DNA of 64,000 nt from an uncultured Pseudomonadota bacterium (GTDB lineage Bacteria > Pseudomonadota > Gammaproteobacteria > Burkholderiales > Casimicrobiaceae), in the NCBI GenBank assembly GCA_963709335.1, contig CAVPWB010000009.1:90997-154996 (forward strand), written 5' to 3'. Below the pieces are notes generated by a model. The model ran no database searches. It was not told the origin of the DNA and saw only the letters and a program-made list of their open reading frames with translations. Positions within the stretch are counted from its first letter, which is position 1. Every line of letters begins with the position of its first letter. Below, piece by piece: positions 1 to 64,000 of the stretch. Both the position numbers and the translations under genes were made by a program.

Positions 1-683
1 ATGTGCTCCAGCACGCGCGGACCGGCGATCGCGCCCTCCTTGGTCACGTGGCCGACGAACAGCACGATCACGCCGCGCTGCTTGGCGAGTCGTGTCAGCT
101 GCGCCGCGCATTCGCGCACCTGGGCGACGCTGCCGGGCGCCGACGCGAGCGCTTCCGTGTAGACGGTCTGGACCGAATCGATGACGACGATTTCCGGCGA
201 CGTTGCGTTGATCGCGGCGACGATGGCCTCGAGCTGCACTTCGGCCAGCAACTCGATCGGCGCGTTCACGAGTCCGAGACGCTGCGCGCGAAGCGCGATC
301 TGCTCGGCGGATTCCTCGCCGGTGACGTACAGCGTCCGATGCGCGGCGCCCAGAGCCGCACCCGCCTGCAGCAGCAGCGTCGACTTGCCGATGCCCGGAT
401 CGCCGCCCAGCAGGATCACGCCGCCCGGCACGAGGCCGCCGCCGAGCACGCGATCGAATTCCTCCAGCCCGGTCGGTATGCGCGACGTCGCGCGCGCCGT
501 GACCGACGCGAGCGGCGTCACCGTTGAGCGCGCACCCGATACGCTTTCGAAGCGGACGGGCGCCGTGGCGGCGACCGTCTCGACGAGCGTGTTCCACACG
601 CCGCAATGCGGGCATTGCCCCTGCCACTTCGGCGACTGACCGCCGCACTCCGTGCACGCGTAGAGCGTCTTGGCCTTCGCCAT
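1..683 (-). CDS. radA: DNA repair protein RadA, N-terminal ~227 codons (3' end lies outside the window)
   Basis: Absent from the ORF track because it runs off the window edge. Minus-strand ATG at 683-681 gives MAKAKTLYACTECGGQSPKWQGQCPHCGVWNTLVET (RadA zinc ribbon). Walker A GGDPGIGKSTLLLQ comes from rc of 363-404. The frame continues ...LAKQRGVIVLFVGHVTKEGAIAGPRVLEH to position 3. Confidence 0.9.
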   Translation of the reverse strand, partial: MAKAKTLYACTECGGQSPKWQGQCPHCGVWNTLVETVAATAPVRFESVSGARSTVTPLASVTARATSRIPTGLEEFDRVLGGGLVPGGVILLGGDPGIGKSTLLLQAGAALGAAHRTLYVTGEESAEQIALRAQRLGLVNAPIELLAEVQLEAIVAAINATSPEIVVIDSVQTVYTEALASAPGSVAQVRECAAQLTRLAKQRGVIVLFVGHVTKEGAIAGPRVLEH

Positions 684-703
684 CGGTCAGCCGCGGCGAA
701 GGA

Positions 704-1669
704 TCAACTGAGCTCGCCGGGTTCGGCGACGGCTGTGCCGAGCTTGCCGACGACGACACCGGCCGCTTCGTTGGCGATCGACATCGCGTCGGGCAGTGTT
801 GCGCCGGCGGCGAGCAATGCGCCGAGCGTCGCGATCACCGTATCGCCGGCGCCGGAAACGTCGAACACCTCGCGGGCCTGCGCGGGGATCGTCAACTCGC
901 CCGCGTCCGAGTAGAGGCTCATCCCTTCCTCGGAGCGCGTGAGCAGCAACGCCTCGACGCCGAGCTGCTGGCGCAGCGCCTGTGCGCGCCGGGTGAGATC
1001 CGCTTCGTCCCGCGCGCGTCCCGCCACCTGGCGAAACTCACTGCGATTGGGCGTGATCACCGTAGCGCCGCGATAGCGGTCCCAGTCGTCGCCCTTGGGG
1101 TCGACCAACACGGGCTTGGAGGCCGCGCGGGCGCGATCGATCATCGTCGCGATGTGCGCGAGACCGCCCTTGCCGTAGTCCGACAGCACGAGCGCATCGG
1201 CATCGGCAAGCAGCGCGTCGAACGCGTCGAGATGCGACGCAAGAAGCTCGTTGGGTGGCGCGGTCTCGAAGTCGATGCGCAGCAATTGCTGTTGGCGGCC
1301 GATGACGCGCAGCTTCACCGTCGTCGTCAGCGCGGCGTCGCGCAGGAACGATGTGCGGATGCGATCGATCGAAAGGAGCCGCAACAGCGTATCGGCCGGC
1401 TCGTCCTCGCCGGTCGCCGACAGCAGCATCGCGTGCGCGCCGAGCGCTGCAACGTTGCGTGCAACGTTCGCGGCGCCGCCGGGACGCTCCTCGGTGCGCG
1501 CGATCCTGACGACAGGCACCGGCGCCTCCGGCGAGATGCGCTCCACGTCGCCGAACCAATAACGGTCGAGCATCACGTCGCCGACGACCAGCACGCGGGC
1601 GCGCGCGACGCGGTCGTGCCACTGCGAGAAGCGCGCACTCGTCGCTGCGACCTCGCCCGGTGCGCTCAT
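704..1669 (-). CDS. hldA: D-glycero-beta-D-manno-heptose-7-phosphate kinase (RfaE domain I type, PfkB/ribokinase fold)
   Basis: 321-aa ORF. N-terminal VLVVGDVMLDRYWFGDVERISPEAPVPVV and C-terminal DVSGAGDTVIA motifs are typical of the HldA/HldE kinase domain. ATG at 1669-1667. Confidence 0.85.
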   Translation of the reverse strand: MSAPGEVAATSARFSQWHDRVARARVLVVGDVMLDRYWFGDVERISPEAPVPVVRIARTEERPGGAANVARNVAALGAHAMLLSATGEDEPADTLLRLLSIDRIRTSFLRDAALTTTVKLRVIGRQQQLLRIDFETAPPNELLASHLDAFDALLADADALVLSDYGKGGLAHIATMIDRARAASKPVLVDPKGDDWDRYRGATVITPNRSEFRQVAGRARDEADLTRRAQALRQQLGVEALLLTRSEEGMSLYSDAGELTIPAQAREVFDVSGAGDTVIATLGALLAAGATLPDAMSIANEAAGVVVGKLGTAVAEPGELS

Positions 1670-1695
1670 GCCTCGACCTCGCCCGGTGCGCTCAT
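1648..1695. repeat. 22-bp perfect direct repeat (2 copies, 4-bp spacer) spanning the ugd stop / hldA start junction
   Basis: cgacctcgcccggtgcgctcat occurs at 1648-1669 and again at 1674-1695. On the minus strand each copy reads ATGAGCGCACCGGGCGAGGTCG, which is a start-codon region. Confidence 0.95.
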
Positions 1696-3014
1696 CGCCG
1701 ACCCATCGAAAAATGCTCGAAGCCGGCGTCGCGGACGACGTCAGGCTCGTAGAGATTGCGTCCGTCGAAGATTACCGGCTGGCGCAGGTGCCGTCGCAGC
1801 AAATCGAAATCGGGGCTGCGGAACTCTTTCCATTCGGTGACCACGACAAGCGCGTCGGCCCCTTCGCAAGCGGCGAGCGGATTGGCGGCGAAGGAAAGGC
1901 GCCGCACGTCGCCGAGCACGCGCTTCGCTTCTTCGATAGCCACCGGGTCGTAGGCCGAAATCGTTGCGCCATGGTGCAGCAACGCGTCGATGATCACGCG
2001 CGACGGCGCTTCGCGCATGTCGTCGGTGTTCGGCTTGAACGCGAGCCCCCACAACGCGAAGCGGCAGCGCGAGAGATCGTCGCCGAAACGCGCAATGATC
2101 TTGTCCACGAGCACGCGCTTCTGCGCTTCGTTGGCGGCCTCGACGGCGCCGAGCACCTTCAGCGGTGTGCCCGCGCGCTGGGCGGTGAACTGCAGGGCGC
2201 GCACGTCCTTCGGAAAGCAGCTGCCGCCATAGCCGACGCCGGGATACAGGAATTGCCAGCCGATGCGCGGATCCGATCCGATGCCCTGGCGCACCGATTC
2301 GATGTCGGCGCCGAGCCGCTCGGCAAGGTTCGCAAGCTCGTTCATGAACGAAATGCGCGTGGCGAGCATTGCGTTGGCCGCGTACTTGGTGAGCTCTGCC
2401 GAGCGCACATCCATCACGAGCAGCCGCTCGCGATTGCGCTGGAATGGCGCATAGACGTTGCGCAGGATGCCAATCGCGCGCTCGTCATGGGCGCCGATCA
2501 CGATGCGATCGGGCTTCATGAAATCGTCGATCGCGGCCCCTTCCTTCAGGAACTCGGGATTCGACGCCACAGCGTAGGGAATGTCGACGCCGCGCGCCGC
2601 GAGCGCCTCGGCGATCGTCGTGCGCACGCGATCGGCGGTTCCGACGGGCACCGTCGATTTGTCGACGACCAGCGTCCACTGCGTCATCCGGCGCCCGATG
2701 TTGCGCGCGGCCTGCAGCACGTACTGCATGTCCGCGCTGCCGTCCTCGTCGGGCGGCGTGCCCACCGCGATGAACTGCACGGTGGCGTGGCCGACTGCGG
2801 CGTCGATATCGGTCGTGAAGCGCAAGCGCCCCGCGTGCACGTTGCGGCGAATCATCGGCTCGAGGCCGGGCTCGTGGATCGGCACGCCGCCGCTTTGCAG
2901 CACGTCGATCTTGCGCGCGTCGATGTCGACGCATAGCACGTCGTTGCCCACTTCGGCGAGGCATGTTCCGGTGACGAGCCCGACGTACCCCGTGCCGATC
3001 ATCGTGATCTTCAT
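1692..3014 (-). CDS. ugd: UDP-glucose 6-dehydrogenase
   Basis: ORF-track entry 1692..3509 is over-extended by an Arg/Ala-rich N-terminus. The recognisable protein starts at [32 protein letters not shown] (Rossmann GxGxxG). Its ATG at 3014-3012 overlaps the pyrF stop as ATGA. Confidence 0.85.
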
Positions 3015-3736
3015 GCGGAATTTCCAAGGCTGCGATTGATATCCGCAAGCGCTGCGACGGGGTCGGCCGCCGCCGTGATCGGACGGCCGATCACCAGGTA
3101 ATCGGCGCCGCCTTGCGCCGCCATCTCGGGTGTTGCAATTCGCGTCTGGTCGTCCCTGGCGCTGCCTGCGAGCCTGATCCCGGGCGTTACGAGTGCGAAG
3201 TCCGGCCCGAACGCCGAGCGCATCGACGGGGCTTCGACCGGCGAGCACACGATTCCGTCGAGCCCGCAATCGCGCGCGAGCGCCGCGAGGCGCAGCACGT
3301 GGCGTCCTGCGTCGAGGTCGATGCCCGTCTCCTTCAGCGCCGCCTGGTCGAGGCTCGTCAGCACCGTGACGGCAACGAGCAGCGGACGAGCGACACCCGT
3401 CTCCGCCGCGGTCGCTGCGACGGCGTCTCGTGCGGCCTTGAGCATCGGCCTTCCGCCGGACGCGTGGACGTTCAGCATCCACACACCGAGCCGAGTCGCC
3501 GCTGCGCACGCTTGCGCAACGGTGTTGGGGATGTCGTGGAACTTGAGGTCGAGAAATACGTTGAAGCCACGCTCGACCATCCAGCGCACGGGGTCCGGTC
3601 CCGCGGTGACGAACAGCTCCTTGCCGACCTTCAGCCCGCAGTCGTGGGGATCGAGGTTTTCAGCGAGCCCGAGCGCACGCATCGGATTGGCGAAGTCGAG
3701 CGCGACGATGACGCGCGGGCGTGGGGAGGAGCTCAT
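3011..3736 (-). CDS. pyrF: orotidine 5'-phosphate decarboxylase
   Basis: 241-aa ORF with VIVALDF...GLKVGKELF...[13 protein letters not shown]...DYLVIGRPI, the classic OMP decarboxylase motifs. Confidence 0.9.
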
Positions 3737-3770
3737 GGCAGGAACCTGGCGCGTGTCGGCGCAAAAAGCA

Positions 3771-4949
3771 TCACGTGTAGCCGTCGGGCATCTCGGTGCG
3801 CTTGGGCGAATACGTTTCCCATTTCTGACAACCGGGGCAGCGCCAATAGTATTGCCGTGCGCGAAAACCGCAGTTGTCGCATTTATACAGGCCGAGGCGC
3901 TTGATGTGCTGGCTGACGAGTCCCTTGACGAGCTCGAGATCGTGCCGCCGGTCGGGGGGTGATGTCAGCAACTGCGCTTCCAGGAGTCGGTCGAGTCCGA
4001 TCAGCGTGGGATTGCGTGCAAGCTCGTCCTTGATCAATGTCGCGGCGGCGATCGGACCTTCGTGCTCGAGCACCAGCGTAAAGAGCGCGTTCAATAGATC
4101 GAGCGACGGATACTGCGTCTGGTAATTGCGCAGGCGCCGGATGCCGGTGGGCAGGTCGCTAAGCCGGCGGTATGCGTCGGCGAAGCGATCGGCGGCGAGT
4201 GCGAGGAATGCCGGATTCTGCGACTCGATCCGTTGCCACGCTTCGACGGCGGCAAGCCAGTCGCTGTTCTGGACGGCAAGATCGCCCTGGATCAGCATCG
4301 CGCGCGCGCAGCCGCGGTGCGCGGCGAGCGCATGCTCGATCTCGGCTTTTGCGGCAGACGTGTCGGAGCGCAGCAGCGCGGCTTGTGCGAGCTCGCAGTG
4401 ATATTGGGCGATCTCCTTGTAGTACGGCTGCTTGGCGAGAACCTCCATCCGTTGCGTCGCCGCGATCGCCTTCGGCCAGTCCTTCTCGGTTTCGTAGATG
4501 GAGATCAGGTGCGACAAGGCGGAATGCTCGAACGGCGTGTCGTCGAGCTTGCGAAAGAGCGCTTCCGCCCGATCGAGAAGGCCGGCGCGATGAAAGTCCT
4601 GCGCGAGCTCGTAGGTTGCCATCGTCCGCTTGTCCGCCGGCAGCGTGGGACGGTCGAGCAGGTTCTGGTGCATGCGGATCGCGCGCTCGGTTTCACCCTG
4701 GCGCCGGAACAGCGAACCCAACGCGAAATGGAGGTCGATCGTCTGGGGGTCGACCTTGACGACCTCGATAAACGACTCGATCGCCTTGTCGGGTTGCTCG
4801 TTCAGCAGGAAATTGAGGCCGCGGAAATACGACAGCGGCAACGCGCGCGATTCGGTGAGCAGATGCTTGATGTCGATGCGCGCGGCAATCCAACCCATCG
4901 CAAAAAAGATCGCGGGGATCGGCAGCAGCCACCAGAGCTCGAAATCCAT
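3771..4949 (-). CDS. lapB: lipopolysaccharide assembly protein LapB (YciM): N-terminal TM helix, TPR repeats, C-terminal rubredoxin-like zinc site
   Basis: 392 aa. TM start [26 protein letters not shown]-rich body, C-terminal [26 protein letters not shown]. Confidence 0.9.
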
Positions 4950-4970
4950 ACGTCGATTCGGTGTCGGTTC

Positions 4971-5300
4971 CTAGAAGCCGGTCGACGGTGGCTCGAACCC
5001 CGGTCCCGACGCAGGCGCGGTGCCGGGTGCCTTGACGTGAGTGATCGGCTGCGTCAACTGCGTGCGCTGTTCGCGGCGCATCCGGCTCACCTGCCGCTTG
5101 AGTCGCGCGACCTTGACCGCTGCGGCGAGAAGGCCGAGCGCTACACCGGCGGCGAAAGCGATCAATACGACGAACACGAGAGGCGCCTGCCACGCATAGA
5201 AGCTGAACACGCGCAGCGTCACCGGCTCGGCGTTCTGCAGCGAGATGAACAGCAGCGCGACAAAGATCACCGACATGACGATCCAGCGCAGCACGCTCAT
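4971..5300 (-). CDS. lapA: lipopolysaccharide assembly protein LapA (YciS), small inner-membrane protein
   Basis: ORF 4971..5390 trimmed to the internal ATG at 5300-5298 (MSVLRWIVMSVIFVALLFISLQNAEPVTL...). Two TM helices, located directly upstream of lapB as in other proteobacteria. Confidence 0.7.
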   Translation of the reverse strand: MSVLRWIVMSVIFVALLFISLQNAEPVTLRVFSFYAWQAPLVFVVLIAFAAGVALGLLAAAVKVARLKRQVSRMRREQRTQLTQPITHVKAPGTAPASGPGFEPPSTGF

Positions 5301-5391
5301 GGTCTCGATCTTTCCGGATGTCCATCGAATGCACGCGGATTGCGGATGCCGCAATGCGCGACCGGCATGCGGCGGCCATCCACAAGCCACG

Positions 5392-5429
5392 AAAAAAAGG
5401 CGGCCGGCGCGTTGCGCGCTGCGACCGCC
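5392..5429 (-). terminator. intrinsic terminator after ihfB
   Basis: The minus strand reads ggcggtcgcagcgcgcaacgcgccggccgcc followed by TTTTTTT (plus-strand A-run 5392-5398). This is a GC-rich stem with a small bulge, 19 nt after the ihfB stop. Confidence 0.6.
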
Positions 5430-5447
5430 CTGCCGAGTCTCATCGAA

Positions 5448-5741
5448 TCAATCCTGCCCGACGTCGAAATCGACACGCTCCCGCAGTTCCTTGCCGGCCT
5501 TGAAGTGCGGCACATATTTTTCAGGGACCTGCACTTTCTCGCCCGACTTCGGATTGCGTCCGGTCCGCGGAGGCCGATAGTTCAAGCCGAAGCTACCGAA
5601 CCCGCGGATCTCGATGCGCTCCCCTTTCGCGAGGCTTTCCGCCATCGCGTCGAGGACCATCTTCACCGCAAGCTCGGCATCCTTGGCAACCAGTTGCGGA
5701 AACTGCGCCGCGAGGCGGTCGATCAGCTCCGATTTGGTCAT
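5448..5741 (-). CDS. ihfB: integration host factor subunit beta
   Basis: 97 aa: [11 protein letters not shown]...[54 protein letters not shown] fold, located downstream of rpsA. Confidence 0.9.
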
Positions 5742-5757
5742 CTCGAGAACCCCGCCG

Positions 5758-7482
5758 TCAACCGTTGGCCTTGTTGTCGAGCTTCGCCTTCAGGAGCGCA
5801 CCGAGATTCGTCGTCCCGGTCGTCGTGCCTGCGTTCTCGGATGTGATCCGCTGCATCGCCTCCGATTCGTCGGCGTTGTCCTTCGCCTTGATCGAAAGGT
5901 TGATGCTGCGGTTCTTGCGGTCGACGTTGATGATCATCGCGTTGACCGTGTCGCCTTCCTTCAGCCGCGTGCGGATGTCCTCGACGCGGTCACGCGACAC
6001 TTCCGATGCACGCAGGTAGCCTTCGATGTCGCCACCCAGCGAGATCACGCCACCCTTCGCATCGAGACTCTTGACCGTTCCCGACACGATGCTGCCCTTG
6101 TCGTGGACGGCGACGAAGTTGCTGAACGGATCGCCTTCGAGCTGCTTGATGCCAAGCGAGATCCGCTCGCGCTCGACGTCGATCGCGAGCACGACCGCCT
6201 CGACTTCCTGTCCCTTCTTGTAGTCGCGAACCGCCGTTTCGCCGGCATTGGCCCACGACAGGTCGGACAGGTGTACGAGGCCGTCGATGCCTCCCGGCAG
6301 TCCGACGAACACGCCGAAGTCGGTGATCGACTTGATCTGCCCCGAAACCTTGTCGCCCTTCTTGTGGTTGATCGCGAACTCGTCCCACGGGTTGGGCATG
6401 CACTGCTTCATGCCGAGCGAGATGCGACGGCGGTCCTCGTCGATTTCGAGGATCATCACTTCGACCTCGTCACCGAGCTGCACGACCTTCGTCGGATGGA
6501 TGTTCTTGTTCGTCCAATCCATTTCCGACACGTGCACGAGACCTTCGATGCCCGACTCGATCTCGACGAACGCGCCGTAATCGGTGATGTTCGTAACCTT
6601 GCCGAAGAGGCGCGTTCCCGGCGGATAGCGGCGCGACAGTCCGACCCACGGATCGTCGCCAAGCTGCTTTAAGCCCAGTGAAACGCGGTTCTTCTCCTGG
6701 TCGAACTTCAGCACCTTCGCCGTCACCTCGTCGCCGACCGCCAGCACCTCCGACGGATGCTTGACGCGCCGCCAGGCGAGATCGGTGATGTGCAGCAAGC
6801 CATCGATGCCGCCCAGGTCGACGAACGCGCCGTAGTCGGTGATGTTCTTGACGATGCCCTTGACGACCGCGCCTTCCGACAACGTCGACAGAAGCTTTTC
6901 GCGCTCCTCGCCCAGGCTTTCCTCGAGCACTGCGCGACGCGACACGACGACGTTGTTGCGCTTGCGATCGAGCTTGATGACCTTGAAGTCGAGTTGCTTG
7001 TTCTCGAACGGCGACGTGTCCTTGACCGGACGGATGTCGACGAGCGATCCGGGCAGGAATGCGCGGATGCCGTTGATCATCACCGTCAGCCCGCCCTTTA
7101 CCTTGCTGGTGACGAGGCCCTGCACGACGGAGCCCTGCTCCATCGACGCTTCCAGATCGTGCCAGGCCTTGAGGCGCTTCGCCTTGTCGCGCGACAGCCG
7201 CGTTTCCCCATAGCCGTTTTCCAGACTCTCGATCGCGACGGTAACGAAATCACCGGCCTTGACCTCGACTTCGCCCTTGTCGTCCTTGAACTCCTCGATC
7301 GGGATGAAGCTCTCCGACTTGAGGCCCGCATTGACGACGACGATGTTGTAATCGACGCGGATCACTTCCGCGGTGATGAGCTCGCCCTGGCGCATTTCCT
7401 GGCGCGCGAGGGATTCCTCGAAGAGCGCCGCGAAATTCTCGACGCCCGGCGTGGGTGTTGCTACTTGCGTGGCGGTAGCCAT
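5758..7482 (-). CDS. rpsA: 30S ribosomal protein S1
   Basis: 574 aa with six repeated S1 domains (e.g. [63 protein letters not shown]). Confidence 0.95.
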
Positions 7483-7681
7483 GAGGGTTGGTTCCTTCTT
7501 GCATGTGCCGTCTCGCGCGAGAACCCGTTATCTCGCAGCGGGACGGGCAGGTTGATGAAGTCCGCAGTGGTCCGCGCCGGCTAAAGCGCGCCCTGCGGCC
7601 CTTTGCGTGAACTCGCGGGGTCGAGCGCGGCATTCGTTTTCAACGCCGCACGCAAGCCTGCCAGCCATGCAGTCGAATGCT

Positions 7682-8383
7682 CTAGCGTGCACCGGGCCGC
7701 TCGCGATGGAATGCGAGTACGGCCTCGGTCACCTCGGCAATCGACAGATCGGTCGTATCGAGGATCACGGCGTCGCGGGCCGGCACGAGCGGGGCTGCTG
7801 CTCGCGTCGAATCCCGGGCGTCACGCTCCCGGATATCGCGCAAAAGACCCTGAATGGTAACCGAGATTCCTTTTGCGATCAACTGCTTATGCCGCCGTTC
7901 GGCGCGCTGTTCGGCGCTGGCGGTCAGGAAAACCTTCAATTGCGCATCCGGGAAAACGACGGTACCCATGTCGCGCCCCTCGGCGACCAGCCCGGGCGCC
8001 GCCCGGAAGGCACGCTGCCGCTCGATCAGCGCACGGCGCAGGCTCGCGTGGACCGCGATCTGCGACGCAACCGATGACACCTCCTCGGTTCGCAGCGCAT
8101 CGGCGACGTCGCGGCCGTCGAGCATCGCCCGGCCCCCGCGAAAAGAGATGTCGAGGCCCGGGCACAGCTCGACGAGCCGCGCGGCATCCGTCGGATCGAT
8201 CGAGCGCTCGAGCGCCTGCAGCGCGATCAGCCGGTACAACGATCCGCTGTCGAGGTAATGAAATCCGAGCGCGCGCGCGACGCTCCAGGCGATCGTGCCC
8301 TTGCCGGAAGCGGCCGGCCCGTCGATCGCGATAACGGGCGGCCTCACCGCGGCCGGTGCGGCAGGCGTTGCAGGCTCAGCCAT
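7682..8383 (-). CDS. cmk: cytidylate kinase
   Basis: ORF 7682..8488 trimmed to the ATG at 8383-8381 ([10 protein letters not shown]...). P-loop [14 protein letters not shown]. Overlaps the aroA stop by 8 nt. Confidence 0.9.
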
Positions 8384-9779
8384 GTCGCACGACCGCGGCG
8401 AGCGCGTCGAAGTACCCGGGGAACGTCTTGCGGACGCAGCCCGGGTCGTTGATCGTGATGCCCGTGCCGCCGAGGGCCGCGAGCGCAAAGCACATCGCCA
8501 TCCGGTGATCGTCGTACGTGTCGATTGCCGCGTTGCGAAACGTGGCGAGCGGGGCGACCTCGAGCCAGTCGTTGCCGGCCTTAAGCGTCGCGCCGAGCTT
8601 GCCGAGCTCGGTTGCCATCGCCGCGATGCGATCCGTTTCCTTGACGCGCCAGCTGCCGATGTTCGCGAGGCGTGTCGGCGCTGTCGCGAACAGTGCCACG
8701 ATTGCGAGGGTCATCGCGGCGTCCGGGATCTCGATGCAGTCGATCGTGCCGCCGGCCAGCGGCCGTCCGCGCCGCGCCTCGATCCAGTCGGGCCCGTAGC
8801 GGATATCCGCCCCCTGCCGCGCGAGAACCTCGGCGAACGCGACATCGCCCTGGATCGAGTCACGTCCCACGCCAGTCACGCGCACGGGCCCGCCCCCGAT
8901 GACGCCGGCGGCGAGAAAGTACGACGCGGCGGAAGCGTCTCCCTCGACATGCAGATCGCCTGGACTCCGGTAACCGGACGTCGCGGGTACGACGAACGTC
9001 ACCGGATCCGGGGTCTGCACGGCGACACCGAAACGGCGCATCAGCCGCGTCGTGATTTCGACGTAGGGCCGCGAGATCAGCGGCGTGGTGAGCGTCACGG
9101 TGGTCGCGGCATCACGCGCGCCTTGCGCGATCGGCAGCGCCATCAGCAACGCGGACAGGAATTGGCTCGAAACGTCGCCGCGAATTGGAATGCGTCCACC
9201 GGCCCGCCCGCCGGTGCTGCCGATCGCGAGAGGCGGATAGCCATCGTTGCGCGTGTAGCGAATGTCGCAGCCCAGTAGCCGCAGCGCGTCGACGAGATCG
9301 CCGATCGGCCGCTCGTGCATCCGCGGCACGCCCGCCAGCGCATAGTCACCGCCCTGCACGGCCAGCGCCGCCGTGAGCGGACGCACGGCCGTTCCTGCAT
9401 TGCCGAGGAACAGCGACGCGGCGCGAACCGGAAACTGGGCGCCCGTGCCGAGAACCTTGGCCGCATCCGGCGTGCGCTCGACGAGGACGCCGAGCGTGCG
9501 CAGCGCGTTCAGCATGTGCGCCGTGTCGTCGGCATCGAGAAGGCCGAAGAGCCGCGTCGAGCCACTTGCCAGCGCTGCCAGCAGCAGCGTGCGGTTGGAG
9601 ATGCTCTTCGAACCGGGGAGCACAACGACGCCCTCGACGCCGGCGATCGGCGCGACATCCAACGCCGCACTGTCAGCGGCTGCGGCGCCCGTGTGATCCC
9701 CCCGCGAGTGCGGCTTCGCCGCTGCGCTGCCCCCGGTGGGGACGGAATCCTCGCCTCGAGACGGCTCTGCGTCGCTCAT
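8376..9779 (-). CDS. aroA: 3-phosphoshikimate 1-carboxyvinyltransferase (EPSP synthase)
   Basis: 467 aa with the [20 protein letters not shown] signature. About 40 aa of N-terminal extension precede the conserved core, so the start at 9779 is uncertain; a downstream TTG near 9663 is possible. Confidence 0.9.
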
Positions 9780-9788
9780 GGGCTCGCT

Positions 9789-10697
9789 TCATTTCGCCGC
9801 GCTGGCGCTCGCCGCGATTCCACCTGCCGTCTCACCCCATTGCCGGCGCGCTGTGGACGCACGCGACAGCATCGTGTCGAGCGCCGCGCAGTCACCGTGC
9901 TCGATCGACAGCGCGAGCGCGTCGAGTGCCGTCCGATACGCGGCGAGTTCGACCAACAGCGCATCGCGGTTGGCGAGTGCGATGTCGCGCCACATCTCCG
10001 GCGAGCTCCCTGCGATGCGCGTGAAATCGCGAAAGCCGCTGCCCGCATTGCCGAAGTACTCAGCGCCGTCCTTGCGCGACGCGAGCTCGGAGACCAGAGC
10101 GGACGCTAGCAAATGGGGCATATGCGACACGGCGGCCAGGACCTGGTCGTGCCGCGCGGGATCGAGACGCGCGATGCGCGCGCCACATGCGGTCCAGAAA
10201 TCGGCTACGAGCGCATACGCATCCGGCGACGTCTCGGGAAGCGGCGTCAGGATCACCTGGCGGCCGACGTAGAGCGACGGATCGCCCGCATCGGCGCCGC
10301 TGTGCTCGTTGCCCGCGATCGGATGGCCCGGCACGAACTGCGGCAACCTGGAGCGCAACGTCTCGCGCGCCGCAAGCACGACGTCCTGCTTCGTGCTGCC
10401 GGCGTCGGTGACCACCGAGCGCTCGTGCAGCACGTTGCCGAGCGCGCTCAGCACCGGCCGGTATTGCGCGGCGGGAATCGCAATCAGCACGAGATCCGCG
10501 TCGGCGACCTCGGGTGTCCAGTCGTCTGCGAGGAGCACGCCGCGGTCGATCACGCCGCGTGCGAGTGCGCGATCGAGATTCCCCTGCGAGCGGCCCACGC
10601 CGACGACGCGCGACACGCCACCGGCGGCGCGCAGCGCCAGCGCGCACGATGCGCCGATGAGACCGACGCCGATGACGGCGAGCTTATCGATGCGCAC
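9789..10697 (-). CDS. tyrA: prephenate dehydrogenase
   Basis: NAD-binding KLAVIGVGLIGASCALALR. ORF 9789..10814 trimmed to the in-frame GTG at 10697 (VRIDKLAV...), which overlaps the hisC stop (10684-10686). Start is uncertain. Confidence 0.8.
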   Translation of the reverse strand: MRIDKLAVIGVGLIGASCALALRAAGGVSRVVGVGRSQGNLDRALARGVIDRGVLLADDWTPEVADADLVLIAIPAAQYRPVLSALGNVLHERSVVTDAGSTKQDVVLAARETLRSRLPQFVPGHPIAGNEHSGADAGDPSLYVGRQVILTPLPETSPDAYALVADFWTACGARIARLDPARHDQVLAAVSHMPHLLASALVSELASRKDGAEYFGNAGSGFRDFTRIAGSSPEMWRDIALANRDALLVELAAYRTALDALALSIEHGDCAALDTMLSRASTARRQWGETAGGIAASASAAK

Positions 10698-11829
10698 GCG
10701 CGTTGCCGCCCGGCCGGTGGGAGATCGCCTGTCCGAGTGCGGCGAGAAAGCGTGTATTTTCTGCCGGCAGCCCGACGGTGACGCGCAGGAACGACGGCAG
10801 GCCATAGTTCGCAACCGGCCGCACGATGACGCCTTGCCGCAACAACTCCAGATTGACGCCGGCGGCGTCGCCCACGTCGATCAGGATGAAGTTGCCGTGC
10901 GAACGCACGTAGCGCACCGCCAGCGCATCGAGACCGGCTTCGAGCTGTCGCAGTCCTTCGCGGTTCAGCCGCCGGCTCTCGGCGACATAGTCGGTGTCGC
11001 CCAGCGCGGCGACGGCGGCGGCCTGCGCCAGCGAGTTGACGTTGAATGGCTGGCGCACCCGGTTCATGAGATCGGCGACGGCCGGATCCATGACGCCGTA
11101 CCCGATGCGCAGCGCCGCGAGTCCGTAGGCCTTGGAAAAGGTTCTCGACACGATCAGGTTCGAATACCGCGGCAGCCAGTCGATTGCTGCGGATTGCTCG
11201 GAGGGCTCGAGGAATTCGTTGTACGCCTCGTCCAACACGACGATCACATCCCGGGGTACGCTTGCGATGAACGATTCGACAGCGGCACCCGTGAGCCAGG
11301 TTCCCGTCGGATTGTTCGGATTCGCAATGAATACAATCTTTGTTCGCGGCGTAATTGCCGCGCGCATCGCGTCGAGGTCGTGGGCATGATCCTTGTCGGC
11401 GACTTCGACGCCACGCGCACCCCGCGCCTGCGTGGCAAGTGGGTAGACAACGAATGCGTAGCGCGAATAGACGGCGTCGTCGCCGGGGCTCAGAAACGCC
11501 TGCGTCGCGAGCTCGAGCACGTCGTTGCTGCCGTTGCCCAGCACGATCCGTTCCGGACCTACGCGCAGGTGCTCCGCGAGTGCGGTCTTGAGCGCAAACG
11601 CGTTGCCATCGGGATAGCGCGTGAGCCCGCTGGCAGCGGTGGCGACGGCGGCGAGCGCCTTGGGGCTCGGCCCGCGCGGATTCTCGTTCGACGCGAGCTT
11701 GATGATCGACGCAACGTCGAGGTTCAACTCGCGTGCGACCTCCTCGATCGGCTTGCCGCCGACGTAAGGGGCAATCGCGCGGACGTAATCGGGCGCGCGT
11801 TCGTGCGCGGCTGCGTGCTTTGCGCTCAT
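10684..11829 (-). CDS. hisC: histidinol-phosphate/aromatic aminotransferase (class II PLP aminotransferase)
   Basis: ORF 10684..12357 trimmed to the ATG at 11829-11827 ([30 protein letters not shown]...), which forms an ATGA overlap with the pheA stop. Contains LASNENPRGPSP and the PLP-lysine motif SRTFSKAYGLA. Confidence 0.85.
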   Translation of the reverse strand: MSAKHAAAHERAPDYVRAIAPYVGGKPIEEVARELNLDVASIIKLASNENPRGPSPKALAAVATAASGLTRYPDGNAFALKTALAEHLRVGPERIVLGNGSNDVLELATQAFLSPGDDAVYSRYAFVVYPLATQARGARGVEVADKDHAHDLDAMRAAITPRTKIVFIANPNNPTGTWLTGAAVESFIASVPRDVIVVLDEAYNEFLEPSEQSAAIDWLPRYSNLIVSRTFSKAYGLAALRIGYGVMDPAVADLMNRVRQPFNVNSLAQAAAVAALGDTDYVAESRRLNREGLRQLEAGLDALAVRYVRSHGNFILIDVGDAAGVNLELLRQGVIVRPVANYGLPSFLRVTVGLPAENTRFLAALGQAISHRPGGNARAHR

Positions 11830-12980
11830 ACCGGTCCGCCGGCGGGTTCGCGCGCGGCCGGCGCCGGCGTCACACCATCGGCCGGATACGAGCCCAGCAG
11901 TTTCAGAAATGGCGCCTTCGAACTCAGCTCCGCTAACGCCGCGGCGACGGCGGTATCTTCGCGATGGCCGAGCACGTCGACGAAGAACAGGTATTCCCAC
12001 AACCCGGTCCGTGCCGGACGCGACTCGATCCGCGTCATCGAAACGCCGTGCCGTGCAAACGGCTCGAGCAGCGCGTGCATCGCACCGGGCCGGTTCGCCG
12101 CGGACATCACGAGCGACGTCTCGTCGCGCCCGGACGGCGGCACGCTCTGCCGGCCGAGCACCCAGAACCTGGTCGTGTTGTTCGGCTCGTCCTCGATGTG
12201 CGCAGCGAGCACACCCAGACCGTAGATCGACGCGGCGATCTCGCCGGCAATCGCCGCCGTGCCGGGCTCCTGCGCGGCGAGCCGCGCCGCCTCGGCGTTG
12301 CTCGACACAGGAACTCGGGCCGCACCCGGCAAGTGTCGCGCGAGCCATTGCGCGCATTGCGCCAGCGATTGCGCGTGCGAATAGATCTTGCTTACTCGCT
12401 CGACGGCCGCTTCCTTCGACAAGAGGTTCTGCTCGACGCGCAGCTTGATTTCGCCGCAGATCGAAAGCTCGGTCGAATACATGAGGTCGAGCGTCCGGCC
12501 GACGGCACCCTCAGTCGAGTTCTCGACGGGAACGACGGCGTAATCCGCCTGGCCCGCCTCGCCGGCGCGAAAGATCTCGTCGATGGTTGCGTACGGCAAT
12601 GCATCGACGAATTGTCCGAAATGCTTGCCGACTGCTGCGTGACTGAACGTGCCCGCGGGACCGAGATAGGCAATTCGCAGCTTCTGCTCGAGTGCAAGGC
12701 ACGCCGACATCACCTGGCGGAACACGCCGATGATCGCGGCATCCGGCAGCGGTCCGCCGTTCTGATCGCACAACCGGGCGAGGACCTGAGCCTCGCGGTC
12801 CGGCCGGTACGCGGCGCCGCCGCCGCCTGCCTTCAACGCGCCGATGGCCTTGGCATGCATCGCACGCTCGTTGAGCCTGCCGAGAATTTCGCGATCGAGG
12901 ACGTCGATCGCGTCGCGGTGCACGCGCAACCGATTGTCGAGCTCGTCGTCGCGGGCGTCGCCCGCCGTAGCGTCAGCCAT
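11826..12980 (-). CDS. pheA: bifunctional chorismate mutase / prephenate dehydratase (P-protein)
   Basis: 384 aa. N-terminal chorismate mutase helix region ([23 protein letters not shown]), PDT domain [15 protein letters not shown]-terminal ACT region with ESRP. Confidence 0.9.
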
Positions 12981-14058
12981 GGGTCGCTTCGAATTCCTGC
13001 ATCCAGTCCGTCAGCGCAACGACACCCGCGAGCGGCATTGCGTTGTACAGCGATGCCCGCATGCCGCCGACCGCGCGATGCCCCTTGAGCTGGACGAGGC
13101 CCCGTGCCTTGGCACCTTCGAGGAACGCTGCGTCGAACTTAGGATCGCGCAGGAAGAACGGCACGCTCATCCGCGAACGATCCTGCGGGCGCACGGGATT
13201 GCGGTAGAACCCGGTTCGATCGATTGCCGCGTACAGCGCCTGTGCCTTCGCGACGTTGACGCGTTCGATCGCCGCGAGCCCGCCTTGCGCCAGCAACCAT
13301 TCGAACGTCAGCCCGGCGAGGTAGATCGCGAACGTGGCCGGCGTGTTGAACATCGAGTCGGCCTTCGCCTGCACAGCATAGTCGAACACGCTCGGGCACT
13401 CGCGTCGCGCGCGGCCGGCAAGATCGTCACGAACGATGACAACCGTGAGTCCGGCCGGGCCGATGTTCTTCTGCGCGCCCGCGTAGATGATTCCGAACCT
13501 CGCGACGTCAACAGGTCGCGACAGGATGTGCGACGACGCGTCGGCGACGAGCGGAATCGCGCCAGTGTCGGGAATCCAGAAATACTCGACGCCGCCGATC
13601 GTCTCGTTCGTCGTGATGTGAACGTAACTGGCGTCGGTCGACAACTGCCACGCCGACTGCGGCGGAACGTACGTGTACTCGGCGTCGGCGCTCGACGCGG
13701 CGATGTTGACGCGCCCGTATTTGTGCGCTTCGGCGATCGACTTCTGCGCCCAGTGCCCCGTGTCGACGTAGTCCGCCACGCCGCCTGCAGGCAACAGGTT
13801 GAGCGGTACCGCGGCGTTCTGAGCGAGTGCGCCGCCCTGCAGGAAAAGCACGCGGTAGTTCGGCGGAATGGCGAGCAGTGCGCGCAGGTCCGCTTCGGCT
13901 TTCGCGAGAATCGACATGAAGTGGCTGCCGCGATGGCTCATTTCCATCACCGACATGCCGCTGCCGTTCCAGTCCAGCAATTCCGCCTGCGCTCGTTGCA
14001 GCACCGGCTCCGGCATGGCCGCCGGACCGGCGCTGAAGTTCCAGACTCGCTTCGTCAT
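12973..14058 (-). CDS. serC: 3-phosphoserine/phosphohydroxythreonine aminotransferase
   Basis: 361 aa: [20 protein letters not shown]...SVMEMSHRG...[19 protein letters not shown]. Confidence 0.9.
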
Positions 14059-14092
14059 CTACGTCCCATCCGCTCGCCGCGTAACCCGGCAA

Positions 14093-16648
14093 CTACACCT
14101 CGTCGTCGTCGTCGCGCTCGACGACCCTTTCGAGCCCCGCCAGCTTCTCGCCCTTGTCGAGATTGATCAGCGTGACGCCTTGCGTCGAGCGGCTCATTTC
14201 GCGGATCGACTTCACGCTCGTGCGGATCAGCACACCCGACGTCGAGATCAGCACGACCTCGTCGTCGGGACGCACGAGTGCAGCGCCGATCACCTGGCCG
14301 TTGCGGCTCGACTGCTGGATCGCAATCATTCCCTTCGTGCCACGGCCGTGCCGCGTGTATTCGACGATCGGCGTGCGCTTGCCGTACCCCTGCTCGGTGG
14401 CGGTCAACACCGACTGCTCCTCGTCCTCGGCGACGAGCATCGAGATCACCTTCTGCCCCTTGTCGAGCATCATCCCGCGCACACCGTGCGCGTTGCGGCC
14501 CATCGGACGCACGTCGTTCTCGTCGAAGCGGACCGCCTTGCCACCGGAGCTGAACAGCATCACGTCGTGCTTGCCGTCCGTCAACGCAACGCCGATCAGC
14601 CGATCGCCATCGGTGAGATCGACGGCGATGATGCCGGACGGCCGCGGTCGCGAGAAATCGGCGAGCGACGTCTTCTTCACCGTGCCCATTGCCGTCGCCA
14701 TGAAGACGTAGCGGCCCTCGGAAAACTCCTTGACCGGCAGGATCGCCGTCAGCTTCTCGTTGTCGATCAGCGGCAGCAGGTTGACGATTGGCTTGCCGCG
14801 TGCGTTGCGCTGTTGCCCCTGCGGCACGTTGTAGACCTTGAGCCAGTAGACGCGTCCGCGGTTGGAGAAGCACAGGATGAAGTCGTGCGTATTGGCGATG
14901 AACATCCGGTCGACGAAATCGTCCTCTTTCGTCCCGGTGGCCTGCTTGCCACGCCCGCCGCGTCGCTGCGCGCGGTACTCGCCGACTGGCTGCGCCTTCA
15001 TGTAGCCGCCGTGCGACAGCGTGACGACCATGTCTTCGGGCGCGATGAGGTCCTCGAGCGACAGGTCGACGCCCTGCGCGACGATCTCGCTCTTGCGCTT
15101 GTCGCCGAACTGGTCGCGGATGGCGGTCAGCTCGTCGTGGATGATCTGCGTGATGCGCGCGGGCTTGGCGAGGATGTCGAGCAGATCGGCGATCAGCGTC
15201 ATCACGTCGCGATAGTCGGCGGTGATCTTGTCCTGCTCGAGACCGGTGAGCCGCTGCAACCGCAGTTCGAGGATCGCTTGCGCCTGCACATCGGACAGCC
15301 GGTATCCGGTCTTCGCGTGCCAGCCGAACTCGGGCGCCAATCCTTCGGGTCGCGCGTTGTCCGCAGCGGCGCGCTTCAGCATCTCCTCGACGAGTGGCGA
15401 GCGCCAGTTGCGTCCCATCAGCGCCGTCTTCGCCTCGGCCGGCGTGGGCGATGCCTTGATCAGCGCGATGATCTCGTCGACGTTCGACAGCGCGACGGCG
15501 AGTCCTTCCAGCACGTGGCCGCGGTCACGTGCCTTGCGAAGATCGAAGCGCGTCCGGCGCACGACGACTTCGCGCCGGTGGGTAATGAAGTGCTCGAGGA
15601 ACTGCTTGAGGTTGAGCAGCCGGGGCTGGCCGTCGACCAGCGCGACCATGTTCATGCCGAAGCTGTCCTGCAGCTGCGTCAGCTTGAACAGGTTGTTCTG
15701 GACGATCTCGGGGACCTCGCCGCGCCGCAGCTCGATGACGACCCGCATGCCGGACTTGTCGGATTCGTCACGGAGGTCGGAAATGCCTTCGAGGCGCTTT
15801 TCCCGGACGAGCTCGCCGATGCGCGTCAGCAGCGTCGCCTTGTTCACCTGGTAGGGGATCTCGTCGACGATGATCGCCTGACGATTGCCCTTGTCGAGAT
15901 CCTCGAAATGCGTGCGGGCGCGCATGATGACCCGGCCGCGGCCGGTGCGGTAGCCTTCGCGGACGCCTTCCAGCCCGTAAATGATCCCCGCAGTGGGAAA
16001 GTCAGGCGCCGGAATCATCTCCATCAGGTCGTCGACGCTGAGCTCGGGGCTGCCCAGCAGTGCGAGGCACCCGGTGATCGTCTCGGTCAGGTTGTGTGGC
16101 GGGATGTTCGTCGCCATGCCGACGGCAATGCCCGACGAGCCGTTGATCAGCAGGTTCGGCAGCCGCGACGGCAGGACGGCAGGCTCCTGCTCCTTGCCGT
16201 CGTAGTTCGGGACGAAGTCGACGGTCTCCTTGTCGATGTCGGCCAGGAGCTCGTTGGCGATCCGCTCGAGCCGGCACTCGGTGTAGCGCATCGCTGCCGG
16301 GTTGTCGCCATCGACCGAGCCGAAGTTGCCCTGCCCGTCGATCAGCGGATAGCGCAGCGAGAAGTCCTGGGCCATCCGGACCAGCGCGTCGTAGATCGCG
16401 GAATCGCCGTGCGGATGGTATTTCCCCATGACGTCGCCGACCACGCGCGCGCATTTCACGTAGGGCCGGTTGAAGACGATGTTCGCCTCGTGCATCGCGA
16501 ACAACACGCGTCGGTGGACGGGTTTCAGCCCGTCCCGGGCGTCCGGCAGCGCCCGGCCGACGATCACGCTCATCGCGTAATCGAGGTACGAATGCCGCAT
16601 CTCCGCTTCGAGACTTACCGGTATGGTTTCTTTGGCGAACTGCTCCAT
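14093..16648 (-). CDS. gyrA: DNA gyrase subunit A
   Basis: ORF 14093..16660 trimmed to [50 protein letters not shown] (ATG 16648-16646). Active-site region [13 protein letters not shown], followed by C-terminal beta-pinwheel repeats. Confidence 0.95.
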
Positions 16649-16802
16649 GGGAACGAACAATCCTTGCGAACGAGGTTAAATCAGTTGAGAAAATGGCCAA
16701 AAATCGGCGGGAAGCGCACTTTCGCGCATCCGAACCGCCGACGCGAACCGGGACCGCGGCGCCGAATCGGCGCGCCAGCGTGGAAAGCTTTGAAAACACG
16801 GC

Positions 16803-16811
16803 ATTTTAACA
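16803..16811 (-). promoter_or_regulatory. candidate extended -10 element (TGTTAAAAT) for gyrA
   Basis: rc of attttaaca is TGTTAAAAT (TGn + TAAAAT), about 155 nt upstream of the gyrA ATG in the 345-bp gyrA/ompA-like divergent region. No good -35. Pattern match only. Confidence 0.25.
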
Positions 16812-16868
16812 TGGCGTTGTATCGCCGCGACACTCGTTTGCCGAACGCAAATGGGGCCGGCTCTTTCA

Positions 16869-16898
16869 TTGCTAGCGCCAAAATTGGCGTGCTATAGT
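16869..16898 (+). promoter_or_regulatory. candidate sigma70 promoter for the OmpA-family gene (TTGCTA-18 nt-TATAGT) with a palindrome in the spacer
   Basis: TTGCTA at 16869-16874 and TATAGT at 16893-16898. The spacer contains the perfect palindrome CGCCAA-AA-TTGGCG (16876-16889). About 108 nt upstream of the ATG at 17006. Confidence 0.3.
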
Positions 16899-17005
16899 CG
16901 GCGGGAACACAAAGGATTCGGTGCGTCAGGTAGTTACAGCCGCTCGCGCCAACTCGCTACGTTCGCACAAAACCTGTTCAAAACCAAAGTCAAAGGGGTG
17001 GAACA

Positions 17006-17791
17006 ATGACTCGACGTCTCGTCTCCGGTCTCGCCGTCGGCTTGCTTGCGGCTGGAATCGCCGGCTGCTCGACGCAACCGATGATGGCCCAACCGAAAGC
17101 CGATCCACGAGGCTACGTCGCCGGAACGGCTTACTGTGATCCGAAGGGGAATTGCGGCTACTGGACCGACAGCTGGAACACCCCGGGCAACAACGTCGTG
17201 AGGAGCGGCAGCTACAACGGTGCGCTCGGCCTGGCCGGCAATCTGTGCTGGCGCCAGGGGTTCTGGACGCCGCAAATGGCGATCATCGAATGCGATCCGG
17301 ACCTCGTGCCGAAGCCGGTCCCGCCGCCGCCTCCGCCCGCTGCCGCGCCGCCGCCCCCGCCGCCTGCTCCGGCGCCTGCACCGCCGCCCCCGCCGGCTGT
17401 TCAGAAGATCACGCTCGCATCGAAGGCGCTGTTCGACTTCGACAAGGCGATCCTGAAGCCGGAAGGCAAGGCGGCAATCGACAGCGAGATCATCTCCAAG
17501 CTGTCGAGCGTGCAGAAGCTCGAGCTCGTGCTCGTCACGGGTCATACCGACCGGATCGGTTCACAGCAGTACAACCAGCGGTTGTCTGAGCGTCGCGCCG
17601 ATGCCGTCCGCGATTACCTCGTCAGCCGTGGCGTGCCGCGTGACCGTATCGAAACACTGGGCATGGGCAAGACGCAGCCGGTTCCGGGTGTCGTATGCGA
17701 CCAGAAGGCACTCAAGGCGTTGATCGCGTGCCTCGCGCCGAACCGTCGCGTGGAAGTCGAAGTCAAGGGTGACGGAGTCGTGCGCCGCTGA
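17006..17791 (+). CDS. OmpA-family lipoprotein (peptidoglycan-associated OmpA_C domain behind a Pro/Ala-rich linker)
   Basis: Lipobox LLAAGIAGC. Cys-containing N-terminal domain, linker PKPVPPPPPPAAAPPPPPPAPAPAPPPPPA, and OmpA_C motif TGHTDRIGSQQYNQRLSERRADAVRDYL. SD aaggggtgg lies upstream. Confidence 0.85.
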   Translation: MTRRLVSGLAVGLLAAGIAGCSTQPMMAQPKADPRGYVAGTAYCDPKGNCGYWTDSWNTPGNNVVRSGSYNGALGLAGNLCWRQGFWTPQMAIIECDPDLVPKPVPPPPPPAAAPPPPPPAPAPAPPPPPAVQKITLASKALFDFDKAILKPEGKAAIDSEIISKLSSVQKLELVLVTGHTDRIGSQQYNQRLSERRADAVRDYLVSRGVPRDRIETLGMGKTQPVPGVVCDQKALKALIACLAPNRRVEVEVKGDGVVRR

Positions 17792-17812
17792 CGCACCGAC
17801 CTCTGTCCAACC

Positions 17813-17843
17813 AGCCCCGCGGCAGTTTCGCGGGGCTTTTTTT
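17813..17843 (+). terminator. rho-independent terminator of the OmpA-family gene
   Basis: AGCCCCGCG-gcagttt-CGCGGGGCT is a 9-bp perfect stem followed by T7 (17837-17843), 22 nt after the stop codon. Confidence 0.85.
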
Positions 17844-17854
17844 GGCTGTTTCGT

Positions 17855-17946
17855 GGCAAAGTTTCGCGAGGCGCAACGCGCCTCGCACGATACTTTGCCC
17901 CGTTCATCGTCCGCGAAAAGCTCGGGGCGGCCCTTCGCTTTTCGCG
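17855..17946 (+). other. two additional strong stem-loops in the ompA-like/mtaD intergenic region
   Basis: First: GGCAAAGT..GCGAGGCGC-aac-GCGCCTCGC..ACTTTGCC (17855-17899). Second: CGCGAAAAGC-15 nt-GCTTTTCGCG (17912-17946). Confidence 0.5.
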
Positions 17947-18017
17947 CGGCAACTGCGATTGGCGCTCGCGTGCGGCGCCAGTGAGGCTTGCACACGCCTT
18001 CCGTTAAACTCCGGCGG

Positions 18018-19334
18018 ATGCTGAGTCCGCGCACCGTCGACCTGCGCATCGATGCGCGCTGGGTCGTGCCCGTCGAGCCGGCGGGCGTGCTGGCCGACCA
18101 CGCGCTGATCGTCGACGGCGGCCGCATCGTCGCCGTTTTGCGCGCAACCGACGCCGATCGCGATTACCGTGCAAGCACGCATGTGACGTTGCCCGACCAC
18201 GTGCTGATCCCCGGGCTCGTCAACGCGCACACGCACGCTGCGATGACGCTGTTGCGGGGCGTGGCCGACGACGTGCCGCTGAAGCCCTGGCTCGAGCAAC
18301 AGATCTGGCCGCGCGAGGCGCGGCTTGTCGCACCGGACTTCGTCCATGACGGCACGCTGCTCGGCGCCGCGGAAATGCTGCGCGGCGGCATCACCTGTTG
18401 CAACGACATGTATTTCTATCCGGACGCGGCTGCGCGTGCCTACGAAAAAGCCGGCATGCGCGCGATGCTGGGCATGCCGATCCTCGACTTCCCCACGCCC
18501 TACGCGGCCGATGCCGACGCATACATCGCGCGCGGTCTGGCCGCGCGAGACATGTTCAAGCACGCTGCGCGGTTATCGTTCTCGCTCGCGCCGCATGCGC
18601 CGTACACGGTGTCGGACGCGACGTGGAGCACGATCGTGATGTTCGCGCGCCAACTCGATCTGCCGATCCAGACGCATGTCGCCGAGACCAAGGCCGAGGT
18701 CGACGACGCCATTGCCGCCACGCACGAGACGCCGCTTGCGCGACTCGATCGGCTGGGCGCAACCGGACCGGCATTCATCGCGATCCACGCCGTGCATCTC
18801 GACGCCGGCGACATCGACAGGCTCGCAACGCACGGCTGCCACGTCGTTCACTGCCCCGGCTCGAACATGAAGCTCGCGAGCGGCATCGCGCCGATCGGGG
18901 CGTTGCTGGCGAGGAACGTCAACGTCGCGCTCGGCACCGATGGCGCCGCGTCGAACAATCGGCTCGATCTCTTCGGCGAAATGCGCCTTGCAAGCCTGCT
19001 CGCCAAGGTTGCGACCGGCGATGCGGCGGTGGTTCCGGCCGCGACGGCGCTGCGGATGGCGACGCTCAACGGCGCGATCGCGCTCGGGCTCGAAGGCGAG
19101 ATCGGCTCGCTCGAAATCGGCAAGCAGGCCGACGTAACCGCAGTGCGCATTGCCGACGTCGAAACGCTGCCGATGTACGATCCGGTATCGCATCTGGTCA
19201 ACGCCGCGGGACGCGAGCACGTGACCGACGTGTGGGTCGCAGGTGACCGGGTCGTCGAGGCCGGCCAGGTGACAACGCTCGACGTGACCGCGCTGTGCAG
19301 CCGCGCGCATGCCTGGCAACAGCGCATCGCCTGA
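18018..19334 (+). CDS. mtaD: 5'-methylthioadenosine/S-adenosylhomocysteine deaminase-type amidohydrolase (TRZ/ATZ family)
   Basis: IPGLVNAHTHAAMTLLRG metal-binding motif, then ...HVAET... and ALGTDGAASNN. Start taken at ATG 18018 (MLSPRTVDLRIDARWVVPVEP); the TTG at 17988 is an alternative. Confidence 0.8.
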   Translation: MLSPRTVDLRIDARWVVPVEPAGVLADHALIVDGGRIVAVLRATDADRDYRASTHVTLPDHVLIPGLVNAHTHAAMTLLRGVADDVPLKPWLEQQIWPREARLVAPDFVHDGTLLGAAEMLRGGITCCNDMYFYPDAAARAYEKAGMRAMLGMPILDFPTPYAADADAYIARGLAARDMFKHAARLSFSLAPHAPYTVSDATWSTIVMFARQLDLPIQTHVAETKAEVDDAIAATHETPLARLDRLGATGPAFIAIHAVHLDAGDIDRLATHGCHVVHCPGSNMKLASGIAPIGALLARNVNVALGTDGAASNNRLDLFGEMRLASLLAKVATGDAAVVPAATALRMATLNGAIALGLEGEIGSLEIGKQADVTAVRIADVETLPMYDPVSHLVNAAGREHVTDVWVAGDRVVEAGQVTTLDVTALCSRAHAWQQRIA

Positions 19335-19340
19335 ACCGTG

Positions 19341-20108
19341 ATGAATCCGACGCCCCAGTCCCCTGCTTCGGCACCCGCGCCGGCCGCTGGCGTCGCAAGC
19401 AACGCCGATCCAGCCGAGCTTGCGAAGTTTTCGGCGCTCGCGCATCGATGGTGGGACCCCGAAAGCGAGTTCAAGCCGTTGCACGACATCAACCCGCTCC
19501 GGCTCAGCTGGATCGAGCGGATCGCCGACGGGCTCGCAGGCAAGCGTGTCGCCGATGTCGGCTGCGGCGGTGGCATCCTCGCCGAATCGATGGCGGCGCG
19601 CGGCGCGCAAGTCACCGGCATCGATCTGTCGACCAAAGCGATCGGAGTCGCACGGCTCCATCAATATGAATCCGGATCTGCGGTCGATTACCGCCATGTT
19701 GCCGCCGAAGCACTCGCGCTCGAGATGCCGGGCGCATTCGACGTCGTCGCGTGCCTCGAGTTGCTCGAGCACGTGCCGGAGCCGGCGTCGACGGTCGCGG
19801 CATGCGCGGCACTCGCCCGGCCGGGCGGCATCGTCGTGTTCTCGACGCTCAACCGCAATCCCAAATCGTACGTGCAGGCGATTCTCGGCGCCGAATACCT
19901 GCTGCGACTGCTGCCGCGCGGCACGCACGACTGGTCGCGCTTCCTGCGGCCGTCCGAGCTCGCCGGTTTCGCGCGTCGCGCGCGACTGGAACTCGTGACG
20001 ATGATCGGCATGACGTACAACCCGCTGACTAGGACGTATCGGCTCGTCGACGACACGTCGGTCAACTATATGGCGGCCTTCAAGCGGCCGATGCCCGATG
20101 CGACCTGA
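19341..20108 (+). CDS. ubiG: bifunctional 3-demethylubiquinol / 2-polyprenyl-6-hydroxyphenol O-methyltransferase
   Basis: [30 protein letters not shown] and SAM motif [16 protein letters not shown] at 19341 (the GTG at 19338 is also possible). Confidence 0.9.
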
Positions 20109-20784
20109 CTCACATCCGCTGCCGGTCGCGGCGGTCCTGTTCGATCTCGACGGCACGCTGGCGGACAGCGCGGGAGACCTCGCGGGCGCGGTCAACCGGA
20201 TTCGTCGCGAGCGCGGGATGGCAGAAATGTCGGTGGCGTCGCTGCGCCCGCATGCGTCGGCCGGCGCGCGCGGGTTGCTCGGCGCGGGCATGGGGGTCGC
20301 GCCCGGCGACCCGGACTACCCCGTGCTACGCGACCGGTTTCTCGCTTATTACGAAGCGGGGTTGGCCGAAACGACCGCGCTGTTCGACGGCATCGGAGCG
20401 CTGCTCGACGCGCTCGACGCGCGCGGTCTGCGCTGGGGAATCGTCACGAACAAGGCCGCGCGCTACACGCGGCCCGTCCTCGCGGCGCTCGGCATCGAGT
20501 CCCGCGCAAGCGCAATCGTCTCGGGCGACACGACGCCGCATCCGAAACCGCACCCGGCGCCGCTGCTGCATGCGGCGACCCTTCTCGATCTCGATTCCGC
20601 GAAGTGCGTTTACGTTGGCGACGACCTGCGCGATATCGTTGCCGGCAACGCGGCGGGCATGCCGACGATCGTCGCGGAGTACGGTTATCTCGGCGAAGCC
20701 GGATGCTCGGACGATTGGCCCGCGAATGGCTGGATCGACCAGCCGCTCGACCTCTTGCACTGGTTGCCGCAGCGCGGCGACTGA
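20098..20784 (+). CDS. gph: phosphoglycolate phosphatase (HAD superfamily)
   Basis: HAD motif [14 protein letters not shown], then IVTNK and [13 protein letters not shown]. Overlaps the ubiG stop by 11 nt. ubiG-gph linkage is common in beta/gamma-proteobacteria. Confidence 0.8.
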
Positions 20785-20825
20785 CCCAACGCGGGCCTCA
20801 GCCCTGCACCAACGGCAGCTCGGTG

Positions 20826-21659
20826 TCAGCCGGCGCATGCCGCGTTGGCGAGCCACAACTCCTGCGTCGCACCGTCGCGCGCGCCGATCAGGCGTACACC
20901 CTGGTTGGCGACCAGCGGCTTGATGATCGCGGTCGCGACATCGTCCGGCGCGCTGAGCGCAATGCCGTTGGCCTGCGTCAATCGGTCGCCGGTCTTCAGC
21001 CCGAGCATCGCGCCAAAGCCGTTGTCCGTGCGCACGACCAGACCGCCGCCGCTCGGCGACAGCAACGCCGGCCACTGCACGGTGTCGGCGCCGACACCGG
21101 CGAGCAGTTCGGCATTCAGGCGCACGACGGTACCCCGAAAACCGGCAGGCGGCGCGCAGGTTCCACCGGCACGAGCCGATGCAGCCGGCGGGCGGGCACT
21201 GGCATTCGTCGTCGATGCCACGGCGCTGCCGCGCGCTGCAGATGGCGTGCTGGCGCGCAACAAGTAGCGTCGCTCGCCTGCGCCATCCCGGATGGTGACG
21301 CCGTCGCGCTGCACGGAGACGAGCGTGACGCCGCTGGCGATTTCACCGCCCTGCGCGACGAGCTTGGCGCCGGCCTGCAAGCGGAACAGCGCATAGCCGC
21401 GGTCCCCCGGTTCGGCGATGATCCCGAGCAGCTTCGTGTCGCCGGAGAACACCGCGTCGGCGGGTGCCGCCTGAGGCGCTGGTTGTGCGCTGTCCTGGCC
21501 GAACAGGTTTGCCGCGATGATCGTCGCAGCCGGATTAGCCGGCGCCGCCGGTGCGACACGGACGGCGGAAGGCCCGAGCAACTGCCAGCCCCAGTAGGCA
21601 ATGACGAGTGCGAGCGCCGCGCCGGTAGCGAGCGCAGCCAGCGCGGCAAGGAGCCTCAT
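20826..21659 (-). CDS. GspC-like protein (N-terminal TM helix, T2SS-C 'HR' type domain, C-terminal PDZ-like domain); orphan, no other gsp genes in the window
   Basis: ORF 20826..22991 trimmed to the ATG at 21659-21657 (MRLLAALAALATGAALALVIAYWGW). TKLLGIIAEPGDRGYALFRLQAGAKLVAQGGEIASGVTLVSVQRDGVTIRDGAGERRYLL resembles the GspC HR domain. GLKTGDRLTQANGIAL is PDZ-like. SD GGAGGAGG lies upstream. Confidence 0.6.
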   Translation of the reverse strand: MRLLAALAALATGAALALVIAYWGWQLLGPSAVRVAPAAPANPAATIIAANLFGQDSAQPAPQAAPADAVFSGDTKLLGIIAEPGDRGYALFRLQAGAKLVAQGGEIASGVTLVSVQRDGVTIRDGAGERRYLLRASTPSAARGSAVASTTNASARPPAASARAGGTCAPPAGFRGTVVRLNAELLAGVGADTVQWPALLSPSGGGLVVRTDNGFGAMLGLKTGDRLTQANGIALSAPDDVATAIIKPLVANQGVRLIGARDGATQELWLANAACAG

Positions 21660-21695
21660 CGCTATAATCGATCCTCCTCCGGTTCGCGATCCCGC

Positions 21696-22892
21696 ATGAA
21701 TCCGCTGCTGCGTCTCCTGCAGCCCTACCCGTTCGAACGGCTGCGTACGCTGCACGCGGACACCGCGCCGAATCGGACCAAGTCGGCGATCAATGTCTCG
21801 ATCGGCGAGCCGAAACATCCGACGCCCGCGCTCATTCTGGATGCGCTCGCGCAGGGTGCTACGACGGGACTCGCGAATTATCCCACGACGGTGGGCAGCG
21901 TCGCGTTGCGCGAGGCGATCGCCGGATGGCTCACGCGTCGCCACGCGTTGCGCGCGCTCGATGCCGTCGCGGAAGTGCTGCCGGTTCTCGGCAGCCGCGA
22001 AGCGCTGTTCGCATTCGCGCAGACGGTGATCGACGGCAGCCGTCCCGGTGCGACGGTCGTCGTTCCCAATCCGTTCTATCAGATCTACGAAGGTGCTGCG
22101 CTTCTCGCCGGCGCGCAGACGTTCTGCGTGAACGCCGACGAGGATGCGGGATTTGCGCATCGCTGGGATGCGGTGCCCGCCGACGTCTGGGCGCGCACGC
22201 AGCTTCTGTACGTCTGCTCGCCCGACAACCCGACCGGCAGGGTGACGCCGCTCGCCGAATGGCAGGCATTGTTCGACCTGTCCGATCGATACGGCTTTGT
22301 CATCGCATCGGATGAATGCTATTCGGAGGTCCACTTCGACGAGTCGGCGCCGCCGCTTGGCGCGCTCGGCGCCGCGCAGGCCTGCGGACGCGACGGCTAT
22401 CCGCGCCTCGTCGTGTTCGGCAGCCTGTCGAAGCGCTCCAACGCGCCCGGACTGCGCTCGGGCTATGCAGCCGGCGACCGCACGCTGCTGAGGGCGTTCC
22501 TGCATTACCGGACCTATCACGGCTCGGCGATGTCGGGGGCCGTCGCTGCGGCGAGCATCGCCGCATGGAACGACGAGGCGCACGTGGTGCAGAACCGCGC
22601 CGAGTACGCCGCGAAGTTCCGCGCGCTCGCGCCGCGGCTCGCGCAGGCGATGCCGTGCGCGATGCCCGAGGCGGCGTTCTACCTGTGGGCACGAACACCC
22701 GGCGACGACGCGGCGTTCTGCCGCCGGCTGTATACCGAGGAAAACGTCACCGTGTTGCCGGGAAGCTACATCGCCCGCACCGCTCACGGGCGCAATCCCG
22801 GCGCCGGACGCGTTCGCATCGCACTCGTGCCGTCGCTCGCCGAGTGCACCGAGGCCATCGAGCGGCTCGTTGCCTGCGCACGACGCTCGTAG
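21696..22892 (+). CDS. dapC: succinyldiaminopimelate transaminase
   Basis: ORF 20604..22892 trimmed to the ATG at 21696 (MNPLLRLLQPYPFERLRTLH...). Aminotransferase class I motifs: NPFYQIYEGAA, CSPDNPTG, PLP-lysine SLSKRSNAPGLRSGY. Confidence 0.85.
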   Translation: MNPLLRLLQPYPFERLRTLHADTAPNRTKSAINVSIGEPKHPTPALILDALAQGATTGLANYPTTVGSVALREAIAGWLTRRHALRALDAVAEVLPVLGSREALFAFAQTVIDGSRPGATVVVPNPFYQIYEGAALLAGAQTFCVNADEDAGFAHRWDAVPADVWARTQLLYVCSPDNPTGRVTPLAEWQALFDLSDRYGFVIASDECYSEVHFDESAPPLGALGAAQACGRDGYPRLVVFGSLSKRSNAPGLRSGYAAGDRTLLRAFLHYRTYHGSAMSGAVAAASIAAWNDEAHVVQNRAEYAAKFRALAPRLAQAMPCAMPEAAFYLWARTPGDDAAFCRRLYTEENVTVLPGSYIARTAHGRNPGAGRVRIALVPSLAECTEAIERLVACARRS

Positions 22893-22985
22893 CGCCCGGA
22901 CGTGGCTCATCCCGGAACGCCGCGCTTCGTCTGGCCGGCATGCGTCCGGTCGGCAGGGCCCATGCCGGCTGCGGGCCTGACTAGA

Positions 22986-24068
22986 ATGCATGCCATGGCT
23001 TCCATCCCACCCACCCGGCCGCCGCGTCCGCTGCTCGACGCTTTCCGGGTCAATCCGCTGACGCTGCTGCTGATCGCGGCGATCAACACCGGCATCGCGC
23101 TGGTGCTATGGATCGACGACACGCGCCCCTTCTGGCAGCCGCTGCTGACGGTGCAACTCTATGGCTTCTCGATCGCGTACTGCGTCAACGTGGCGAAGCC
23201 ATGGGACCACGAGAAACCGCTGCGCCGCCTCGTGGCCGCGGCGCTGATCGGTTCGTTGATCGGTGTCGTGCTCGTCATCGTCGTCAAGGGCTATTCGCCC
23301 ACTTACGTCCGCGAGCGAGCGGCATTCTTCCTGTACAACGTGTTCGCCGCCTTCGGCAACGGCCTGCTGATCAGCCTCATCTTCTACGTCAAGCGCCGCG
23401 AGGCGCGCGCCGCGACTGCGCTGCACAAGGCGGAGGCGGAACGCCACCTGCTGTCGAAGCAGGCGATCGAAGCGGAGCTGAAGTTGCTGCAGGCGCAGGT
23501 CGAGCCGCATTTCCTGTTCAACACGCTTGCGTCCGTGCAGTACCTGACGGAAACCGATCCGAAGCAGGCCAACGTGCTGCTCGGTCACCTGATCGCCTAT
23601 TTGCGCGCGGCACTGCCGCAGTTGCGCGCCCGCTCGTCGACGCTCGGCCGCGAGATCGCGCTGGCCCAGGCGTATCTCAACATCCTTACGATGCGGATCG
23701 GCCCGCGCCTGAAGTTCGCCATCGACGTTCCCGACGACCTCCGCGATCATCCGTTCCCCCCGAACCTGTTGATCTCGCTCGTCGAGAACGCGATCAAGCA
23801 CGGCGTCGAGCCGTCGGCGGACGGCGGCACGATCACGATCACCGCGGCGCAGGCCGGTGCTTCGATCGTCGTCACCGTCACCGATACGGGGCGCGGGCTC
23901 GCAGCGGGCAGCCGCACCGACGGTGACGGCGTTGGACTGACGAACATCCGCGAGCGGCTTGCCGCGCTGTACGGTTCCGAGGGACGCTTCACGCTCGAGC
24001 CGGCAGCACCGCGCGGCATGCGCGCGACGCTGTCGGTGCCGCTCGAAGCACTGGCCGTGACGTCTTAG
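22986..24068 (+). CDS. sensor histidine kinase, LytS/AlgZ(FimS) family (4 predicted TM helices + His_kinase/HATPase core)
   Basis: LQAQVEPHFLFNTLASVQYL (phospho-acceptor His region of LytS-type kinases), ENAIKHG, DTGRGL, GVGLTNIRERL. Start is uncertain: GTG 22902, ATG 22962, 22986 or 22995. Confidence 0.75.
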   Translation: MHAMASIPPTRPPRPLLDAFRVNPLTLLLIAAINTGIALVLWIDDTRPFWQPLLTVQLYGFSIAYCVNVAKPWDHEKPLRRLVAAALIGSLIGVVLVIVVKGYSPTYVRERAAFFLYNVFAAFGNGLLISLIFYVKRREARAATALHKAEAERHLLSKQAIEAELKLLQAQVEPHFLFNTLASVQYLTETDPKQANVLLGHLIAYLRAALPQLRARSSTLGREIALAQAYLNILTMRIGPRLKFAIDVPDDLRDHPFPPNLLISLVENAIKHGVEPSADGGTITITAAQAGASIVVTVTDTGRGLAAGSRTDGDGVGLTNIRERLAALYGSEGRFTLEPAAPRGMRATLSVPLEALAVTS

Positions 24069-24082
24069 GAGAGCTCCATTCG

Positions 24083-24826
24083 ATGCCTACCGCGCTCATT
24101 GCCGAGGACGAGCCGTTGCTGCGTGCGCAACTCAAGGCGCGCCTTGCCGAGGCGTGGCCGGAACTCACGGTGGTGGCCGAAGCCGAGAACGGCGAACAGG
24201 CACTGGCATTGGCCGATGAGTGCAGACCCGACGTCGCATTCCTCGACATCCGGATGCCGCTCGTCTCGGGCATCGAGGTCGCGCGCGCCCTCGCCGGCCG
24301 GTGCCATGTCGTGTTCGTGACGGCTTACGACGAATACGCCGTCGCGGCATTCGACGAGGGTGCCGTCGACTATCTGCTGAAGCCGGTGACGGGCGAGCGG
24401 ATCGCCAAGGTCACGCAACGCGTCAAGGCACGGCTCGCAACACCACCGCTCGATCTCGCGGCGCTGCTGACTCGGCTGGCGGAGCGCGAGGACGCATCGG
24501 TGCCGCTGAAATGGATTCGTGCATCGCTCGGCAACGTCATGCAGATGATCGCGGTTGCCGACGTCGTCTACTTCCAGGCCGAGGACAAGTACACGAAGGT
24601 CGTCACGCGTGACTCGGAGGCGTTGATCAAGAAGCCGATCAAGGACCTGTACGACGAGCTCGACCAGGAAGCGTTCTGGCAGATCCATCGCGCGACGATC
24701 GTCAATCTGAACGCGATCGCGCGGGTCGAACGCGACTGGCGCGACCAGCCCGTGATCACGCTGAAGTCGCGACCCGAAAAGCTCACCGTGTCGCGCACGT
24801 TCGCGCATCGCTTCAAGGCGATGTAG
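24083..24826 (+). CDS. LytTR/AlgR-family response regulator
   Basis: Receiver domain ALIAEDEPLLR...DVAFLDIRMP. C-terminal LytTR domain ...VVYFQAEDKYTKVVT...FWQIHRATIVNLNAI. 14 nt after the kinase stop. Confidence 0.85.
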   Translation: MPTALIAEDEPLLRAQLKARLAEAWPELTVVAEAENGEQALALADECRPDVAFLDIRMPLVSGIEVARALAGRCHVVFVTAYDEYAVAAFDEGAVDYLLKPVTGERIAKVTQRVKARLATPPLDLAALLTRLAEREDASVPLKWIRASLGNVMQMIAVADVVYFQAEDKYTKVVTRDSEALIKKPIKDLYDELDQEAFWQIHRATIVNLNAIARVERDWRDQPVITLKSRPEKLTVSRTFAHRFKAM

Positions 24827-24837
24827 CGGCGCGAGCG

Positions 24838-25150
24838 ACTGGCGAGGGGCCCCACGCAGTGGGGATCGACAGTCATCGCGAGTCGCCGCTCGAGGCCGAC
24901 ACGTGGGCGCATCCATCACGCTGCGCAGGCAAGGAGGCCGAGGCGACGGAGCGACGGGCGCGACGCCCCACAGCGAGCAGCGCGTGGGGATCGACGGCCA
25001 ATGCGACTGTCTGCGCGAGGCCGACCCGCGGGCGCATCCGTCGCGCTGCGCGGGCAAGGAGGCCGAGGCGACGGAGCGTCTGGCGAGGGCCCGCGCAGTG
25101 GGGGATCGAGACAAGAGCTTCGACTGCGCCGCCTTGCCCGGGTGGATACC
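24838..25150. repeat. intergenic tandem direct repeat, period ~125 bp, about 2.5 copies
   Basis: gtggggatcgac occurs at 24859 and 24984 (a variant gtgggggatcga at 25098). A 49-bp core gggcgcatcc..ggcaaggaggccgaggcgacggagcg at 24905-24953 and 25030-25078 differs at 3 positions. Each unit begins with a CCCCAC..GTGGGG hairpin. Confidence 0.8.
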
Positions 25151-25188
25151 GACGCACGTGTAAAATCCGCTCCTTTTAGGCGCCGCGA

Positions 25189-26019
25189 ATGGAAAGCCTG
25201 CAGCAGGCAATCGACGGAGCGTGGGAAGCGCGCAGCACGCTGACGGCGGCAACGGCGCCGGCAGCCGTCCGTGACGCCGTGGCGCACGTGATCGGCGAGC
25301 TCGATGGCGGTCGCTTGCGCGTCGCGGAGAAGATCGACGGCGCGTGGACGACGCACCAGTGGATCAAGAAGGCCGTCCTGCTCTCGTTCCGCCTTTCCGA
25401 CAACGCGGCGATCGGCATCGCCGGGCCGCAGGCGCCGTTCAGGTTCTATGACAAGGTGCCGACCAAATTTGCCCAATACGACGACGCGGCGTTCGCCAGC
25501 ACAGGTGCGCGCGTCGTGCCGCCGGCCGTAGCGCGGCGCGGCGCGTTCATCGGCCGCGACGTCGTGCTGATGCCGTCGTACGTCAACATCGGCGCCTACG
25601 TCGGCGACGGCACGATGGTCGACACGTGGGCAACCGTCGGCTCGTGCGCGCAGATCGGGCGCAACGTGCATCTGTCGGGGGGTGTGGGCATCGGCGGGGT
25701 GCTTGAACCGCTGCAGGCCAACCCCACCATCATCGAGGACAACTGTTTCATCGGCGCGCGCTCGGAAGTTGTCGAAGGCGTGATCGTCGAGGAGAACGCG
25801 GTGCTGGGCATGGGGGTCTTCATCGGGCAGAGCACGAAAATCTACGACCGCGCACGCGGCACGATCGGGTATGGCCGCGTGCCGGCCGGCTCGGTCGTCG
25901 TTGCCGGCAGCCTGCCCGCGACCGACGGCAGTCACAGTCTGTACTGTGCGGTGATCGTCAAGCAGGTCGATTCGAAAACGCGCGCCAAGACCAGCATCAA
26001 CGAGCTGTTGCGCGCGTGA
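25189..26019 (+). CDS. dapD: 2,3,4,5-tetrahydropyridine-2,6-dicarboxylate N-succinyltransferase
   Basis: 276 aa: [27 protein letters not shown] followed by hexapeptide-repeat (LbH) region ...[44 protein letters not shown]. Confidence 0.9.
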
Positions 26020-26822
26020 TGTCCGTCACTCTCAAATCCGAGACCGACATCGCAGGAATGCGCGAGGCTGGACGACTCGCGTCGGAACTGCTCGATCACC
26101 TGCAGCCGACGATCGTCGCGGGGATCACGACGAAGGACATCGATCGAGAAGCGCACGATTACATGGTCAACGTGCAGAAGACGATTCCGGCGACGCTCAA
26201 TTACGCACCACCCGGGCACTCGCCGTATCCGGCGTCGTTGTGCACATCGGTGAACCACGTCGTCTGCCACGGCATCCCCGGCGACAAGAAGCTGAAGGAC
26301 GGCGACATCATCAACGTCGACGTGACGGTGATCAAGGACGGCTATCACGGCGACACGAGCCGGATGTTCTTCATCGGCAAGCCGTCGATCCAGGCACGCC
26401 GCCTGGTCGAGGTCACGTACGAGTCGATGTGGCGCGGCATCCGCGCCGTCCACCCGGGCGCGCACCTGGGCGACATCGGCGCAACGATCCAGAAGCACGC
26501 GGAAGGGCACGGCTTCTCGGTCGTCCGCGAGTTCTGCGGCCATGGCATCGGCAAGCAATTCCACGAGGAGCCGCAGGTACTGCATTACGGGCGCGCCGGA
26601 ACCGGACTCAAGCTCCAGCCCGGGATGATCTTCACGATCGAGCCGATGATCAATGCCGGCCGTGGGGGCATTCGCTGCCTAGCCGACGGCTGGACGATCG
26701 TCACTGCCGACCATTCGCTGTCGGCGCAGTGGGAGCACACGGTGCTTGTCACGAAGGACGGTTACGAGATCATGACGCAATCGGCAGGGACGCCCCCGCC
26801 GCCGCCTACGGCGTCGGATTGA
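26019..26822 (+). CDS. map: type I methionine aminopeptidase
   Basis: [21 protein letters not shown]..., VCHGIP, DIINVDVT, FCGHGIG, FTIEPM, QWEHTVLVT. ATG at 26019 shares 1 nt with the dapD TGA (TGATG). Confidence 0.95.
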   Translation: MSVTLKSETDIAGMREAGRLASELLDHLQPTIVAGITTKDIDREAHDYMVNVQKTIPATLNYAPPGHSPYPASLCTSVNHVVCHGIPGDKKLKDGDIINVDVTVIKDGYHGDTSRMFFIGKPSIQARRLVEVTYESMWRGIRAVHPGAHLGDIGATIQKHAEGHGFSVVREFCGHGIGKQFHEEPQVLHYGRAGTGLKLQPGMIFTIEPMINAGRGGIRCLADGWTIVTADHSLSAQWEHTVLVTKDGYEIMTQSAGTPPPPPTASD

Positions 26823-26878
26823 AGCCGATCCGGCGCAACTGAAGGCACAGGCGAACCGGCGCCGCAGAACGCTCTCCG

Positions 26879-29482
26879 ATGGACGTCGCAGCGCCTGACA
26901 ACGTACCGGCGGCAACGCCACGCCAGCCACGCGTCGCGCATTGGCGCGAGCAACTTCACGCGCGACGCGACGCGCTGCGGCGGGAGTTCTTCGAGCACTC
27001 CGATGCTCCACGGCTGCTGCGCGGCCTCGCCCGGCTGACGGACGAAATCGTCGGCAACGTATGGGGCGAAGCGGACATGCCCACCGCGGCGGCGCTCGTC
27101 GCGGTCGGCGGGTACGGACGCGGCCAACTGTTCCCGCATTCGGACGTCGACTTGCTGATCCTGTTGCCGCAGGACGCCGACGTCATCGCGGCGGCCGCCG
27201 TCGAGCGACTGCTGACATCGCTGTGGGACATCGGCGTCGAAGTCAGTCACGCGGTGCGAACGCCGGCGAACTGCACGGTCGAGATGGCATCGGATGCGAC
27301 GGTGCGCACCAGCTTGCTCGAGCACCGGCGGCTCGCGGGGTCGCGCCGACTCTACGCCGAATTCAAGGAAACGTTCGACACGTCGCTCGACGTGCGCGCG
27401 TTCTACGACGCGAAGGCGCTCGAGCAGCAGCAGCGGCATCTCAAGTATCACGACGCTGCGTACAACCTGGAACCCAACGTCAAGGAAAGCCCCGGCGGAC
27501 TGCGCGACCTGCAGACCGTCATCTGGATCGCGCGCGCCGCCCACCTTGGCCGCACGTGGCGCGAACTTGCGCGCAACGACCTGATGACGGTCGCCGAGGC
27601 TCGGGCCGCCGCTCGACAGGAACGGACGATCAGCGAGTTGCGCATCCGCCTGCACTATCTTTCCGGACGCCGCGAGGATCGGCTCGTGTTCGACCTGCAG
27701 GCGGCGCTCGCGCGCGAGCTCGATCTCGCCGACACGGCGGCGAAGCGCGCCAGCGAGCAACTGATGCAGCGCTACTACCGCGCCGCCAAGATCGTGCGAC
27801 AGGTCAATACGCTGCTCCTGCAGAACCTGCACGGGAAGCTTTACCCCGCCGCCATCACGCCGGTCGCCATCGACGATCAGTTCCGGCGCGTCGACGAGCT
27901 GCTCGACGTCTGCGACGAGGAGCTCTTCGCCACGGATCCGGGGACGATGCTCGACGCGTTCCTCACGCTGCAACGGCATGCGGAGCTTCGCGGCATGACG
28001 GCCCGCACGCTACGCGCGCTATGGCGCAACCGGCACCGGATCGACGCGCAGTTCCGCCGCGATCCGACCAACCGCGCGCGCTTCATCCAGCTGTTCCGCG
28101 AGCCGCGCGGGCTCACGCACGAACTGCGGCGGATGAACCTGTACGGCATCCTCGGCCAATACCTGCCGACGTTCGGAGCAATCGTCGGCCAGATGCAGCA
28201 CGACCTGTTCCACGTCTATACGGTCGACGAGCATATTCTGATGGTGATCCGCAACCTGCGCCGGTTCACCGAGGCGCAGCACGCGCATGAGTACCCGTTG
28301 TGCTCGCGGCTGATCGCCGATTTCGAACGCAAGGAAGTGCTCTACCTCGCCGGACTGTTTCACGACATCGCGAAGGGTCGCGGTGGCGACCATTCGGTTC
28401 TCGGCGCGCGCGACGCCCAGCGATTCTGCGCGCAGCATGACCTGTCGCCGGAAGACACCGAGCTCATCGCGTGGCTTGTCGGCGAGCACCTGACGATGTC
28501 GCAAACGGCGCAGAAGCAGGACGTCACCGATCCCGCCGTTGTCGATGCATTCGCAGCCAAGGTCCGCGACGAGCGTCGCCTCGTGGCACTCTACCTGCTG
28601 ACCGTCGCCGATATCCGCGGCACCAGTCCGAAGGTGTGGAATGCGTGGAAGGGCAAGCTGCTCGAAGACCTGTTCCACGCGACGCGCGCCGCGCTGCTGA
28701 CGGGGACGAGCGAGCACACGCTGCGCGACAGCATTGCCGAACGGCAACGCGAGGCGCATCGCCTGCTGCGACTTTACGCGGTGCCCGAAAATGCCGAGCA
28801 GCGATTGTGGCGCGAGCTCGACACGCTCTATCTGCAGCGGCACACGGCGGACGAAATCGCGTGGCACGCGCGGCACCTGTACTGGCGGATCGAAGGTACC
28901 ACCCCGGTCGTCAAGGTGCGCCTCGCCCGCGAAGGCGCAGGCCTGCAGGCGCTCGTGTACCTGCCCGACCAGAAGGCACTCTTCGCCCGCATCTGCGGCT
29001 TCTTCGGGCGCGCCGGTCTGTCGATCCTCGAAGCGAAGGTGCACACGACGCGCCACGGCTACGCACTCGACACGTTCGCGCTGCTCGACCCGTCGAACCC
29101 AAATGCGTCGTATCGTGAGACGATCCAGTTCATCGAATACGAGCTGACGCGCGCACTGACCGAACCCGGAATCCTGCAGCCGCCCGCCGAGGGCCGCATT
29201 CCGAGACAGTTGCGCCACTTTCCGCTCACGCCGGAAATCCAGATCTTTCCCGACGACAAAGGCACGCACTTCATCCTCGAAGTCGTCGCCGGCGATCGGC
29301 CCGGCCTGCTCGCACGCATCGCGTACGTGCTGGCGCAGGCGAACGTCAACGTCGCCAGCGCGCGGATCAATACGCTGGGGGAACGTGCGGAAGACGTGTT
29401 CCTGATCGACGGCGCGCGTCTTCACGACGAGCAGGCGCTGCTGCGGCTGGAGACCGCGCTCTACGAGCAGTTGCGGGTGTGA
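26879..29482 (+). CDS. glnD: [protein-PII] uridylyltransferase / uridylyl-removing enzyme
   Basis: 867 aa. Nucleotidyltransferase GGYGRGQLFPHSDVDLLIL, HD domain LFHDIAKGRGGDHS, two C-terminal ACT domains. Confidence 0.95.
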   Translation: MDVAAPDNVPAATPRQPRVAHWREQLHARRDALRREFFEHSDAPRLLRGLARLTDEIVGNVWGEADMPTAAALVAVGGYGRGQLFPHSDVDLLILLPQDADVIAAAAVERLLTSLWDIGVEVSHAVRTPANCTVEMASDATVRTSLLEHRRLAGSRRLYAEFKETFDTSLDVRAFYDAKALEQQQRHLKYHDAAYNLEPNVKESPGGLRDLQTVIWIARAAHLGRTWRELARNDLMTVAEARAAARQERTISELRIRLHYLSGRREDRLVFDLQAALARELDLADTAAKRASEQLMQRYYRAAKIVRQVNTLLLQNLHGKLYPAAITPVAIDDQFRRVDELLDVCDEELFATDPGTMLDAFLTLQRHAELRGMTARTLRALWRNRHRIDAQFRRDPTNRARFIQLFREPRGLTHELRRMNLYGILGQYLPTFGAIVGQMQHDLFHVYTVDEHILMVIRNLRRFTEAQHAHEYPLCSRLIADFERKEVLYLAGLFHDIAKGRGGDHSVLGARDAQRFCAQHDLSPEDTELIAWLVGEHLTMSQTAQKQDVTDPAVVDAFAAKVRDERRLVALYLLTVADIRGTSPKVWNAWKGKLLEDLFHATRAALLTGTSEHTLRDSIAERQREAHRLLRLYAVPENAEQRLWRELDTLYLQRHTADEIAWHARHLYWRIEGTTPVVKVRLAREGAGLQALVYLPDQKALFARICGFFGRAGLSILEAKVHTTRHGYALDTFALLDPSNPNASYRETIQFIEYELTRALTEPGILQPPAEGRIPRQLRHFPLTPEIQIFPDDKGTHFILEVVAGDRPGLLARIAYVLAQANVNVASARINTLGERAEDVFLIDGARLHDEQALLRLETALYEQLRV

Positions 29483-29512
29483 CGGACGACCCTGCGGCGC
29501 GCGCGTGCGCAC

Positions 29513-30724
29513 TCACCGCTGCGGATCCGGCGATTGGAACGCGCCCGGCGTCCACGCATCGCGAGGGGCGAGCGGCGTCGTGCCGACCGGCAACGTGAAC
29601 TCCGCCGTCGGCGCGAGCGACACTCCACCGATCATCGGCGGCGCGACGCCCAGTCCTCGCAGCAGCGAATGCGCTCCGAGGCGAAAATCGAGCGTGTCCG
29701 GATCGCCGAGGGCACCCGCAAGCACGGGAAAGTTGCCCTCGAATTGCCCGGGCGATGCCAATGTGAAGAGCCCGACGCCGACGGTGAGATTGTTCGTGGC
29801 GACGACGTCGACGCCGGCGGGAAATTGCTCGGTGACCACGCGCAGAAACCACGCACCGGCGGCATCGCTCAGCAGCGTGTTGTTGACGAGGTAGAGCGCG
29901 TTGCGCGGCCATACCGAGCCCTCTGCGCCATAAGACACGACGACCGGGTTCGTCGTCGTGCTGCTCTGCCCGATGATGTTGCCGATCACGACGGCGAGTC
30001 CGCCATCGGGGAACTCGAGCTCATAGGCCGCCTGCCCGCCCGTGCCGTCGTACAGCAGGTTGTACGCGACGTGGCTTTCGCGCGCACGGCTTTTCACGAG
30101 ATGGCCTTCGAAGCCTTGGTGAAACCGGCTGCCGGTGAGCGTGAAGCGGCCGATTCTCCCGACGTACAGCAGGTGCTTCCGAGTACCGCGATCATGCGGC
30201 GCGCGTGCGAACTCGGTGTCTTCGATCGTGAGCTCGCTGTCGGCAATATTGCCGGTCAGGATGCCGTTCTCGTTGTCGGTGAAGCGGCAGCGGCGCACGG
30301 CGAGCCTGCCACGCTCGAAGCGGATGCCGGCGCCGTTGCGCGCAGGCGCCCGCGCGCCTTCGAACGCGACGTTCTCGATGGCGAAGTCACCGTCACGGAT
30401 CACCCAGATCGCCTTGCCTTCGGCGATCTGTCCTTTGGCGCTCAACACCGGCGTGCCGCCGATGCCACGGATCGTCAGCCGTTTCTGCCGCCATACGGCG
30501 ACGTCGCCGCGATAGGTGCCGGCCGCAATCTCGACGATGTCGTCGTCGCGCGCAACCCGCGCCGCCTGCGCAATCGTCGCGATCGGACCGTTCGGACTCA
30601 CGGTGAGCGTCGCGGCGCACGCTGCCGACGCCGCCGACAGCAGCAACAGCGTCAGCGCATACGTGCGCGCAGCATCGCCCCCGGCGCGCGCTCGACGCGG
30701 GTCAATCGTCCGGAGCGTCGGCAA
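29513..30724 (-). CDS. secreted right-handed parallel beta-helix repeat protein, function unknown
   Basis: 403 aa. Signal peptide [18 protein letters not shown]|ATL. Repetitive IRG/ENV/FEG...NGAGIRFE...[11 protein letters not shown] pattern typical of pectate-lyase-fold (NosD/CASH-like) proteins. The start overlaps the def stop region by 23 nt. Confidence 0.55.
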
Positions 30725-31235
30725 GCTCGGGAAACAGCACGTCGGTGAAGCCGAAGCGGCTGAAATCCCGGATGCGCATCGGATACAGGATGCCGTCGAG
30801 ATGGTCGCATTCGTGCTGGACGACGCGCGCGTGAAAACCGCTGACCTCGCGCTCGATCACCTGGCCCGCCGGATCGAGCCCGCGGTAATGCAGCTGCACG
30901 TGCCGAGGTACGACGCCGCGAAACCCCGGTACCGACAGGCACCCTTCCCAGCCGTCTTCGAGCTCGTCGGAGAGGACGGTCAATACGGGGTTGATGAGCT
31001 CGGTGTATGGCACCGACTCGGCATCGGGATAGCGCGGATTGCGGTCGACACCGAAGATGATTACGCGCAGGTTGACTCCGATCTGCGGCGCGGCGAGGCC
31101 CGCCCCGTTCTGCGCGCGCATCGTGTCGCGCATATCCTCGAGCAGCGCCGCGATCGCCGGCGCTGTCGGATCCGCCACGTCGCGCGACCGTTCGAGCAAC
31201 CGCGCATCACCCATCCGCAGCACGTCACGGATCAT
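30702..31235 (-). CDS. def: peptide deformylase
   Basis: 177 aa with [18 protein letters not shown] and QHECDHLDG metal-binding motifs. Confidence 0.9.
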
Positions 31236-32031
31236 CGTGGCCCACCTTCGACGGAGTCATCGGTGCCGGAACCGTCGGCGCGCGTGGCTCCGACGACACC
31301 AGCGGCACGACATGCTGGATAAGCGCACGAACGCGATCCATCGCACTCTCGAGAACGTTGGCGATGCTTTCCATCGACACGTGCGCCGCGCTGTCGCCGC
31401 GACCCGCCGCATGATTGACGACGACGCATACCGAGGCGTAGTCGATGCCGAGTTCGCGCGCGAGCCCGGCTTCCGGCATGCCGGTCATCCCGACCAGCGT
31501 CGCGCCATCGCGATCCATCCGGTCGATCTCCGCCGCCGTTTCCAGCCTCGGGCCGGATACGGCACCGTAGACGCCGCCATCCTGCAGCGCGATCTTGCCG
31601 CGCTTGGCCCCGGCCAGCACGATGCCTCGCAGCGCGTCCGAGTACGGCTGCGTGAAGTCGACGTGAACGACCTGCTGGTCGCCACCATCGAAAAAAGTCT
31701 GCGCACGCCCGGACGTGTAGTCGATCAGCTGGTGCGGCAGGACGAGGTCGCCGGGCATGCAGGCGCGGATGCCGCCCACTGAAGCCACCGCCAGGACGGC
31801 GCTCGCGCCCTGCGCCTTCAGTGCCCATAAATTGGCACGATAGTTGACGCGGTGCGGCGGTATCGTGTGGCCGTGCCCGTGCCGTGCGAGGAAGGTCGCA
31901 CGGTGTCCGGCGATCTCGCCGAACACGAGCGCCGCGGACGGCTCGCCGTACGGCGTGCGAATGACTTGCCGGTGCGTGACGGCGAGGGTTGGCAGGCGCG
32001 TCAGGCCCGAACCGCCGATGATGGCGAGCAT
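31225..32031 (-). CDS. S-methyl-5'-thioadenosine / S-methyl-5'-thioinosine phosphorylase (PNP family 2)
   Basis: [10 protein letters not shown]...[26 protein letters not shown]...GPRLETAAE...[11 protein letters not shown] versus MTI specificity cannot be decided by eye. Confidence 0.8.
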
Positions 32032-32207
32032 GGAACTTGCTTCGTGCGAGGGTTAGTCGGTAGGCCGGGGTGTGGCGATCGGCGCACTGGCAACGGACGC
32101 CGCCGTGGCCTTTTGCCGGCGACGCATTCCGAACTGCGCCGACGTATGACATCATCATGGGCGGCGCTAGCGCGCGGGTCTTGCCTATTCTAGCCCGGAA
32201 AGGTTCC

Positions 32208-33371
32208 ATGTACCTCGACCGACTCTTCAAGCTGATGGCCGACAAGCAGGCGTCGGATCTGTTCATTTCCTGCGGCGCGCCGATCAACATCAAGGTCAAC
32301 GGCAACCTGGCGCCGGTGTCGAGCCAGACGATGGACGTCGAGACGGTGCGCCGGATCGCCTACGACCTGATGACGAAGGAGCAGGCGCGCGAGTTCGAGA
32401 ACGAGCGCGAGATGAACCTGTCGCATCTCGACAAGGCGATCGGCAACTTCCGGATCAACATCTTCCGCCAGCGCGGATCGATCGCGCTCGTCATTCGCTA
32501 CGTGCGCAACTCGGTGCCGGCGTTCGAAGCGCTGAAGCTCCCGCCGGTGCTGCTCGATCTCGTGATGGAAAAGCGGGGTCTCGTGCTCGTCGCCGGAGCG
32601 ACCGGCTCGGGCAAGTCGACCACACTGGCCGCGATGATCGACCACCGCAACACCAATCGCACCGGCCACATCCTGACGGTCGAGGATCCGATCGAGTACC
32701 TGTTCAATCATCGGAAGAGCCTCGTCAACCAGCGCGAGATCGGTACCGATACGCACAACTACCACATGGCGCTGCAGAACGCGCTGCGCGAGGCACCCGA
32801 CCTCATCATGATCGGCGAAATCCGCGACAAGGAGACGATGCAGGCGGCGCTGCTGCACACGCTGACCGGCCACCTGTGCCTGTCGACGATCCACGCGAAC
32901 AACAGCTACCACGCGCTGTCGCGGATCATCAACCTGTTTCCGCACGACGTCCGTGCAGCAGTCCTGTCCGACCTGTCGATCGGCCTTCGCGCGATCGTGT
33001 CGCAGCGGCTCGTTCGCAGCACCGATGGCACGTTGCGTCCCGCCGTCGAAATCCTGCTCAACACGTCGCTGATCGCCGAGCTCATCAAGAACGGCGAATT
33101 CACGCAGATCAAGGAGGCGATGGAGCAGTCGCTCTACCCGGGATCGCAGACGTTCGAGCAAGCGCTTTGCAGGCTGTACCTCGACGAGCAGATCGGTTAC
33201 GACGAGGCGATGGTCGCGTCGGATTCGGCGACGAACCTTGCCTGGCTCATCAACCAGAACTCGTCGACGACGCGCGACGGCGAAGAGTCGGATCAGGGTT
33301 CGGGCAATGTGCGGATGACCGCCGATTTCGGCAACATGACGATCGACCGCGGAATGCTCGAGCGCTCTTAG
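32208..33371 (+). CDS. PilT/PilU-family type IV pilus retraction-type ATPase (orphan)
   Basis: ORF 32070..33371 trimmed to the ATG at 32208 (MYLDRLFKLMADKQASDLFISCGAP...). Walker A GATGSGKSTT, TVEDPIEY, IMIGEIRD, and the His-box region LTGHLCLSTIHANN. Confidence 0.8.
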   Translation: MYLDRLFKLMADKQASDLFISCGAPINIKVNGNLAPVSSQTMDVETVRRIAYDLMTKEQAREFENEREMNLSHLDKAIGNFRINIFRQRGSIALVIRYVRNSVPAFEALKLPPVLLDLVMEKRGLVLVAGATGSGKSTTLAAMIDHRNTNRTGHILTVEDPIEYLFNHRKSLVNQREIGTDTHNYHMALQNALREAPDLIMIGEIRDKETMQAALLHTLTGHLCLSTIHANNSYHALSRIINLFPHDVRAAVLSDLSIGLRAIVSQRLVRSTDGTLRPAVEILLNTSLIAELIKNGEFTQIKEAMEQSLYPGSQTFEQALCRLYLDEQIGYDEAMVASDSATNLAWLINQNSSTTRDGEESDQGSGNVRMTADFGNMTIDRGMLERS

Positions 33372-33375
33372 CTGA

Positions 33376-34641
<1,266 letters not shown>

Positions 34642-34666
34642 TGGTCGTTGAAAGCCGGTCGCGCGA

Positions 34667-35563
34667 ATGAACACTCCCGCCGAACTCGAGACGCTGCGCG
34701 ACTTCCTGCGCTACACGGTGTCGCGGTTCAACCAGGCCGGGCTCGCGTTCGGCCATGGGTCCGCCAACGCGTATGACGAGGCTGCGTACCTGCTGCTGCA
34801 CACGCTGCGTCTTCCGCTCGATCGCCTCGAGCCTTTCCTGGATGCGAAGCTGACGGCAGCCGAGCGCAGCGAGTTCGGCGCGCTGCTCGCGCGGCGCATC
34901 GACGAACGCGTGCCGGCCGCGTACCTGACCCAGGAGGCGTGGCTGGGCGAATTCCGTTTTCACGTCGACGAGCGCGTGCTGATCCCCCGCTCGTTCATCG
35001 CCGAGTTGCTGCCGGATGGACTCGCGCCCTACCTCCCGGACCGATCGGCGGTCACCTCCGCGCTCGACCTTTGCACGGGTTCGGGGTGCCTTGCCGTGCT
35101 GCTCGCGCACGCGTTCGAGAACGCGGACGTCGACGCCGTCGACATCAGCAGCGACGCGCTCGCCGTCGCGCAGCGCAACGTCAGCGACTACGGCCTCGCC
35201 GGCCGCATCAACCTCATCCGCTCGAATCTGTTCGACAACCTGCCCGGCAAGTCCTACGACCTCATCATCAGCAACCCGCCGTACGTGACGACGATGGCGA
35301 TGGACGAATTGCCGCGCGAATACCGGCACGAGCCCGCGCTGGCGCTCGCCGGCGGTGACGACGGGCTCGACGCGGTACGCACGATCCTGCGCAAGGCGCC
35401 GCAGTTCATGCAGCGCGACGCGCTGCTCGTCGTCGAGATCGGCGACAACCGCGCCGGCGCCGAAACGGCGTTCCCGCGGATGCCGTTCACGTGGTTGTCG
35501 ACGCCGTCGTCGGAGGCGAGCGTATTCCTGCTGAAGCGGGAAGAGATCGTGGCCGGCCGCTGA
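34667..35563 (+). CDS. prmB: 50S ribosomal protein L3 N5-glutamine methyltransferase
   Basis: 298 aa. VLIPRSFIAE, DLCTGSGCLAV and the catalytic IISNPPYV motif. Confidence 0.85.
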   Translation: MNTPAELETLRDFLRYTVSRFNQAGLAFGHGSANAYDEAAYLLLHTLRLPLDRLEPFLDAKLTAAERSEFGALLARRIDERVPAAYLTQEAWLGEFRFHVDERVLIPRSFIAELLPDGLAPYLPDRSAVTSALDLCTGSGCLAVLLAHAFENADVDAVDISSDALAVAQRNVSDYGLAGRINLIRSNLFDNLPGKSYDLIISNPPYVTTMAMDELPREYRHEPALALAGGDDGLDAVRTILRKAPQFMQRDALLVVEIGDNRAGAETAFPRMPFTWLSTPSSEASVFLLKREEIVAGR

Positions 35564-35611
35564 CCGCGAGTCGCACGAACCCGTGCGGCCGTCGCGCTCC
35601 GGCGAACGTCG

Positions 35612-37114
35612 TCAGAGACCGAAGAACTGCTGGATCTTGCGCACGAGCTCGCGCGTGCGTCCGACCGCGTGCTCGGCACGCGCTTCGGCGTCGAGTGCCT
35701 GCAGCTTCGCATCGTTCTCCGCCTGGCGCTCCGCAAGGATCCGCGCAAGCGCTTCGGCGAGCGCCGGCCTCCCGCGCAGGATTGAATCGAAGCCGCGTTT
35801 GTCCAACCGGTAGCAAAGTGCGTCGTCGACGGCAGCAACCGTTGCGATCCGCGGCTGGCCGAGCAACAGTCCCATCTCGCCGAAGTAGGCCGGCGCTTCC
35901 AGCGTCGCGAGCTTGACCGCAAGTCCGCCCTTGTCGCGCTCGCGGATGATCTCGACGTGCCCTTGCGCCAACAGATACAGCGAATCGGCCGGCTGGCTCG
36001 CCTCGAAAATGCGTTCGCCGGCAACGTAAGGAGACGTCGTCAGCTGGCGCGCCAGCGACGCGCGCTCGGCGTCCGTCAGCGATGCGAACAGATCCATTGA
36101 CGCGAGGGCTGCGGTCCTGTGCTCGATCTCGCGCCGCGCGGCGCCCGGCCGCTCGTCGTGTCTTACTTCGACGATGCGTCGCGGAAACGAGATGACGAAG
36201 CCCTGCCGCATCAGTGCCGCGTAGATGTGGGTGCGAATCCGCGAATCCGCGATCCAGTACGCGCCTGCATCGGTCAGGTCGTACGCGACCGCGTACTCGA
36301 TGCCGCTGTCCTTGAACGCGACGCAGCCGACGCTGGGCGCCGGCGCGCGCGCCACGTCGGGAATCTGCGCGTTGGCGAGTTCCTTCTCGACCTGGGCGAT
36401 TACCCGCGCGGGCGGATGGTCGAACTCGACTTCGAACGGCACGTGGCGCCGCCACGGCGTACGCTCTTCGCCGCGGCGCGCGACGACGGTGATCCGATTC
36501 TTCATCACCGTCGAGTTCGGGATGACGATCGTCTCGTTGGTGATCGTCGCAATCGCCATGTAACGCCAGCGGATGCTGACCACCTGGCCGGTTACGGTGT
36601 CGATCTTCACCCAGTCACCGATGCGGCACGTCTTCTCGAGCTGGATCGCGATGCCGCCCCACAGGTTGCCGAGCGTCTCCTGCGCCGAGAACGCCAGCGC
36701 ACCGGTCACGACGGCAGACGTTGTGATGAGGCTCGCGAGATTGACGCCAACGGCGTTCAGCCGGTAGATCACGTAGCCGATGAGCGCCAGCGCTACGACG
36801 AACTCGTTCAGGATCCGCGGGATCTTGCGTCGCGCGAGCAGCGTCTGGAACGCGAACAGCACGAAGATCTGGATCACGCCGAACGTGACGATCGCAAGGC
36901 CGGCTTCGCGCGCGAGCAGCGAACCCGTCGGCGAATGGATCGCGGAGCCGATGCGCTCGTACGTCCACAGGCCAAGCACGCCCACGGCCACGACGACGAG
37001 CATGCCGAGCATCGTGTGCCGCGCGGGCGAGCGGGCGACGAGCGCGATCAGAACGAGCACGAGCGAGACCCCCGCGAACAGCAGCGCGTCGTTCAGGTAC
37101 GCGTCGAATGGCAT
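35612..37114 (-). CDS. MscS-family mechanosensitive channel fused to a C-terminal cyclic-nucleotide-binding domain
   Basis: 500 aa. TM region plus MscS core SAQETLGNLWGGIAIQLEKTCRIGDWVKI. C-terminal cNMP domain DLFASLTDAE...LYLLAQGHVEI...FGEMGLLLGQPRIATVAA. Confidence 0.8.
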   Translation of the reverse strand: MPFDAYLNDALLFAGVSLVLVLIALVARSPARHTMLGMLVVVAVGVLGLWTYERIGSAIHSPTGSLLAREAGLAIVTFGVIQIFVLFAFQTLLARRKIPRILNEFVVALALIGYVIYRLNAVGVNLASLITTSAVVTGALAFSAQETLGNLWGGIAIQLEKTCRIGDWVKIDTVTGQVVSIRWRYMAIATITNETIVIPNSTVMKNRITVVARRGEERTPWRRHVPFEVEFDHPPARVIAQVEKELANAQIPDVARAPAPSVGCVAFKDSGIEYAVAYDLTDAGAYWIADSRIRTHIYAALMRQGFVISFPRRIVEVRHDERPGAARREIEHRTAALASMDLFASLTDAERASLARQLTTSPYVAGERIFEASQPADSLYLLAQGHVEIIRERDKGGLAVKLATLEAPAYFGEMGLLLGQPRIATVAAVDDALCYRLDKRGFDSILRGRPALAEALARILAERQAENDAKLQALDAEARAEHAVGRTRELVRKIQQFFGL

Positions 37115-37209
37115 CGTCGTCGGTTCGTCCGCTTGGAATCGCCGCGATTATAGGGCCGGCACCGTGGTCGGTCGCGTAGAATCGGCGCCGGCCCATCCCG
37201 GACCCTGCC

Positions 37210-38889
37210 ATGGCATCCCGATCGGGCGGCGAGATCGTCGTCGCCAACCTGCTGGCCCAGCGCGCAACGCACGCGTTCGGCGTTCCCGGCGAAAGCTTCC
37301 TGGCCGTGCTCGACGCACTGCACGGCGTTCGCGAACGGCTGCCATTCATCGTCTGCCGGCAGGAAGGCGGCGCGGCTTACATGGCCGAAGCGTATGGCAA
37401 GCTCACCGGGCGGCCCGGCATCGCGTTCGTCACGCGTGGCCCCGGTGCGTCGAACGCCGCCGTCGGTATCCACACGGCAATGCAGGATGCATCGCCGATG
37501 ATTGTCTTCGTCGGCCAGGTCTCCACCGACATGCTCGACCGCGCCGCATTCCAGGAGATCGATTACCGGCGCATGTACGGCAGCGTCGCCAAGTGGGCCG
37601 CGCAGATCGATCGTGTTGAGCGCATACCCGAATACATCGCGCATGCCTACCGGCTCGCGATGTCGGGCCGGCCAGGACCCGTGGTGCTGGCGCTGCCTGA
37701 AGACATGCTGACGTCGCGCGCCGATGTCGCCGACGCGACCTACGTCGACGCGATCGCCGCCGCGCCGTCACGCGATGACGTGCGTGCGGCCGAGGCGCTG
37801 CTCCGCGATGCGCGTCAGCCGCTCGTGCTCGTCGGCGGCAGCCGGTGGAGCGACGACGCGCGCGCTGCGCTGCGCCGATTCGCCGAGGCGGCACAGCTGC
37901 CGGTGGCATGCGCGTTTCGCCACCAGGATCTATTCGATCATCGTCATCCGAACTACGCGGGCGACGTCGGCATCGGTAGCAACCCGTTGCTGATTGCCCG
38001 TGTGCGCGATGCCGACGTGCTGCTCGTCCTCGGCGAGCGGCTCGGCGAAACGGTCACGTCCGGCTACACGCTGCTCGACGTGCCGAAGCCCCGGCAAACG
38101 CTGATCCACGTCCATCCCGGCGCCGACGAGCTCGGCAGCGTCTACCAGCCGGCGCTCGCGATCGCCGCGACGCCCGGCGCCTTCCTCGATGCGATCGACG
38201 CGGCGGCCGCGCGGTCGCAGCACGGTGCGGGCCTCGCAGCGCGCGCGCACGACGACTACGAAGCGTGGCGCGCGCCGCGCCCCGTGCCCGGCGCTGTCGA
38301 CCTGTGGCAGATCGTCCGCTGGCTCGACGAGCGCCTTCCCGACGATGCGATCCTCACCAACGGCGCCGGCAACTACGCAACGTGGGTGCATCGCCTGTTT
38401 CGCTACGGCGGCGGACGCAGGCAGCTCGCACCCTACTCTGGCTCGATGGGCTATGGCGTGCCGTCAGCCGTCGCGGCGAAGCTCGTCCATCCGCAGCGGA
38501 CCGTCGTCTCGTGGAACGGCGATGGCTGCTTCCTGATGAACGGTCAGGAGCTCGCCACGGCTGTGCAGTACCGGTTGCCCATCGTTTTCGTTGTCATCGA
38601 CAACGGCATGTACGGGACGATCCGCATGCATCAGGAACGCAATTATCCCGGTCATGTCTCCGGTACGGACCTCGTGAACCCGGATTTCGCGATGCTCGCG
38701 CGCGCATACGGCGCGCATGGCGAAACGGTGCTGGCAACGGAAGAGTTCGCGCCGGCGTTCGAGCGCGCACTGTCGGCGCAGCGTCCAGCGCTGCTGCACG
38801 TGCGCGTCGATCCGCAGGCACTGACGATGAGCGCGACGCTCGATGACCTGCGCGCGCAGGGGATGGCGCACACGGTGCGTGACGAGTGA
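37210..38889 (+). CDS. thiamine-pyrophosphate-dependent enzyme (acetolactate synthase large-subunit-like), specific function unknown
   Basis: 559 aa. FGVPGESFLAVLDAL, RQEGGAAYMAEAYGKLTGRPG, TRGPGASNA. C-terminal TPP-binding region SWNGDGCFLMNGQELATAV...IDNGMYGTI. Confidence 0.8.
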   Translation: MASRSGGEIVVANLLAQRATHAFGVPGESFLAVLDALHGVRERLPFIVCRQEGGAAYMAEAYGKLTGRPGIAFVTRGPGASNAAVGIHTAMQDASPMIVFVGQVSTDMLDRAAFQEIDYRRMYGSVAKWAAQIDRVERIPEYIAHAYRLAMSGRPGPVVLALPEDMLTSRADVADATYVDAIAAAPSRDDVRAAEALLRDARQPLVLVGGSRWSDDARAALRRFAEAAQLPVACAFRHQDLFDHRHPNYAGDVGIGSNPLLIARVRDADVLLVLGERLGETVTSGYTLLDVPKPRQTLIHVHPGADELGSVYQPALAIAATPGAFLDAIDAAAARSQHGAGLAARAHDDYEAWRAPRPVPGAVDLWQIVRWLDERLPDDAILTNGAGNYATWVHRLFRYGGGRRQLAPYSGSMGYGVPSAVAAKLVHPQRTVVSWNGDGCFLMNGQELATAVQYRLPIVFVVIDNGMYGTIRMHQERNYPGHVSGTDLVNPDFAMLARAYGAHGETVLATEEFAPAFERALSAQRPALLHVRVDPQALTMSATLDDLRAQGMAHTVRDE

Positions 38890-38935
38890 CTCTGCGAACC
38901 ATCGCGTTCCGCGCGTAGCGGCACGCGTTTGTTAT

Positions 38936-39637
38936 CTACGCGACGGCCACGAGTTTCTGCAGCGTATCCGGATCGCTCAGGAGGTCGTCGCTCGGTCCGC
39001 GATGAACCACACGTCCCCTGTCGAGCACGATCGCCTGCCGTGTCAGCGTCAGTGCGAGCTTCGCGTGCTGCTCGACGACGACGACCGCCATGCCCCCTTC
39101 TGACATCAGGTTGCGGATCACCTTCATCAGATCCTGGACGATGATCGGCGCCAGTCCTTCCATCGGCTCGTCGAGCAGCAGGAGCCGCGGATTGACGACG
39201 AGTGCACGTGCGATTGCCAGCATTTGCTGCTCGCCGCCGGATAGCTGATTGCCGAGGTTCGAGCGGCGCTCCTCGAGGCGCGGAAAGATCTCGTAGATTC
39301 GCCGCAGCGTCCACTGACCGGGCCGGGCGACCGCTGTCAGATGCTCCTCGATCGTCAGCGACGGCCACATGTAGCGCTCCTGCGGCACCCACCCGATGCC
39401 CGCCTGCGCGCGCTGGTACGTCGACAATGCAGTAAGGTCGGTACCGCGCCAGCGCAACGCTCCTCGATGCAGCCTGGTCAGGCCCATCAACGTCACGAGC
39501 AGCGTCGACTTGCCCACGCCGTTGCGTCCAAGCAGTGCGAGGCTGTCACCGTCGTCGAGAGCAAGCGAGATCCCTTCCAGCACGACGGACGCGCCATAGC
39601 CCGCCGTCACGCCGTCGAGCGACAGCAGCTCAGCCAT
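38936..39637 (-). CDS. livF: branched-chain amino acid ABC transporter ATP-binding protein (LivF type)
   Basis: 233 aa. Walker A GRNGVGKST, signature LSGGEQQMLAIARAL, Walker B LLLLDEP. Confidence 0.85.
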   Translation of the reverse strand: MAELLSLDGVTAGYGASVVLEGISLALDDGDSLALLGRNGVGKSTLLVTLMGLTRLHRGALRWRGTDLTALSTYQRAQAGIGWVPQERYMWPSLTIEEHLTAVARPGQWTLRRIYEIFPRLEERRSNLGNQLSGGEQQMLAIARALVVNPRLLLLDEPMEGLAPIIVQDLMKVIRNLMSEGGMAVVVVEQHAKLALTLTRQAIVLDRGRVVHRGPSDDLLSDPDTLQKLVAVA

Positions 39638-40406
39638 GCTGGGCCTCGCCGAGGTAAACCTCCCTCACACGCGGGTCGGCGGCGATCTCGGGGGGCGTGC
39701 CCTCGGTCAGAACGCGGCCCGCGACCATGACGGTGATGCGCTCCGCGAAACGAAACACGAGGTCCATGTCGTGCTCGATGAACAGCACGGTCACGTCGCG
39801 CGGCAATTTCGACAGCACACCGAAGAGCTCGGCACTCTCGCCGGCCGGAATACCGGCTGCGGGCTCGTCGAGCAGCAGCAGCGCGGGCTTCGTCGCCAGC
39901 GCGAGCGCGATCTCCAGCAGCCGCTGCTTGCCGTACGCGAGATTGCGTGTGAACTCGTCACGCTCGCGCGTCAGATGCAGCGTCTGCAACAGCGCGTTGG
40001 CTTCGTCGGCAGCCTCGCGCTGCTGCACGACGGTCCGATGCCACACGCCGGCGTTGCCCTGGCGCTCGCACACGGCGAGCACGACCGACTCCAGCACGGT
40101 CAGCCCGGGAAACAGCGTGTTGATCTGGAACGTCCGCGTCATCCCGCGCTTGACGCGCTCGTGCTGCGACAGCGCCGTGATGTTGTCGTCGCCGAGAAAG
40201 ACTTCGCCCGCCGTGGGCGGAAACACGCCCGTCAGCAGGTTGATGAACGTCGTCTTGCCCGCGCCGTTCGGGCCAATCAGCGCGTGTCGCGCACCGGGCG
40301 CAAACGCAAGCGATATCTCGCTGTTCGCGTCGAATGCGCCCCAGCGCTTGGAGAGCCCCCGCGTGCGCAATGCGGGCTTCTGCGTCGCCGTGGGAGGATC
40401 GCTCAA
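39630..40406 (-). CDS. livG: branched-chain amino acid ABC transporter ATP-binding protein (LivG type)
   Basis: ORF 39630..41300 is over-extended. The conserved protein begins around LSDPPTATQKPALRTRGLSKRWGAF, which has no in-frame ATG. An in-frame TTG at 40406-40404 overlaps the livM stop (TTGA). Walker A GPNGAGKTT, LAYGKQRLLEIA, LLLLDEPAAG. Confidence 0.8.
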   Translation of the reverse strand: MSDPPTATQKPALRTRGLSKRWGAFDANSEISLAFAPGARHALIGPNGAGKTTFINLLTGVFPPTAGEVFLGDDNITALSQHERVKRGMTRTFQINTLFPGLTVLESVVLAVCERQGNAGVWHRTVVQQREAADEANALLQTLHLTRERDEFTRNLAYGKQRLLEIALALATKPALLLLDEPAAGIPAGESAELFGVLSKLPRDVTVLFIEHDMDLVFRFAERITVMVAGRVLTEGTPPEIAADPRVREVYLGEAQHG

Positions 40407-41413
40407 GGCTTGCGCCCCCGCAGGCGCGCGCGCAGCGCGTCGAGTCCGCCAAGGATGCCGCCGTGGGCGAACAGCACGATGACGATGAGGAAGAAGCCGA
40501 TCCAGAATTGCCAGTAGACGGGGTCGATGCCCGACAGATAGTCCTGCGCGATCATGAAGATCGCCGCACCGACGAGGCCGCCGTACAGCCGACCCGTGCC
40601 GCCCATCACCAGCATGATCATCAACTCGGCCGAGCGCGGAAAGCCCAGCGTATCGATGCCGACGAACTGCGTCGTTTGCGCGAGCAGCGCGCCGGCGATG
40701 CCGGCGACGGCAGCGGCGAACGTGAAAATCGTCCGCAACCGCCGCGCCACCGGTGCACCGATCGCAGGCATCCGCTTGCCGCCCTCGCGCACGCCGCGCA
40801 GGCTCAAGCCGAACGGCGAATTCACGACGCGCCGGATCACGACGAACACGACGAACACGACAACGAGCGCGTACAGGTACGCAGTACGACCTCCGATGTC
40901 GAAGCGAAACAGGCCGAGGATCGGATCGATCGTCACACCGCTCAACCCGTCGACGCCACCGGTAATCGAATGCGCCTTGTTCGCCGCCTCCCACAGCATC
41001 AGCCCGATTCCGAGCGTCACCATCAGCCGCGTGAGATCGCCGCCACGCACGACGAGGAAGCTGACGGCGTAACCGGCGATGCCGGCGACGACCGCCGCCG
41101 CGGCAAGCCCCGACAGCGGCTCGTGCCAGCCATGCACGGCGAGCAGTCCCGCCGTATAGGCGCCGATGCCGAAAAACGCCGCGTGGCCGAGCGACACGAT
41201 GCCGGCGTAGCCGAGGATCAGGTCGAGCGAGACAGCGAACAGCGCGGTGATCAGTACTTGGCTGCCGAGCACGCGGTAGTTCGGCAGCAGGAAGAAGCAC
41301 GCGACCGGAATCACCCAGAACGCGATCTCGAGCGCACTCCAGCGACCGTCGGGCAGGCGTCCGACCGTTGTGGCCGCTTCCGATGCGCCAACGCGCGTTG
41401 CTGGAGCCGTCAT
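40403..41413 (-). CDS. livM: branched-chain amino acid ABC transporter permease (LivM type)
   Basis: 336 aa, polytopic. LILGYAGIVSLGHAAFFGIGAYT is typical of the LivM family. Confidence 0.85.
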   Translation of the reverse strand: MTAPATRVGASEAATTVGRLPDGRWSALEIAFWVIPVACFFLLPNYRVLGSQVLITALFAVSLDLILGYAGIVSLGHAAFFGIGAYTAGLLAVHGWHEPLSGLAAAAVVAGIAGYAVSFLVVRGGDLTRLMVTLGIGLMLWEAANKAHSITGGVDGLSGVTIDPILGLFRFDIGGRTAYLYALVVVFVVFVVIRRVVNSPFGLSLRGVREGGKRMPAIGAPVARRLRTIFTFAAAVAGIAGALLAQTTQFVGIDTLGFPRSAELMIMLVMGGTGRLYGGLVGAAIFMIAQDYLSGIDPVYWQFWIGFFLIVIVLFAHGGILGGLDALRARLRGRKP

Positions 41414-41424
41414 CGCGCGACCGT

Positions 41425-42291
41425 CTACGTCCGGCGGCCGTACAGGCCGGCCGGAAAGAGGATCAGCAGGACCACCATCAGCGCGTAGATGACGAAGCCG
41501 CCGATCTGGGGCAGATAGTATTTGCCGGCGACGTCGAACACGCCGAGGATCAGCGCCGCGACGAGCGGTCCCTTGATCGTGCCGGTGCCGCCCACGCTCA
41601 CCACCAACAGGAAGTACACCATGTATTTCAGCGGAAACGTGGGATCGAGCCCCAGCACGTCGATGCCGAGTCCGCCGCCCAACCCTGCAAGCCCCGAACC
41701 CAGCGCAAACGTGAGGGCAAACACGCGATTGACGTTGATGCCGAGGCCGGCCGCGGCCGTGGCATTGTCGACGCTCGCGCGCACCTGACTCCCGAACCTC
41801 GTCTTCTCGATGATGTACTGCAGCGCCACCGTCAGTGCCGCCACGACGACGATCAGGAAGATGCGGTAGACGCCGAAGTCAAGCCCGAGAAAGTGCACCT
41901 GGCCGCGCAGGTACGGCGGCAACGCCATCGGCTGTTGCGACGCGCCGAAGAAATACGTGGCGATCGCGATCGACATGAACACGAGACCGATCGAGAACAG
42001 CACCTGGTCGAGGTGACTCGACTTGTACAGTCGCTGGTAGAGAGTCCGCTCGAGGACGATGCCGACGACGGCCGCCGCAACGAACGCGATGGGCAGCGTC
42101 AGCAGGAACGGCACGCCGAGCCGTGTCATCAGAAGCACGCAGACGTAACCGCCGACCATCGCGAACGCACCGTGCGCGAGGTTGACGAAGTTCATCAGGC
42201 CGAGCGTCACCGACAGCCCGACGGCGATGATGAACAGCAGGCTGCCGTACGCCAACCCGTCGAACAGCACGCCGATGACGTTGCCGATCAC
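41425..42291 (-). CDS. livH: branched-chain amino acid ABC transporter permease (LivH type)
   Basis: 288 aa, polytopic. GLAYGSLLFIIAVGLSVTLGLMNFVNLAHGAF is typical of the LivH family. Confidence 0.85.
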   Translation of the reverse strand: MIGNVIGVLFDGLAYGSLLFIIAVGLSVTLGLMNFVNLAHGAFAMVGGYVCVLLMTRLGVPFLLTLPIAFVAAAVVGIVLERTLYQRLYKSSHLDQVLFSIGLVFMSIAIATYFFGASQQPMALPPYLRGQVHFLGLDFGVYRIFLIVVVAALTVALQYIIEKTRFGSQVRASVDNATAAAGLGINVNRVFALTFALGSGLAGLGGGLGIDVLGLDPTFPLKYMVYFLLVVSVGGTGTIKGPLVAALILGVFDVAGKYYLPQIGGFVIYALMVVLLILFPAGLYGRRT

Positions 42292-42319
42292 GGCGGGCTC
42301 GCGACGGTTCCGGCCGGGG

Positions 42320-43495
42320 TTACTTGCCGGGGTCCTTGACGTCGGCGATCTTGTCGAACTCGACGTTGGCGAGCTTGCCGTTCTTCTTCTCGACCTTGCG
42401 GATGTACACGGTCTGCGTGATGTCGCGCGTGTCGGCGTCGATCGCCACCGGACCGCGCGGGCTCGTCCACTTCATCCCCTTGATCACCGCCATCGCCTTG
42501 TCGCCGTCGATGTTGCCACCGAGCTTCTTGGCAACTTCGTAGATGACCTGCATCGTGTCGTAGCCGGCGGCGGCCATGAAGTTCGGCGCACCGAGCTTCG
42601 CGTCGTTCGCGTCGGCGTAAGCCTTCAGGAACGCCGCATTTTCGGGTGAGTCGTGGGCGGCCGAATAGTGGAACGATGTGATGAGTCCGAGCGTGGGATC
42701 GCCCATCGCCGCAAGCACGTGGTCGTCGGTGATGTCACCTGTGGCTATCAACTTGATGCCCGCCGCAGCGAGCCCGCGCTCGTTGAAGCCCTTGACGAAC
42801 GAGATGCCCTGCTCGCCGGCCGGCAGGAACACGAACACCGCCTGCGGCTTCGCATCCTTCACGCGCTGGATCGCCGCGGAGAAATCGGGATTCTGCAACG
42901 GCGTGCGCAGCGTGCCGACAACCTCACCGCCGCCCGCCTTGAACGACTTCGTGAACTGCGTCTCGGCGTCGATGCCGGGGCCGTAGTCGGCCACGACGGT
43001 GTACACCTGCTTGATGCCGTTCTTCAGCGCCCACTCGGCCATCGGTGCGCTGACCTGCGGGATCGTCATCGAGACGCGCGTCACGTACGGCGACTTGGTC
43101 GTTATCGACGACGTCGCCGCGTTGGAGATGATCATCGGGACCTTCGCCTCGGTGACGACGGGTGCCACCGCCATCGCGTTGGGCGTGAGACCGAAGCCGG
43201 CCAGGAACTGCACCTGGTCGCGCGTGATCAGCTCCTGCGCGAAGCGCTTCGCCACGTCGGGGGCCGGCCCCTTCGTATCGCGGGTGATGAGCTCGATTTT
43301 CTTGCCGGCGACCGTATCGCCGTGCTGCTTCATGTAGGCCTTCATGCCGGCCTCGATCTGCGCACCGTAGTCGGCGAATGGACCCGAGAACTCGGCGATC
43401 ACGCCGACCTTGATCGTGTTTTGCGCATACGCCGGTGCAAGTGCCGCGAGACCCGCGGCGGCAAACGCGATGGTGCGGAGCAATTTGTGCGACAT
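42320..43495 (-). CDS. ABC transporter periplasmic substrate-binding protein (LivJ/K-like, type 1 PBP)
   Basis: ORF 42320..43693 trimmed to the ATG at 43495-43493. Signal peptide [24 protein letters not shown]|[22 protein letters not shown]. Confidence 0.85.
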
Positions 43496-43667
43496 GGAGG
43501 ATCCCCGTCTGGCGTCGATGCGGTACCGGGAAGCCCGGCACTCCCCACGGCCTTCGTCGCCGGAACCGCGCCGAGCGCCCGACCGGCCATTGGGGGGCGA
43601 GCATACTACAATCAGCCGTCGCAACCGGGCATGCGGCCCGGCGCTCGCGCGAGGAGATTGCAACGAC

Positions 43668-44714
43668 ATGGTGTTCACTGCTCCACGCAGCACGCCCGAG
43701 CGCGAGGCGTTCTACCAGCGTATCGACGCGCAGCACCTGACGCCGCTGTGGGACGTGCTCGGCGATCTCGTGATCCCGCAGCCGCGCACGCCGTGCGTGC
43801 CTGCGCTATGGCGCTTCGACGACGTTCGACCGCACATCATCGAGGCCGGCCGCCTGATCTCGGCGAAGGAGGCGGAGCGGCGCGTGCTCGTGCTCGAGAA
43901 TCCCGGCCTGCGTGGTGAATCGAGCATCACGCGGACGCTCTATTGCGGCCTGCAGCTGATCCTGCCCGGCGAAGTGGCGCCGAGCCACCGGCACACGCAG
44001 ACGGCGTTGCGCTTCGTCGTCGATGGTGAAGGCGCGTACACCGCCGTCGACGGCGAGCGCACGACGATGCATCCAGGCGATTTCATCATCACGCCGTCGG
44101 GATCCTGGCACGATCACGGCAACCTCGGCGACCAGCCGGTCATCTGGATGGATGGCCTCGACATACCCTTGATTCGCCAGCTCGACGCCGGCTTTGCCGA
44201 ACGCTATCCCGAGGAAACGCAGCCGGTCAGCAGGATGGAGGGCGACGCGATGCTGCGCTATGGCACGAACATGGTGCCCGTCGATTACGAGCCGAGCTCG
44301 CTGACGAGTCCGCTGTTCGCCTATCCGTATGCGCGGAGCCGCGACGTGCTCGAGAAATTGCGGCGCGACGGTGCCACTCATCCGTTGCACGGGCTCAAGA
44401 TGCAGTACGTCAATCCCGTCACGGGCAGTTATCCGATGCCGACGATCGCCGCCTTCATTCAGCTGTTGCCGAAGGGATTCGCAGGTGCTCCCTATCGATC
44501 GACGGACGGAACGGTATTCACCGTGGTCGAGGGTCGCGGCCGGAGCGTCGTCGGCGACGTGACGTTCGATTGGGGACCGCGGGATATCTTCGTCGTACCG
44601 TCGTGGACGCCGGTGCGGCATCACGCGGTCGACGATGCCGTGCTGTTCAGCTATTCCGATCGTCCGGTGCAGAAAGTGCTGGGACTGTGGCGCGAAGAAG
44701 CGCTTGCGGCCTAG
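43668..44714 (+). CDS. gentisate 1,2-dioxygenase-like bicupin dioxygenase
   Basis: ORF 43410..44714 trimmed to the ATG at 43668 (SD gaggag upstream). [36 protein letters not shown]...[16 protein letters not shown] is the GDO metal-binding cupin signature. A second cupin follows at the C-terminus. Confidence 0.75.
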
Positions 44715-44751
44715 CGCCGATCAGCTTCCGCTCAGCACGGCACGGAAGTCG

Positions 44752-45987
44752 TTGACGTCCCGCACCGATCCCCTGCGCCGGCTGCTCGTCGCGCGAGGCC
44801 TGCGTGCATTCGGCGACGGTTACATCAGCCTGCTGCTGCCGGTGTACCTGCTGTCGCTCGGCTTTTCCGCATTCGACGTCGGCATCATCGCAACGGCCAC
44901 GCTGCTCGGATCGGGGGCGCTGACGCTGCTGCTCGGCCTCTGCGCCCACCGGTTCCGGACGCGGTCGCTACTCCTGGCCGCCGCAGCGCTGATGGCGGCC
45001 ACCGGGATCAGCTTCGTCGCGGTCACCGCCTTCTGGCCGCTCGTCGTCGTCGCCGTCTTCGGCACGCTCAATCCGTCGAGCGGCGACGTCAGCGTATTCC
45101 TGCCGCTCGAGCACGCGATGCTGGCGCACGTCGCACCCGAGAAGCAACGCACGTCGTGGTTCGCGCGCTACAGCCTCGTCGGCGCGCTGATGGGCGCCGG
45201 CGGTGCTGTCTGCGCCGGACTGCCGGAGTGGCTCGCGTCCGCAGGTCTCGCGCATGCAACGGCGCTGAAGGCGATGTTCGTGCTGTATGCGCTGCTCGGC
45301 GCGGCATGCGCGCTCGTATACCGGCGGTTGCCCGCCCCGCCTCCCGCGACGACTGACTCGACCGCCGGACCGCTGCGCCACAGCCGGCGCATCGTATTCA
45401 CGCTTGCAGCGCTCTTCAGCCTCGATGCGTTCGCCGGCGGATTGATCGTCCAGTCGCTGCTCGCATTGTGGCTGCTCGAGCGGTTCGCATTGTCCGTCGC
45501 GGCGGCCGGCGTCATCTTCTTCTGGACCGGCGTGCTGTCGGCATTCTCGTACCTCGTCGCCGTGCGCATCGCTAATCGCATCGGCCTCGTGTACACGATG
45601 GTGTTCACGCACCTGCCCTCGAGCGTGCTGCTGATCCTCGTTCCATTCGCGCCGAATCTCGCCACGTGCATCGGCCTTCTGCTGCTGCGCAGCGCGCTTT
45701 CGCAGATGGACGTTCCGACACGAAGCGCCTTCGTGATGTCCGTGGTGCCACCCGCCGAGCGCGCGGCAGCCGCCAGCGTGACATCCGTGCCACGCAGCCT
45801 CGCGTCGGCGACCGGACCGCTGTTCGCCGGCTACCTGTTGACGCTGTCGGGTTTCGGCTGGCCACTCGTCGCCGCAGGCGTGCTGAAGATCGTCTACGAC
45901 CTGCTGCTGCTCGCGTTCTGCCGCACGTTACCCGCACAGCGTCCGCCGCCGCTGACGCCGCCGCGTCGGGAAGTCGGCGACGTGTAA
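44752..45987 (+). CDS. MFS transporter
   Basis: Polytopic, about 12 TM segments. ORF 44635..45987 overlaps the previous gene, and no in-frame ATG lies after its stop. I chose the TTG at 44752 (LTSRTDPLRRLLVARGLRAFGDGY...) tentatively. Confidence 0.65.
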   Translation: MTSRTDPLRRLLVARGLRAFGDGYISLLLPVYLLSLGFSAFDVGIIATATLLGSGALTLLLGLCAHRFRTRSLLLAAAALMAATGISFVAVTAFWPLVVVAVFGTLNPSSGDVSVFLPLEHAMLAHVAPEKQRTSWFARYSLVGALMGAGGAVCAGLPEWLASAGLAHATALKAMFVLYALLGAACALVYRRLPAPPPATTDSTAGPLRHSRRIVFTLAALFSLDAFAGGLIVQSLLALWLLERFALSVAAAGVIFFWTGVLSAFSYLVAVRIANRIGLVYTMVFTHLPSSVLLILVPFAPNLATCIGLLLLRSALSQMDVPTRSAFVMSVVPPAERAAAASVTSVPRSLASATGPLFAGYLLTLSGFGWPLVAAGVLKIVYDLLLLAFCRTLPAQRPPPLTPPRREVGDV

Positions 45988-45998
45988 CATTCACGACG

Positions 45999-47216
45999 AT
46001 GTCACATGGTGAAGCCGATTCGGCGTCCGCGTGGATTCGTCTCGCAATAACGCTGGCGCTCTCGACGATCGGCGGCGTCGGCATGTGGTCCGTCGTCGTC
46101 GCCCTGCCCGCGGTTCAGACGGAATTCGGTGTCGCGCGCGCCGATGCGTCGCTGCCGTACACGCTGACCATGATTTCATTCGGCCTCGCCGGCATCGCGA
46201 TGGGCCGACTGTCCGATCGGTTCGGCGTGATGACGCCAGTGATGCTCGGCACGTTGCTGCTCGCGCTCGGCTACGTGGCCGCCAGCTACGCACCGTCGCT
46301 TGGCACGTACACGCTCGCGCAGGGCGCGCTGATCGGCGCCGGCAGCTCGGCGACGTTCGCGCCGCTCATCGCCCACACGTCGCTGTGGTTCGTGCGCCGG
46401 CGCGGCATCGCGGTTGCGATCTTCGCCAGCGGCAACTACCTCGCAGGCGCGCTATGGCCGCCGGTCGTCGAGCATTTCATCCGTACCGACGGATGGCGTC
46501 ACACATACCTGGGCATCGCAGTCTTCTGCGTCGCGACGCTGGTGCCGCTCACGCTGTTGCTGCGGAAAAAGCCGCCGCTCGGCGACGGCACAGGCGCGAC
46601 GGTCACCACGCGCAAGCTGTCGCCGGAGTCGCTCGGGCTGTCGGCCAGAGGGCTGCAGTCCCTGCTGATCATCGCCGGACTGTCATGCTGCGTTGCGATG
46701 GCGATGCCGCAGGTGCACCTCGTCGCGTATTGCAGCGACCTGGGCTACGGTCCGGCGCGTGGAGCGGAGATGCTGTCGCTGATGCTCGCGTGCGGCATCG
46801 TCAGCCGCCTGGTGTTCGGCGGCATCTGCGACCGGATCGGCGGCCTGCGTACGCTGCTGCTCGGCTCGGTGCTTCAGGGCACGGCGCTGCTGCTGTTCCT
46901 GCCGTTCAACGGCCTCGTGTCGCTGTACGTAATTTCGGCGCTGTTCGGACTGTTCCAGGGTGGCCTCGTGTCGACGTACCCGATCATCATCCGCGAATTT
47001 TTCGATCGTGCGGAAGCGGGCGCGCGCGTGGCGACGGTCATCATGGCCACGCTGTTCGGCATGGCGCTGGGCGGCTGGATGTCCGGCGCGATATTCGACG
47101 TCACCGGCTCGTATCGCGCGGCGTTCCTGAACGGCAGTGCGTGGAACCTCGTCAACGTGTCGATCGTGGCGTGGCTGTTGCGGCGTTCGATTCGGCCGCG
47201 GGCGTTCGCAGCGTAG
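45999..47216 (+). CDS. MFS transporter (oxalate/formate-antiporter-like architecture)
   Basis: ORF 45666..47216 trimmed to the ATG at 45999 (MSHGEADSASAWIRLAITLALSTIGGVGMWS...). 12-TM pattern with GRLSDRFG loop motif. 11 nt after the preceding MFS gene. Confidence 0.8.
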   Translation: MSHGEADSASAWIRLAITLALSTIGGVGMWSVVVALPAVQTEFGVARADASLPYTLTMISFGLAGIAMGRLSDRFGVMTPVMLGTLLLALGYVAASYAPSLGTYTLAQGALIGAGSSATFAPLIAHTSLWFVRRRGIAVAIFASGNYLAGALWPPVVEHFIRTDGWRHTYLGIAVFCVATLVPLTLLLRKKPPLGDGTGATVTTRKLSPESLGLSARGLQSLLIIAGLSCCVAMAMPQVHLVAYCSDLGYGPARGAEMLSLMLACGIVSRLVFGGICDRIGGLRTLLLGSVLQGTALLLFLPFNGLVSLYVISALFGLFQGGLVSTYPIIIREFFDRAEAGARVATVIMATLFGMALGGWMSGAIFDVTGSYRAAFLNGSAWNLVNVSIVAWLLRRSIRPRAFAA

Positions 47217-47227
47217 GCCTGCGCTGC
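47208..47227. terminator. weak hairpin between convergent MFS and aldo/keto reductase genes
   Basis: GCAGCG-taggcctg-CGCTGC followed by ttt. It overlaps both gene ends. Short stem, so low confidence. Confidence 0.25.
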
Positions 47228-47228
47228 T

Positions 47229-48176
47229 TTACGCGCTCGCCTGATCGAGCGCGCGCACCGCATCCGCGTCGAGCCGCAGGCGCGTGGCGGCAATGAGCTC
47301 GCCCAGCTGCTCGACCGACGTCGCGCTCGCGATGGGTGCCGTGAGTCCGGGACGGTCGATGAGCCACGCCAGCGCGACTGCGGCCGGCGTCGCATGCTTG
47401 TCGGCCGCGACGCGATCGAGCGCCGCGAGAATGCGCAGACCGCGCGGATTCAGGTACTTCGACATGCCCCCGCCCCGGGCACTCTTCGCGAAGTCGGCCT
47501 CCGACCGGTACTTGCCGGTGAGAAAGCCGGCCGCGAGCGCGAAGTAACTGATGACGCCGATGCCCTCCCGGATGCACAGGCTGGCGAGCGGCCCTTCGAA
47601 TGTCGCGCGATCGTAGAGGTTGTAGGGCGGCTGCAGCGTCAGGTAGCGCGGGAGGCCGTTGCGGGCACTGACGTCGAGCGCCTGCTGCAAGCGATCGGCG
47701 GACAGGTTCGACGCCCCGATCGCCCTGACCTTCCCCTGTGCGATCAGCGTCGCATAGGCCTCGAGCGTTTCGTCCAGCGGCGTTGTCTCGTCGTCCCAGT
47801 GCGACTGGTAGAGATCGATCGCGTCGACCTGCAGACGCCGCAGCGACGCCTCGGCCGCCTGCAGGATGTAGTCCTTGCGCAGGCACTTGCGGCCAAGCCC
47901 CATGTCGGAGCCTACTTTCGTCGCGATGACGACGTCGTCGTGGCGACCCCGCGCCGCGATCCAGCGGCCGATGATCGTTTCCGACTCGCCGCCCTGGTGG
48001 CCGGTGACCCAGCGCGAATACGAATCGGCCGTGTCGATCAGGTTGAAGCCGGCGTCGACGAACGCGTCGAGCAGACGGAACGACGTCGCTTCGTCGACGG
48101 TCCAGCCGAACACGTTGCCGCCGAACGCAAGGGGCGCGACGTCGAATCCGGTATTGCCAAGCTTGCGACGATTCAT
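47229..48176 (-). CDS. aldo/keto reductase
   Basis: 315 aa: MNRRKLGNTGFDVAPLAFGGNVFG...LIDTADSYS...GASN. ATG 48176-48174 overlaps the stop of the upstream UDG-fusion gene (ATGA). Confidence 0.85.
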   Translation of the reverse strand: MNRRKLGNTGFDVAPLAFGGNVFGWTVDEATSFRLLDAFVDAGFNLIDTADSYSRWVTGHQGGESETIIGRWIAARGRHDDVVIATKVGSDMGLGRKCLRKDYILQAAEASLRRLQVDAIDLYQSHWDDETTPLDETLEAYATLIAQGKVRAIGASNLSADRLQQALDVSARNGLPRYLTLQPPYNLYDRATFEGPLASLCIREGIGVISYFALAAGFLTGKYRSEADFAKSARGGGMSKYLNPRGLRILAALDRVAADKHATPAAVALAWLIDRPGLTAPIASATSVEQLGELIAATRLRLDADAVRALDQASA

Positions 48177-49597
48177 CCAACTCCTCCTGGAATGGGCGGC
48201 GCGAGTGCAGCGGCGCGTCGCAAGTCATCGACCAGCGTTTGCAGCAACGCTGTTCGGGCAGCATCATCCGGCGCACGCAGGATCGCTGCCGGATGATACG
48301 TCGCGACCAGTCGGCGACCCTCGGCAAGCTGCAAGGGTCGTGCACGCGCCGCGGCGATCGCCATCTTCTGACCCGTCAGCGCGAAGAGCGCACTCGCGCC
48401 GAGCGCCACGACGACGCGCGGCTTCACGTGGCGCATTTCGTCGTCGAGCCAGTGCCGGCACGCGGCCACCGCCTGTTGCGACGGCGTCTTGTGAATCCGG
48501 CGCTTGCCGCGCGGCTCCCAATTGAAATGCTTGACGGCGTTGGTGATGTAGACGTCGTCCGCGGCGATACCGGCGCGTTCGAGCGCATTGCGCAGCAGCT
48601 TGCCGGCAGGCCCGACGAAGGGCTCGCCCGCGAGATCCTCCGCGTCGCCGGGTTGCTCGCCGACGAGCATCAATGCGGCGCGCGGCGGGCCCTTGCCGTT
48701 GACACCTTGCGTCGCTCGTTCCCACAACGGACAGCGGCGACAGCCATCGATGTCGGCTTTCGTCGGTGCTGCATCGCCCGGTGCGCGGGCAGCGACAGGC
48801 GCCGGCTCACGCGCCTGCGTGCGTGGGAGCCTGGGCGCCGACACAGTCTCGACCATCCGGCCAGCCCGCTGCGACGCCATGGCAACGAGCTCCGGAATTC
48901 GCGTCGCCTCCGGCAGGTTCGCCCAATATTTCTGCGGCATCTCCTTCTGCATCGCGCGAACGTTGAGACGTGCAGGATTGAAGATGCTCTCGTAGTAAAG
49001 AAGCCACAGCGCTTCCTTCGCGTCGTGCGCAGGACGCGCGATCGACGCGTCGTACGGCAGCAGCGCGAGCGCCGAACGATCCCAGTGCGCGATGCCGTCC
49101 GGCGTGACGATCGTCCAGACCATCGTCGCGAAGCGCTTGACGAAAAACGGTGCCGTCCGTGCGACGATGCGGTGCGAAGGCTCGTACCAGGCAATCCACG
49201 TCGACTCCGCGGCGCCTTCATCGCGCACTTCGCGAAAACGGACGAACGCCGTCATCTTGTGGCTGTCGAGTCGAACCGCGCGCACCATTCGCGCAACGAC
49301 GCGCACGTCGTCATCGGCGGCATCGTCGAGCAAACGCGGCTCTCCGTGGGTCACCCGCCACAGCAGCCGGTACATGACGTAAAACCGACGCTCGTCGCGG
49401 TGGCACGCCGCGGTCTCCAGCATTTCGTAGAGCTGCTGCGAGATGCGAAACGAGCCGGCGTCGCCGCTGCTCGCGACGGGGTCCGGCGCAGCGAGCACAG
49501 GCCTCTGGCGCGCATCGTCCCACTGGGCGTGCTCGGGCGCGACACCCGCTGCAAGCAGCGTACGAGCCCTTGCACGCCAGTCTGCGAATTCGTTCAC
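48173..49597 (-). CDS. DUF4130-type domain fused to a family-4/UdgX-like uracil-DNA glycosylase domain (TIGR03915/TIGR03914-like partner of the radical SAM protein)
   Basis: ORF 48173..49984 is over-extended into the upstream gene. I chose the in-frame GTG at 49597 (VNEFADWRARARTLLAAGV...), 8 nt after the radical SAM stop. DUF4130-like region KMTAFVRFREV...WIAWYEPSHRIV. UDG part CRRCPLW, LVGEQPGDAEDLAGEPFVGPAG, GKRRIHKTP, YHPAAILR. Confidence 0.8.
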   Translation of the reverse strand: MNEFADWRARARTLLAAGVAPEHAQWDDARQRPVLAAPDPVASSGDAGSFRISQQLYEMLETAACHRDERRFYVMYRLLWRVTHGEPRLLDDAADDDVRVVARMVRAVRLDSHKMTAFVRFREVRDEGAAESTWIAWYEPSHRIVARTAPFFVKRFATMVWTIVTPDGIAHWDRSALALLPYDASIARPAHDAKEALWLLYYESIFNPARLNVRAMQKEMPQKYWANLPEATRIPELVAMASQRAGRMVETVSAPRLPRTQAREPAPVAARAPGDAAPTKADIDGCRRCPLWERATQGVNGKGPPRAALMLVGEQPGDAEDLAGEPFVGPAGKLLRNALERAGIAADDVYITNAVKHFNWEPRGKRRIHKTPSQQAVAACRHWLDDEMRHVKPRVVVALGASALFALTGQKMAIAAARARPLQLAEGRRLVATYHPAAILRAPDDAARTALLQTLVDDLRRAAALAPPIPGGVG

Positions 49598-49605
49598 CGC
49601 ACTTG

Positions 49606-50823
49606 CTACAAAAGCGGCAGTTGTTGCGCCGGCGAGGCAAGCCGTGCGCGCAGCGCCGGTGTCGCCAACGCAGCGTGCCGGGGCCGGTGATCGACCGTGA
49701 CGACAAACGGCTCGGCCTTGCGAACGTCGCAGCGCAGCTTGACGAGATCGGCGTACCGCACGCGCCGCTGGCGCCGCAGCGCAAGCAGCCGCTTGACATT
49801 GCGCACGCCCAGGCCCGGCACGCGCAGCAGCGCCGCGCGCTCGGCAGCGTTGACATCGACGGGGAACGCCTCGCGATGCGCAAGTGCCCATGCGAGCTTC
49901 GGATCGATGTCGAGGTCGAGTTGTCCCCCGCGAAGCGGTGCGACGATCTCGTCTGCGCCGTAACCGTAGTGCTGAAGGAGCCAATCGGCCTGATAAAGAC
50001 GATGCTCGCGCGCCAGCGCCGGGGCTTGCACGGGCAGTTGCGCCGATGCGTGCGGAATGGGACTGAACGCCGAGTAATAGACGCGCCGCAGGCCATACGC
50101 CGCGTACAGCGTTTCGGCGGTGCGCAGGAACGTCGCGTCGGTTGACCCATCCGCTCCGACGATGAGTTGCGTGCTCTGCCCTGCCGGCGCAAAGCGACCC
50201 GATCGTGGCTCGGCCCGCGCGTGGTCACGAAAGGTGCGGATCCGCCCCATCGCGAGCTTGATCGTATGAATGCTCTTTTCCGGTGCGAGCGCCCTCAGCC
50301 CCGCTTCAGTCGGAATCTCGACATTGATGGACAGGCGATCGGCATATCGCCCGGCATCGCGAATCAGCCGCTCGTCGGCCTCGGGAATGGTCTTCAGGTG
50401 GATGTAGCCGCGAAAGTCGTGAACGGTCCGCAACGTGCGCGCAACGTCGACGAGTTGCTCCATCGTGTAGTCGGCGTTGCGGATGATTCCCGACGACAGG
50501 AACAGGCCCTCGATGTAATTGCGGCGGTAGAAATCGAGCGTCAGGTTGACGACTTCGCCGGTCGTGAAGCGCGCACGGCGCACATCGCTCGACCGCCGAT
50601 TGACGCAGTAGTGGCAGTCGTAGACGCAGAAATTCGTCAGCAGGATCTTGAGCAGCGAGATGCAGCGGCCATCGGGTGCGTACGAATGGCATATACCGGA
50701 CCCGGTGGTCGAGCCCAGGCCGCCGCTCGCCGACGATTGACGGCCGGCCGCACCGCTGCTGGCGCACGACGCGTCGTACTTCGCGGCGTCGGCGAGCAGC
50801 GCCAGCTTGCGGGACAGTTCCAT
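49606..50823 (-). CDS. putative DNA modification/repair radical SAM protein (TIGR03916-like)
   Basis: ORF 49606..51477 trimmed to the ATG at 50823-50821 (MELSRKLALLADAAKYDASCASSG...). Radical SAM CVYDCHYC. RNYIEGLFLSSGI, GYIHLKTIP. C-terminal helix-hairpin-helix-like LLRVPGLGVRNVKRLLALR. Confidence 0.85.
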   Translation of the reverse strand: MELSRKLALLADAAKYDASCASSGAAGRQSSASGGLGSTTGSGICHSYAPDGRCISLLKILLTNFCVYDCHYCVNRRSSDVRRARFTTGEVVNLTLDFYRRNYIEGLFLSSGIIRNADYTMEQLVDVARTLRTVHDFRGYIHLKTIPEADERLIRDAGRYADRLSINVEIPTEAGLRALAPEKSIHTIKLAMGRIRTFRDHARAEPRSGRFAPAGQSTQLIVGADGSTDATFLRTAETLYAAYGLRRVYYSAFSPIPHASAQLPVQAPALAREHRLYQADWLLQHYGYGADEIVAPLRGGQLDLDIDPKLAWALAHREAFPVDVNAAERAALLRVPGLGVRNVKRLLALRRQRRVRYADLVKLRCDVRKAEPFVVTVDHRPRHAALATPALRARLASPAQQLPLL

Positions 50824-50842
50824 TCGTGACCGGACCAGAGAG

Positions 50843-50858
50843 CCGTATAAGTATACGG
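50843..50858. promoter_or_regulatory. perfect palindrome CCGTATA-AG-TATACGG, candidate operator of the radical SAM operon
   Basis: 7+7 inverted repeat, 19 nt upstream of the radical SAM ATG. On the coding (minus) strand it contains a -10-like TATACT. Same geometry as the CTGT-N8-ACAG LexA box. Confidence 0.4.
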
Positions 50859-50960
50859 TATGAGGACACGGCGCCCGCAAGCAAAGTTCCGCGTTTGCGG
50901 GCGCATGCGCGGGGCTTTGTTGCGAGGCTGGTTTCGCTCGCCTGTTCAACGTTCGTGCAA

Positions 50961-51677
50961 CTACGCGGTGTCGGTGCGGGCCTCGCGTTCCGCCTCGTAA
51001 CGCGCGCGGGTCTCGGCATTGGGCGGATAAAGCCCGAGCAGCGGCGCCCCGCGGCCCACCTCCTGCATGATCCACGCCTCGAGCTGCTCCTGCTCGAGCG
51101 CAAGCGCCACGACCTCGTCGACGAGCGCGGCCGGAATGACGACGGCGCCGTCGTCGTCGGCAACGATCACGTCGTCGGGAAACACGGCGACGCCGCCGCA
51201 GCCGATTGGTTCCTGCCAGTTGACGAACGTCAATCCGGCCACCGACGGCGGCGCGGCCGCGCCGGCGCACCACACCGGCAATTGCGTCCCGAGAACGCCT
51301 TGCAGATCGCGGACGACACCGTCGGTGACCAGTGCCGCGACGCCGCGCTGACGCATCCGCGCGCACAGGATGTCGCCGAAAATGCCCGCGTCGGTCACGC
51401 CGCGCGCATCGACGATGGCGATGCAGCCCGCCGGCATCGCTTCGATCGCGCCGCGCGTCGACGTCGGCTTGGCCCATGACTCGGGCGTCGCCTGGTCTTC
51501 ACGCGCCGGGATGAAGCGCAGCGTGAACGCGCGTCCGACGGTACGCGGCTGGCCGGTGCGGATCGGCTGCGTGCCGCGCATCCAGACATTGCGCAGTCCC
51601 TTTTTCAGCAACAGCGTCGTGAGCGTGGCGGTCGTCACGCTGGACAATGCGGCAATCGTCGTACGGGGAAGGTCCAT
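50961..51677 (-). CDS. RraA-family protein (regulator of RNase E activity A / HMG-aldolase-oxaloacetate decarboxylase fold)
   Basis: ATG at 51677 preceded by GGAG (a GTG at 51704 is also open). LTTLLLKKGLRNVWM, AIVDARGVTDAGIFGDILCARMRQRGVAALVTDGVVRD and PGDVI-like FPDDVIVADDDGAVVIP. Confidence 0.75.
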   Translation of the reverse strand: MDLPRTTIAALSSVTTATLTTLLLKKGLRNVWMRGTQPIRTGQPRTVGRAFTLRFIPAREDQATPESWAKPTSTRGAIEAMPAGCIAIVDARGVTDAGIFGDILCARMRQRGVAALVTDGVVRDLQGVLGTQLPVWCAGAAAPPSVAGLTFVNWQEPIGCGGVAVFPDDVIVADDDGAVVIPAALVDEVVALALEQEQLEAWIMQEVGRGAPLLGLYPPNAETRARYEAEREARTDTA

Positions 51678-51705
51678 GCGGTCTCCGCTCTCGATCGTGG
51701 GCACG

Positions 51706-51975
51706 CTAGCGCAATTCGCCGGCGACGAGCTCGTCGACGTAGCACCACACCCACGCTTCGCCAGGCTCGATCGAGCGGATCAGCGGATGCTGGGTGCGAC
51801 GGAAATGATGCGTGGCATGCTGGTTCTTGGACGCATCGCAGCAGCCGACGTTGCCGCATTCGAGGCATAACCGCAGATGCACCCACGTGTCGCCGAGCTT
51901 CACGCATTCGGCGCAGACGTGCGTAGCGGCCCGCGTGATCTTCACGGTATCGAGGTGGGTGCAGGCGGTTGCCAT
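51706..51975 (-). CDS. UBP-type zinc-finger domain protein
   Basis: 89 aa: CTHLDTV...HVCAECVKLGDTWVHLRLCLECGNVGCCDASKNQHATHHFRRTQHPLIRS...WVWCYVDE, the Cys/His pattern of zf-UBP. Confidence 0.75.
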   Translation of the reverse strand: MATACTHLDTVKITRAATHVCAECVKLGDTWVHLRLCLECGNVGCCDASKNQHATHHFRRTQHPLIRSIEPGEAWVWCYVDELVAGELR

Positions 51976-51984
51976 CGAGAGGTC

Positions 51985-52926
51985 CTAGTGGTTGGGGGTC
52001 GACGCATTTTCGACGCGTTCGAGTGCCGCGCGGTTCCACTGCGCGAGATCGGCGCCCGCTGCGTAGGTCGATTCGCAGAAGTCGCGCAACGCAGCGCTCG
52101 GCGAGCGCGCCGCGCGAACGTCGTCGTACATCAGCACGAACTCCCCGAGTGCTGCGCGATACGCGGCCGCTGCGGGCAGCACAGGCTGGTCGCGCAATCC
52201 CGCAGGCTCCGGCGCCGTATACGCATAGAACGCTGCATCGGCGATATCACCGCTGCCGGGCCAGAAGCCGACGCTGCTCACTTCGTGCGAGTACGCTTCC
52301 TGCGTGATGCGATCGGCACCGGGCCGCTCCGGCGCGCGGCGCCCCGAGAAGCGCGTCACGCAAAGATCGAAGCTGCCCCAGAAGAAATGCACCGGACTGC
52401 ATTTGCCGATGAATCCCGCACGGAATGCATTGAACGCGGTGTCGACAGTGACCAGTATCTGCGCAAAGCGCGCGACGGCTTCGCGATCGTAGCTCGCGTG
52501 GACCGTATCGTCTTCGAAGCGGATCGGGTTGGGGATCTCCACCGGCATCGTCCAGATGGCGACATCGATCCCGGCGTCGTGCAACAGCGTCATCAGGGCG
52601 CGATGAAAGTCCGCCACCGACCGCGGCTCGAGCGGCAGCGAATGACGGGCACCGTCCCCGACATCGAGCACCAGCGTGTGCGAGACGAAGTCGAACCGGA
52701 TCGCGAACGCACGGCCGCGATACGGCATCATCGATGTCGTGAGGCCGCATGGGTACACGTACAGCGGCACGTTCCACCAGTGATTGACCCTCGGCGTGAC
52801 GGCGAGGCGAATCTTGCCGACGACCTGCGTCCACATGTGCAGCGTCTCGCACGTGGCCTGCCATTCGCGCAGCGGCAGCGCCGGCCAGCATGCCGGCGAA
52901 TCGAATGCGGTGCTGGTGTCCGTCAT
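51985..52926 (-). CDS. conserved hypothetical protein (resembles the DUF5996 family)
   Basis: 313 aa: WPALPLREWQATCETLHMWTQVVGKIRLAVTPRVNHWWNVPLYV... I recognise this as the DUF5996-type N-terminus. The identification is from memory and not verified. Confidence 0.55.
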   Translation of the reverse strand: MTDTSTAFDSPACWPALPLREWQATCETLHMWTQVVGKIRLAVTPRVNHWWNVPLYVYPCGLTTSMMPYRGRAFAIRFDFVSHTLVLDVGDGARHSLPLEPRSVADFHRALMTLLHDAGIDVAIWTMPVEIPNPIRFEDDTVHASYDREAVARFAQILVTVDTAFNAFRAGFIGKCSPVHFFWGSFDLCVTRFSGRRAPERPGADRITQEAYSHEVSSVGFWPGSGDIADAAFYAYTAPEPAGLRDQPVLPAAAAYRAALGEFVLMYDDVRAARSPSAALRDFCESTYAAGADLAQWNRAALERVENASTPNH

Positions 52927-54254
52927 GGCGAGCCACTCCCGTCGTTGCGTTCGGCGCGCGGCGCACGTGCCGCCGATCCGGTCACCGACGCGCGGCGACC
53001 GTTGCGCCAGCGGTGCACGGCGCCCCCGGCAACGACCAGTGCAGCACCCCCCGCAACCGCGGGCAACGGCAGGCTGGACGCGAGCAGCACGCAGCCGAAC
53101 AGTCCGGCCACGGGCAACGCAAGGGCTCCGCGACGCTCACGCGCATTCAGCGTTATCGCCGACGCATTCGCGATCGCATAGTAAAGCAGGACGGCGAACG
53201 AGCTGAAGCCGATCGCCTCGCGGATGTCGGCGACGATGACGATCGCCGCGACGATCGCGCCGGCCGCGACCTCGGCACGATCGGGGATCCGATGATGCGG
53301 ATGCACCGAGGCGAGCCATCGCGGCAGGTCCCCGTTGGCAGCCATTGCGAACGTCGTTCGGCTGATGCCAGCCAGCAGCGACAGCAGCACGCCGAGCGAC
53401 GCAACGGCTGCGCCGACGCGAACCGCAGGCAACCATTCGGCGAAGCGTCCACTCGAGACGGCGGCGGCGAGCGGCGCCGCCGTTGCGGCCAGCACATCGG
53501 CGCCCACCGCGGCGAGCGCACTGATCGCCACGATCGCGTATATGACGAGCACGATGCCAAGCGCGATTGGGATCGCGCGCGGTATCGTTCGCTCGGGTGC
53601 AACGACTTCCTCGCCGAGCGTCGCGATCCGCGCGTACCCCGCAAACGCGAAGAAGAGGAACCCCGCGGCCTCCAGTATCCCGTTCCAGCCCTTGCCGAGG
53701 GTGGGCACCGCGCGCGCCGGGTCGGCGCTGCCGCCGAATACGGCTGCCGTCACGACGAGCGCGAGACACCCGAGCACGAACGCCACGATCACGCGGGTCG
53801 CGAACACGGTCTTCGCGACGCCGAAATAGTTGACGGCGGTCAGTACGACGACGGCCAGCACGGCAAGCGGCCGCGCGAACGCCGGCGCGGCGTAGGTGGC
53901 GAACGTCAGCGCCATCGCCGCGCAGCTCGCGAGCTTGCCGACGACGAAGCACCAGCCGGCGAGGAAGCCCCACGCATCGCCGAGACGCTTGCGGCCATAG
54001 ACGTACGCGCCCCCGGACTCCGGATAAAGTGCCGCGAGCGCCGCCGACGACGTCGCGTTGCAGTACGCGACGAACCCCGCAATGAGAAGGCCGATCAGCA
54101 GGCCGTCGCCCGCAGCGCGCGCAGCGGGCGCAATGGCGGCAAAGACGCCTGCGCCGAGCATCGCGCCTAAGCCGATGACAACCGCGTCGGCGGTGCCGAG
54201 CTTTCTCGCGAGGCGCGTGGGCGCTGCGGTGCCCGTCGGTGGGTCGACGTTCAT
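52923..54254 (-). CDS. APC-superfamily amino acid permease
   Basis: 443 aa, about 12 TM segments. LGTADAVVIGLGAMLGAGVFAA...ALYPESGGAYVYG. The stop overlaps the start of the next gene (ATGA). Confidence 0.85.
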   Translation of the reverse strand: MNVDPPTGTAAPTRLARKLGTADAVVIGLGAMLGAGVFAAIAPAARAAGDGLLIGLLIAGFVAYCNATSSAALAALYPESGGAYVYGRKRLGDAWGFLAGWCFVVGKLASCAAMALTFATYAAPAFARPLAVLAVVVLTAVNYFGVAKTVFATRVIVAFVLGCLALVVTAAVFGGSADPARAVPTLGKGWNGILEAAGFLFFAFAGYARIATLGEEVVAPERTIPRAIPIALGIVLVIYAIVAISALAAVGADVLAATAAPLAAAVSSGRFAEWLPAVRVGAAVASLGVLLSLLAGISRTTFAMAANGDLPRWLASVHPHHRIPDRAEVAAGAIVAAIVIVADIREAIGFSSFAVLLYYAIANASAITLNARERRGALALPVAGLFGCVLLASSLPLPAVAGGAALVVAGGAVHRWRNGRRASVTGSAARAPRAERNDGSGSP

Positions 54255-54307
54255 CGGGGCGCGCGCGACGCGGGCGCGTGGTTCATAATTTTGGATCGGA
54301 GGGCGTC

Positions 54308-55201
54308 ATGATCGAACTCGTCATAGAATCGCGCAGCCGCGATCTCGGTGGATTCCAGGTGGGGCGCGTGCTGCCGTTCAGCCAGAAGCGGATGGTCGGG
54401 CCGTTCATCTTCTTCGATCATTTCGGTCCGGTGCGATTCGAAGCGGGCATCCCGCGCAGCGTCGACGTGCGGCCGCATCCGCACATCGGGCTGTCGACGG
54501 TTTCGTACCTGTTCGACGGCGAGATCATGCATCGCGACAGCGTGGGCTCCGAGCAGCCGATCCGGCCGGGCGAGCTCAACTGGATGACGGCGGGTCGCGG
54601 AATCACCCACTCCGAGCGTTTCGAGCGAGCACGTGCGGAGGGCGGCACGATGCACGGCATCCAGGCATGGGTCGCGCTGCCCCGCGAGCACGAGGAAACC
54701 GAGCCCTCGTTCTCGCATCACGCCGAGGCGGACCTGCCCACGTTCGAGAGTGGCGGGTTGTGGGCGCGGCTCATCGTCGGCAGCGCGTTCGGCGCGCATG
54801 CGCGCGTCAGGACCCACTCGCCGATGTTCTACGTTCACTGGCAACTGCAGCCGGGGGCGAAGGCGCAATTGCCGGCCGAGTATCCGGAACGCGCGGCATT
54901 CGTCGCCGCCGGCACCGTCGACGTCGGCGGGCAGTCGTTCGCGACCGGCCAGATGATCGTGTTCAAGCCCGGCGAGCCCGTGCTGTTCACGGCGACCACG
55001 GCCGCGACGATCATGCTGCTTGGCGGCGAGCCCATCGGCGAGCGCTTCCTCGAATGGAACTTCGTCTCGTCGTCGCTCGAGCGGATCGAGCAGGCGAAAG
55101 CCGATTGGCGCGCGGGTCGGATGAAGCTGCCCGACCTCGACAACCAGGAGTTCATTCCGCTGCCGGGTGGACCGCCACCGCCGGCGCCGGCGATGTCCTA
55201 G
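54308..55201 (+). CDS. pirin-family (bicupin) protein
   Basis: ORF 54239..55201 trimmed to the ATG at 54308 (SD ggaggg). GPFIFFDHFGP, HPHIGLSTVSYLFDGEIMHRDS, LNWMTAGRGITHSE. Confidence 0.85.
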   Translation: MIELVIESRSRDLGGFQVGRVLPFSQKRMVGPFIFFDHFGPVRFEAGIPRSVDVRPHPHIGLSTVSYLFDGEIMHRDSVGSEQPIRPGELNWMTAGRGITHSERFERARAEGGTMHGIQAWVALPREHEETEPSFSHHAEADLPTFESGGLWARLIVGSAFGAHARVRTHSPMFYVHWQLQPGAKAQLPAEYPERAAFVAAGTVDVGGQSFATGQMIVFKPGEPVLFTATTAATIMLLGGEPIGERFLEWNFVSSSLERIEQAKADWRAGRMKLPDLDNQEFIPLPGGPPPPAPAMS

Positions 55202-55255
55202 CGCGATTCGCCGCGCGCGTTGGATCACCGGCCACGCGACGCGCGCTGTCGACGG

Positions 55256-56284
55256 TCAGCGGGCCTCTTGCGCGGCCGTCCATTTCCCGTCGCGCGCGAG
55301 GCTGTTCATCCGCAGCCGGTGGGCGAACGCGGACTGTGCCGCAGCGACGTTGCCGGGCTTGCCGCGCCACAACTGCATCACCGGATCCTGCAGCGCGCGG
55401 GCGAACGAGAACGACAACACCCATGGCGCGTGCGGATCGAGCGTGTTGAGCGCGTTCAGATTCGCTGTCGCTTCCTCGGGTGCTTGGCCGCCCGACAGGA
55501 AGTTGATCGTCGGCACGCTTGCGGGCACCGTGCGGCGCAGCACGCGCAGCGTTGCGGCAGCGACCTCCTCGGGGCTTGCACGACGCGAATGCTTCTTGCC
55601 GGGGACGACCATGTTGGGCTTCAGCACGATAAGCTCGGTGGCGACGCGATGCCGACGCAGTGCGTCGAACACGGCGGCAAGGACGCTCTCGGTCACCTCC
55701 TCGCAGCGTTCGAGCGAATGGTCGCCGTCGATAAGCACCTCCGGCTCGACGATCGGGACCAGGCCCTGCTCCTGGCAGATGCCGGCGTAGCGCGCGAGCA
55801 CTTCCGCATTGGCCGCAATGCCCAGCGGCGTGGGATTCGCCGGCGTGATCGCGTACACCTCACGCCACTTCGTGAAGCGCGCGCCCTGCGCCTTGTAGCC
55901 TTTGAGCCGGTCGGCCAGCCCGTCGAGCCCTTGTGTGACGAGGTCGCCCGGCGCGCCCGCCAGCGGCGTGGTGCCCTTGTCGACCTTGATGCCCGGCGCG
56001 ATGCCGTTGCGGACGAGCAGCTGGGCGAGCGGTGTTCCGTCGTCTGCATTCTGTCCGAGCGTTTCCTCGAACAGGATGACGCCTGCGAGGTATTCGCTTA
56101 CGCCCGGCGTCGTCAACATCAGCGTCCGATACGCGCGGCGCGAGTTCTCGCTCGATTCGATGCCGACCGCATCGAAGCGCTTGGTGATCGTCGGCGTGCT
56201 CTCGTCCGCCGCGAGTATGCCCTTGCCGGCCTCGAGAATCCTGGCGATCGTCGACTGCAGCTCGCTGCGCGTGTCCATGTCCAT
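55256..56284 (-). CDS. class I (Schiff-base, eukaryotic-type) fructose-bisphosphate aldolase
   Basis: 342 aa. GKGILAADESTPTITKRF, GVILFEETL, GIKVDKG, Schiff-base lysine region LVLKPNMVVPG, FLSGGQ. Confidence 0.85.
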   Translation of the reverse strand: MDMDTRSELQSTIARILEAGKGILAADESTPTITKRFDAVGIESSENSRRAYRTLMLTTPGVSEYLAGVILFEETLGQNADDGTPLAQLLVRNGIAPGIKVDKGTTPLAGAPGDLVTQGLDGLADRLKGYKAQGARFTKWREVYAITPANPTPLGIAANAEVLARYAGICQEQGLVPIVEPEVLIDGDHSLERCEEVTESVLAAVFDALRRHRVATELIVLKPNMVVPGKKHSRRASPEEVAAATLRVLRRTVPASVPTINFLSGGQAPEEATANLNALNTLDPHAPWVLSFSFARALQDPVMQLWRGKPGNVAAAQSAFAHRLRMNSLARDGKWTAAQEAR

Positions 56285-56338
56285 TTCCTTTCGTTTCGAT
56301 TCGACCTGATTGACGGTTTCATGCGCACCGCTAGACCG

Positions 56339-56944
56339 TCAGCGTGTCAGTGCCGCTCCAGCGAGCCATTGGGCGCCATCGGCATAGAGCCGCTCGACGG
56401 CGGCGCCCGTCAGTTGCGGCATGTCGCGCTTGACGGTGAACCCGATCCGCGTCTGCGCATAGGCCAGGTGCCGGTAGCCTTCGGGAAACTGTCCGAGCAG
56501 CGCGCAGTCCAGTGTAACCGTCGCCGTTGGATCGACGGGGTCGAGGCGGTCTTTCTCGTAGATGGGCTGCCGCAGCACGATCTTCCACTCGCCATCGCGC
56601 CGCTCGAAGAAATCGTAGAAGCGACCGTCGCAAGCCACGTCGCACAGCACGCCGTCCACGTCGGCGCGTTGCGCGATCGTCATCCGCGTTTGCGCGATCG
56701 CCCGCACGCCCGCGACGTCGACGGTGGTACCCCCGAGAAAGTGCAGGATCCGCACGCCCCTGTCGAATCCCTGCCGGCTCACCGCGATGAAGTCGGAAGC
56801 CGAGCCCTGGAACCACGTGGCCATCATCCGCCCGTCGGGATGCCAGACCGTCGCAAAGCGCGACCAGTCGCCCGCATCGCGCCACAGCGTCCAGTTCTCC
56901 ACCACTTCGCGAATGCGCAACCGCTCGATCAGCGCATCGTCCAT
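56339..56944 (-). CDS. SnoaL-like / NTF2-family protein
   Basis: 201 aa. IRELVENW-type start (LRIREVVENWTLWRDAGDW) and size are typical of SnoaL_4/NTF2-fold proteins. Function unknown. Confidence 0.6.
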   Translation of the reverse strand: MDDALIERLRIREVVENWTLWRDAGDWSRFATVWHPDGRMMATWFQGSASDFIAVSRQGFDRGVRILHFLGGTTVDVAGVRAIAQTRMTIAQRADVDGVLCDVACDGRFYDFFERRDGEWKIVLRQPIYEKDRLDPVDPTATVTLDCALLGQFPEGYRHLAYAQTRIGFTVKRDMPQLTGAAVERLYADGAQWLAGAALTR

Positions 56945-57059
56945 CGGCTCTCCGGTAACAGGCCCGGCGCCGCCCCAGCCGGCGCAGCGACCACACGGCG
57001 AGTGTACGCTGCGCGCCCGCTGCGGCTGCCAGGTCGCAGCGCACGCTACACTTCCCCTC

Positions 57060-58688
57060 GTGGCCTCCCGCCTGCCTGCCTATGCCGCTCGCTTGTTGAA
57101 GTCGACGCCGCTCGAGAATCCGGTCTTCCGCAACTTCTACGTGGGATCGATCGGCGCGGCGCTCGGCTACACGATGCAGGCGACGATCTCGGCGTGGCTG
57201 ATGGCGACGCTGACGACTTCAGCGCTGATGGTGGCGCTCGTCCAGAGCGCCAGCACCGCACCGACACTGCTGTTCGGGCTCTTCGCCGGGACGCTCGCAG
57301 ACATCGTCGATCGCCGCCGCGTGATCATCGTCACGCAGATCCTGCTGTTCGCCGCGAGCCTCTTGCTCGGCTTCGCGGCCGTCGTCGGCATCGTCGGACC
57401 CGTGACGCTGCTGTTCCTGACGTTTCTCGTCGGCGCCGGCTTCACGTTCTACCTGCCCGCTCAGCAGGCGAGCATCAACGAAATGGTGTCGCGCGACAAC
57501 CTGTCGCGCGCCGTCGCGCTCGGCTCCGTCGCGTTCAACGTCGCGCGCGCACTCGGCCCGGCACTTGCCGGCGCAGTCGCGGCTGGGCTCTCGTCGGGCA
57601 GCGCGCTCATCGTCAGCGCGTTCTTCTTCGTGCCGATGTTCGTCGCGATGAAGCGCGCGAAGCCGCGCGAGGCCGCGCTGCCCGGCGTTCCGGAACGTCT
57701 GCTGTCGGGGGTGATGAGCGGCTTGCGTTACGTGCGGCACTCGACGCCGATGCGCGCGCTGATCCTGCGGAACCTGACGTTCAGTGTCTGCGCGAGTGCG
57801 TTCTGGGCGCTGCTGCCCGTGATCGCACGCGACCAGCTAGGCCTCGGCGCCGGCGGTTTCGGCCTGCTGTCGGCGAGCTTCGGCATCGGCGCGATCGTCG
57901 GCGCGGTATCGATACCCGGGCAGTTGCACCGGCAATCGATGAATCGCGTCGTCACGTCCGGCGGCATCCTGTGGGCCCTGGCGATCTTCATCGTAGCGCT
58001 GACCGTCAACACCGGACTCGCGCTGATCGGCACCGCCTGCGCGGGTGCCGCATGGGTCTACGTCTTCGCCACACTCTCGGCCGGCACGCAAAGCAGCGCG
58101 CCGGGGTGGGTGCGCGCGCGGGCGGTTTCGATGAACCTCGTCGCGACGCAGGGATGCCTGGCACTCGGCAGTGCGATATGGGGCGTTGTCGCCTCCGGAT
58201 TCGGAACGCGCTGGGCGCTGGCCACGTCGGCGTCGGCGGTCATCATCCTGCAATGGCTTTATCGGCGTGTTCGCGTCGAGATGGGCCAGGAAGCCGACGT
58301 GATTCCCGGCATGCAACTGCCGGAGCTCACCGTCTCCGCCGAGCCATTGCCCGACGACGGTCCGGTGCTGATCCAGCTCGAATACCGGATCGACGCCGAC
58401 AACCGCGACGCGTTCCTGAAGGCGATCCAGCGGGTCGGGCCCACGCGCCGGCGCAACGGTGCGACCAGTTGGCGCGTCTTTCGGGACGTCGGCGAGGACG
58501 GTCGCTTCGTCGAGCGCTACGTCATCGCGTCGTGGGCCGAGTACGTGCGCCTGCGGGCCAGGATGACGATGGCCGACAGCCGCCTGCAGCAGCGCGTGGC
58601 GGAACTGCAGCGCGCCGATGTCCCGATCCGCGTATCACGTCTCATTGGCGTCACCGCCGAGAGCAGCGGTCAGTCGCGGGTCGCGTAG
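57060..58688 (+). CDS. MFS_3 (EntS/'transmembrane secretion effector'-like) transporter with a ~105-aa soluble C-terminal tail
   Basis: ORF 56724..58688 overlaps the SnoaL gene on the other strand, and no in-frame ATG lies after 56944. I chose the GTG at 57060 tentatively; TTG 57093/57096 are alternatives. NPVFRNFYVGSIGAALGYTMQ..., 12-TM pattern, then the tail PVLIQLEYRIDADNRDAFLKAI...WAEYVR. Confidence 0.7.
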   Translation: MASRLPAYAARLLKSTPLENPVFRNFYVGSIGAALGYTMQATISAWLMATLTTSALMVALVQSASTAPTLLFGLFAGTLADIVDRRRVIIVTQILLFAASLLLGFAAVVGIVGPVTLLFLTFLVGAGFTFYLPAQQASINEMVSRDNLSRAVALGSVAFNVARALGPALAGAVAAGLSSGSALIVSAFFFVPMFVAMKRAKPREAALPGVPERLLSGVMSGLRYVRHSTPMRALILRNLTFSVCASAFWALLPVIARDQLGLGAGGFGLLSASFGIGAIVGAVSIPGQLHRQSMNRVVTSGGILWALAIFIVALTVNTGLALIGTACAGAAWVYVFATLSAGTQSSAPGWVRARAVSMNLVATQGCLALGSAIWGVVASGFGTRWALATSASAVIILQWLYRRVRVEMGQEADVIPGMQLPELTVSAEPLPDDGPVLIQLEYRIDADNRDAFLKAIQRVGPTRRRNGATSWRVFRDVGEDGRFVERYVIASWAEYVRLRARMTMADSRLQQRVAELQRADVPIRVSRLIGVTAESSGQSRVA

Positions 58689-59131
58689 AATTTGGCCGGG
58701 TCGACACTTGTCGAATGCGTCGCCAGGTAAACCTCGCGCAGGAACGACGTGAGTCCGCCGATGACCCCGAGCATCGCCAGCACGAACAGCACTCCGGCGG
58801 CCCAGCGCAGGTTCGTCGCGAAGAATTCGTCCACGAACAGCACGGCGATCACGAGACACACGAGCAGTGCCGCCGCCGTGCAGAAATTGATCGACCAGCT
58901 CGCGAACCTGCGGCGCCGCTCGAGGTAGGTGAGCTCGGTCCGCGCCTGCGCGCGCGACTTGTCGTCGAACGTCCGCCATGCCGCCTCGAGCGCCCTGGCC
59001 CGGTCGATGACCCGCGCGAGTCGGTTCGCCATCACGCCAAGCAGCCCGGCGATCCCGGTCAGCAGGAATACCGGCGCGATCGCCAGCTGGATCGCGTGCG
59101 AAATCAGCGGCATTGCGTCACTGGATGGCAT
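58670..59131 (-). CDS. DUF2721-domain membrane protein
   Basis: ORF 58670..59449 trimmed to the ATG at 59131 (or 59113). ISHAIQLAIAPVFLLTGIAGLLGVMANRLARVIDRARALE is the DUF2721 signature as I remember it. Three TM helices. Confidence 0.6.
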   Translation of the reverse strand: MPSSDAMPLISHAIQLAIAPVFLLTGIAGLLGVMANRLARVIDRARALEAAWRTFDDKSRAQARTELTYLERRRRFASWSINFCTAAALLVCLVIAVLFVDEFFATNLRWAAGVLFVLAMLGVIGGLTSFLREVYLATHSTSVDPAKFYATRD

Positions 59132-59240
59132 CGTGGGCGAGGCTGCGGAGTTCGGAATGGCAACGATAGCACTGCCGCAGCGCGGCGACGCAGTATAGTC
59201 GCGTCGCGCATCGCCCTTTGACCACAGCGGAGACACGACG

Positions 59241-59723
59241 ATGACCGACAACGAGCAATCCGGCGCAGCCTGGTCCCGACCGGGCTCACGACATGCTTTC
59301 GCGCTTGCGGCGCTGACAATGCTGGCCGTGTTGGCCGTGTCCGGCTGCGCGGGGCCGCCGTTCAGTCCGGAGCCGCACGACCTCACGTGCAACAGCGCGC
59401 AGCAATGCAAGGTCGAGGTGAGCGTCGCGTGCACTGGAGGTGCCTGCAAGCTGTCCGTCGATCATCCGCGCGTCTTCGCAAAGGGTTTCGCCGTCGTCTG
59501 GAACATCGTCAACAACGCCGGGCAATCGTACAAGTTCGCCGACGACAATGGCATTGCGTTCAAGACCGAAGCCGGGCGCAATGCCTTCCGCTGTCATGTG
59601 GAAGAAAACGGCGGCCGCATTGCGTGCATGAACCGTGGCACGGCCGGCACGTTCGAGTACGGCGTGCGCGTCAGCGGCATGCCGACCGTGCCGCCGCTCG
59701 ACCCGTGGGTCGTCAATCACTGA
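59241..59723 (+). CDS. small lipoprotein, function unknown
   Basis: 160 aa, SD GGAGA. Signal/lipobox FALAALTMLAVLAVSGC. The mature part has 7 more Cys (CNSAQQC, VACTGGAC, FRCH, IAC). No family recognised. Confidence 0.55.
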   Translation: MTDNEQSGAAWSRPGSRHAFALAALTMLAVLAVSGCAGPPFSPEPHDLTCNSAQQCKVEVSVACTGGACKLSVDHPRVFAKGFAVVWNIVNNAGQSYKFADDNGIAFKTEAGRNAFRCHVEENGGRIACMNRGTAGTFEYGVRVSGMPTVPPLDPWVVNH

Positions 59724-59729
59724 ACGGCG

Positions 59730-60059
59730 TTGATAGGACCGGCCGAAATCCTCGCTGTGCTGCTGGTCCTGCTCGGCTTGTGGCTGGTGTGGGACACGCT
59801 CCGCGCACGCGAGTACGCGAACACGGCGATGCGGGACGCATGCGAGCGTCGCGGATACCTTTTCCTCGATGACACGGTATCGCTGCATGCCGTGCGACCG
59901 ATCCGCAGCGCCGACGGCCGCGTGCGCCTGCGCCGCGTCTATCGCTTCCAATACAGCGATACGGGCCACAATCGGCGCGACGGCTCGATCACCATTGTCG
60001 GTCAGGCCGTGTCGGCGCTCGAGCTCGATGGCGTGACGCGCGCTGAGACGGCCCATTGA
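59730..60059 (+). CDS. DUF3301-domain protein (single N-terminal TM helix)
   Basis: 109 aa, TTG start at 59730, 6 nt after the lipoprotein stop. ILAVLLVLLGLWLVWDTLRAREYANTAMRDACERRGYLFLDDTVSL...RVYRFQYSDTGHNRRDG resembles DUF3301. Confidence 0.55.
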   Translation: MIGPAEILAVLLVLLGLWLVWDTLRAREYANTAMRDACERRGYLFLDDTVSLHAVRPIRSADGRVRLRRVYRFQYSDTGHNRRDGSITIVGQAVSALELDGVTRAETAH

Positions 60060-60078
60060 GCAGCGGCGATCGACGCCG

Positions 60079-61356
60079 ATGAAGGCGCGCGATATCGCCG
60101 TCGCCGCGATCGCGATCGCGTTGACCGCCGTCGCCGGCGTGATCGCGCTCAATTTTCGCACCGGCGAGAAGCAGATCGAGCAGACGGTGACGCGCCTATA
60201 CGCGACATCGGACCCGCAATTCGATCGCGCAATGGGAGTGCTGCTCGGACCCCCGATCCTCGAAGGCAACCGGTTCGAGGTCCTGGTGAACGGCGACGCC
60301 ATCTTTCCAGCAATGCTGGCGGCGATCAGCGGCGCGCGCGAGACGATAACGTTCGAAAGCTACATCTATTGGTCCGGGGCTGTCGGCCGGGCGTTTGCCG
60401 AGGCGCTCGCGGAGCGGGCGCGCGCGGGCGTACGCGTGCACCTTCTGCTGGATTGGCTGGGCAGCAGCAAGCTCGATCCCAGTCAGCTCGCGCTGATGGA
60501 AACTGCCGGCGTCGAGGTGCGCCGGTTTCACGAGCCGACCTGGTATCACCTTGCGCGGTTCAACAATCGAACCCATCGCAAGCTGCTGGTCGTAGACGGC
60601 CGGATCGGCTTCACGGGTGGGGTCGGCATTGCTGACGAATGGTCCGGCAATGCGCAGGACCCCGCACACTGGCGCGACACGCACTTTCGCGCCGAGGGGC
60701 CGGTCGTCGCCCAGATGCAAGCCGTGTTCATGGACAACTGGATCAAGGTAACCGGCAACGTTCTGCACGGTGCCGGGTATTTTCCCGCGATCGCCGTGGC
60801 GGGCAGGAGCCGCGGCCAGGTCTTCAGCAGTTCCCCCGAGGGCGGCAGTGAGAGCATGCGGCTCATGTACCTGCTGGCGATCACGGCGGCAACCCGGTCG
60901 ATCGATTTGTCGAGCGCGTATTTCGTACCGGACGCGCTGACCCAGGCGGCGCTCGTCAGCGCGGCGAAACGCGGCGTAAGGATCCGTATCATTACGCCGG
61001 GCGAGCACATGGACGCGGAAACGGTTCGGCGCGCGTCGCGGGCAGGCTGGGGTGCCCTGCTGCGGGCCGGCGTCGCGATCCACGAGTTTCAGCCTACGAT
61101 GTTCCATTGCAAGGTGCTCGTCGTCGACGCGCTGTGGACATCGGTCGGCTCGACCAACTTCGACAGCCGTTCGTTCGCGCTCAACGACGAAGCCAATCTC
61201 AACATCGACGATGCCGCTTTTGCCGGCCGGCAGGTCGACATATTCGAGGCTGATCTTGCGCGGTCGAAGCCAGTGACGCTACAGGCGTGGGAGCAGCGCC
61301 CCGCGTCGGAGAAGCTGCTCGAGCACGCCGCAGCCCTGCTGCGAACGCAGCTGTAA
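60079..61356 (+). CDS. phospholipase D-family protein / cardiolipin synthase (ClsB-like), N-terminal TM anchor
   Basis: 425 aa with two HKD motifs: NRTHRKLLVVDGRIGFTGGVGIAD and FHCKVLVVDALWTSVGSTNFDSRS. Confidence 0.85.
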   Translation: MKARDIAVAAIAIALTAVAGVIALNFRTGEKQIEQTVTRLYATSDPQFDRAMGVLLGPPILEGNRFEVLVNGDAIFPAMLAAISGARETITFESYIYWSGAVGRAFAEALAERARAGVRVHLLLDWLGSSKLDPSQLALMETAGVEVRRFHEPTWYHLARFNNRTHRKLLVVDGRIGFTGGVGIADEWSGNAQDPAHWRDTHFRAEGPVVAQMQAVFMDNWIKVTGNVLHGAGYFPAIAVAGRSRGQVFSSSPEGGSESMRLMYLLAITAATRSIDLSSAYFVPDALTQAALVSAAKRGVRIRIITPGEHMDAETVRRASRAGWGALLRAGVAIHEFQPTMFHCKVLVVDALWTSVGSTNFDSRSFALNDEANLNIDDAAFAGRQVDIFEADLARSKPVTLQAWEQRPASEKLLEHAAALLRTQL

Positions 61357-61402
61357 CCGCGGCGTGGCGAAACGTCGCACGCAGGTTCGCTAGACTTCCG
61401 GT

Positions 61403-64000
61403 ATGTCGCTCGCACTCCTGCTCGCGCTGCCCTTCATCGGCAGCGTCATCGCGGCGCTGTTGCCTTCCAACGCGCGCAACGCCGAGTCGACGTGGTCGGC
61501 GGCGATCGCCGCCGCCGCGCTGGTCCGCGTCGCAGTGATGTTTCCACAGGTGCGCGACGGCGGCGTCGTGCGCGAACAGATCGCGTGGATGCCGAGCGCC
61601 GGGCTCGACCTCACGATTCGCGTCGACGGCTTCGCGTGGATGTTCGCGATGCTCGTCACCGGCATCGGGTTTCTGGTGATCCTGTATTCGCGCTACTACA
61701 TGTCGCCGTCCGATCCGGTGCCGCGTTTCTTCGCGTTCCTGCTCGCGTTCATGGGTGCGATGCTCGGCCTGGTCACCTCGGGCAACCTCATCCAGCTCGT
61801 CTTCTTCTGGGAGTTGACGAGCCTCACGTCGTTCATGCTGATCGGCTATTGGCATCACCGCGCGGACGCAAGGCGCGGTGCGCGGATGGCGCTGCTCGTC
61901 ACCGCCGCCGGCGGATTGTGCCTGTTCGGCGGCGCGCTGCTGATCGGCCGAATCGTCGGCAGCTACGATCTCGACGTCGTGCTCGGCGCGGGCGCGCAGT
62001 TGCGTGCCGATCCACTCTATCGTCCGCTGCTGGCGCTGGTGCTGATCGGCGCGTTCACGAAAAGCGCTCAGTTCCCGTTCCAGTTCTGGCTGCCGCATGC
62101 GATGGCGGCGCCCACGCCGGTATCGGCCTACCTGCACTCCGCGACGATGGTGAAGGCCGGAGTCTTCCTGTTGGCACGACTGTGGCCGGTGCTCTCCGGC
62201 ACGCCGGAGTGGTTCTGGATCGTCGGCGGTGCCGGTCTCTGCACGCTGCTGATCGGTGCCTATGCGGCGATGTTCCAGCGCGACCTCAAGGGGCTGCTCG
62301 CGTATTCGACGATCAGCCATCTCGGCCTTATCACGCTGCTGCTCGGTCTCGACAGCCCGCTCGCCGCAGTCGCCGCCGTCTTCCACATCATCAATCACGC
62401 GACGTTCAAGGCGGCGCTTTTCATGGCGGCTGGCGTCATCGACCACGAGACCGGAACACGCGACATCCGAGGCTCGAACGGATTGTTTAAGGCGATGCCC
62501 ATCACGGCGACGCTCGCTATGGTCGCCAGCGCAGCGATGGCCGGCGTGCCGCTCCTGAACGGCTTCCTATCGAAGGAGATGTTCTTCGCCGAGACCGTCT
62601 ACATCGCGTCGAACCCGTGGGTCGAGTGGGGACTGCCGATCGCCGCAACGATTGCGGGCATTTTCGCCGTCGTCTATGCGCTGCGGTTCAGCGTCGATAT
62701 CTTCTTCGGCGAACCCTCCTCCGACCTACCGCGAAAGCCGCACGAGCCGTCGCGCTGGATGCGCGTACCGATCGAGTTACTCGTGCTCGCCTGCCTCGTC
62801 GTCGGCATATTCCCGGCGCAATCGATCGGGCCTGTGCTCGCCGCGGCGGCGAACCCCGTCGTCGGCGGCGACTTGCCGGACTACGATCTTGCACTGTGGC
62901 ACGGCGTCAACGCACCGCTCGTCATGAGCGTGCTCGCGATGATCGGCGGTGCGCTTTGCTATGCGTGGCTGCGGCGCCAGCTCGCCCGCGGGCGCTTCCG
63001 CCGAGCGCCGCTCGTCGGGACGCCTGGACGGCAAGTCGGCGTTCGAGTCGCTGCTCGCGCGGTCTAGCCTCGTCGCGCGCCACGCACTCGAATTCTTCGG
63101 CACGCGCCGGCTGCAGCCGCAATTGTTCCTGCTCGCGCTGCTCGCCGTGCTGGCGCCGACCGCGTCGATGTGGGCCGACGGCATCGGCTGGGGACCACGT
63201 CCGCGTGTCCCGGCGTCGCCCGAGGTCGTCGCGATCTCGGTCATCGGCATCGCCTGCGCGATCGCCGCGACGTGGCAGTCGAAGTATCATCGCCTCGCCG
63301 CGCTGACGATGCTCGGCGTCGTCGGTCTCGTCGTCTGCCTGACGTTCGTATGGTTCTCCGCGCCCGATCTCGCGTTGACGCAACTCGTCGTCGAGGTCGT
63401 CACGCTCGTGCTGTTCCTGCTCGGGCTGCGCTGGCTGCCCAAGCGCGCAGTGCCGGATGATCCGCACACACCGCTGCACGTACGCATCCGGCGTGCGCGC
63501 GACCTCGTGCTCGCGCTCGTGGCCGGCGCCGGCATGGCGGCGCTTTCGTACGCGATGCTCACCCGGCCCGCGCCGCAGAGCATCTCGCCGTTCTTTCTCG
63601 ACCAGGCGGTGCCCGGCGGCGGCGGTGCGAACGTGATCAACGTGATGCTCGTCGACTTCCGCGCCTTCGATACGCTGGGCGAGATCACCGTGCTCGGCGT
63701 CGTCGCGCTGACCGTCTACGCACTGCTGCGACGATTCCGGCCGCCGCGGGAAAGCGCGCGGCTGCCGCGGCAGCAAAACGCGTCGCAAGGCGTTGCGACA
63801 GACCTCGTCCATCCGCGTACGACGCCCGATACGCTACCTGGCTACATGCTGGTGCCTGCCGTGCTCGTCCGCTGGCTGTTGCCCATCGCGGGCATGATCG
63901 CGGCATATCTGTTCCTGCGCGGGCACAACGAGCCCGGTGGCGGGTTCGTTGCGGGCCTGGTGGTCGCGATCGCGATCGTCACGCAGTACCTGGTGGCGGG
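61403..64000 (+). pseudogene. mrpA: monovalent cation/H+ antiporter subunit A (MrpA/PhaA-type, fused A-B form) with an apparent +1 frameshift near 63017; 3' end outside the window
   Basis: Frame 1 (61403-63067) has the NuoL-like core (FQFWLPHAMAAPTPVSAYLHSATMVKAGVFLLARL) and then stops after an implausible tail GTPGRQVGVRVAARAV. The +1 frame is open from 62943 to the window end. It encodes the expected continuation GRLDGKSAFESLLARSS..., PDLALTQLVVEVVTLVLFLLGL (MbhD/DUF4040-like) and NVINVMLVDFRAFDTLGEITVLG, GHNEPGGGFVAGL (MnhB-like). A sequencing error has not been excluded. Confidence 0.65.

Follow-up and report, generated by a model that had tools for sequence, protein, structure and literature searches.

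A putative SOS-controlled operon that may encode a three-module complex for processing DNA lesions

A 64,000-nucleotide stretch of DNA from an uncultured Pseudomonadota bacterium (GCA_963709335.1 CAVPWB010000009.1:90997-154996; hereafter the window) encodes a radical-SAM (rSAM) protein and, directly downstream, a fusion of a DUF4130 domain to a UdgX-type domain. Our preferred reading, to which we give a probability of about 60%, is that these genes make up a LexA-repressed SOS operon for a DNA-lesion-processing complex of three modules. The preliminary description called the pair uncharacterised and its physiological role unknown. The first label holds for the rSAM/DUF4130 core, as we found no biochemical characterization of TIGR03916 or TIGR03915 proteins in the literature, but not for the UdgX-type domain, a type with biochemistry and structures since 2015. 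The second leaves out published work on regulation: SOS or DNA-damage control of the operon has been published for several phyla (Verrucomicrobia, Alphaproteobacteria, Bacteroidetes, Acinetobacter; PMC8565304, PMC12392091), as has its induction by desiccation. DNA-damage regulation of this operon family is thus already known and not new here.

The gene pair and its family

Both open reading frames are real genes and not chance reading frames of GC-rich DNA, on the basis of their TIGR03914, TIGR03915, TIGR03916 and Pfam scores. The rSAM protein reaches 538.4 bits against TIGR03916 (cut-off 343.5) over residues 3-399 of 405, and the fusion protein reaches 195.5 bits against TIGR03915 (cut-off 112.25) and 274.1 bits against TIGR03914 (cut-off 189.95), with Radical_SAM, DUF4130 and UDG as the Pfam domains across the pair (Table 1); the DUF4130 domain itself matches PF13566 at 1e-36 (126.8 bits, cut-off 27). 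Independent gene calls for identical proteins on metagenome contigs also give 405 and 474 aa. The preliminary description had placed two minus-strand genes here 8 nt apart and assigned them to these three TIGRFAMs; the coordinates, lengths and spacer (49598-49605) were reproduced, every motif quoted for the rSAM protein (CVYDCHYC, the N-terminal Cys motifs and the helix-hairpin-helix-like segment) was located, and all three models were hit far above their curated cut-offs. Its placement of the organism in Burkholderiales is approximate only, the nearest named relatives being Casimicrobiaceae MAGs at 78-79% identity.

Table 1. Positions in the window of the genes, domains, motifs and upstream elements discussed in the text
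Feature	Positions	Strand	Basis or remark
Aldo-keto reductase gene	47229-48176	minus	ATG overlaps the fusion-gene stop by 4 nt
DUF4130-UdgX fusion gene (gene 2)	48173-49597	minus	GTG start, 474 aa
UdgX-family domain, residues 234-461	48215-48898	minus	TIGR03914, phmmer, Foldseek
UdgX R-loop KRRIH, His equivalent to H109 (His369)	48491-48505	minus	Invariant in alignment A3
UdgX motif A GEQPG (equivalents of E52 and Q53)	48647-48661	minus	Invariant in alignment A3
DUF4130/TIGR03915 domain, residues 3-231 of 474	48905-49591	minus	TIGR03915; PF13566
rSAM gene (gene 1)	49606-50823	minus	ATG start, 405 aa, TIGR03916
Helix-hairpin-helix DNA-binding motif LLRVPGLGVRNVKRLLALR	49774-49830	minus	RuvA and Pfam matches
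CVYDCHYC, a CxxxCxxC motif (C66/C70/C73), residues 66-73	50605-50628	minus	SAM-cleaving [4Fe-4S] site
N-terminal Cys/His region (C20, C45, H46, C54), YDASCASSG...GICHSYAPDGRC	50662-50766	minus	Alignment
Predicted SOS (LexA) box TACCGTATACTTATACGGCT (gene strand), CCGT-N8-ACGG core	50841-50860		Inverted repeat, conservation
GGAACTT element, 27-30 nt upstream of the SOS box	50884-50890	minus	8/11 clade sequences, same distance

Homologues of the rSAM protein number more than 8000, and those at E<=1e-30 fall into 861 clusters at 50% identity. In all 74 loci with enough sequence downstream of the rSAM gene, which come from four classes, the DUF4130 gene follows directly, in agreement with the neighbour relationship proposed earlier, and three natural single-chain proteins (P0364, P0366 and P0376) join Radical_SAM, HHH_3 and DUF4130. 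DUF4130 is predicted to bind nucleic acid as the partner of the rSAM protein, and a published AlphaFold3 prediction joins the two in a heterodimer with an ipSAE of 0.80 (bioRxiv 10.64898/2026.08.19.745780). The UDG-like domain said to be often fused to DUF4130 is present as a UdgX fusion in 51 of 72 loci; in the other 21, among them every Pseudomonas system sampled, the core pair is present and UdgX is missing, both from the gene itself and within 8 kb. We found no third gene conserved beside the pair in the loci compared, so the pair appears to be a self-contained module. The aldo-keto reductase gene downstream in the window occurs with the same overlap in six further loci (L081, L082, L083, L086, L087 and L089) and was not found beside the pair in L095/L096 or in 80 genome loci; it is probably co-transcribed with the pair, in this clade only.

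Predicted SOS control

The window operon carries a putative LexA operator of a variant type, and its control by SOS is strongly supported at the level of sequence. The predicted box, a perfect 7+7 inverted repeat that occurs nowhere else in the window, stops 17 nt short of the rSAM start codon and is kept in relatives at 71-100% rSAM identity while the remaining spacer has diverged. At two flanking positions the window copy deviates from the consensus of its clade, which counts against the assignment. On related GC-rich metagenome contigs the CCG-N10-CGG variant lies upstream of lexA in 11 loci, of dnaE2 in 4 and of a PA0069-family rSAM gene in 1, and the LexA proteins of these contigs have an altered recognition helix. 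Orthologous operons have the canonical LexA box of their own lineage at the position of the window box: counted up to 120 nt from the start codon, lineage-matched boxes occur in 16 of 17 beta, 17 of 18 gamma, 23 of 25 alpha and 4 of 7 Verrucomicrobia loci, against a background rate of 0.0007-0.04 per window. LexA binding in vitro and damage-induced transcription have been published for lineages other than that of the window. In Xanthomonadales, the conserved upstream operator matches no recognised LexA motif. The region upstream of the rSAM gene yielded no sigma-70 consensus promoter; the GGAACTT element may, speculatively, be a candidate -35 of a non-sigma-70 (ECF-like) promoter.

The COG4277-COG1573 "UDG BER operon" of the SOS literature corresponds to the window operon in HMM scores, gene order, fusion and SOS box, and the window operon differs only in having CCG-N10-CGG in place of the CTG-N10-CAG operator and in its clade-specific aldo-keto reductase. 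The window pair is a full member of a widespread, already catalogued DNA-damage-response family.

The radical-SAM protein

The CxxxCxxC motif is kept in 81/81 relatives and is at least 90% conserved when 15 distant representatives are aligned, one of these (P0501) being without it. The extra N-terminal Cys motifs of the preliminary description are present, but C20, C45, H46 and C54 are invariant in one subfamily only, namely in 81/81 proteobacterial and verrucomicrobial members, and several distant members do not have them; the region may form a second site for a metal or Fe-S cluster. A Fer4_12 match fell below threshold (17.5 bits, gathering score 22). The C-terminal HhH-like segment is real: it weakly matches RuvA domain II, Pfam finds HHH_3 or HHH at the same position in homologues, and P336, G337 and G339 are conserved. 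The predicted model of the protein is mediocre (pLDDT 66.9, with the N-terminal region below 50) and matches generic rSAM barrels only (TM 0.30-0.38), the best being MiaB, HydE, BioB and LipA. In MiaB, too, a Cys region at the N-terminus is followed by the rSAM barrel and then by a nucleic-acid-binding module, but the match is of the barrel only (TM ~0.33, 16% identity), the extra Cys are not family-wide, and Pfam finds neither UPF0004 nor TRAM on the window proteins, so we reject membership of the MiaB/RimO methylthiotransferases.

To our knowledge, spore photoproduct lyase (SPL) is the only DNA-repair rSAM enzyme known. If the window protein were an SPL-like "dark photolyase" that reverses UV pyrimidine dimers, with the UDG clearing uracils from deaminated dimer cytosines, then SOS/UV regulation and a DNA-binding HhH segment would both be in place, and Aravind and colleagues have named the DUF4130-associated rSAM "SplB-like". 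We nonetheless consider this reading unlikely. TIGR03916 was the sole NCBIfam match to the protein at E<=0.001, with no SPL, SplB or TIGR04070 model, whereas PA0069/Rv2578c, another SOS-regulated rSAM family, weakly matches TIGR04070; SPL structures were not among the top 50 fold matches, and no PDB relative was found by sequence. These results reject kinship with SPL. By analogy, SplB and PA0069/Rv2578c (COG1533) resemble the window protein in radical-SAM chemistry, SOS control and a presumed DNA substrate, and the PA0069-type gene of this lineage has the same variant SOS box, but the window protein belongs to another family, with no HMM cross-match, an HhH at its C-terminus and DUF4130 as its obligate partner.

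The UdgX domain

The C-terminal domain of the fusion is a UdgX-family domain, a uracil-DNA-binding suicide glycosylase as predicted from its sequence. Searches of the PDB with phmmer matched MsmUdgX (MSMEG_0265; PDB 6AIL, 6AJO, 6IOD) at E 1e-48 and family-4 UDGs at E 1e-29, and the top 30 Foldseek matches were all UdgX (TM 0.82-0.89, rmsd 1.9 Å, 50% identity). Over its C-terminal 240 residues the window protein is ~50% identical to MsmUdgX and has in common with it GEQPG, KRRIH, HPxxxLR and three conserved Cys (the invariant C286, C289 and C380, candidate [4Fe-4S] ligands that align with MsmUdgX cysteines and include the equivalent of Fe-S ligand C27), while its R-loop is shorter by 2 residues and Asn stands in place of K97. 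Alignment A3 has the equivalents of E52, Q53, D56, D59, F65, H109, H178 and R184 invariant, and motif B, HPAAILR at residues 435-441, fits the family motif HPS(S/A)(L/V)(L/V)R, with H435, P436 and R441 invariant. UdgX excises uracil and then bonds covalently to the abasic site, with an SDS-stable complex on uracil-DNA demonstrated for the mycobacterial orphan protein only, the R-loop His being the nucleophile that attacks C1' of the abasic sugar (PMC4787834, PMC10359453); the roles of E52 and Q53 and the definition of motif A, with Gln for the family-4 Ala/Gly, are also established (PMC10359453). Since fold and motifs are common to both proteins, the window domain would be expected, by analogy with MsmUdgX, to excise uracil and bond to the abasic site.

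The preliminary description, which called the domain family-4-like, was right about the UDG fold, but the subclass has to be revised: GEQPG, KRRIH, HPAAILR and the 50% identity make it UdgX. A classical turnover family-4 UDG is rejected, as motif A reads GEQPG rather than GE(A/G)PG and the KRRIH insertion is present. An ordinary base-excision-repair operon, in which a turnover uracil glycosylase would clear uracil or wrongly incorporated bases left by error-prone synthesis, with the HhH protein as no more than an aid to DNA binding, is accordingly quite unlikely, even though "UDG-based BER system" is the published label for the pair and the domain just passes the broad family-4 subfamily model TIGR00758 (131.3 bits, cut-off 125.3). 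The UdgX-specific model gives double that score (274 bits), the R-loop His is present in 51/51 fused homologues, mutating this His restored turnover to MsmUdgX, the partner is a genuine radical-SAM enzyme and more than a DNA binder, and UDG is lacking altogether from about 30% of systems.

The genomic setting differs between the two proteins. In the window, UdgX is the C-terminal part of a 474-aa DUF4130 fusion, translationally coupled to the rSAM gene under a LexA box, whereas mycobacterial UdgX is a stand-alone orphan of ~210 aa among unrelated neighbours, with no rSAM or DUF4130 gene within 6 kb. That the orphan works alone means that UdgX does not need partners, and its function in the window could likewise be independent of the core. 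HMCES/YedK (SRAP) proteins are functional analogues only: they are SOS-associated and shield abasic sites in single-stranded DNA by bonding to them covalently (in part from PMC3765255), but their fold and chemistry are unrelated (a Cys2 thiazolidine rather than the His-C1' bond of UdgX), and they lack both a glycosylase step and a radical-SAM partner.

A proposed mechanism and its alternatives

In the lesion-processing model that we favor, LexA on the CCG-N10-CGG box would repress the operon in the undamaged cell, and DNA damage would relieve this repression, a step that is strongly supported by the putative operator. The rSAM-HhH protein and DUF4130 would then, we infer, form one complex in which HhH and DUF4130 keep DNA at the radical-SAM active site. 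UdgX, tethered by a linker that is predicted to be disordered (residues 253-274, pLDDT < 50), would by analogy flip out uracil and cut its glycosidic bond, with His369 attacking C1' of the sugar, so that the abasic site would be covalently trapped and protected from strand breakage and the complex anchored there. The uracil is expected to come from cytosine deamination in damage-exposed single-stranded DNA or from dUMP incorporation. Finally, the [4Fe-4S] cluster and SAM might generate a 5'-deoxyadenosyl radical that takes a hydrogen from a nearby damaged nucleotide or sugar, and the lesion would be reversed or processed; as no experiment on TIGR03916 or TIGR03915 proteins was found, this last step we purely infer. 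Fusing a suicide crosslinker to a catalytic complex would limit the entire assembly to a single turnover, an odd design that counts against the model.

If instead rSAM and DUF4130 served to undo the crosslink between UdgX and DNA, or else other DNA-protein or abasic-site adducts, by radical chemistry, trap and release would be combined in one system. The three modules are physically linked, and UdgX adducts are irreversible alone and need RecA-dependent or proteolytic processing, their tolerance being RecA-dependent. This reading is also quite improbable in our estimation, given that the core pair occurs without UdgX in 21/72 systems and that mycobacteria have UdgX without the pair. We know of no chemical precedent for radical release of a UdgX-DNA crosslink.

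MiaB/RlmN-type modification of DNA or RNA bases (e.g., methylthiolation or methylation) that would serve epigenetic marking or defence against phages instead of repair is very unlikely: the best fold matches are two-cluster enzymes, three extra Cys and one His are invariant in the subfamily, and the authors of bioRxiv 10.64898/2026.08.19.745780 liken the complex to MiaB and favor nucleic-acid modification, but those weak matches come from the common barrel, several distant members do not share the extra Cys/His, UPF0004 and TRAM domains are absent by Pfam, no restriction or methylase partner is conserved, PADLOC at E<=0.01 has no match for the rSAM protein, the fusion protein or the aldo-keto reductase, which rejects a known anti-phage defence system, and DNA-damage-response regulation in at least 5 lineages points to repair or tolerance.

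Within the lesion-processing model, the ~30% of sampled systems without UdgX suggest how the family is built: rSAM and DUF4130 would be its functional core, and UdgX an accessory module for targeting or shielding.

Family assignment and the UdgX domain

The preliminary description placed two minus-strand open reading frames 8 nt apart in the window, and their coordinates and the gap proved exact, as did every motif quoted from either gene. Identical proteins are found on metagenome contigs, where independent gene calls give the same 405-aa and 474-aa products with the same spacing. The three TIGRFAMs assignments offered at that stage also stand far over the thresholds of the curated HMMs: TIGR03916 matches gene 1, the radical-SAM (rSAM) gene, with 538 bits (cut-off 343.5), and TIGR03915 and TIGR03914 match gene 2 with 195.5 bits (cut-off 112) and 274 bits (cut-off 190), while Pfam finds Radical_SAM in the first product and DUF4130 plus UDG in the second. 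What does not hold is the suggestion of an undescribed system: the pair falls squarely within an existing TIGRFAMs family, which carries an NCBI name, has been treated by the groups of Aravind and Erill and, through UdgX, is partly characterised.

The label "family-4-like" for the C-terminal domain of gene 2 was right in relating it to uracil-DNA glycosylases but is too loose. The current NCBIfam name of TIGR03914 is "UdgX family uracil-DNA binding protein", and against PDB sequences the domain matches Mycobacterium smegmatis UdgX (MsmUdgX) at E ~1e-48 and the classical family-4 UDGs at ~1e-29. In a fold search with an AlphaFold2 model of the whole gene 2 protein (pLDDT 77), matches to the UdgX domain prevailed. 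The model could be superposed on 30 structures of UdgX at target-normalised TM-scores of 0.82-0.89, with an rmsd of ~1.9 Å and 50% identity, and has a disordered linker (residues 253-274) that joins the UdgX domain to DUF4130. Motif A (GEQPG), the R-loop (KRRIH) and motif B (HPAAILR) are present, and none of the equivalents of E52, Q53, D56, D59, F65, H109, H178 and R184 varies among 19 aligned fusion proteins. Since all the UdgX features defined in the literature occur in gene 2, the domain is, judged by sequence, a member of the biochemically characterised UdgX family. In that family uracil is excised and His109 then forms a covalent bond with C1' of the abasic sugar, and mutation of His109 brings back ordinary turnover (PMC4787834, PMC10359453). 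With all catalytic residues conserved, homology predicts the same chemistry for gene 2. UdgX is in use as a genomics and base-editing reagent, and its physiological role, in the words of its own discoverers, "remains largely unknown" (PMC10359453).

MsmUdgX is encoded by an orphan gene with unrelated neighbours, which rules out a place for the characterised mycobacterial protein beside an rSAM/DUF4130 pair, whereas UdgX in the window is a domain fused to DUF4130. The orphan status of that gene is probably why no paper naming both UdgX and radical SAM was found in the literature searched.

Features in and around the operon (window coordinates)
Feature	Position	Strand	Remarks
AKR (aldo-keto reductase) gene	47229-48176	minus	ATGA overlap with the DUF4130-UdgX stop codon
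Gene 2, DUF4130-UdgX fusion	48173-49597	minus	GTG start, 474 aa
Gene 1, rSAM	49606-50823	minus	ATG start, 405 aa
20-bp box	50841-50860		palindrome plus two flanking bases per side; 17 nt separate its end from the start codon
Inverted repeat GCGCCCGCAA / TTGCGGGCGC	50871-50904		10 bp perfect, 14-nt loop; between the RraA-like gene and the operon promoter
GGAACTT element	50884-50890	minus	27-30 nt upstream of the SOS box; same position in relatives' contigs L082, L085, L086, L087, L089, L095, L096
RraA-like, small zf-UBP, DUF5996 and amino-acid permease genes	50961-54254	minus	upstream of the operon

The pair across genomes

A scan with one genome per species gave 80 loci from Beta-, Gamma- and Alphaproteobacteria and Verrucomicrobia. 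The claim that the rSAM gene is always next to a TIGR03915 gene is borne out, with a same-strand DUF4130 ORF following it, usually within a few tens of nt, in 74/74 loci having at least 800 nt of downstream sequence, to which the count was limited. Frequent fusion of DUF4130 to a UDG-like domain was likewise correctly foreseen: the DUF4130 protein carries UdgX in 51 of 72 loci, the R-loop His being retained in 51/51, and stands alone in 21, including all sampled Pseudomonas, with no UdgX within 8 kb. UdgX in proteobacteria and Verrucomicrobia mostly takes the form of a domain within the DUF4130 subunit, and that subunit always has the rSAM enzyme as its pair partner and sometimes as its fusion partner. 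When 1.84 billion representatives were searched exhaustively with HMMER, 861 clusters came up at E<=1e-30, and among the longer of these are three single-chain Radical_SAM-HHH_3-DUF4130 proteins. By the Rosetta-stone argument such natural fusions, together with adjacency, suggest that the two products in the window form one complex; a confident AlphaFold3 heterodimer of DUF4130 and rSAM has been predicted, in agreement with the fusions, in a 2026 preprint describing DUF4130 as a decayed DHH/DHHA1-like nucleotide-binding fold (bioRxiv 10.64898/2026.08.19.745780).

No third gene family occupies a fixed position beside the pair in the 80 loci, which makes the pair a self-contained module. The recurrent neighbour clusters are generic paralogue families at scattered positions, and imuA/imuB/dnaE2, SRAP, Ku/LigD and AKR were each rejected as a conserved partner, being absent as such from all 80. 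Only the closest relatives (L081-L083, L086, L087, L089) share the AKR arrangement; neither L095/L096 nor any of the 80 genome loci has it. Its ATGA overlap makes translational coupling with DUF4130-UdgX probable, and candidate roles for the enzyme are action on aldehydic DNA-damage products or that of a mere passenger. The RraA-like to permease genes are syntenic in close relatives (L081, L082, L085, L086) and, since in distant relatives they are unrelated to the operon, lie outside the system. A role in defence was considered and set aside, PADLOC having given no match to a defence system.

A probable SOS box of unusual sequence

Ahead of the rSAM gene lies a perfect 7+7 palindrome, CCGTATA-CT-TATACGG, with 19 nt between its end and the start codon, and at the equivalent place orthologous operons carry the LexA box of their own lineage. 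The wider motif TACCGyAT-N4-ATrCGGTA is kept in relatives whose rSAM proteins are 71-100% identical, amid a diverged spacer. The variant box also occurs at L095:9923-9942 and L096:9981-10000.

LexA boxes upstream of orthologous operons
Lineage	Box	Loci with box	Background per 123-nt window
Betaproteobacteria	CTG-N10-CAG	16/17	0.04
Gammaproteobacteria	CTG-N10-CAG	17/18	0.04
Alphaproteobacteria	GAAC-N7-GAAC	23/25	0.004
Verrucomicrobia	TGTTC-N4-GAAC	4/7	0.0007

A metagenome scan for the 20-mer TACCGyAT-N4-ATrCGGTA found 120 loci (L097-L216), 37 of them with a GC content of at least 0.58. The gene adjoining the box in these GC-rich loci is lexA in 11 (TIGR00498, 218 bits; for example L105, L124, L138, L157, L167, L174, L203 and L213), the error-prone polymerase gene dnaE2 in four (NF004225, 1525 bits; L111, L123, L158, L204), a TIGR03916 rSAM gene in two, a PA0069-family rSAM gene in one (L173) and a gene for a 100-aa protein of unassigned family in four. 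The lexA promoters have the form TTGAC-N17-TATAAT-N5-box-N4-6-start. LexA from all variant-box lexA loci reads F-S-T-(A/P)-S-S-A-E-D-H where E. coli has F-R-S-P-N-A-A-E-E-H, so that the recognition helix carries N41S, A42S and E45D (E. coli numbering). The closest named relatives of the window's proteins are Casimicrobiaceae MAGs. We conclude from these comparisons that a GC-rich betaproteobacterial lineage related to Casimicrobiaceae has CCG-N10-CGG as its SOS box; the operon in the window would therefore be repressed by LexA, for which the comparative evidence is strong. The palindrome is not a decayed or lost LexA box, because it is conserved amid diverged flanks and precedes lexA itself, nor the site of a private dedicated regulator, because the same variant is conserved across relatives and precedes lexA. 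No report of a CCG-N10-CGG LexA variant was found in the literature searched, whose cover of non-canonical LexA motifs is incomplete.

The ~100-aa protein, with the start MRFAIRLLRYRGRVIPWRDV, begins 5 nt past the box (L097:4437-4739, L113:850-1152, L128:605-907, L178). It has no NCBIfam match on any of the four independent contigs and is a candidate uncharacterised SOS-regulon member of the Casimicrobiaceae-related lineage.

Two further palindromes were seen in other lineages. Upstream of the rSAM gene in a MAG labelled "Burkholderiaceae" lies a GAAC-N4-GTTC Cheo-box-like motif (L049:2440-2460, CGAACGATCGTTCC), which we take to match a non-canonical betaproteobacterial LexA motif; such a motif was reportedly described by Sanchez-Alberola et al. 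in 2015. In Xanthomonadales/Lysobacterales GTCTCA-N5-TGAGAC stands ~25-45 nt upstream of the rSAM start in 10/13 loci (L005, L009, L019, L023, L037, L039, L041, L047, L050, L066; e.g. L037:7963-7983). In its strict form it occurs once per locus, at the operon, with a single further occurrence across 1 Mb of other loci; it presumably differs from the Xanthomonas LexA box, TTAGTA...TACTAA.

Published work gives SOS control of a "COG1573-COG4277 UDG operon" in Verrucomicrobia, Alphaproteobacteria and Bacteroidetes. Work by Erill in 2016 is said to concern Verrucomicrobia. The COG1573-COG4277 operon is presumably the pair studied here, given the identity of COG4277. Acinetobacter, which lacks LexA, has the rSAM and TIGR03915 genes in its DdaA damage regulon, and they respond to desiccation. 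Damage-regulation of the operon has been published for several phyla (PMC8565304, PMC12392091).

A scan of the operon region found no sigma-70 promoter, and between 47000 and 52000 no Rfam match supported a leader riboswitch or other structured RNA. The GGAACTT element is followed ~16 nt on by TCC/TCA-type bases. Together these resemble an ECF (sigma-E-type) -35/-10 more closely than they do the TTGAC-N17-TATAAT of the lineage's lexA promoters, and may represent a second, stress-sigma input to the operon. The inverted repeat, which has no T-run, may be a terminator or insulator of the upstream gene.

The radical-SAM subunit

The rSAM protein has no sequence-detectable relative in the PDB, barring a weak RuvA-like helix-hairpin-helix (HhH) match. 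Its model is mediocre (pLDDT 66.9, residues 1-85 unmodelled), and the folds that it matches best are generic rSAM barrels (MiaB, HydE, BioB, LipA, HydG; TM 0.30-0.38). Spore photoproduct lyase (SPL) is absent from the top 50 fold matches and no SPL HMM matches, for which reasons an SPL-like assignment was rejected. Aravind and colleagues had earlier called the DUF4130-associated rSAM "SplB-like"; since SPL HMM matches are lacking and it is the other SOS-regulated rSAM family, PA0069/Rv2578c, that TIGR04070 weakly matches, unlike the window protein, the label does not fit the TIGR03916 family. The N-terminal residues C20, C45, H46 and C54 are invariant in 81/81 proteobacterial and verrucomicrobial subfamily members, a pattern suggestive of a second metal site. 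More distant family members, several of them, are without this set, which puts the residues outside the universal catalytic core and weakens the case for an obligatory auxiliary Fe-S cluster.

A proposed damage-induced complex

The best-supported picture is of a damage-induced complex of rSAM, DUF4130 and UdgX, in which the HhH-bearing rSAM subunit and DUF4130 would hold the DNA while the UdgX domain, on its disordered linker, would excise uracil and then capture the abasic site covalently. As a working guess, the radical step could take a hydrogen atom from a damaged nucleotide close to where the complex is anchored. UdgX counts as an accessory module, for targeting or shielding, and does not belong to the core, because ~30% of the sampled systems dispense with it and it works alone in mycobacteria. 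Ordinary BER, resolution of UdgX adducts by the rSAM pair, MiaB-like base modification and SPL-like dimer reversal by the rSAM enzyme are all less likely. We give about one chance in four to the full reading of this damage-induced complex, that the physiological role of UdgX is to target, and to shield abasic sites for, an SOS-induced rSAM repair machine whose rSAM-HhH/DUF4130 core carries out undescribed radical DNA repair or processing in a sizeable fraction of bacteria.

New here are the link between UdgX and the rSAM/DUF4130 core, now made explicit and quantified, the natural fusions of rSAM with DUF4130, and the variant LexA box with matching recognition-helix substitutions. The window brings no new component of the system; it contributes a clean case in which the operon stands under a LexA-box variant that appears previously unreported, an ordinary instance of a system that is a good target for biochemistry. 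The rSAM/DUF4130 pair is among the most widespread members of DNA-damage regulons without a known reaction, placed under whichever damage-response operator the host lineage uses. The role of UdgX and the reaction of the rSAM/DUF4130 core become one question approachable by experiment, and if the reading is true, the core would add a second radical-SAM chemistry for DNA repair to that of spore photoproduct lyase.

Follow-up and report, generated by a model that had tools for sequence, protein, structure and literature searches.

A UdgX-type R-loop in a DUF4130-fused glycosylase domain and its predicted place in a LexA-controlled radical SAM operon

The pentapeptide KRRIH encoded on the minus strand at 48491..48505 of the window (the whole stretch of 64,000 nucleotides analysed here, from an uncultured Pseudomonadota bacterium) belongs to a protein whose C-terminal half is a UdgX-family uracil-DNA 'suicide' glycosylase, and the loop is a real one. 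We consider it likely that this is the UdgX R-loop of a DUF4130-UdgX fusion that forms the second gene of a LexA-controlled operon headed by a TIGR03916 gene, and that the crosslink which it makes both shields the abasic site and anchors the partner machinery there. We strongly infer that the window protein crosslinks covalently. Through the fusion this crosslinker would be tied to a domain for which docking on the radical SAM enzyme has been predicted; that the radical SAM partner then processes the adduct is speculation.

The initial annotation presented the link to UdgX as a fresh observation, but the KRRIH/UdgX assignment is not new at the family level, as the NCBIfam model of the fused domain, TIGR03914, now bears the name 'UdgX family uracil-DNA binding protein'. 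Homologues that are 78-79% identical carry the UdgX-family name at NCBI, as does a Bradyrhizobium cluster of 480-aa fusions (USDA110 is absent among its listed members), and the exact window fusion protein is already in a public collection (NCBI/ENA contig); the window gene is an ordinary family member, already correctly nameable. What has gone undiscussed in print is that about half of the UdgX family resides in a damage-inducible operon with an uncharacterised radical SAM enzyme, to which these UdgX domains are effectively hard-wired, and the literature searched yielded no paper naming both UdgX and radical SAM. UdgX has found wide use as a reagent for uracil detection, yet according to its authors its physiological role 'remains largely unknown' (PMC10359453), and its biochemistry so far concerns stand-alone proteins or proteins of unreported architecture. 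Studies of SOS regulons have treated the operon as a plain uracil base excision repair (BER) system, and surveys of radical SAM and DUF proteins have left the partners uncharacterised. Hosts in which the system can be approached genetically are Caulobacter, Agrobacterium, Bradyrhizobium and Cupriavidus.

The fusion protein and its UdgX domain

The whole fusion gene occupies 48173..49597 on the minus strand and encodes 474 aa from a GTG start. On the mechanical ORF list the frame reaches 49984; the real start is the GTG at 49597 (MNEFADW...), which is also the called gene start of P0121, a database protein that is 99% identical. The N-terminal half, about residues 1-252 (48842..49597, minus strand), is a DUF4130/TIGR03915 domain (Pfam PF13566, E 1.4e-36) that passes TIGR03915 with 195.4 bits against a cutoff of 112.25 and for which a sequence search against the PDB returned no solved relative. 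A low-complexity Ala/Pro/Arg linker, about residues 253-274 (48776..48841, minus strand), is disordered in the AF2 model (pLDDT below 50 for residues 253-269) and leads into the UdgX-family domain with its family-4-like UDG fold, about residues 275-474 (48176..48775, minus strand; Pfam UDG, E 1e-33). The mean pLDDT of the model is 85, and its pTM of 0.54 leaves the orientation of the two domains undefined.

The motifs quoted in the initial annotation (GEQPG, NAVKHFNWEPRGKRRIHKTPS, YHPAAILR, CRRCPLW and AACRHW) are all found in the fusion protein as stated, and direct reading of the minus strand from 48505 to 48491, AAGCGCCGGATTCAC, yields K-R-R-I-H, just as had been claimed for the reverse complement of 48491-48505. 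KRRIH occurs once in the six reading frames of the window, and its residues are K365-R366-R367-I368-H369, with H369 the predicted nucleophile and the equivalent of H109 of Mycobacterium smegmatis UdgX (MsmUdgX). Motif A, G313-E-Q-P-G317 (48647..48661, minus strand), has the UdgX-type Gln, E314 and Q315 corresponding to E52 and Q53, and is followed by D318 and D321 (D56 and D59 of MsmUdgX); motif B, H435-P-A-A-I-L-R441 (48275..48295, minus strand), provides the equivalents of H178 and R184.

The profile for the UdgX family, TIGR03914, scores 272.9 bits on the fusion against a cutoff of 189.95, with profile positions 2-230 of 231 covered. When the PDB is searched with phmmer the best match is M. 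smegmatis UdgX (E 5e-49), with family-4 UDGs at only E 1e-26 to 1e-30, and K365-H369 aligns column for column, with no offset, to the R-loop 105-KRRIH-109 of MsmUdgX; the motif match therefore reflects homology rather than chance. A Foldseek search of the PDB with the AF2 model returned UdgX structures for all of the top 30 hits (target-normalised TM 0.80-0.90, rmsd 1.5-1.9 Å), compared with an rmsd of 2.2-3.3 Å for family-4 UDGs, albeit with the R-loop itself (residues 361-370) modelled at low confidence (pLDDT 57). Eleven of 11 residues with mutagenesis-proven importance in UdgX are kept (E52, Q53, D56, D59, F65, N91, K94, R107, H109, H178 and R184), the roles of the catalytic residues being taken from PMC10776899 and PMC10359453. 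The D56/D59-R107 inter-motif salt-bridge triad, which is absent from other UDG families (PMC10776899), is represented in the fusion by D318, D321 and R367, and the uracil-pocket residues F65, N91 and K94 by F327, N353 and K356; K97, for which only backbone contacts are described in the literature, is replaced by Asn. The equivalence of the loop to the UdgX R-loop, for which alignment had been proposed as the check, is thus upheld, with position and structure in agreement and every UdgX-specific determinant found. The fusion passed the family-4 subfamily model TIGR00758 by a small margin only (130.7 bits, cutoff 125.3) and fell short of the archaeal equivalog NF040953 (131 against 250); in place of the GE(A/G)PG without R-loop that characterizes family 4, the fusion has Gln at the variable position together with an R-loop.

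The closest characterized relative, M. smegmatis UdgX (MSMEG_0265; PDB 6AIL, 6AJO, 6IO9, 6IOD), is 54% identical to the window domain over 181 aligned residues, and the fold, GEQPG, KRRIH, HPxxxLR, the salt-bridge triad and the three Cys are all common to both. MsmUdgX is a stand-alone protein of 209 aa, whereas the window protein adds a 262-residue N-terminal DUF4130 domain plus linker, is encoded together with a radical SAM protein in a LexA-type operon, and differs in the K97 to Asn replacement and in a lead-in just before KRRIH that is two residues shorter than in the crystallised mycobacterial UdgX. In the domain alignment the shorter lead-in is common to most non-actinobacterial members, and the competence of a short loop is suggested by a proteobacterial UdgX, Bradyrhizobium Bll3023, which was purified and for which UdgX activity has been reported (PMC5449639, PMC10359453). 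Family-4 UDGs such as Thermus UDGA (1UI0) and Thermotoga TM0511 (1VK2) have fold, ancestry, N-terminal CxxC Fe-S ligands and motif positions in common with the window domain, but differ from it in having GE(A/G)PG and neither R-loop nor His nucleophile, and they turn over.

The Cys residues assigned to an Fe-S cluster in the initial annotation are indeed there in CRRCPLW and AACRHW, but the conserved Cys number three (C286, C289 and C380) and not four. At the fourth ligand position of family-4 UDGs, the Cys of 'KCRP', the fusion has the family-invariant His357 of NAVKHF, and the predicted Fe-S ligands are C286, C289 and C380, with H357 probably the fourth.

The radical SAM operon and its predicted control

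The radical SAM/helix-hairpin-helix (HhH) gene lies at 49606..50823 on the minus strand (TIGR03916, 536.4 bits against a cutoff of 343.5), with its CX3CX2C motif (CVYDCHYC) at 50605-50628 and its HhH motif VPGLG at 49807-49821, both on the same strand; the fusion GTG follows the radical SAM stop codon after a gap of 8 nt. A sequence search against the PDB detected no solved homologue of the radical SAM protein beyond a weak resemblance of the HhH region to RuvA. With the TIGR03916 gene first, co-directional with and adjoining the TIGR03915-TIGR03914 fusion, and all three models above cutoff, the locus is a textbook member of the TIGR03914/TIGR03915/TIGR03916 cassette (the COG1573-COG4277 operon), in which the radical SAM gene is first and the fusion second. 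It departs from the published cassette in its predicted operator, CCGT..ACGG and not the betaproteobacterial CTGT..ACAG, and in a coupled downstream aldo/keto reductase gene that is found in the window lineage only. DUF4130 associates with radical SAM enzymes and UDGs, and belongs to the same SOS gene-neighbourhood network as SRAP (PMC3765255). A complex of DUF4130 with a radical SAM protein is predicted by AF3 for a non-fused DUF4130 from a different organism, and a radical SAM/DUF4130 pair without a UDG domain is described for Lachnospiraceae (bioRxiv 10.64898/2026.08.19.745780).

The palindrome TACCGTATACTTATACGG (50843..50860, minus strand), 19 nt upstream of the radical SAM ATG, is a predicted lineage-specific LexA operator. 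It follows the pattern TACCGTAT-N4-ATACGG, in which CCGT..ACGG stands in place of CTGT..ACAG, is unique in the window, and has the same position as the canonical LexA boxes of orthologous operons; the canonical CTGT-N8-ACAG has no match in the window. In three relatives (L084-L086) the palindrome is conserved despite diverging flanks, and in a fourth (L087) the operator is still palindromic with both arms changed. The same palindrome is also located upstream of lexA (L169, L092) and dnaE2 (L162, L165, L207) in other high-GC contigs. The metagenome operator scan gave at least 120 matches, most of them chance matches in low-GC contigs; the informative ones among those listed are about 11 high-GC matches with AT-rich spacers, none of which is the window's own operon.

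More broadly, a taxon-appropriate LexA box is present in 34 of 38 radical SAM operons, within about 60 nt of the radical SAM start (97 nt in one), and in none of 40 stand-alone genes. The COG1573-COG4277 operon has been described as SOS-regulated (PMC8565304), and its damage-response control has been published for Alphaproteobacteria, Verrucomicrobia and Bacteroidetes; in Acinetobacter the radical SAM and TIGR03915 genes are DdaA-dependent and listed as DNA-damage-response genes (PMC12392091). From the operator sequence we infer that the window operon is likewise under LexA control. About 25 nt 5' of the operator, CGGAACTT (50884..50891, minus strand) is invariant in the window and four relatives and is a possible promoter element; a promoter scan of the region found no sigma-70 consensus promoter.

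Fused and stand-alone members of the family

UdgX domains split about evenly between those fused to DUF4130 with an adjacent TIGR03916 gene and those that stand alone. Among 80 genome loci there are 40 fusions with a radical SAM gene upstream, mostly adjacent and in seven cases separated by an insert of 0.6-1 kb, and 37 stand-alone genes; the 150 best 50%-cluster representatives include 64 fusions and 74 stand-alone forms. Stand-alone UdgX genes have no radical SAM gene within 6 kb. Since they are equally common without such a neighbour, UdgX can do without the partner, and the two may be coupled in regulation only.

Conservation of the R-loop was counted by alignment column in a domain alignment of 85 rows, made up of 42 fusions (the window included), 41 stand-alone proteins (including MsmUdgX and L001-L003) and two remnants. 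The loop His is invariant in all 85, in the pattern K-x-R-[ILM]-H and in both classes, and GEQPG is present in 84. In a set of 44 closer fusions there is no variation in the columns for H369, R366, E314, Q315, D318 and D321, and R367 reaches at least 90% conservation. Motif B shows a preference by class, HPS(Y/F)LLR in fusions and HPS(S/A)xLR in stand-alone forms, and the HPAAILR of the window matches the stand-alone form. On the tree the two classes are intermingled, and three deletion derivatives that have lost the radical SAM gene (L020, L063 and L078) retain an intact UdgX; these deletion 'fossils' show that stand-alone genes arise from the cassette.

Possible roles of the crosslink

In the mechanism that we favour, the UdgX domain would flip uracil out of single- or double-stranded DNA, as has been shown for M. 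smegmatis UdgX, with F327 stacking on the base and N353, H435 and the E314 backbone reading the uracil. Modelled on the same enzyme, breakage of the glycosidic bond would be followed by attack of H369, held by the D318/D321-R367 salt bridges and E314, on C1' of the sugar, and the protein would remain covalently and stoichiometrically on the abasic site with no release. Operator conservation and the published SOS regulons suggest that expression rises after DNA damage, and induction would coincide with an abundance of single-stranded DNA, in which the deamination of cytosine is fastest and a free abasic site amounts to a strand break. The least certain step is the last, in which the crosslink may shield the abasic site and anchor the radical SAM/DUF4130 machine at it; anchoring is suggested because a flexible linker joins UdgX to DUF4130 and DUF4130 is predicted to dock, and the target of the radical SAM enzyme could then be either the adduct itself or a neighbouring lesion. 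SRAP (YedK/HMCES) is likewise SOS-linked, covalently caps abasic sites in single-stranded DNA and prevents breakage. The analogy with UdgX is functional only, as fold and chemistry are unrelated: SRAP forms a Cys2 thiazolidine on a pre-existing abasic site, whereas UdgX makes the abasic site itself and links via His.

A more elaborate version, the stronger reading of the initial annotation, makes the His-C1' crosslink an obligatory, on-pathway adduct that the radical SAM enzyme, positioned by DUF4130, resolves or transforms through radical chemistry at the tethered sugar or at the His-sugar bond, recycling the protein or giving a repairable end. The strict conservation of the fusion between UdgX and the radical SAM-docking domain, with gene order fixed in 40 operons, is consistent with this, as are the invariance of the loop His in every fusion (42 of 42 rows, and the 44 closer fusions), the predicted damage-inducibility of the operon, the DNA-binding HhH motif of the radical SAM protein, and a UdgX literature without a dedicated resolution route, in which RecA or proteases are invoked. 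We nevertheless think it unlikely, given that stand-alone UdgX is just as common, that the three deletion derivatives keep UdgX after losing the radical SAM gene, and that the chemistry for such a reversal is not known. Moreover, many radical SAM/DUF4130 pairs (most of them, in the TIGRFAM description) occur without any UDG domain, so the core pair must have a substrate other than the UdgX adduct. To our knowledge, SplB (spore photoproduct lyase, COG1533) is the one radical SAM enzyme acting directly in DNA repair that is well understood; it is SOS-regulated in several phyla and offers a precedent for a possible role of the partner, but the TIGR03916 protein of the window belongs to a different family, in which the HhH is C-terminal and DUF4130 an obligatory partner. 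It is a rather doubtful proposition that the SOS-induced radical SAM/DUF4130 machine takes the His-C1' adduct as a covalent handle after the fusion has trapped a uracil site, with radical chemistry at the tethered abasic sugar or the His-sugar bond then freeing the protein or turning the site into a defined repair intermediate; if true, it would constitute a dedicated enzymatic route by which a DNA-protein crosslink is first made and then undone, and would supply the missing physiological role of UdgX.

That the domain is instead an ordinary multiple-turnover family-4 uracil-DNA glycosylase that starts BER, with KRRIH merely structural, seems very improbable. The marginal pass of TIGR00758 favours it, in the SOS papers the operon goes by 'UDG base excision repair system', and a 2026 paper still places TIGR03914 under family-4 UDG, but scores on the UdgX model and UdgX structures are far better, motif A has the UdgX-specific Gln, and the salt-bridge triad and loop His, which other UDG families lack, are complete and do not vary. 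Wild-type MsmUdgX, with this same residue set, does not turn over, and only its His mutants do; we predict that the 'UDG' of the SOS regulon works once, as a crosslinker, and is not a turnover enzyme. Equally far from probable is that the fused domain reads a non-canonical base, such as a uracil derivative that arises from damage or from the action of the radical SAM enzyme, and acts as a lesion reader or anchor. Aravind and colleagues suggested that the DUF4130/radical SAM/UDG system 'might modify thymines', and both the occurrence of DUF4130 alongside radical SAM enzymes and UDGs (PMC3765255) and the motif B bias of fusions, which hints at a slightly different pocket in many of them, point in this direction. 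The substrate table of the 2015 UdgX study includes dihydrouracil, hypoxanthine and hydroxymethyluracil oligonucleotides. Against a different target, the residues that read uracil (N91, F65, H178 and the backbone position of E52) are all retained, and motif B of the window is of the stand-alone type. MsmUdgX reportedly formed no complexes with any of those three oligonucleotides.

An aldo/keto reductase gene (47229..48176, minus strand; Pfam PF00248, E 4e-70) lies downstream of the fusion, and its ATG overlaps the fusion stop codon (ATGA). It was considered as a general part of the system, acting on the aldehyde of the open abasic site, and was rejected because it is found only in the closest relatives; it is absent from L087, and in none of the 80 genomes surveyed does it adjoin the fusion gene. 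The same 4-nt ATGA overlap is present in L084-L086, and the reductase is a lineage-specific third gene of the operon, translationally coupled downstream of the fusion.

The UdgX loop and its protein

The initial annotation placed a UdgX-type KRRIH loop at 48491-48505, and this is correct: the minus strand at 48505..48491 reads AAGCGCCGGATTCAC, encoding KRRIH, and six-frame translation of the whole 64-kb window (66.7% G+C) gives this pentapeptide only once. The mechanical ORF at 48173-49984 is too long to be the gene, with the TAG codon of the radical SAM gene at 49608-49606 and a GTG start at 49597, which is also the called gene start of P0121, a 99% identical database protein. From this GTG the fusion protein (48173-49597, minus strand) begins MNEFADWRARAR...; its exact 474-aa sequence is already on an NCBI/ENA record. 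Metagenome-assembled genomes of the Casimicrobiaceae (order Burkholderiales) encode close homologues (78-79% identity), and this family is the likely source of the window. Two near-identical metagenome copies of the gene, P0133 and P0153, have a frameshift within or just before the UdgX domain; either misassembly or pseudogene formation could account for this.

Pfam places DUF4130 at residues 199-359 of the long ORF, together with a UDG domain, and the NCBIfam models TIGR03915 and TIGR03914 score 195.4 and 272.9 bits against cutoffs of 112.25 and 189.95 respectively, the latter being presently named 'UdgX family uracil-DNA binding protein'. When the C-terminal 198 residues are compared with all PDB sequences, Mycobacterium smegmatis UdgX (MsmUdgX) entries are on top (E 5e-49), with family-4 UDGs ranking behind (E 1e-26 to 1e-30). 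That the fused domain is UdgX is something NCBIfam and the product names at NCBI already record at family level, and the window gene is thus one more member of a known family.

The further proposal that the loop is equivalent in position to the UdgX R-loop is borne out, as GKRRIHKTPS lines up position by position with the crystallised MsmUdgX, to which the domain is 54% identical over 181 residues. Mutagenesis of MsmUdgX has assigned roles in excision or crosslinking to E52, D56, D59, F65, H178, N91, K94, R107 and H109 (PMC10776899), and has also defined roles for E52, Q53, H109 and R184 (PMC10359453). All of these have counterparts in the window protein: E52 and Q53 map to E314 and Q315, D56 and D59 to D318 and D321, F65 to F327, N91 and K94 to N353 and K356, K105-H109 to K365-H369, and H178 and R184 to H435 and R441, while C24, C27 and C120 map to C286, C289 and C380. 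The proteins differ in that MsmUdgX K97 is replaced by Asn, and in a pre-loop segment that is two residues shorter in the window protein (KHFNW--EPRGKRRIH, compared with KHFKFTRAAGGKRRIH in MsmUdgX), a form common to most non-actinobacterial members of the domain alignment.

An AlphaFold2 model of the fusion protein, built on an alignment of 44 fusion homologues, has a mean pLDDT of 85, with residues 253-269 disordered and the R-loop poorly modelled (pLDDT 57, residues 361-370); its pTM of 0.54 suggests that the DUF4130 and UdgX domains behave as beads on a string. A Foldseek search of the PDB with this model has UdgX structures in each of the first 30 places (target-normalised TM 0.80-0.90, rmsd 1.5-1.9 Å), followed by family-4 UDGs (rmsd 2.2-3.3 Å).

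Fused and stand-alone UdgX

Scanning one genome per species with patterns drawn from the domain alignment, we found at least 80 UdgX loci, distributed among the Alpha-, Beta- and Gammaproteobacteria, Acidobacteriota, Actinomycetota, Verrucomicrobiota, Gemmatimonadota and others. Sorting the 80 loci listed by tblastn, with DUF4130 and the radical SAM protein of the window as queries, gives 40 with a DUF4130-UdgX fusion and a radical SAM gene upstream, one fusion with no visible radical SAM gene, two with a DUF4130 tail only, and 37 that are stand-alone, with no DUF4130 or radical SAM partner within 6 kb. Searched exhaustively with HMMER, a set of 1.84 billion cluster representatives yielded 738 clusters at E ≤ 1e-30, the best 150 of which comprise 64 fusions, 74 stand-alone proteins and 12 partial sequences; this even split of the family is worth carrying forward. 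The loop is shared by both forms. GEQPG and x-R-R-[ILVM]-H are near-universal among 120 close stand-alone and 120 close fusion matches alike, and in the domain alignment (the 80 surveyed loci, L001-L003 from further contigs, the window and MsmUdgX) the loop pattern is K-x-R-[ILM]-H, with its third-position Arg and its His each invariant in 85/85 rows.

Fused and stand-alone forms interleave roughly by taxon in a neighbour-joining tree of the domains. At one locus (L020, Stella vacuolata, 5512-6609) a radical SAM N-terminus (LDLSRKLEILADAAK...) runs in frame into the last ~50 DUF4130 residues and an intact UdgX as a single ORF; another (L063, 271-1092) retains the same DUF4130 tail only, and in Komagataeibacter (L078, 5116-6558) DUF4130 is degenerate and the radical SAM gene absent. 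All three are deletion or decay derivatives of the cassette. Together with the interleaved tree, such remnants indicate that UdgX is modular: it can join the cassette, drop out of it and persist alone.

Three stand-alone UdgX genes on long contigs have neighbours other than the cassette. In a region of a Burkholderiales metagenome-assembled genome (L001, 8001-12182) the gene adjoins convergent LigD and Ku genes of non-homologous end joining, and that at L002 adjoins a DEAD-box helicase gene. At loci L004-L083 motif B is mostly HPS(Y/F)LLR in fusions and HPS(S/A)xLR in stand-alone proteins; with HPAAILR the window protein follows the stand-alone pattern, and its UdgX domain is nearer to betaproteobacterial stand-alone proteins (65-69% identity) than to fusions of other classes.

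Probable SOS control and a predicted variant LexA operator

A taxon-appropriate LexA box, CTGT-N8-ACAG in Betaproteobacteria and GAAC-N7-GAAC or its complement in Alphaproteobacteria, lies about 60 nt or less (97 nt in one case) from the radical SAM start in 34/38 operons, and the same scan found none upstream of stand-alone UdgX genes (0/40). These boxes agree with published work that places a COG1573-COG4277 'UDG base excision repair' operon in the SOS regulon of Caulobacter, Verrucomicrobia and Bacteroidetes (PMC8565304), and with the DdaA-dependent expression of the radical SAM and TIGR03915 genes in LexA-less Acinetobacter, where they are listed among DNA-damage-response genes (PMC12392091).

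The 64-kb window contains no canonical LexA box. A perfect palindrome, TACCGTATACTTATACGG (50843-50860), sits at the orthologous box position, 19 nt before the radical SAM ATG; three relatives (75-84% protein identity) have it unchanged amid diverged intergenic DNA, and in a 59% relative it reads CCGCATGCATATGCGG, with both arms changed and the symmetry preserved. A metagenome scan for TACCGTAT-N4-ATACGG listed mostly noise, but included high-GC contigs in which the palindrome directly follows the TTGACA-N17-TATAAT promoter of lexA (L092 and L169; TIGR00498, E 1e-69) or lies directly upstream of dnaE2, encoding an error-prone polymerase (L162, L165 and L207; NF004225). From its conserved, orthologous placement and these lexA and dnaE2 copies we infer that the palindrome is the predicted operator, TACCGTAT-N4-ATACGG(TA), of a lineage whose LexA reads CCGT..ACGG where Beta- and Gammaproteobacteria show CTGT..ACAG, and that the window operon is probably SOS-controlled. 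This variant operator is also worth carrying forward.

The recognition helix of the L169 LexA reads GFRTASSAEDHLRALARKG, compared with GFRSPNAAEEHLKALARKG in E. coli LexA. No sigma-70 consensus promoter was found near the window operator; CGGAACTT (50884-50891), about 25 nt 5' of it, does not vary between the window and four relatives, with flanks otherwise diverged, and may act as the -35-like element in a promoter of non-sigma-70 type. On two further contigs a small, conserved ORF of ~100 aa (L168, 542-841, MRYAVRLL...; L201, 224-532, MRFAVRLL...) starts right after the variant operator; it has no NCBIfam match and is a candidate uncharacterised SOS gene.

Proposed role and partner genes

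UdgX excises uracil, whereupon the loop His attacks C1' to form an irreversible protein-DNA bond, and substitutions of this His turn the protein into a turnover glycosylase (PMC10776899, PMC10359453); RecA is needed for UdgX toxicity and repair in the UdgX literature. The conserved residues and putative operator make it likely that the window domain crosslinks to uracil-DNA in the same way, once per molecule, and that the fusion protein is made in response to DNA damage. Damage would give rise to much single-stranded DNA, in which cytosine deaminates fastest and an uncapped abasic site would lead to strand breakage. By holding on covalently, UdgX could protect that site and block mutagenic bypass, thereby favouring template switching through RecA, a route put forward by the discoverers of UdgX for its stand-alone form. 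The crosslink might also park the radical SAM enzyme at the site through DUF4130. This enzyme may or may not act on the adduct; the modularity of UdgX argues that it need not.

The radical SAM protein (49606-50823, minus strand; TIGR03916, 536 bits) has a CVYDCHYC motif and a C-terminal helix-hairpin-helix; sequence searches found no solved relative of it or of DUF4130. In a 2026 preprint, a DUF4130 protein that is not fused and the radical SAM protein encoded beside it are predicted by AlphaFold 3, with confidence, to form a complex; the same study proposed a nucleic-acid-binding role and noted the occasional UDG fusion without recognizing UdgX (bioRxiv 10.64898/2026.08.19.745780). Aravind and colleagues had in 2013 included DUF4130 in an SOS neighbourhood network with radical SAM enzymes and UDGs (PMC3765255). 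A full-text literature search for UdgX together with 'radical SAM' returned nothing, and the UdgX papers examined mention neither the fusion nor radical SAM. The connection of the SOS 'UDG' operon to UdgX chemistry, so far unremarked, is a third point worth carrying forward.

The third gene of the operon, an aldo/keto reductase gene (47229-48176), overlaps the fusion stop codon (ATGA), an arrangement that the three closest relatives share; the 59% relative lacks the gene, and in none of the 80 genomes surveyed does it lie beside the fusion gene. Upstream of the operon, and on its strand, are RraA-like, zf-UBP and DUF5996 genes (50961-52926), syntenic in the close relatives L084-L086. The promoter/operator region lies between these genes and the operon, with which they probably have nothing to do. 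Sphingomonas-type operons carry a hemerythrin-domain gene (PF01814) between the radical SAM and DUF4130-UdgX genes (L060, 4751-5227; L066, 4633-5139; also L058, and L036 to judge from a similar gap), and its product may protect or repair oxygen-sensitive Fe-S clusters.
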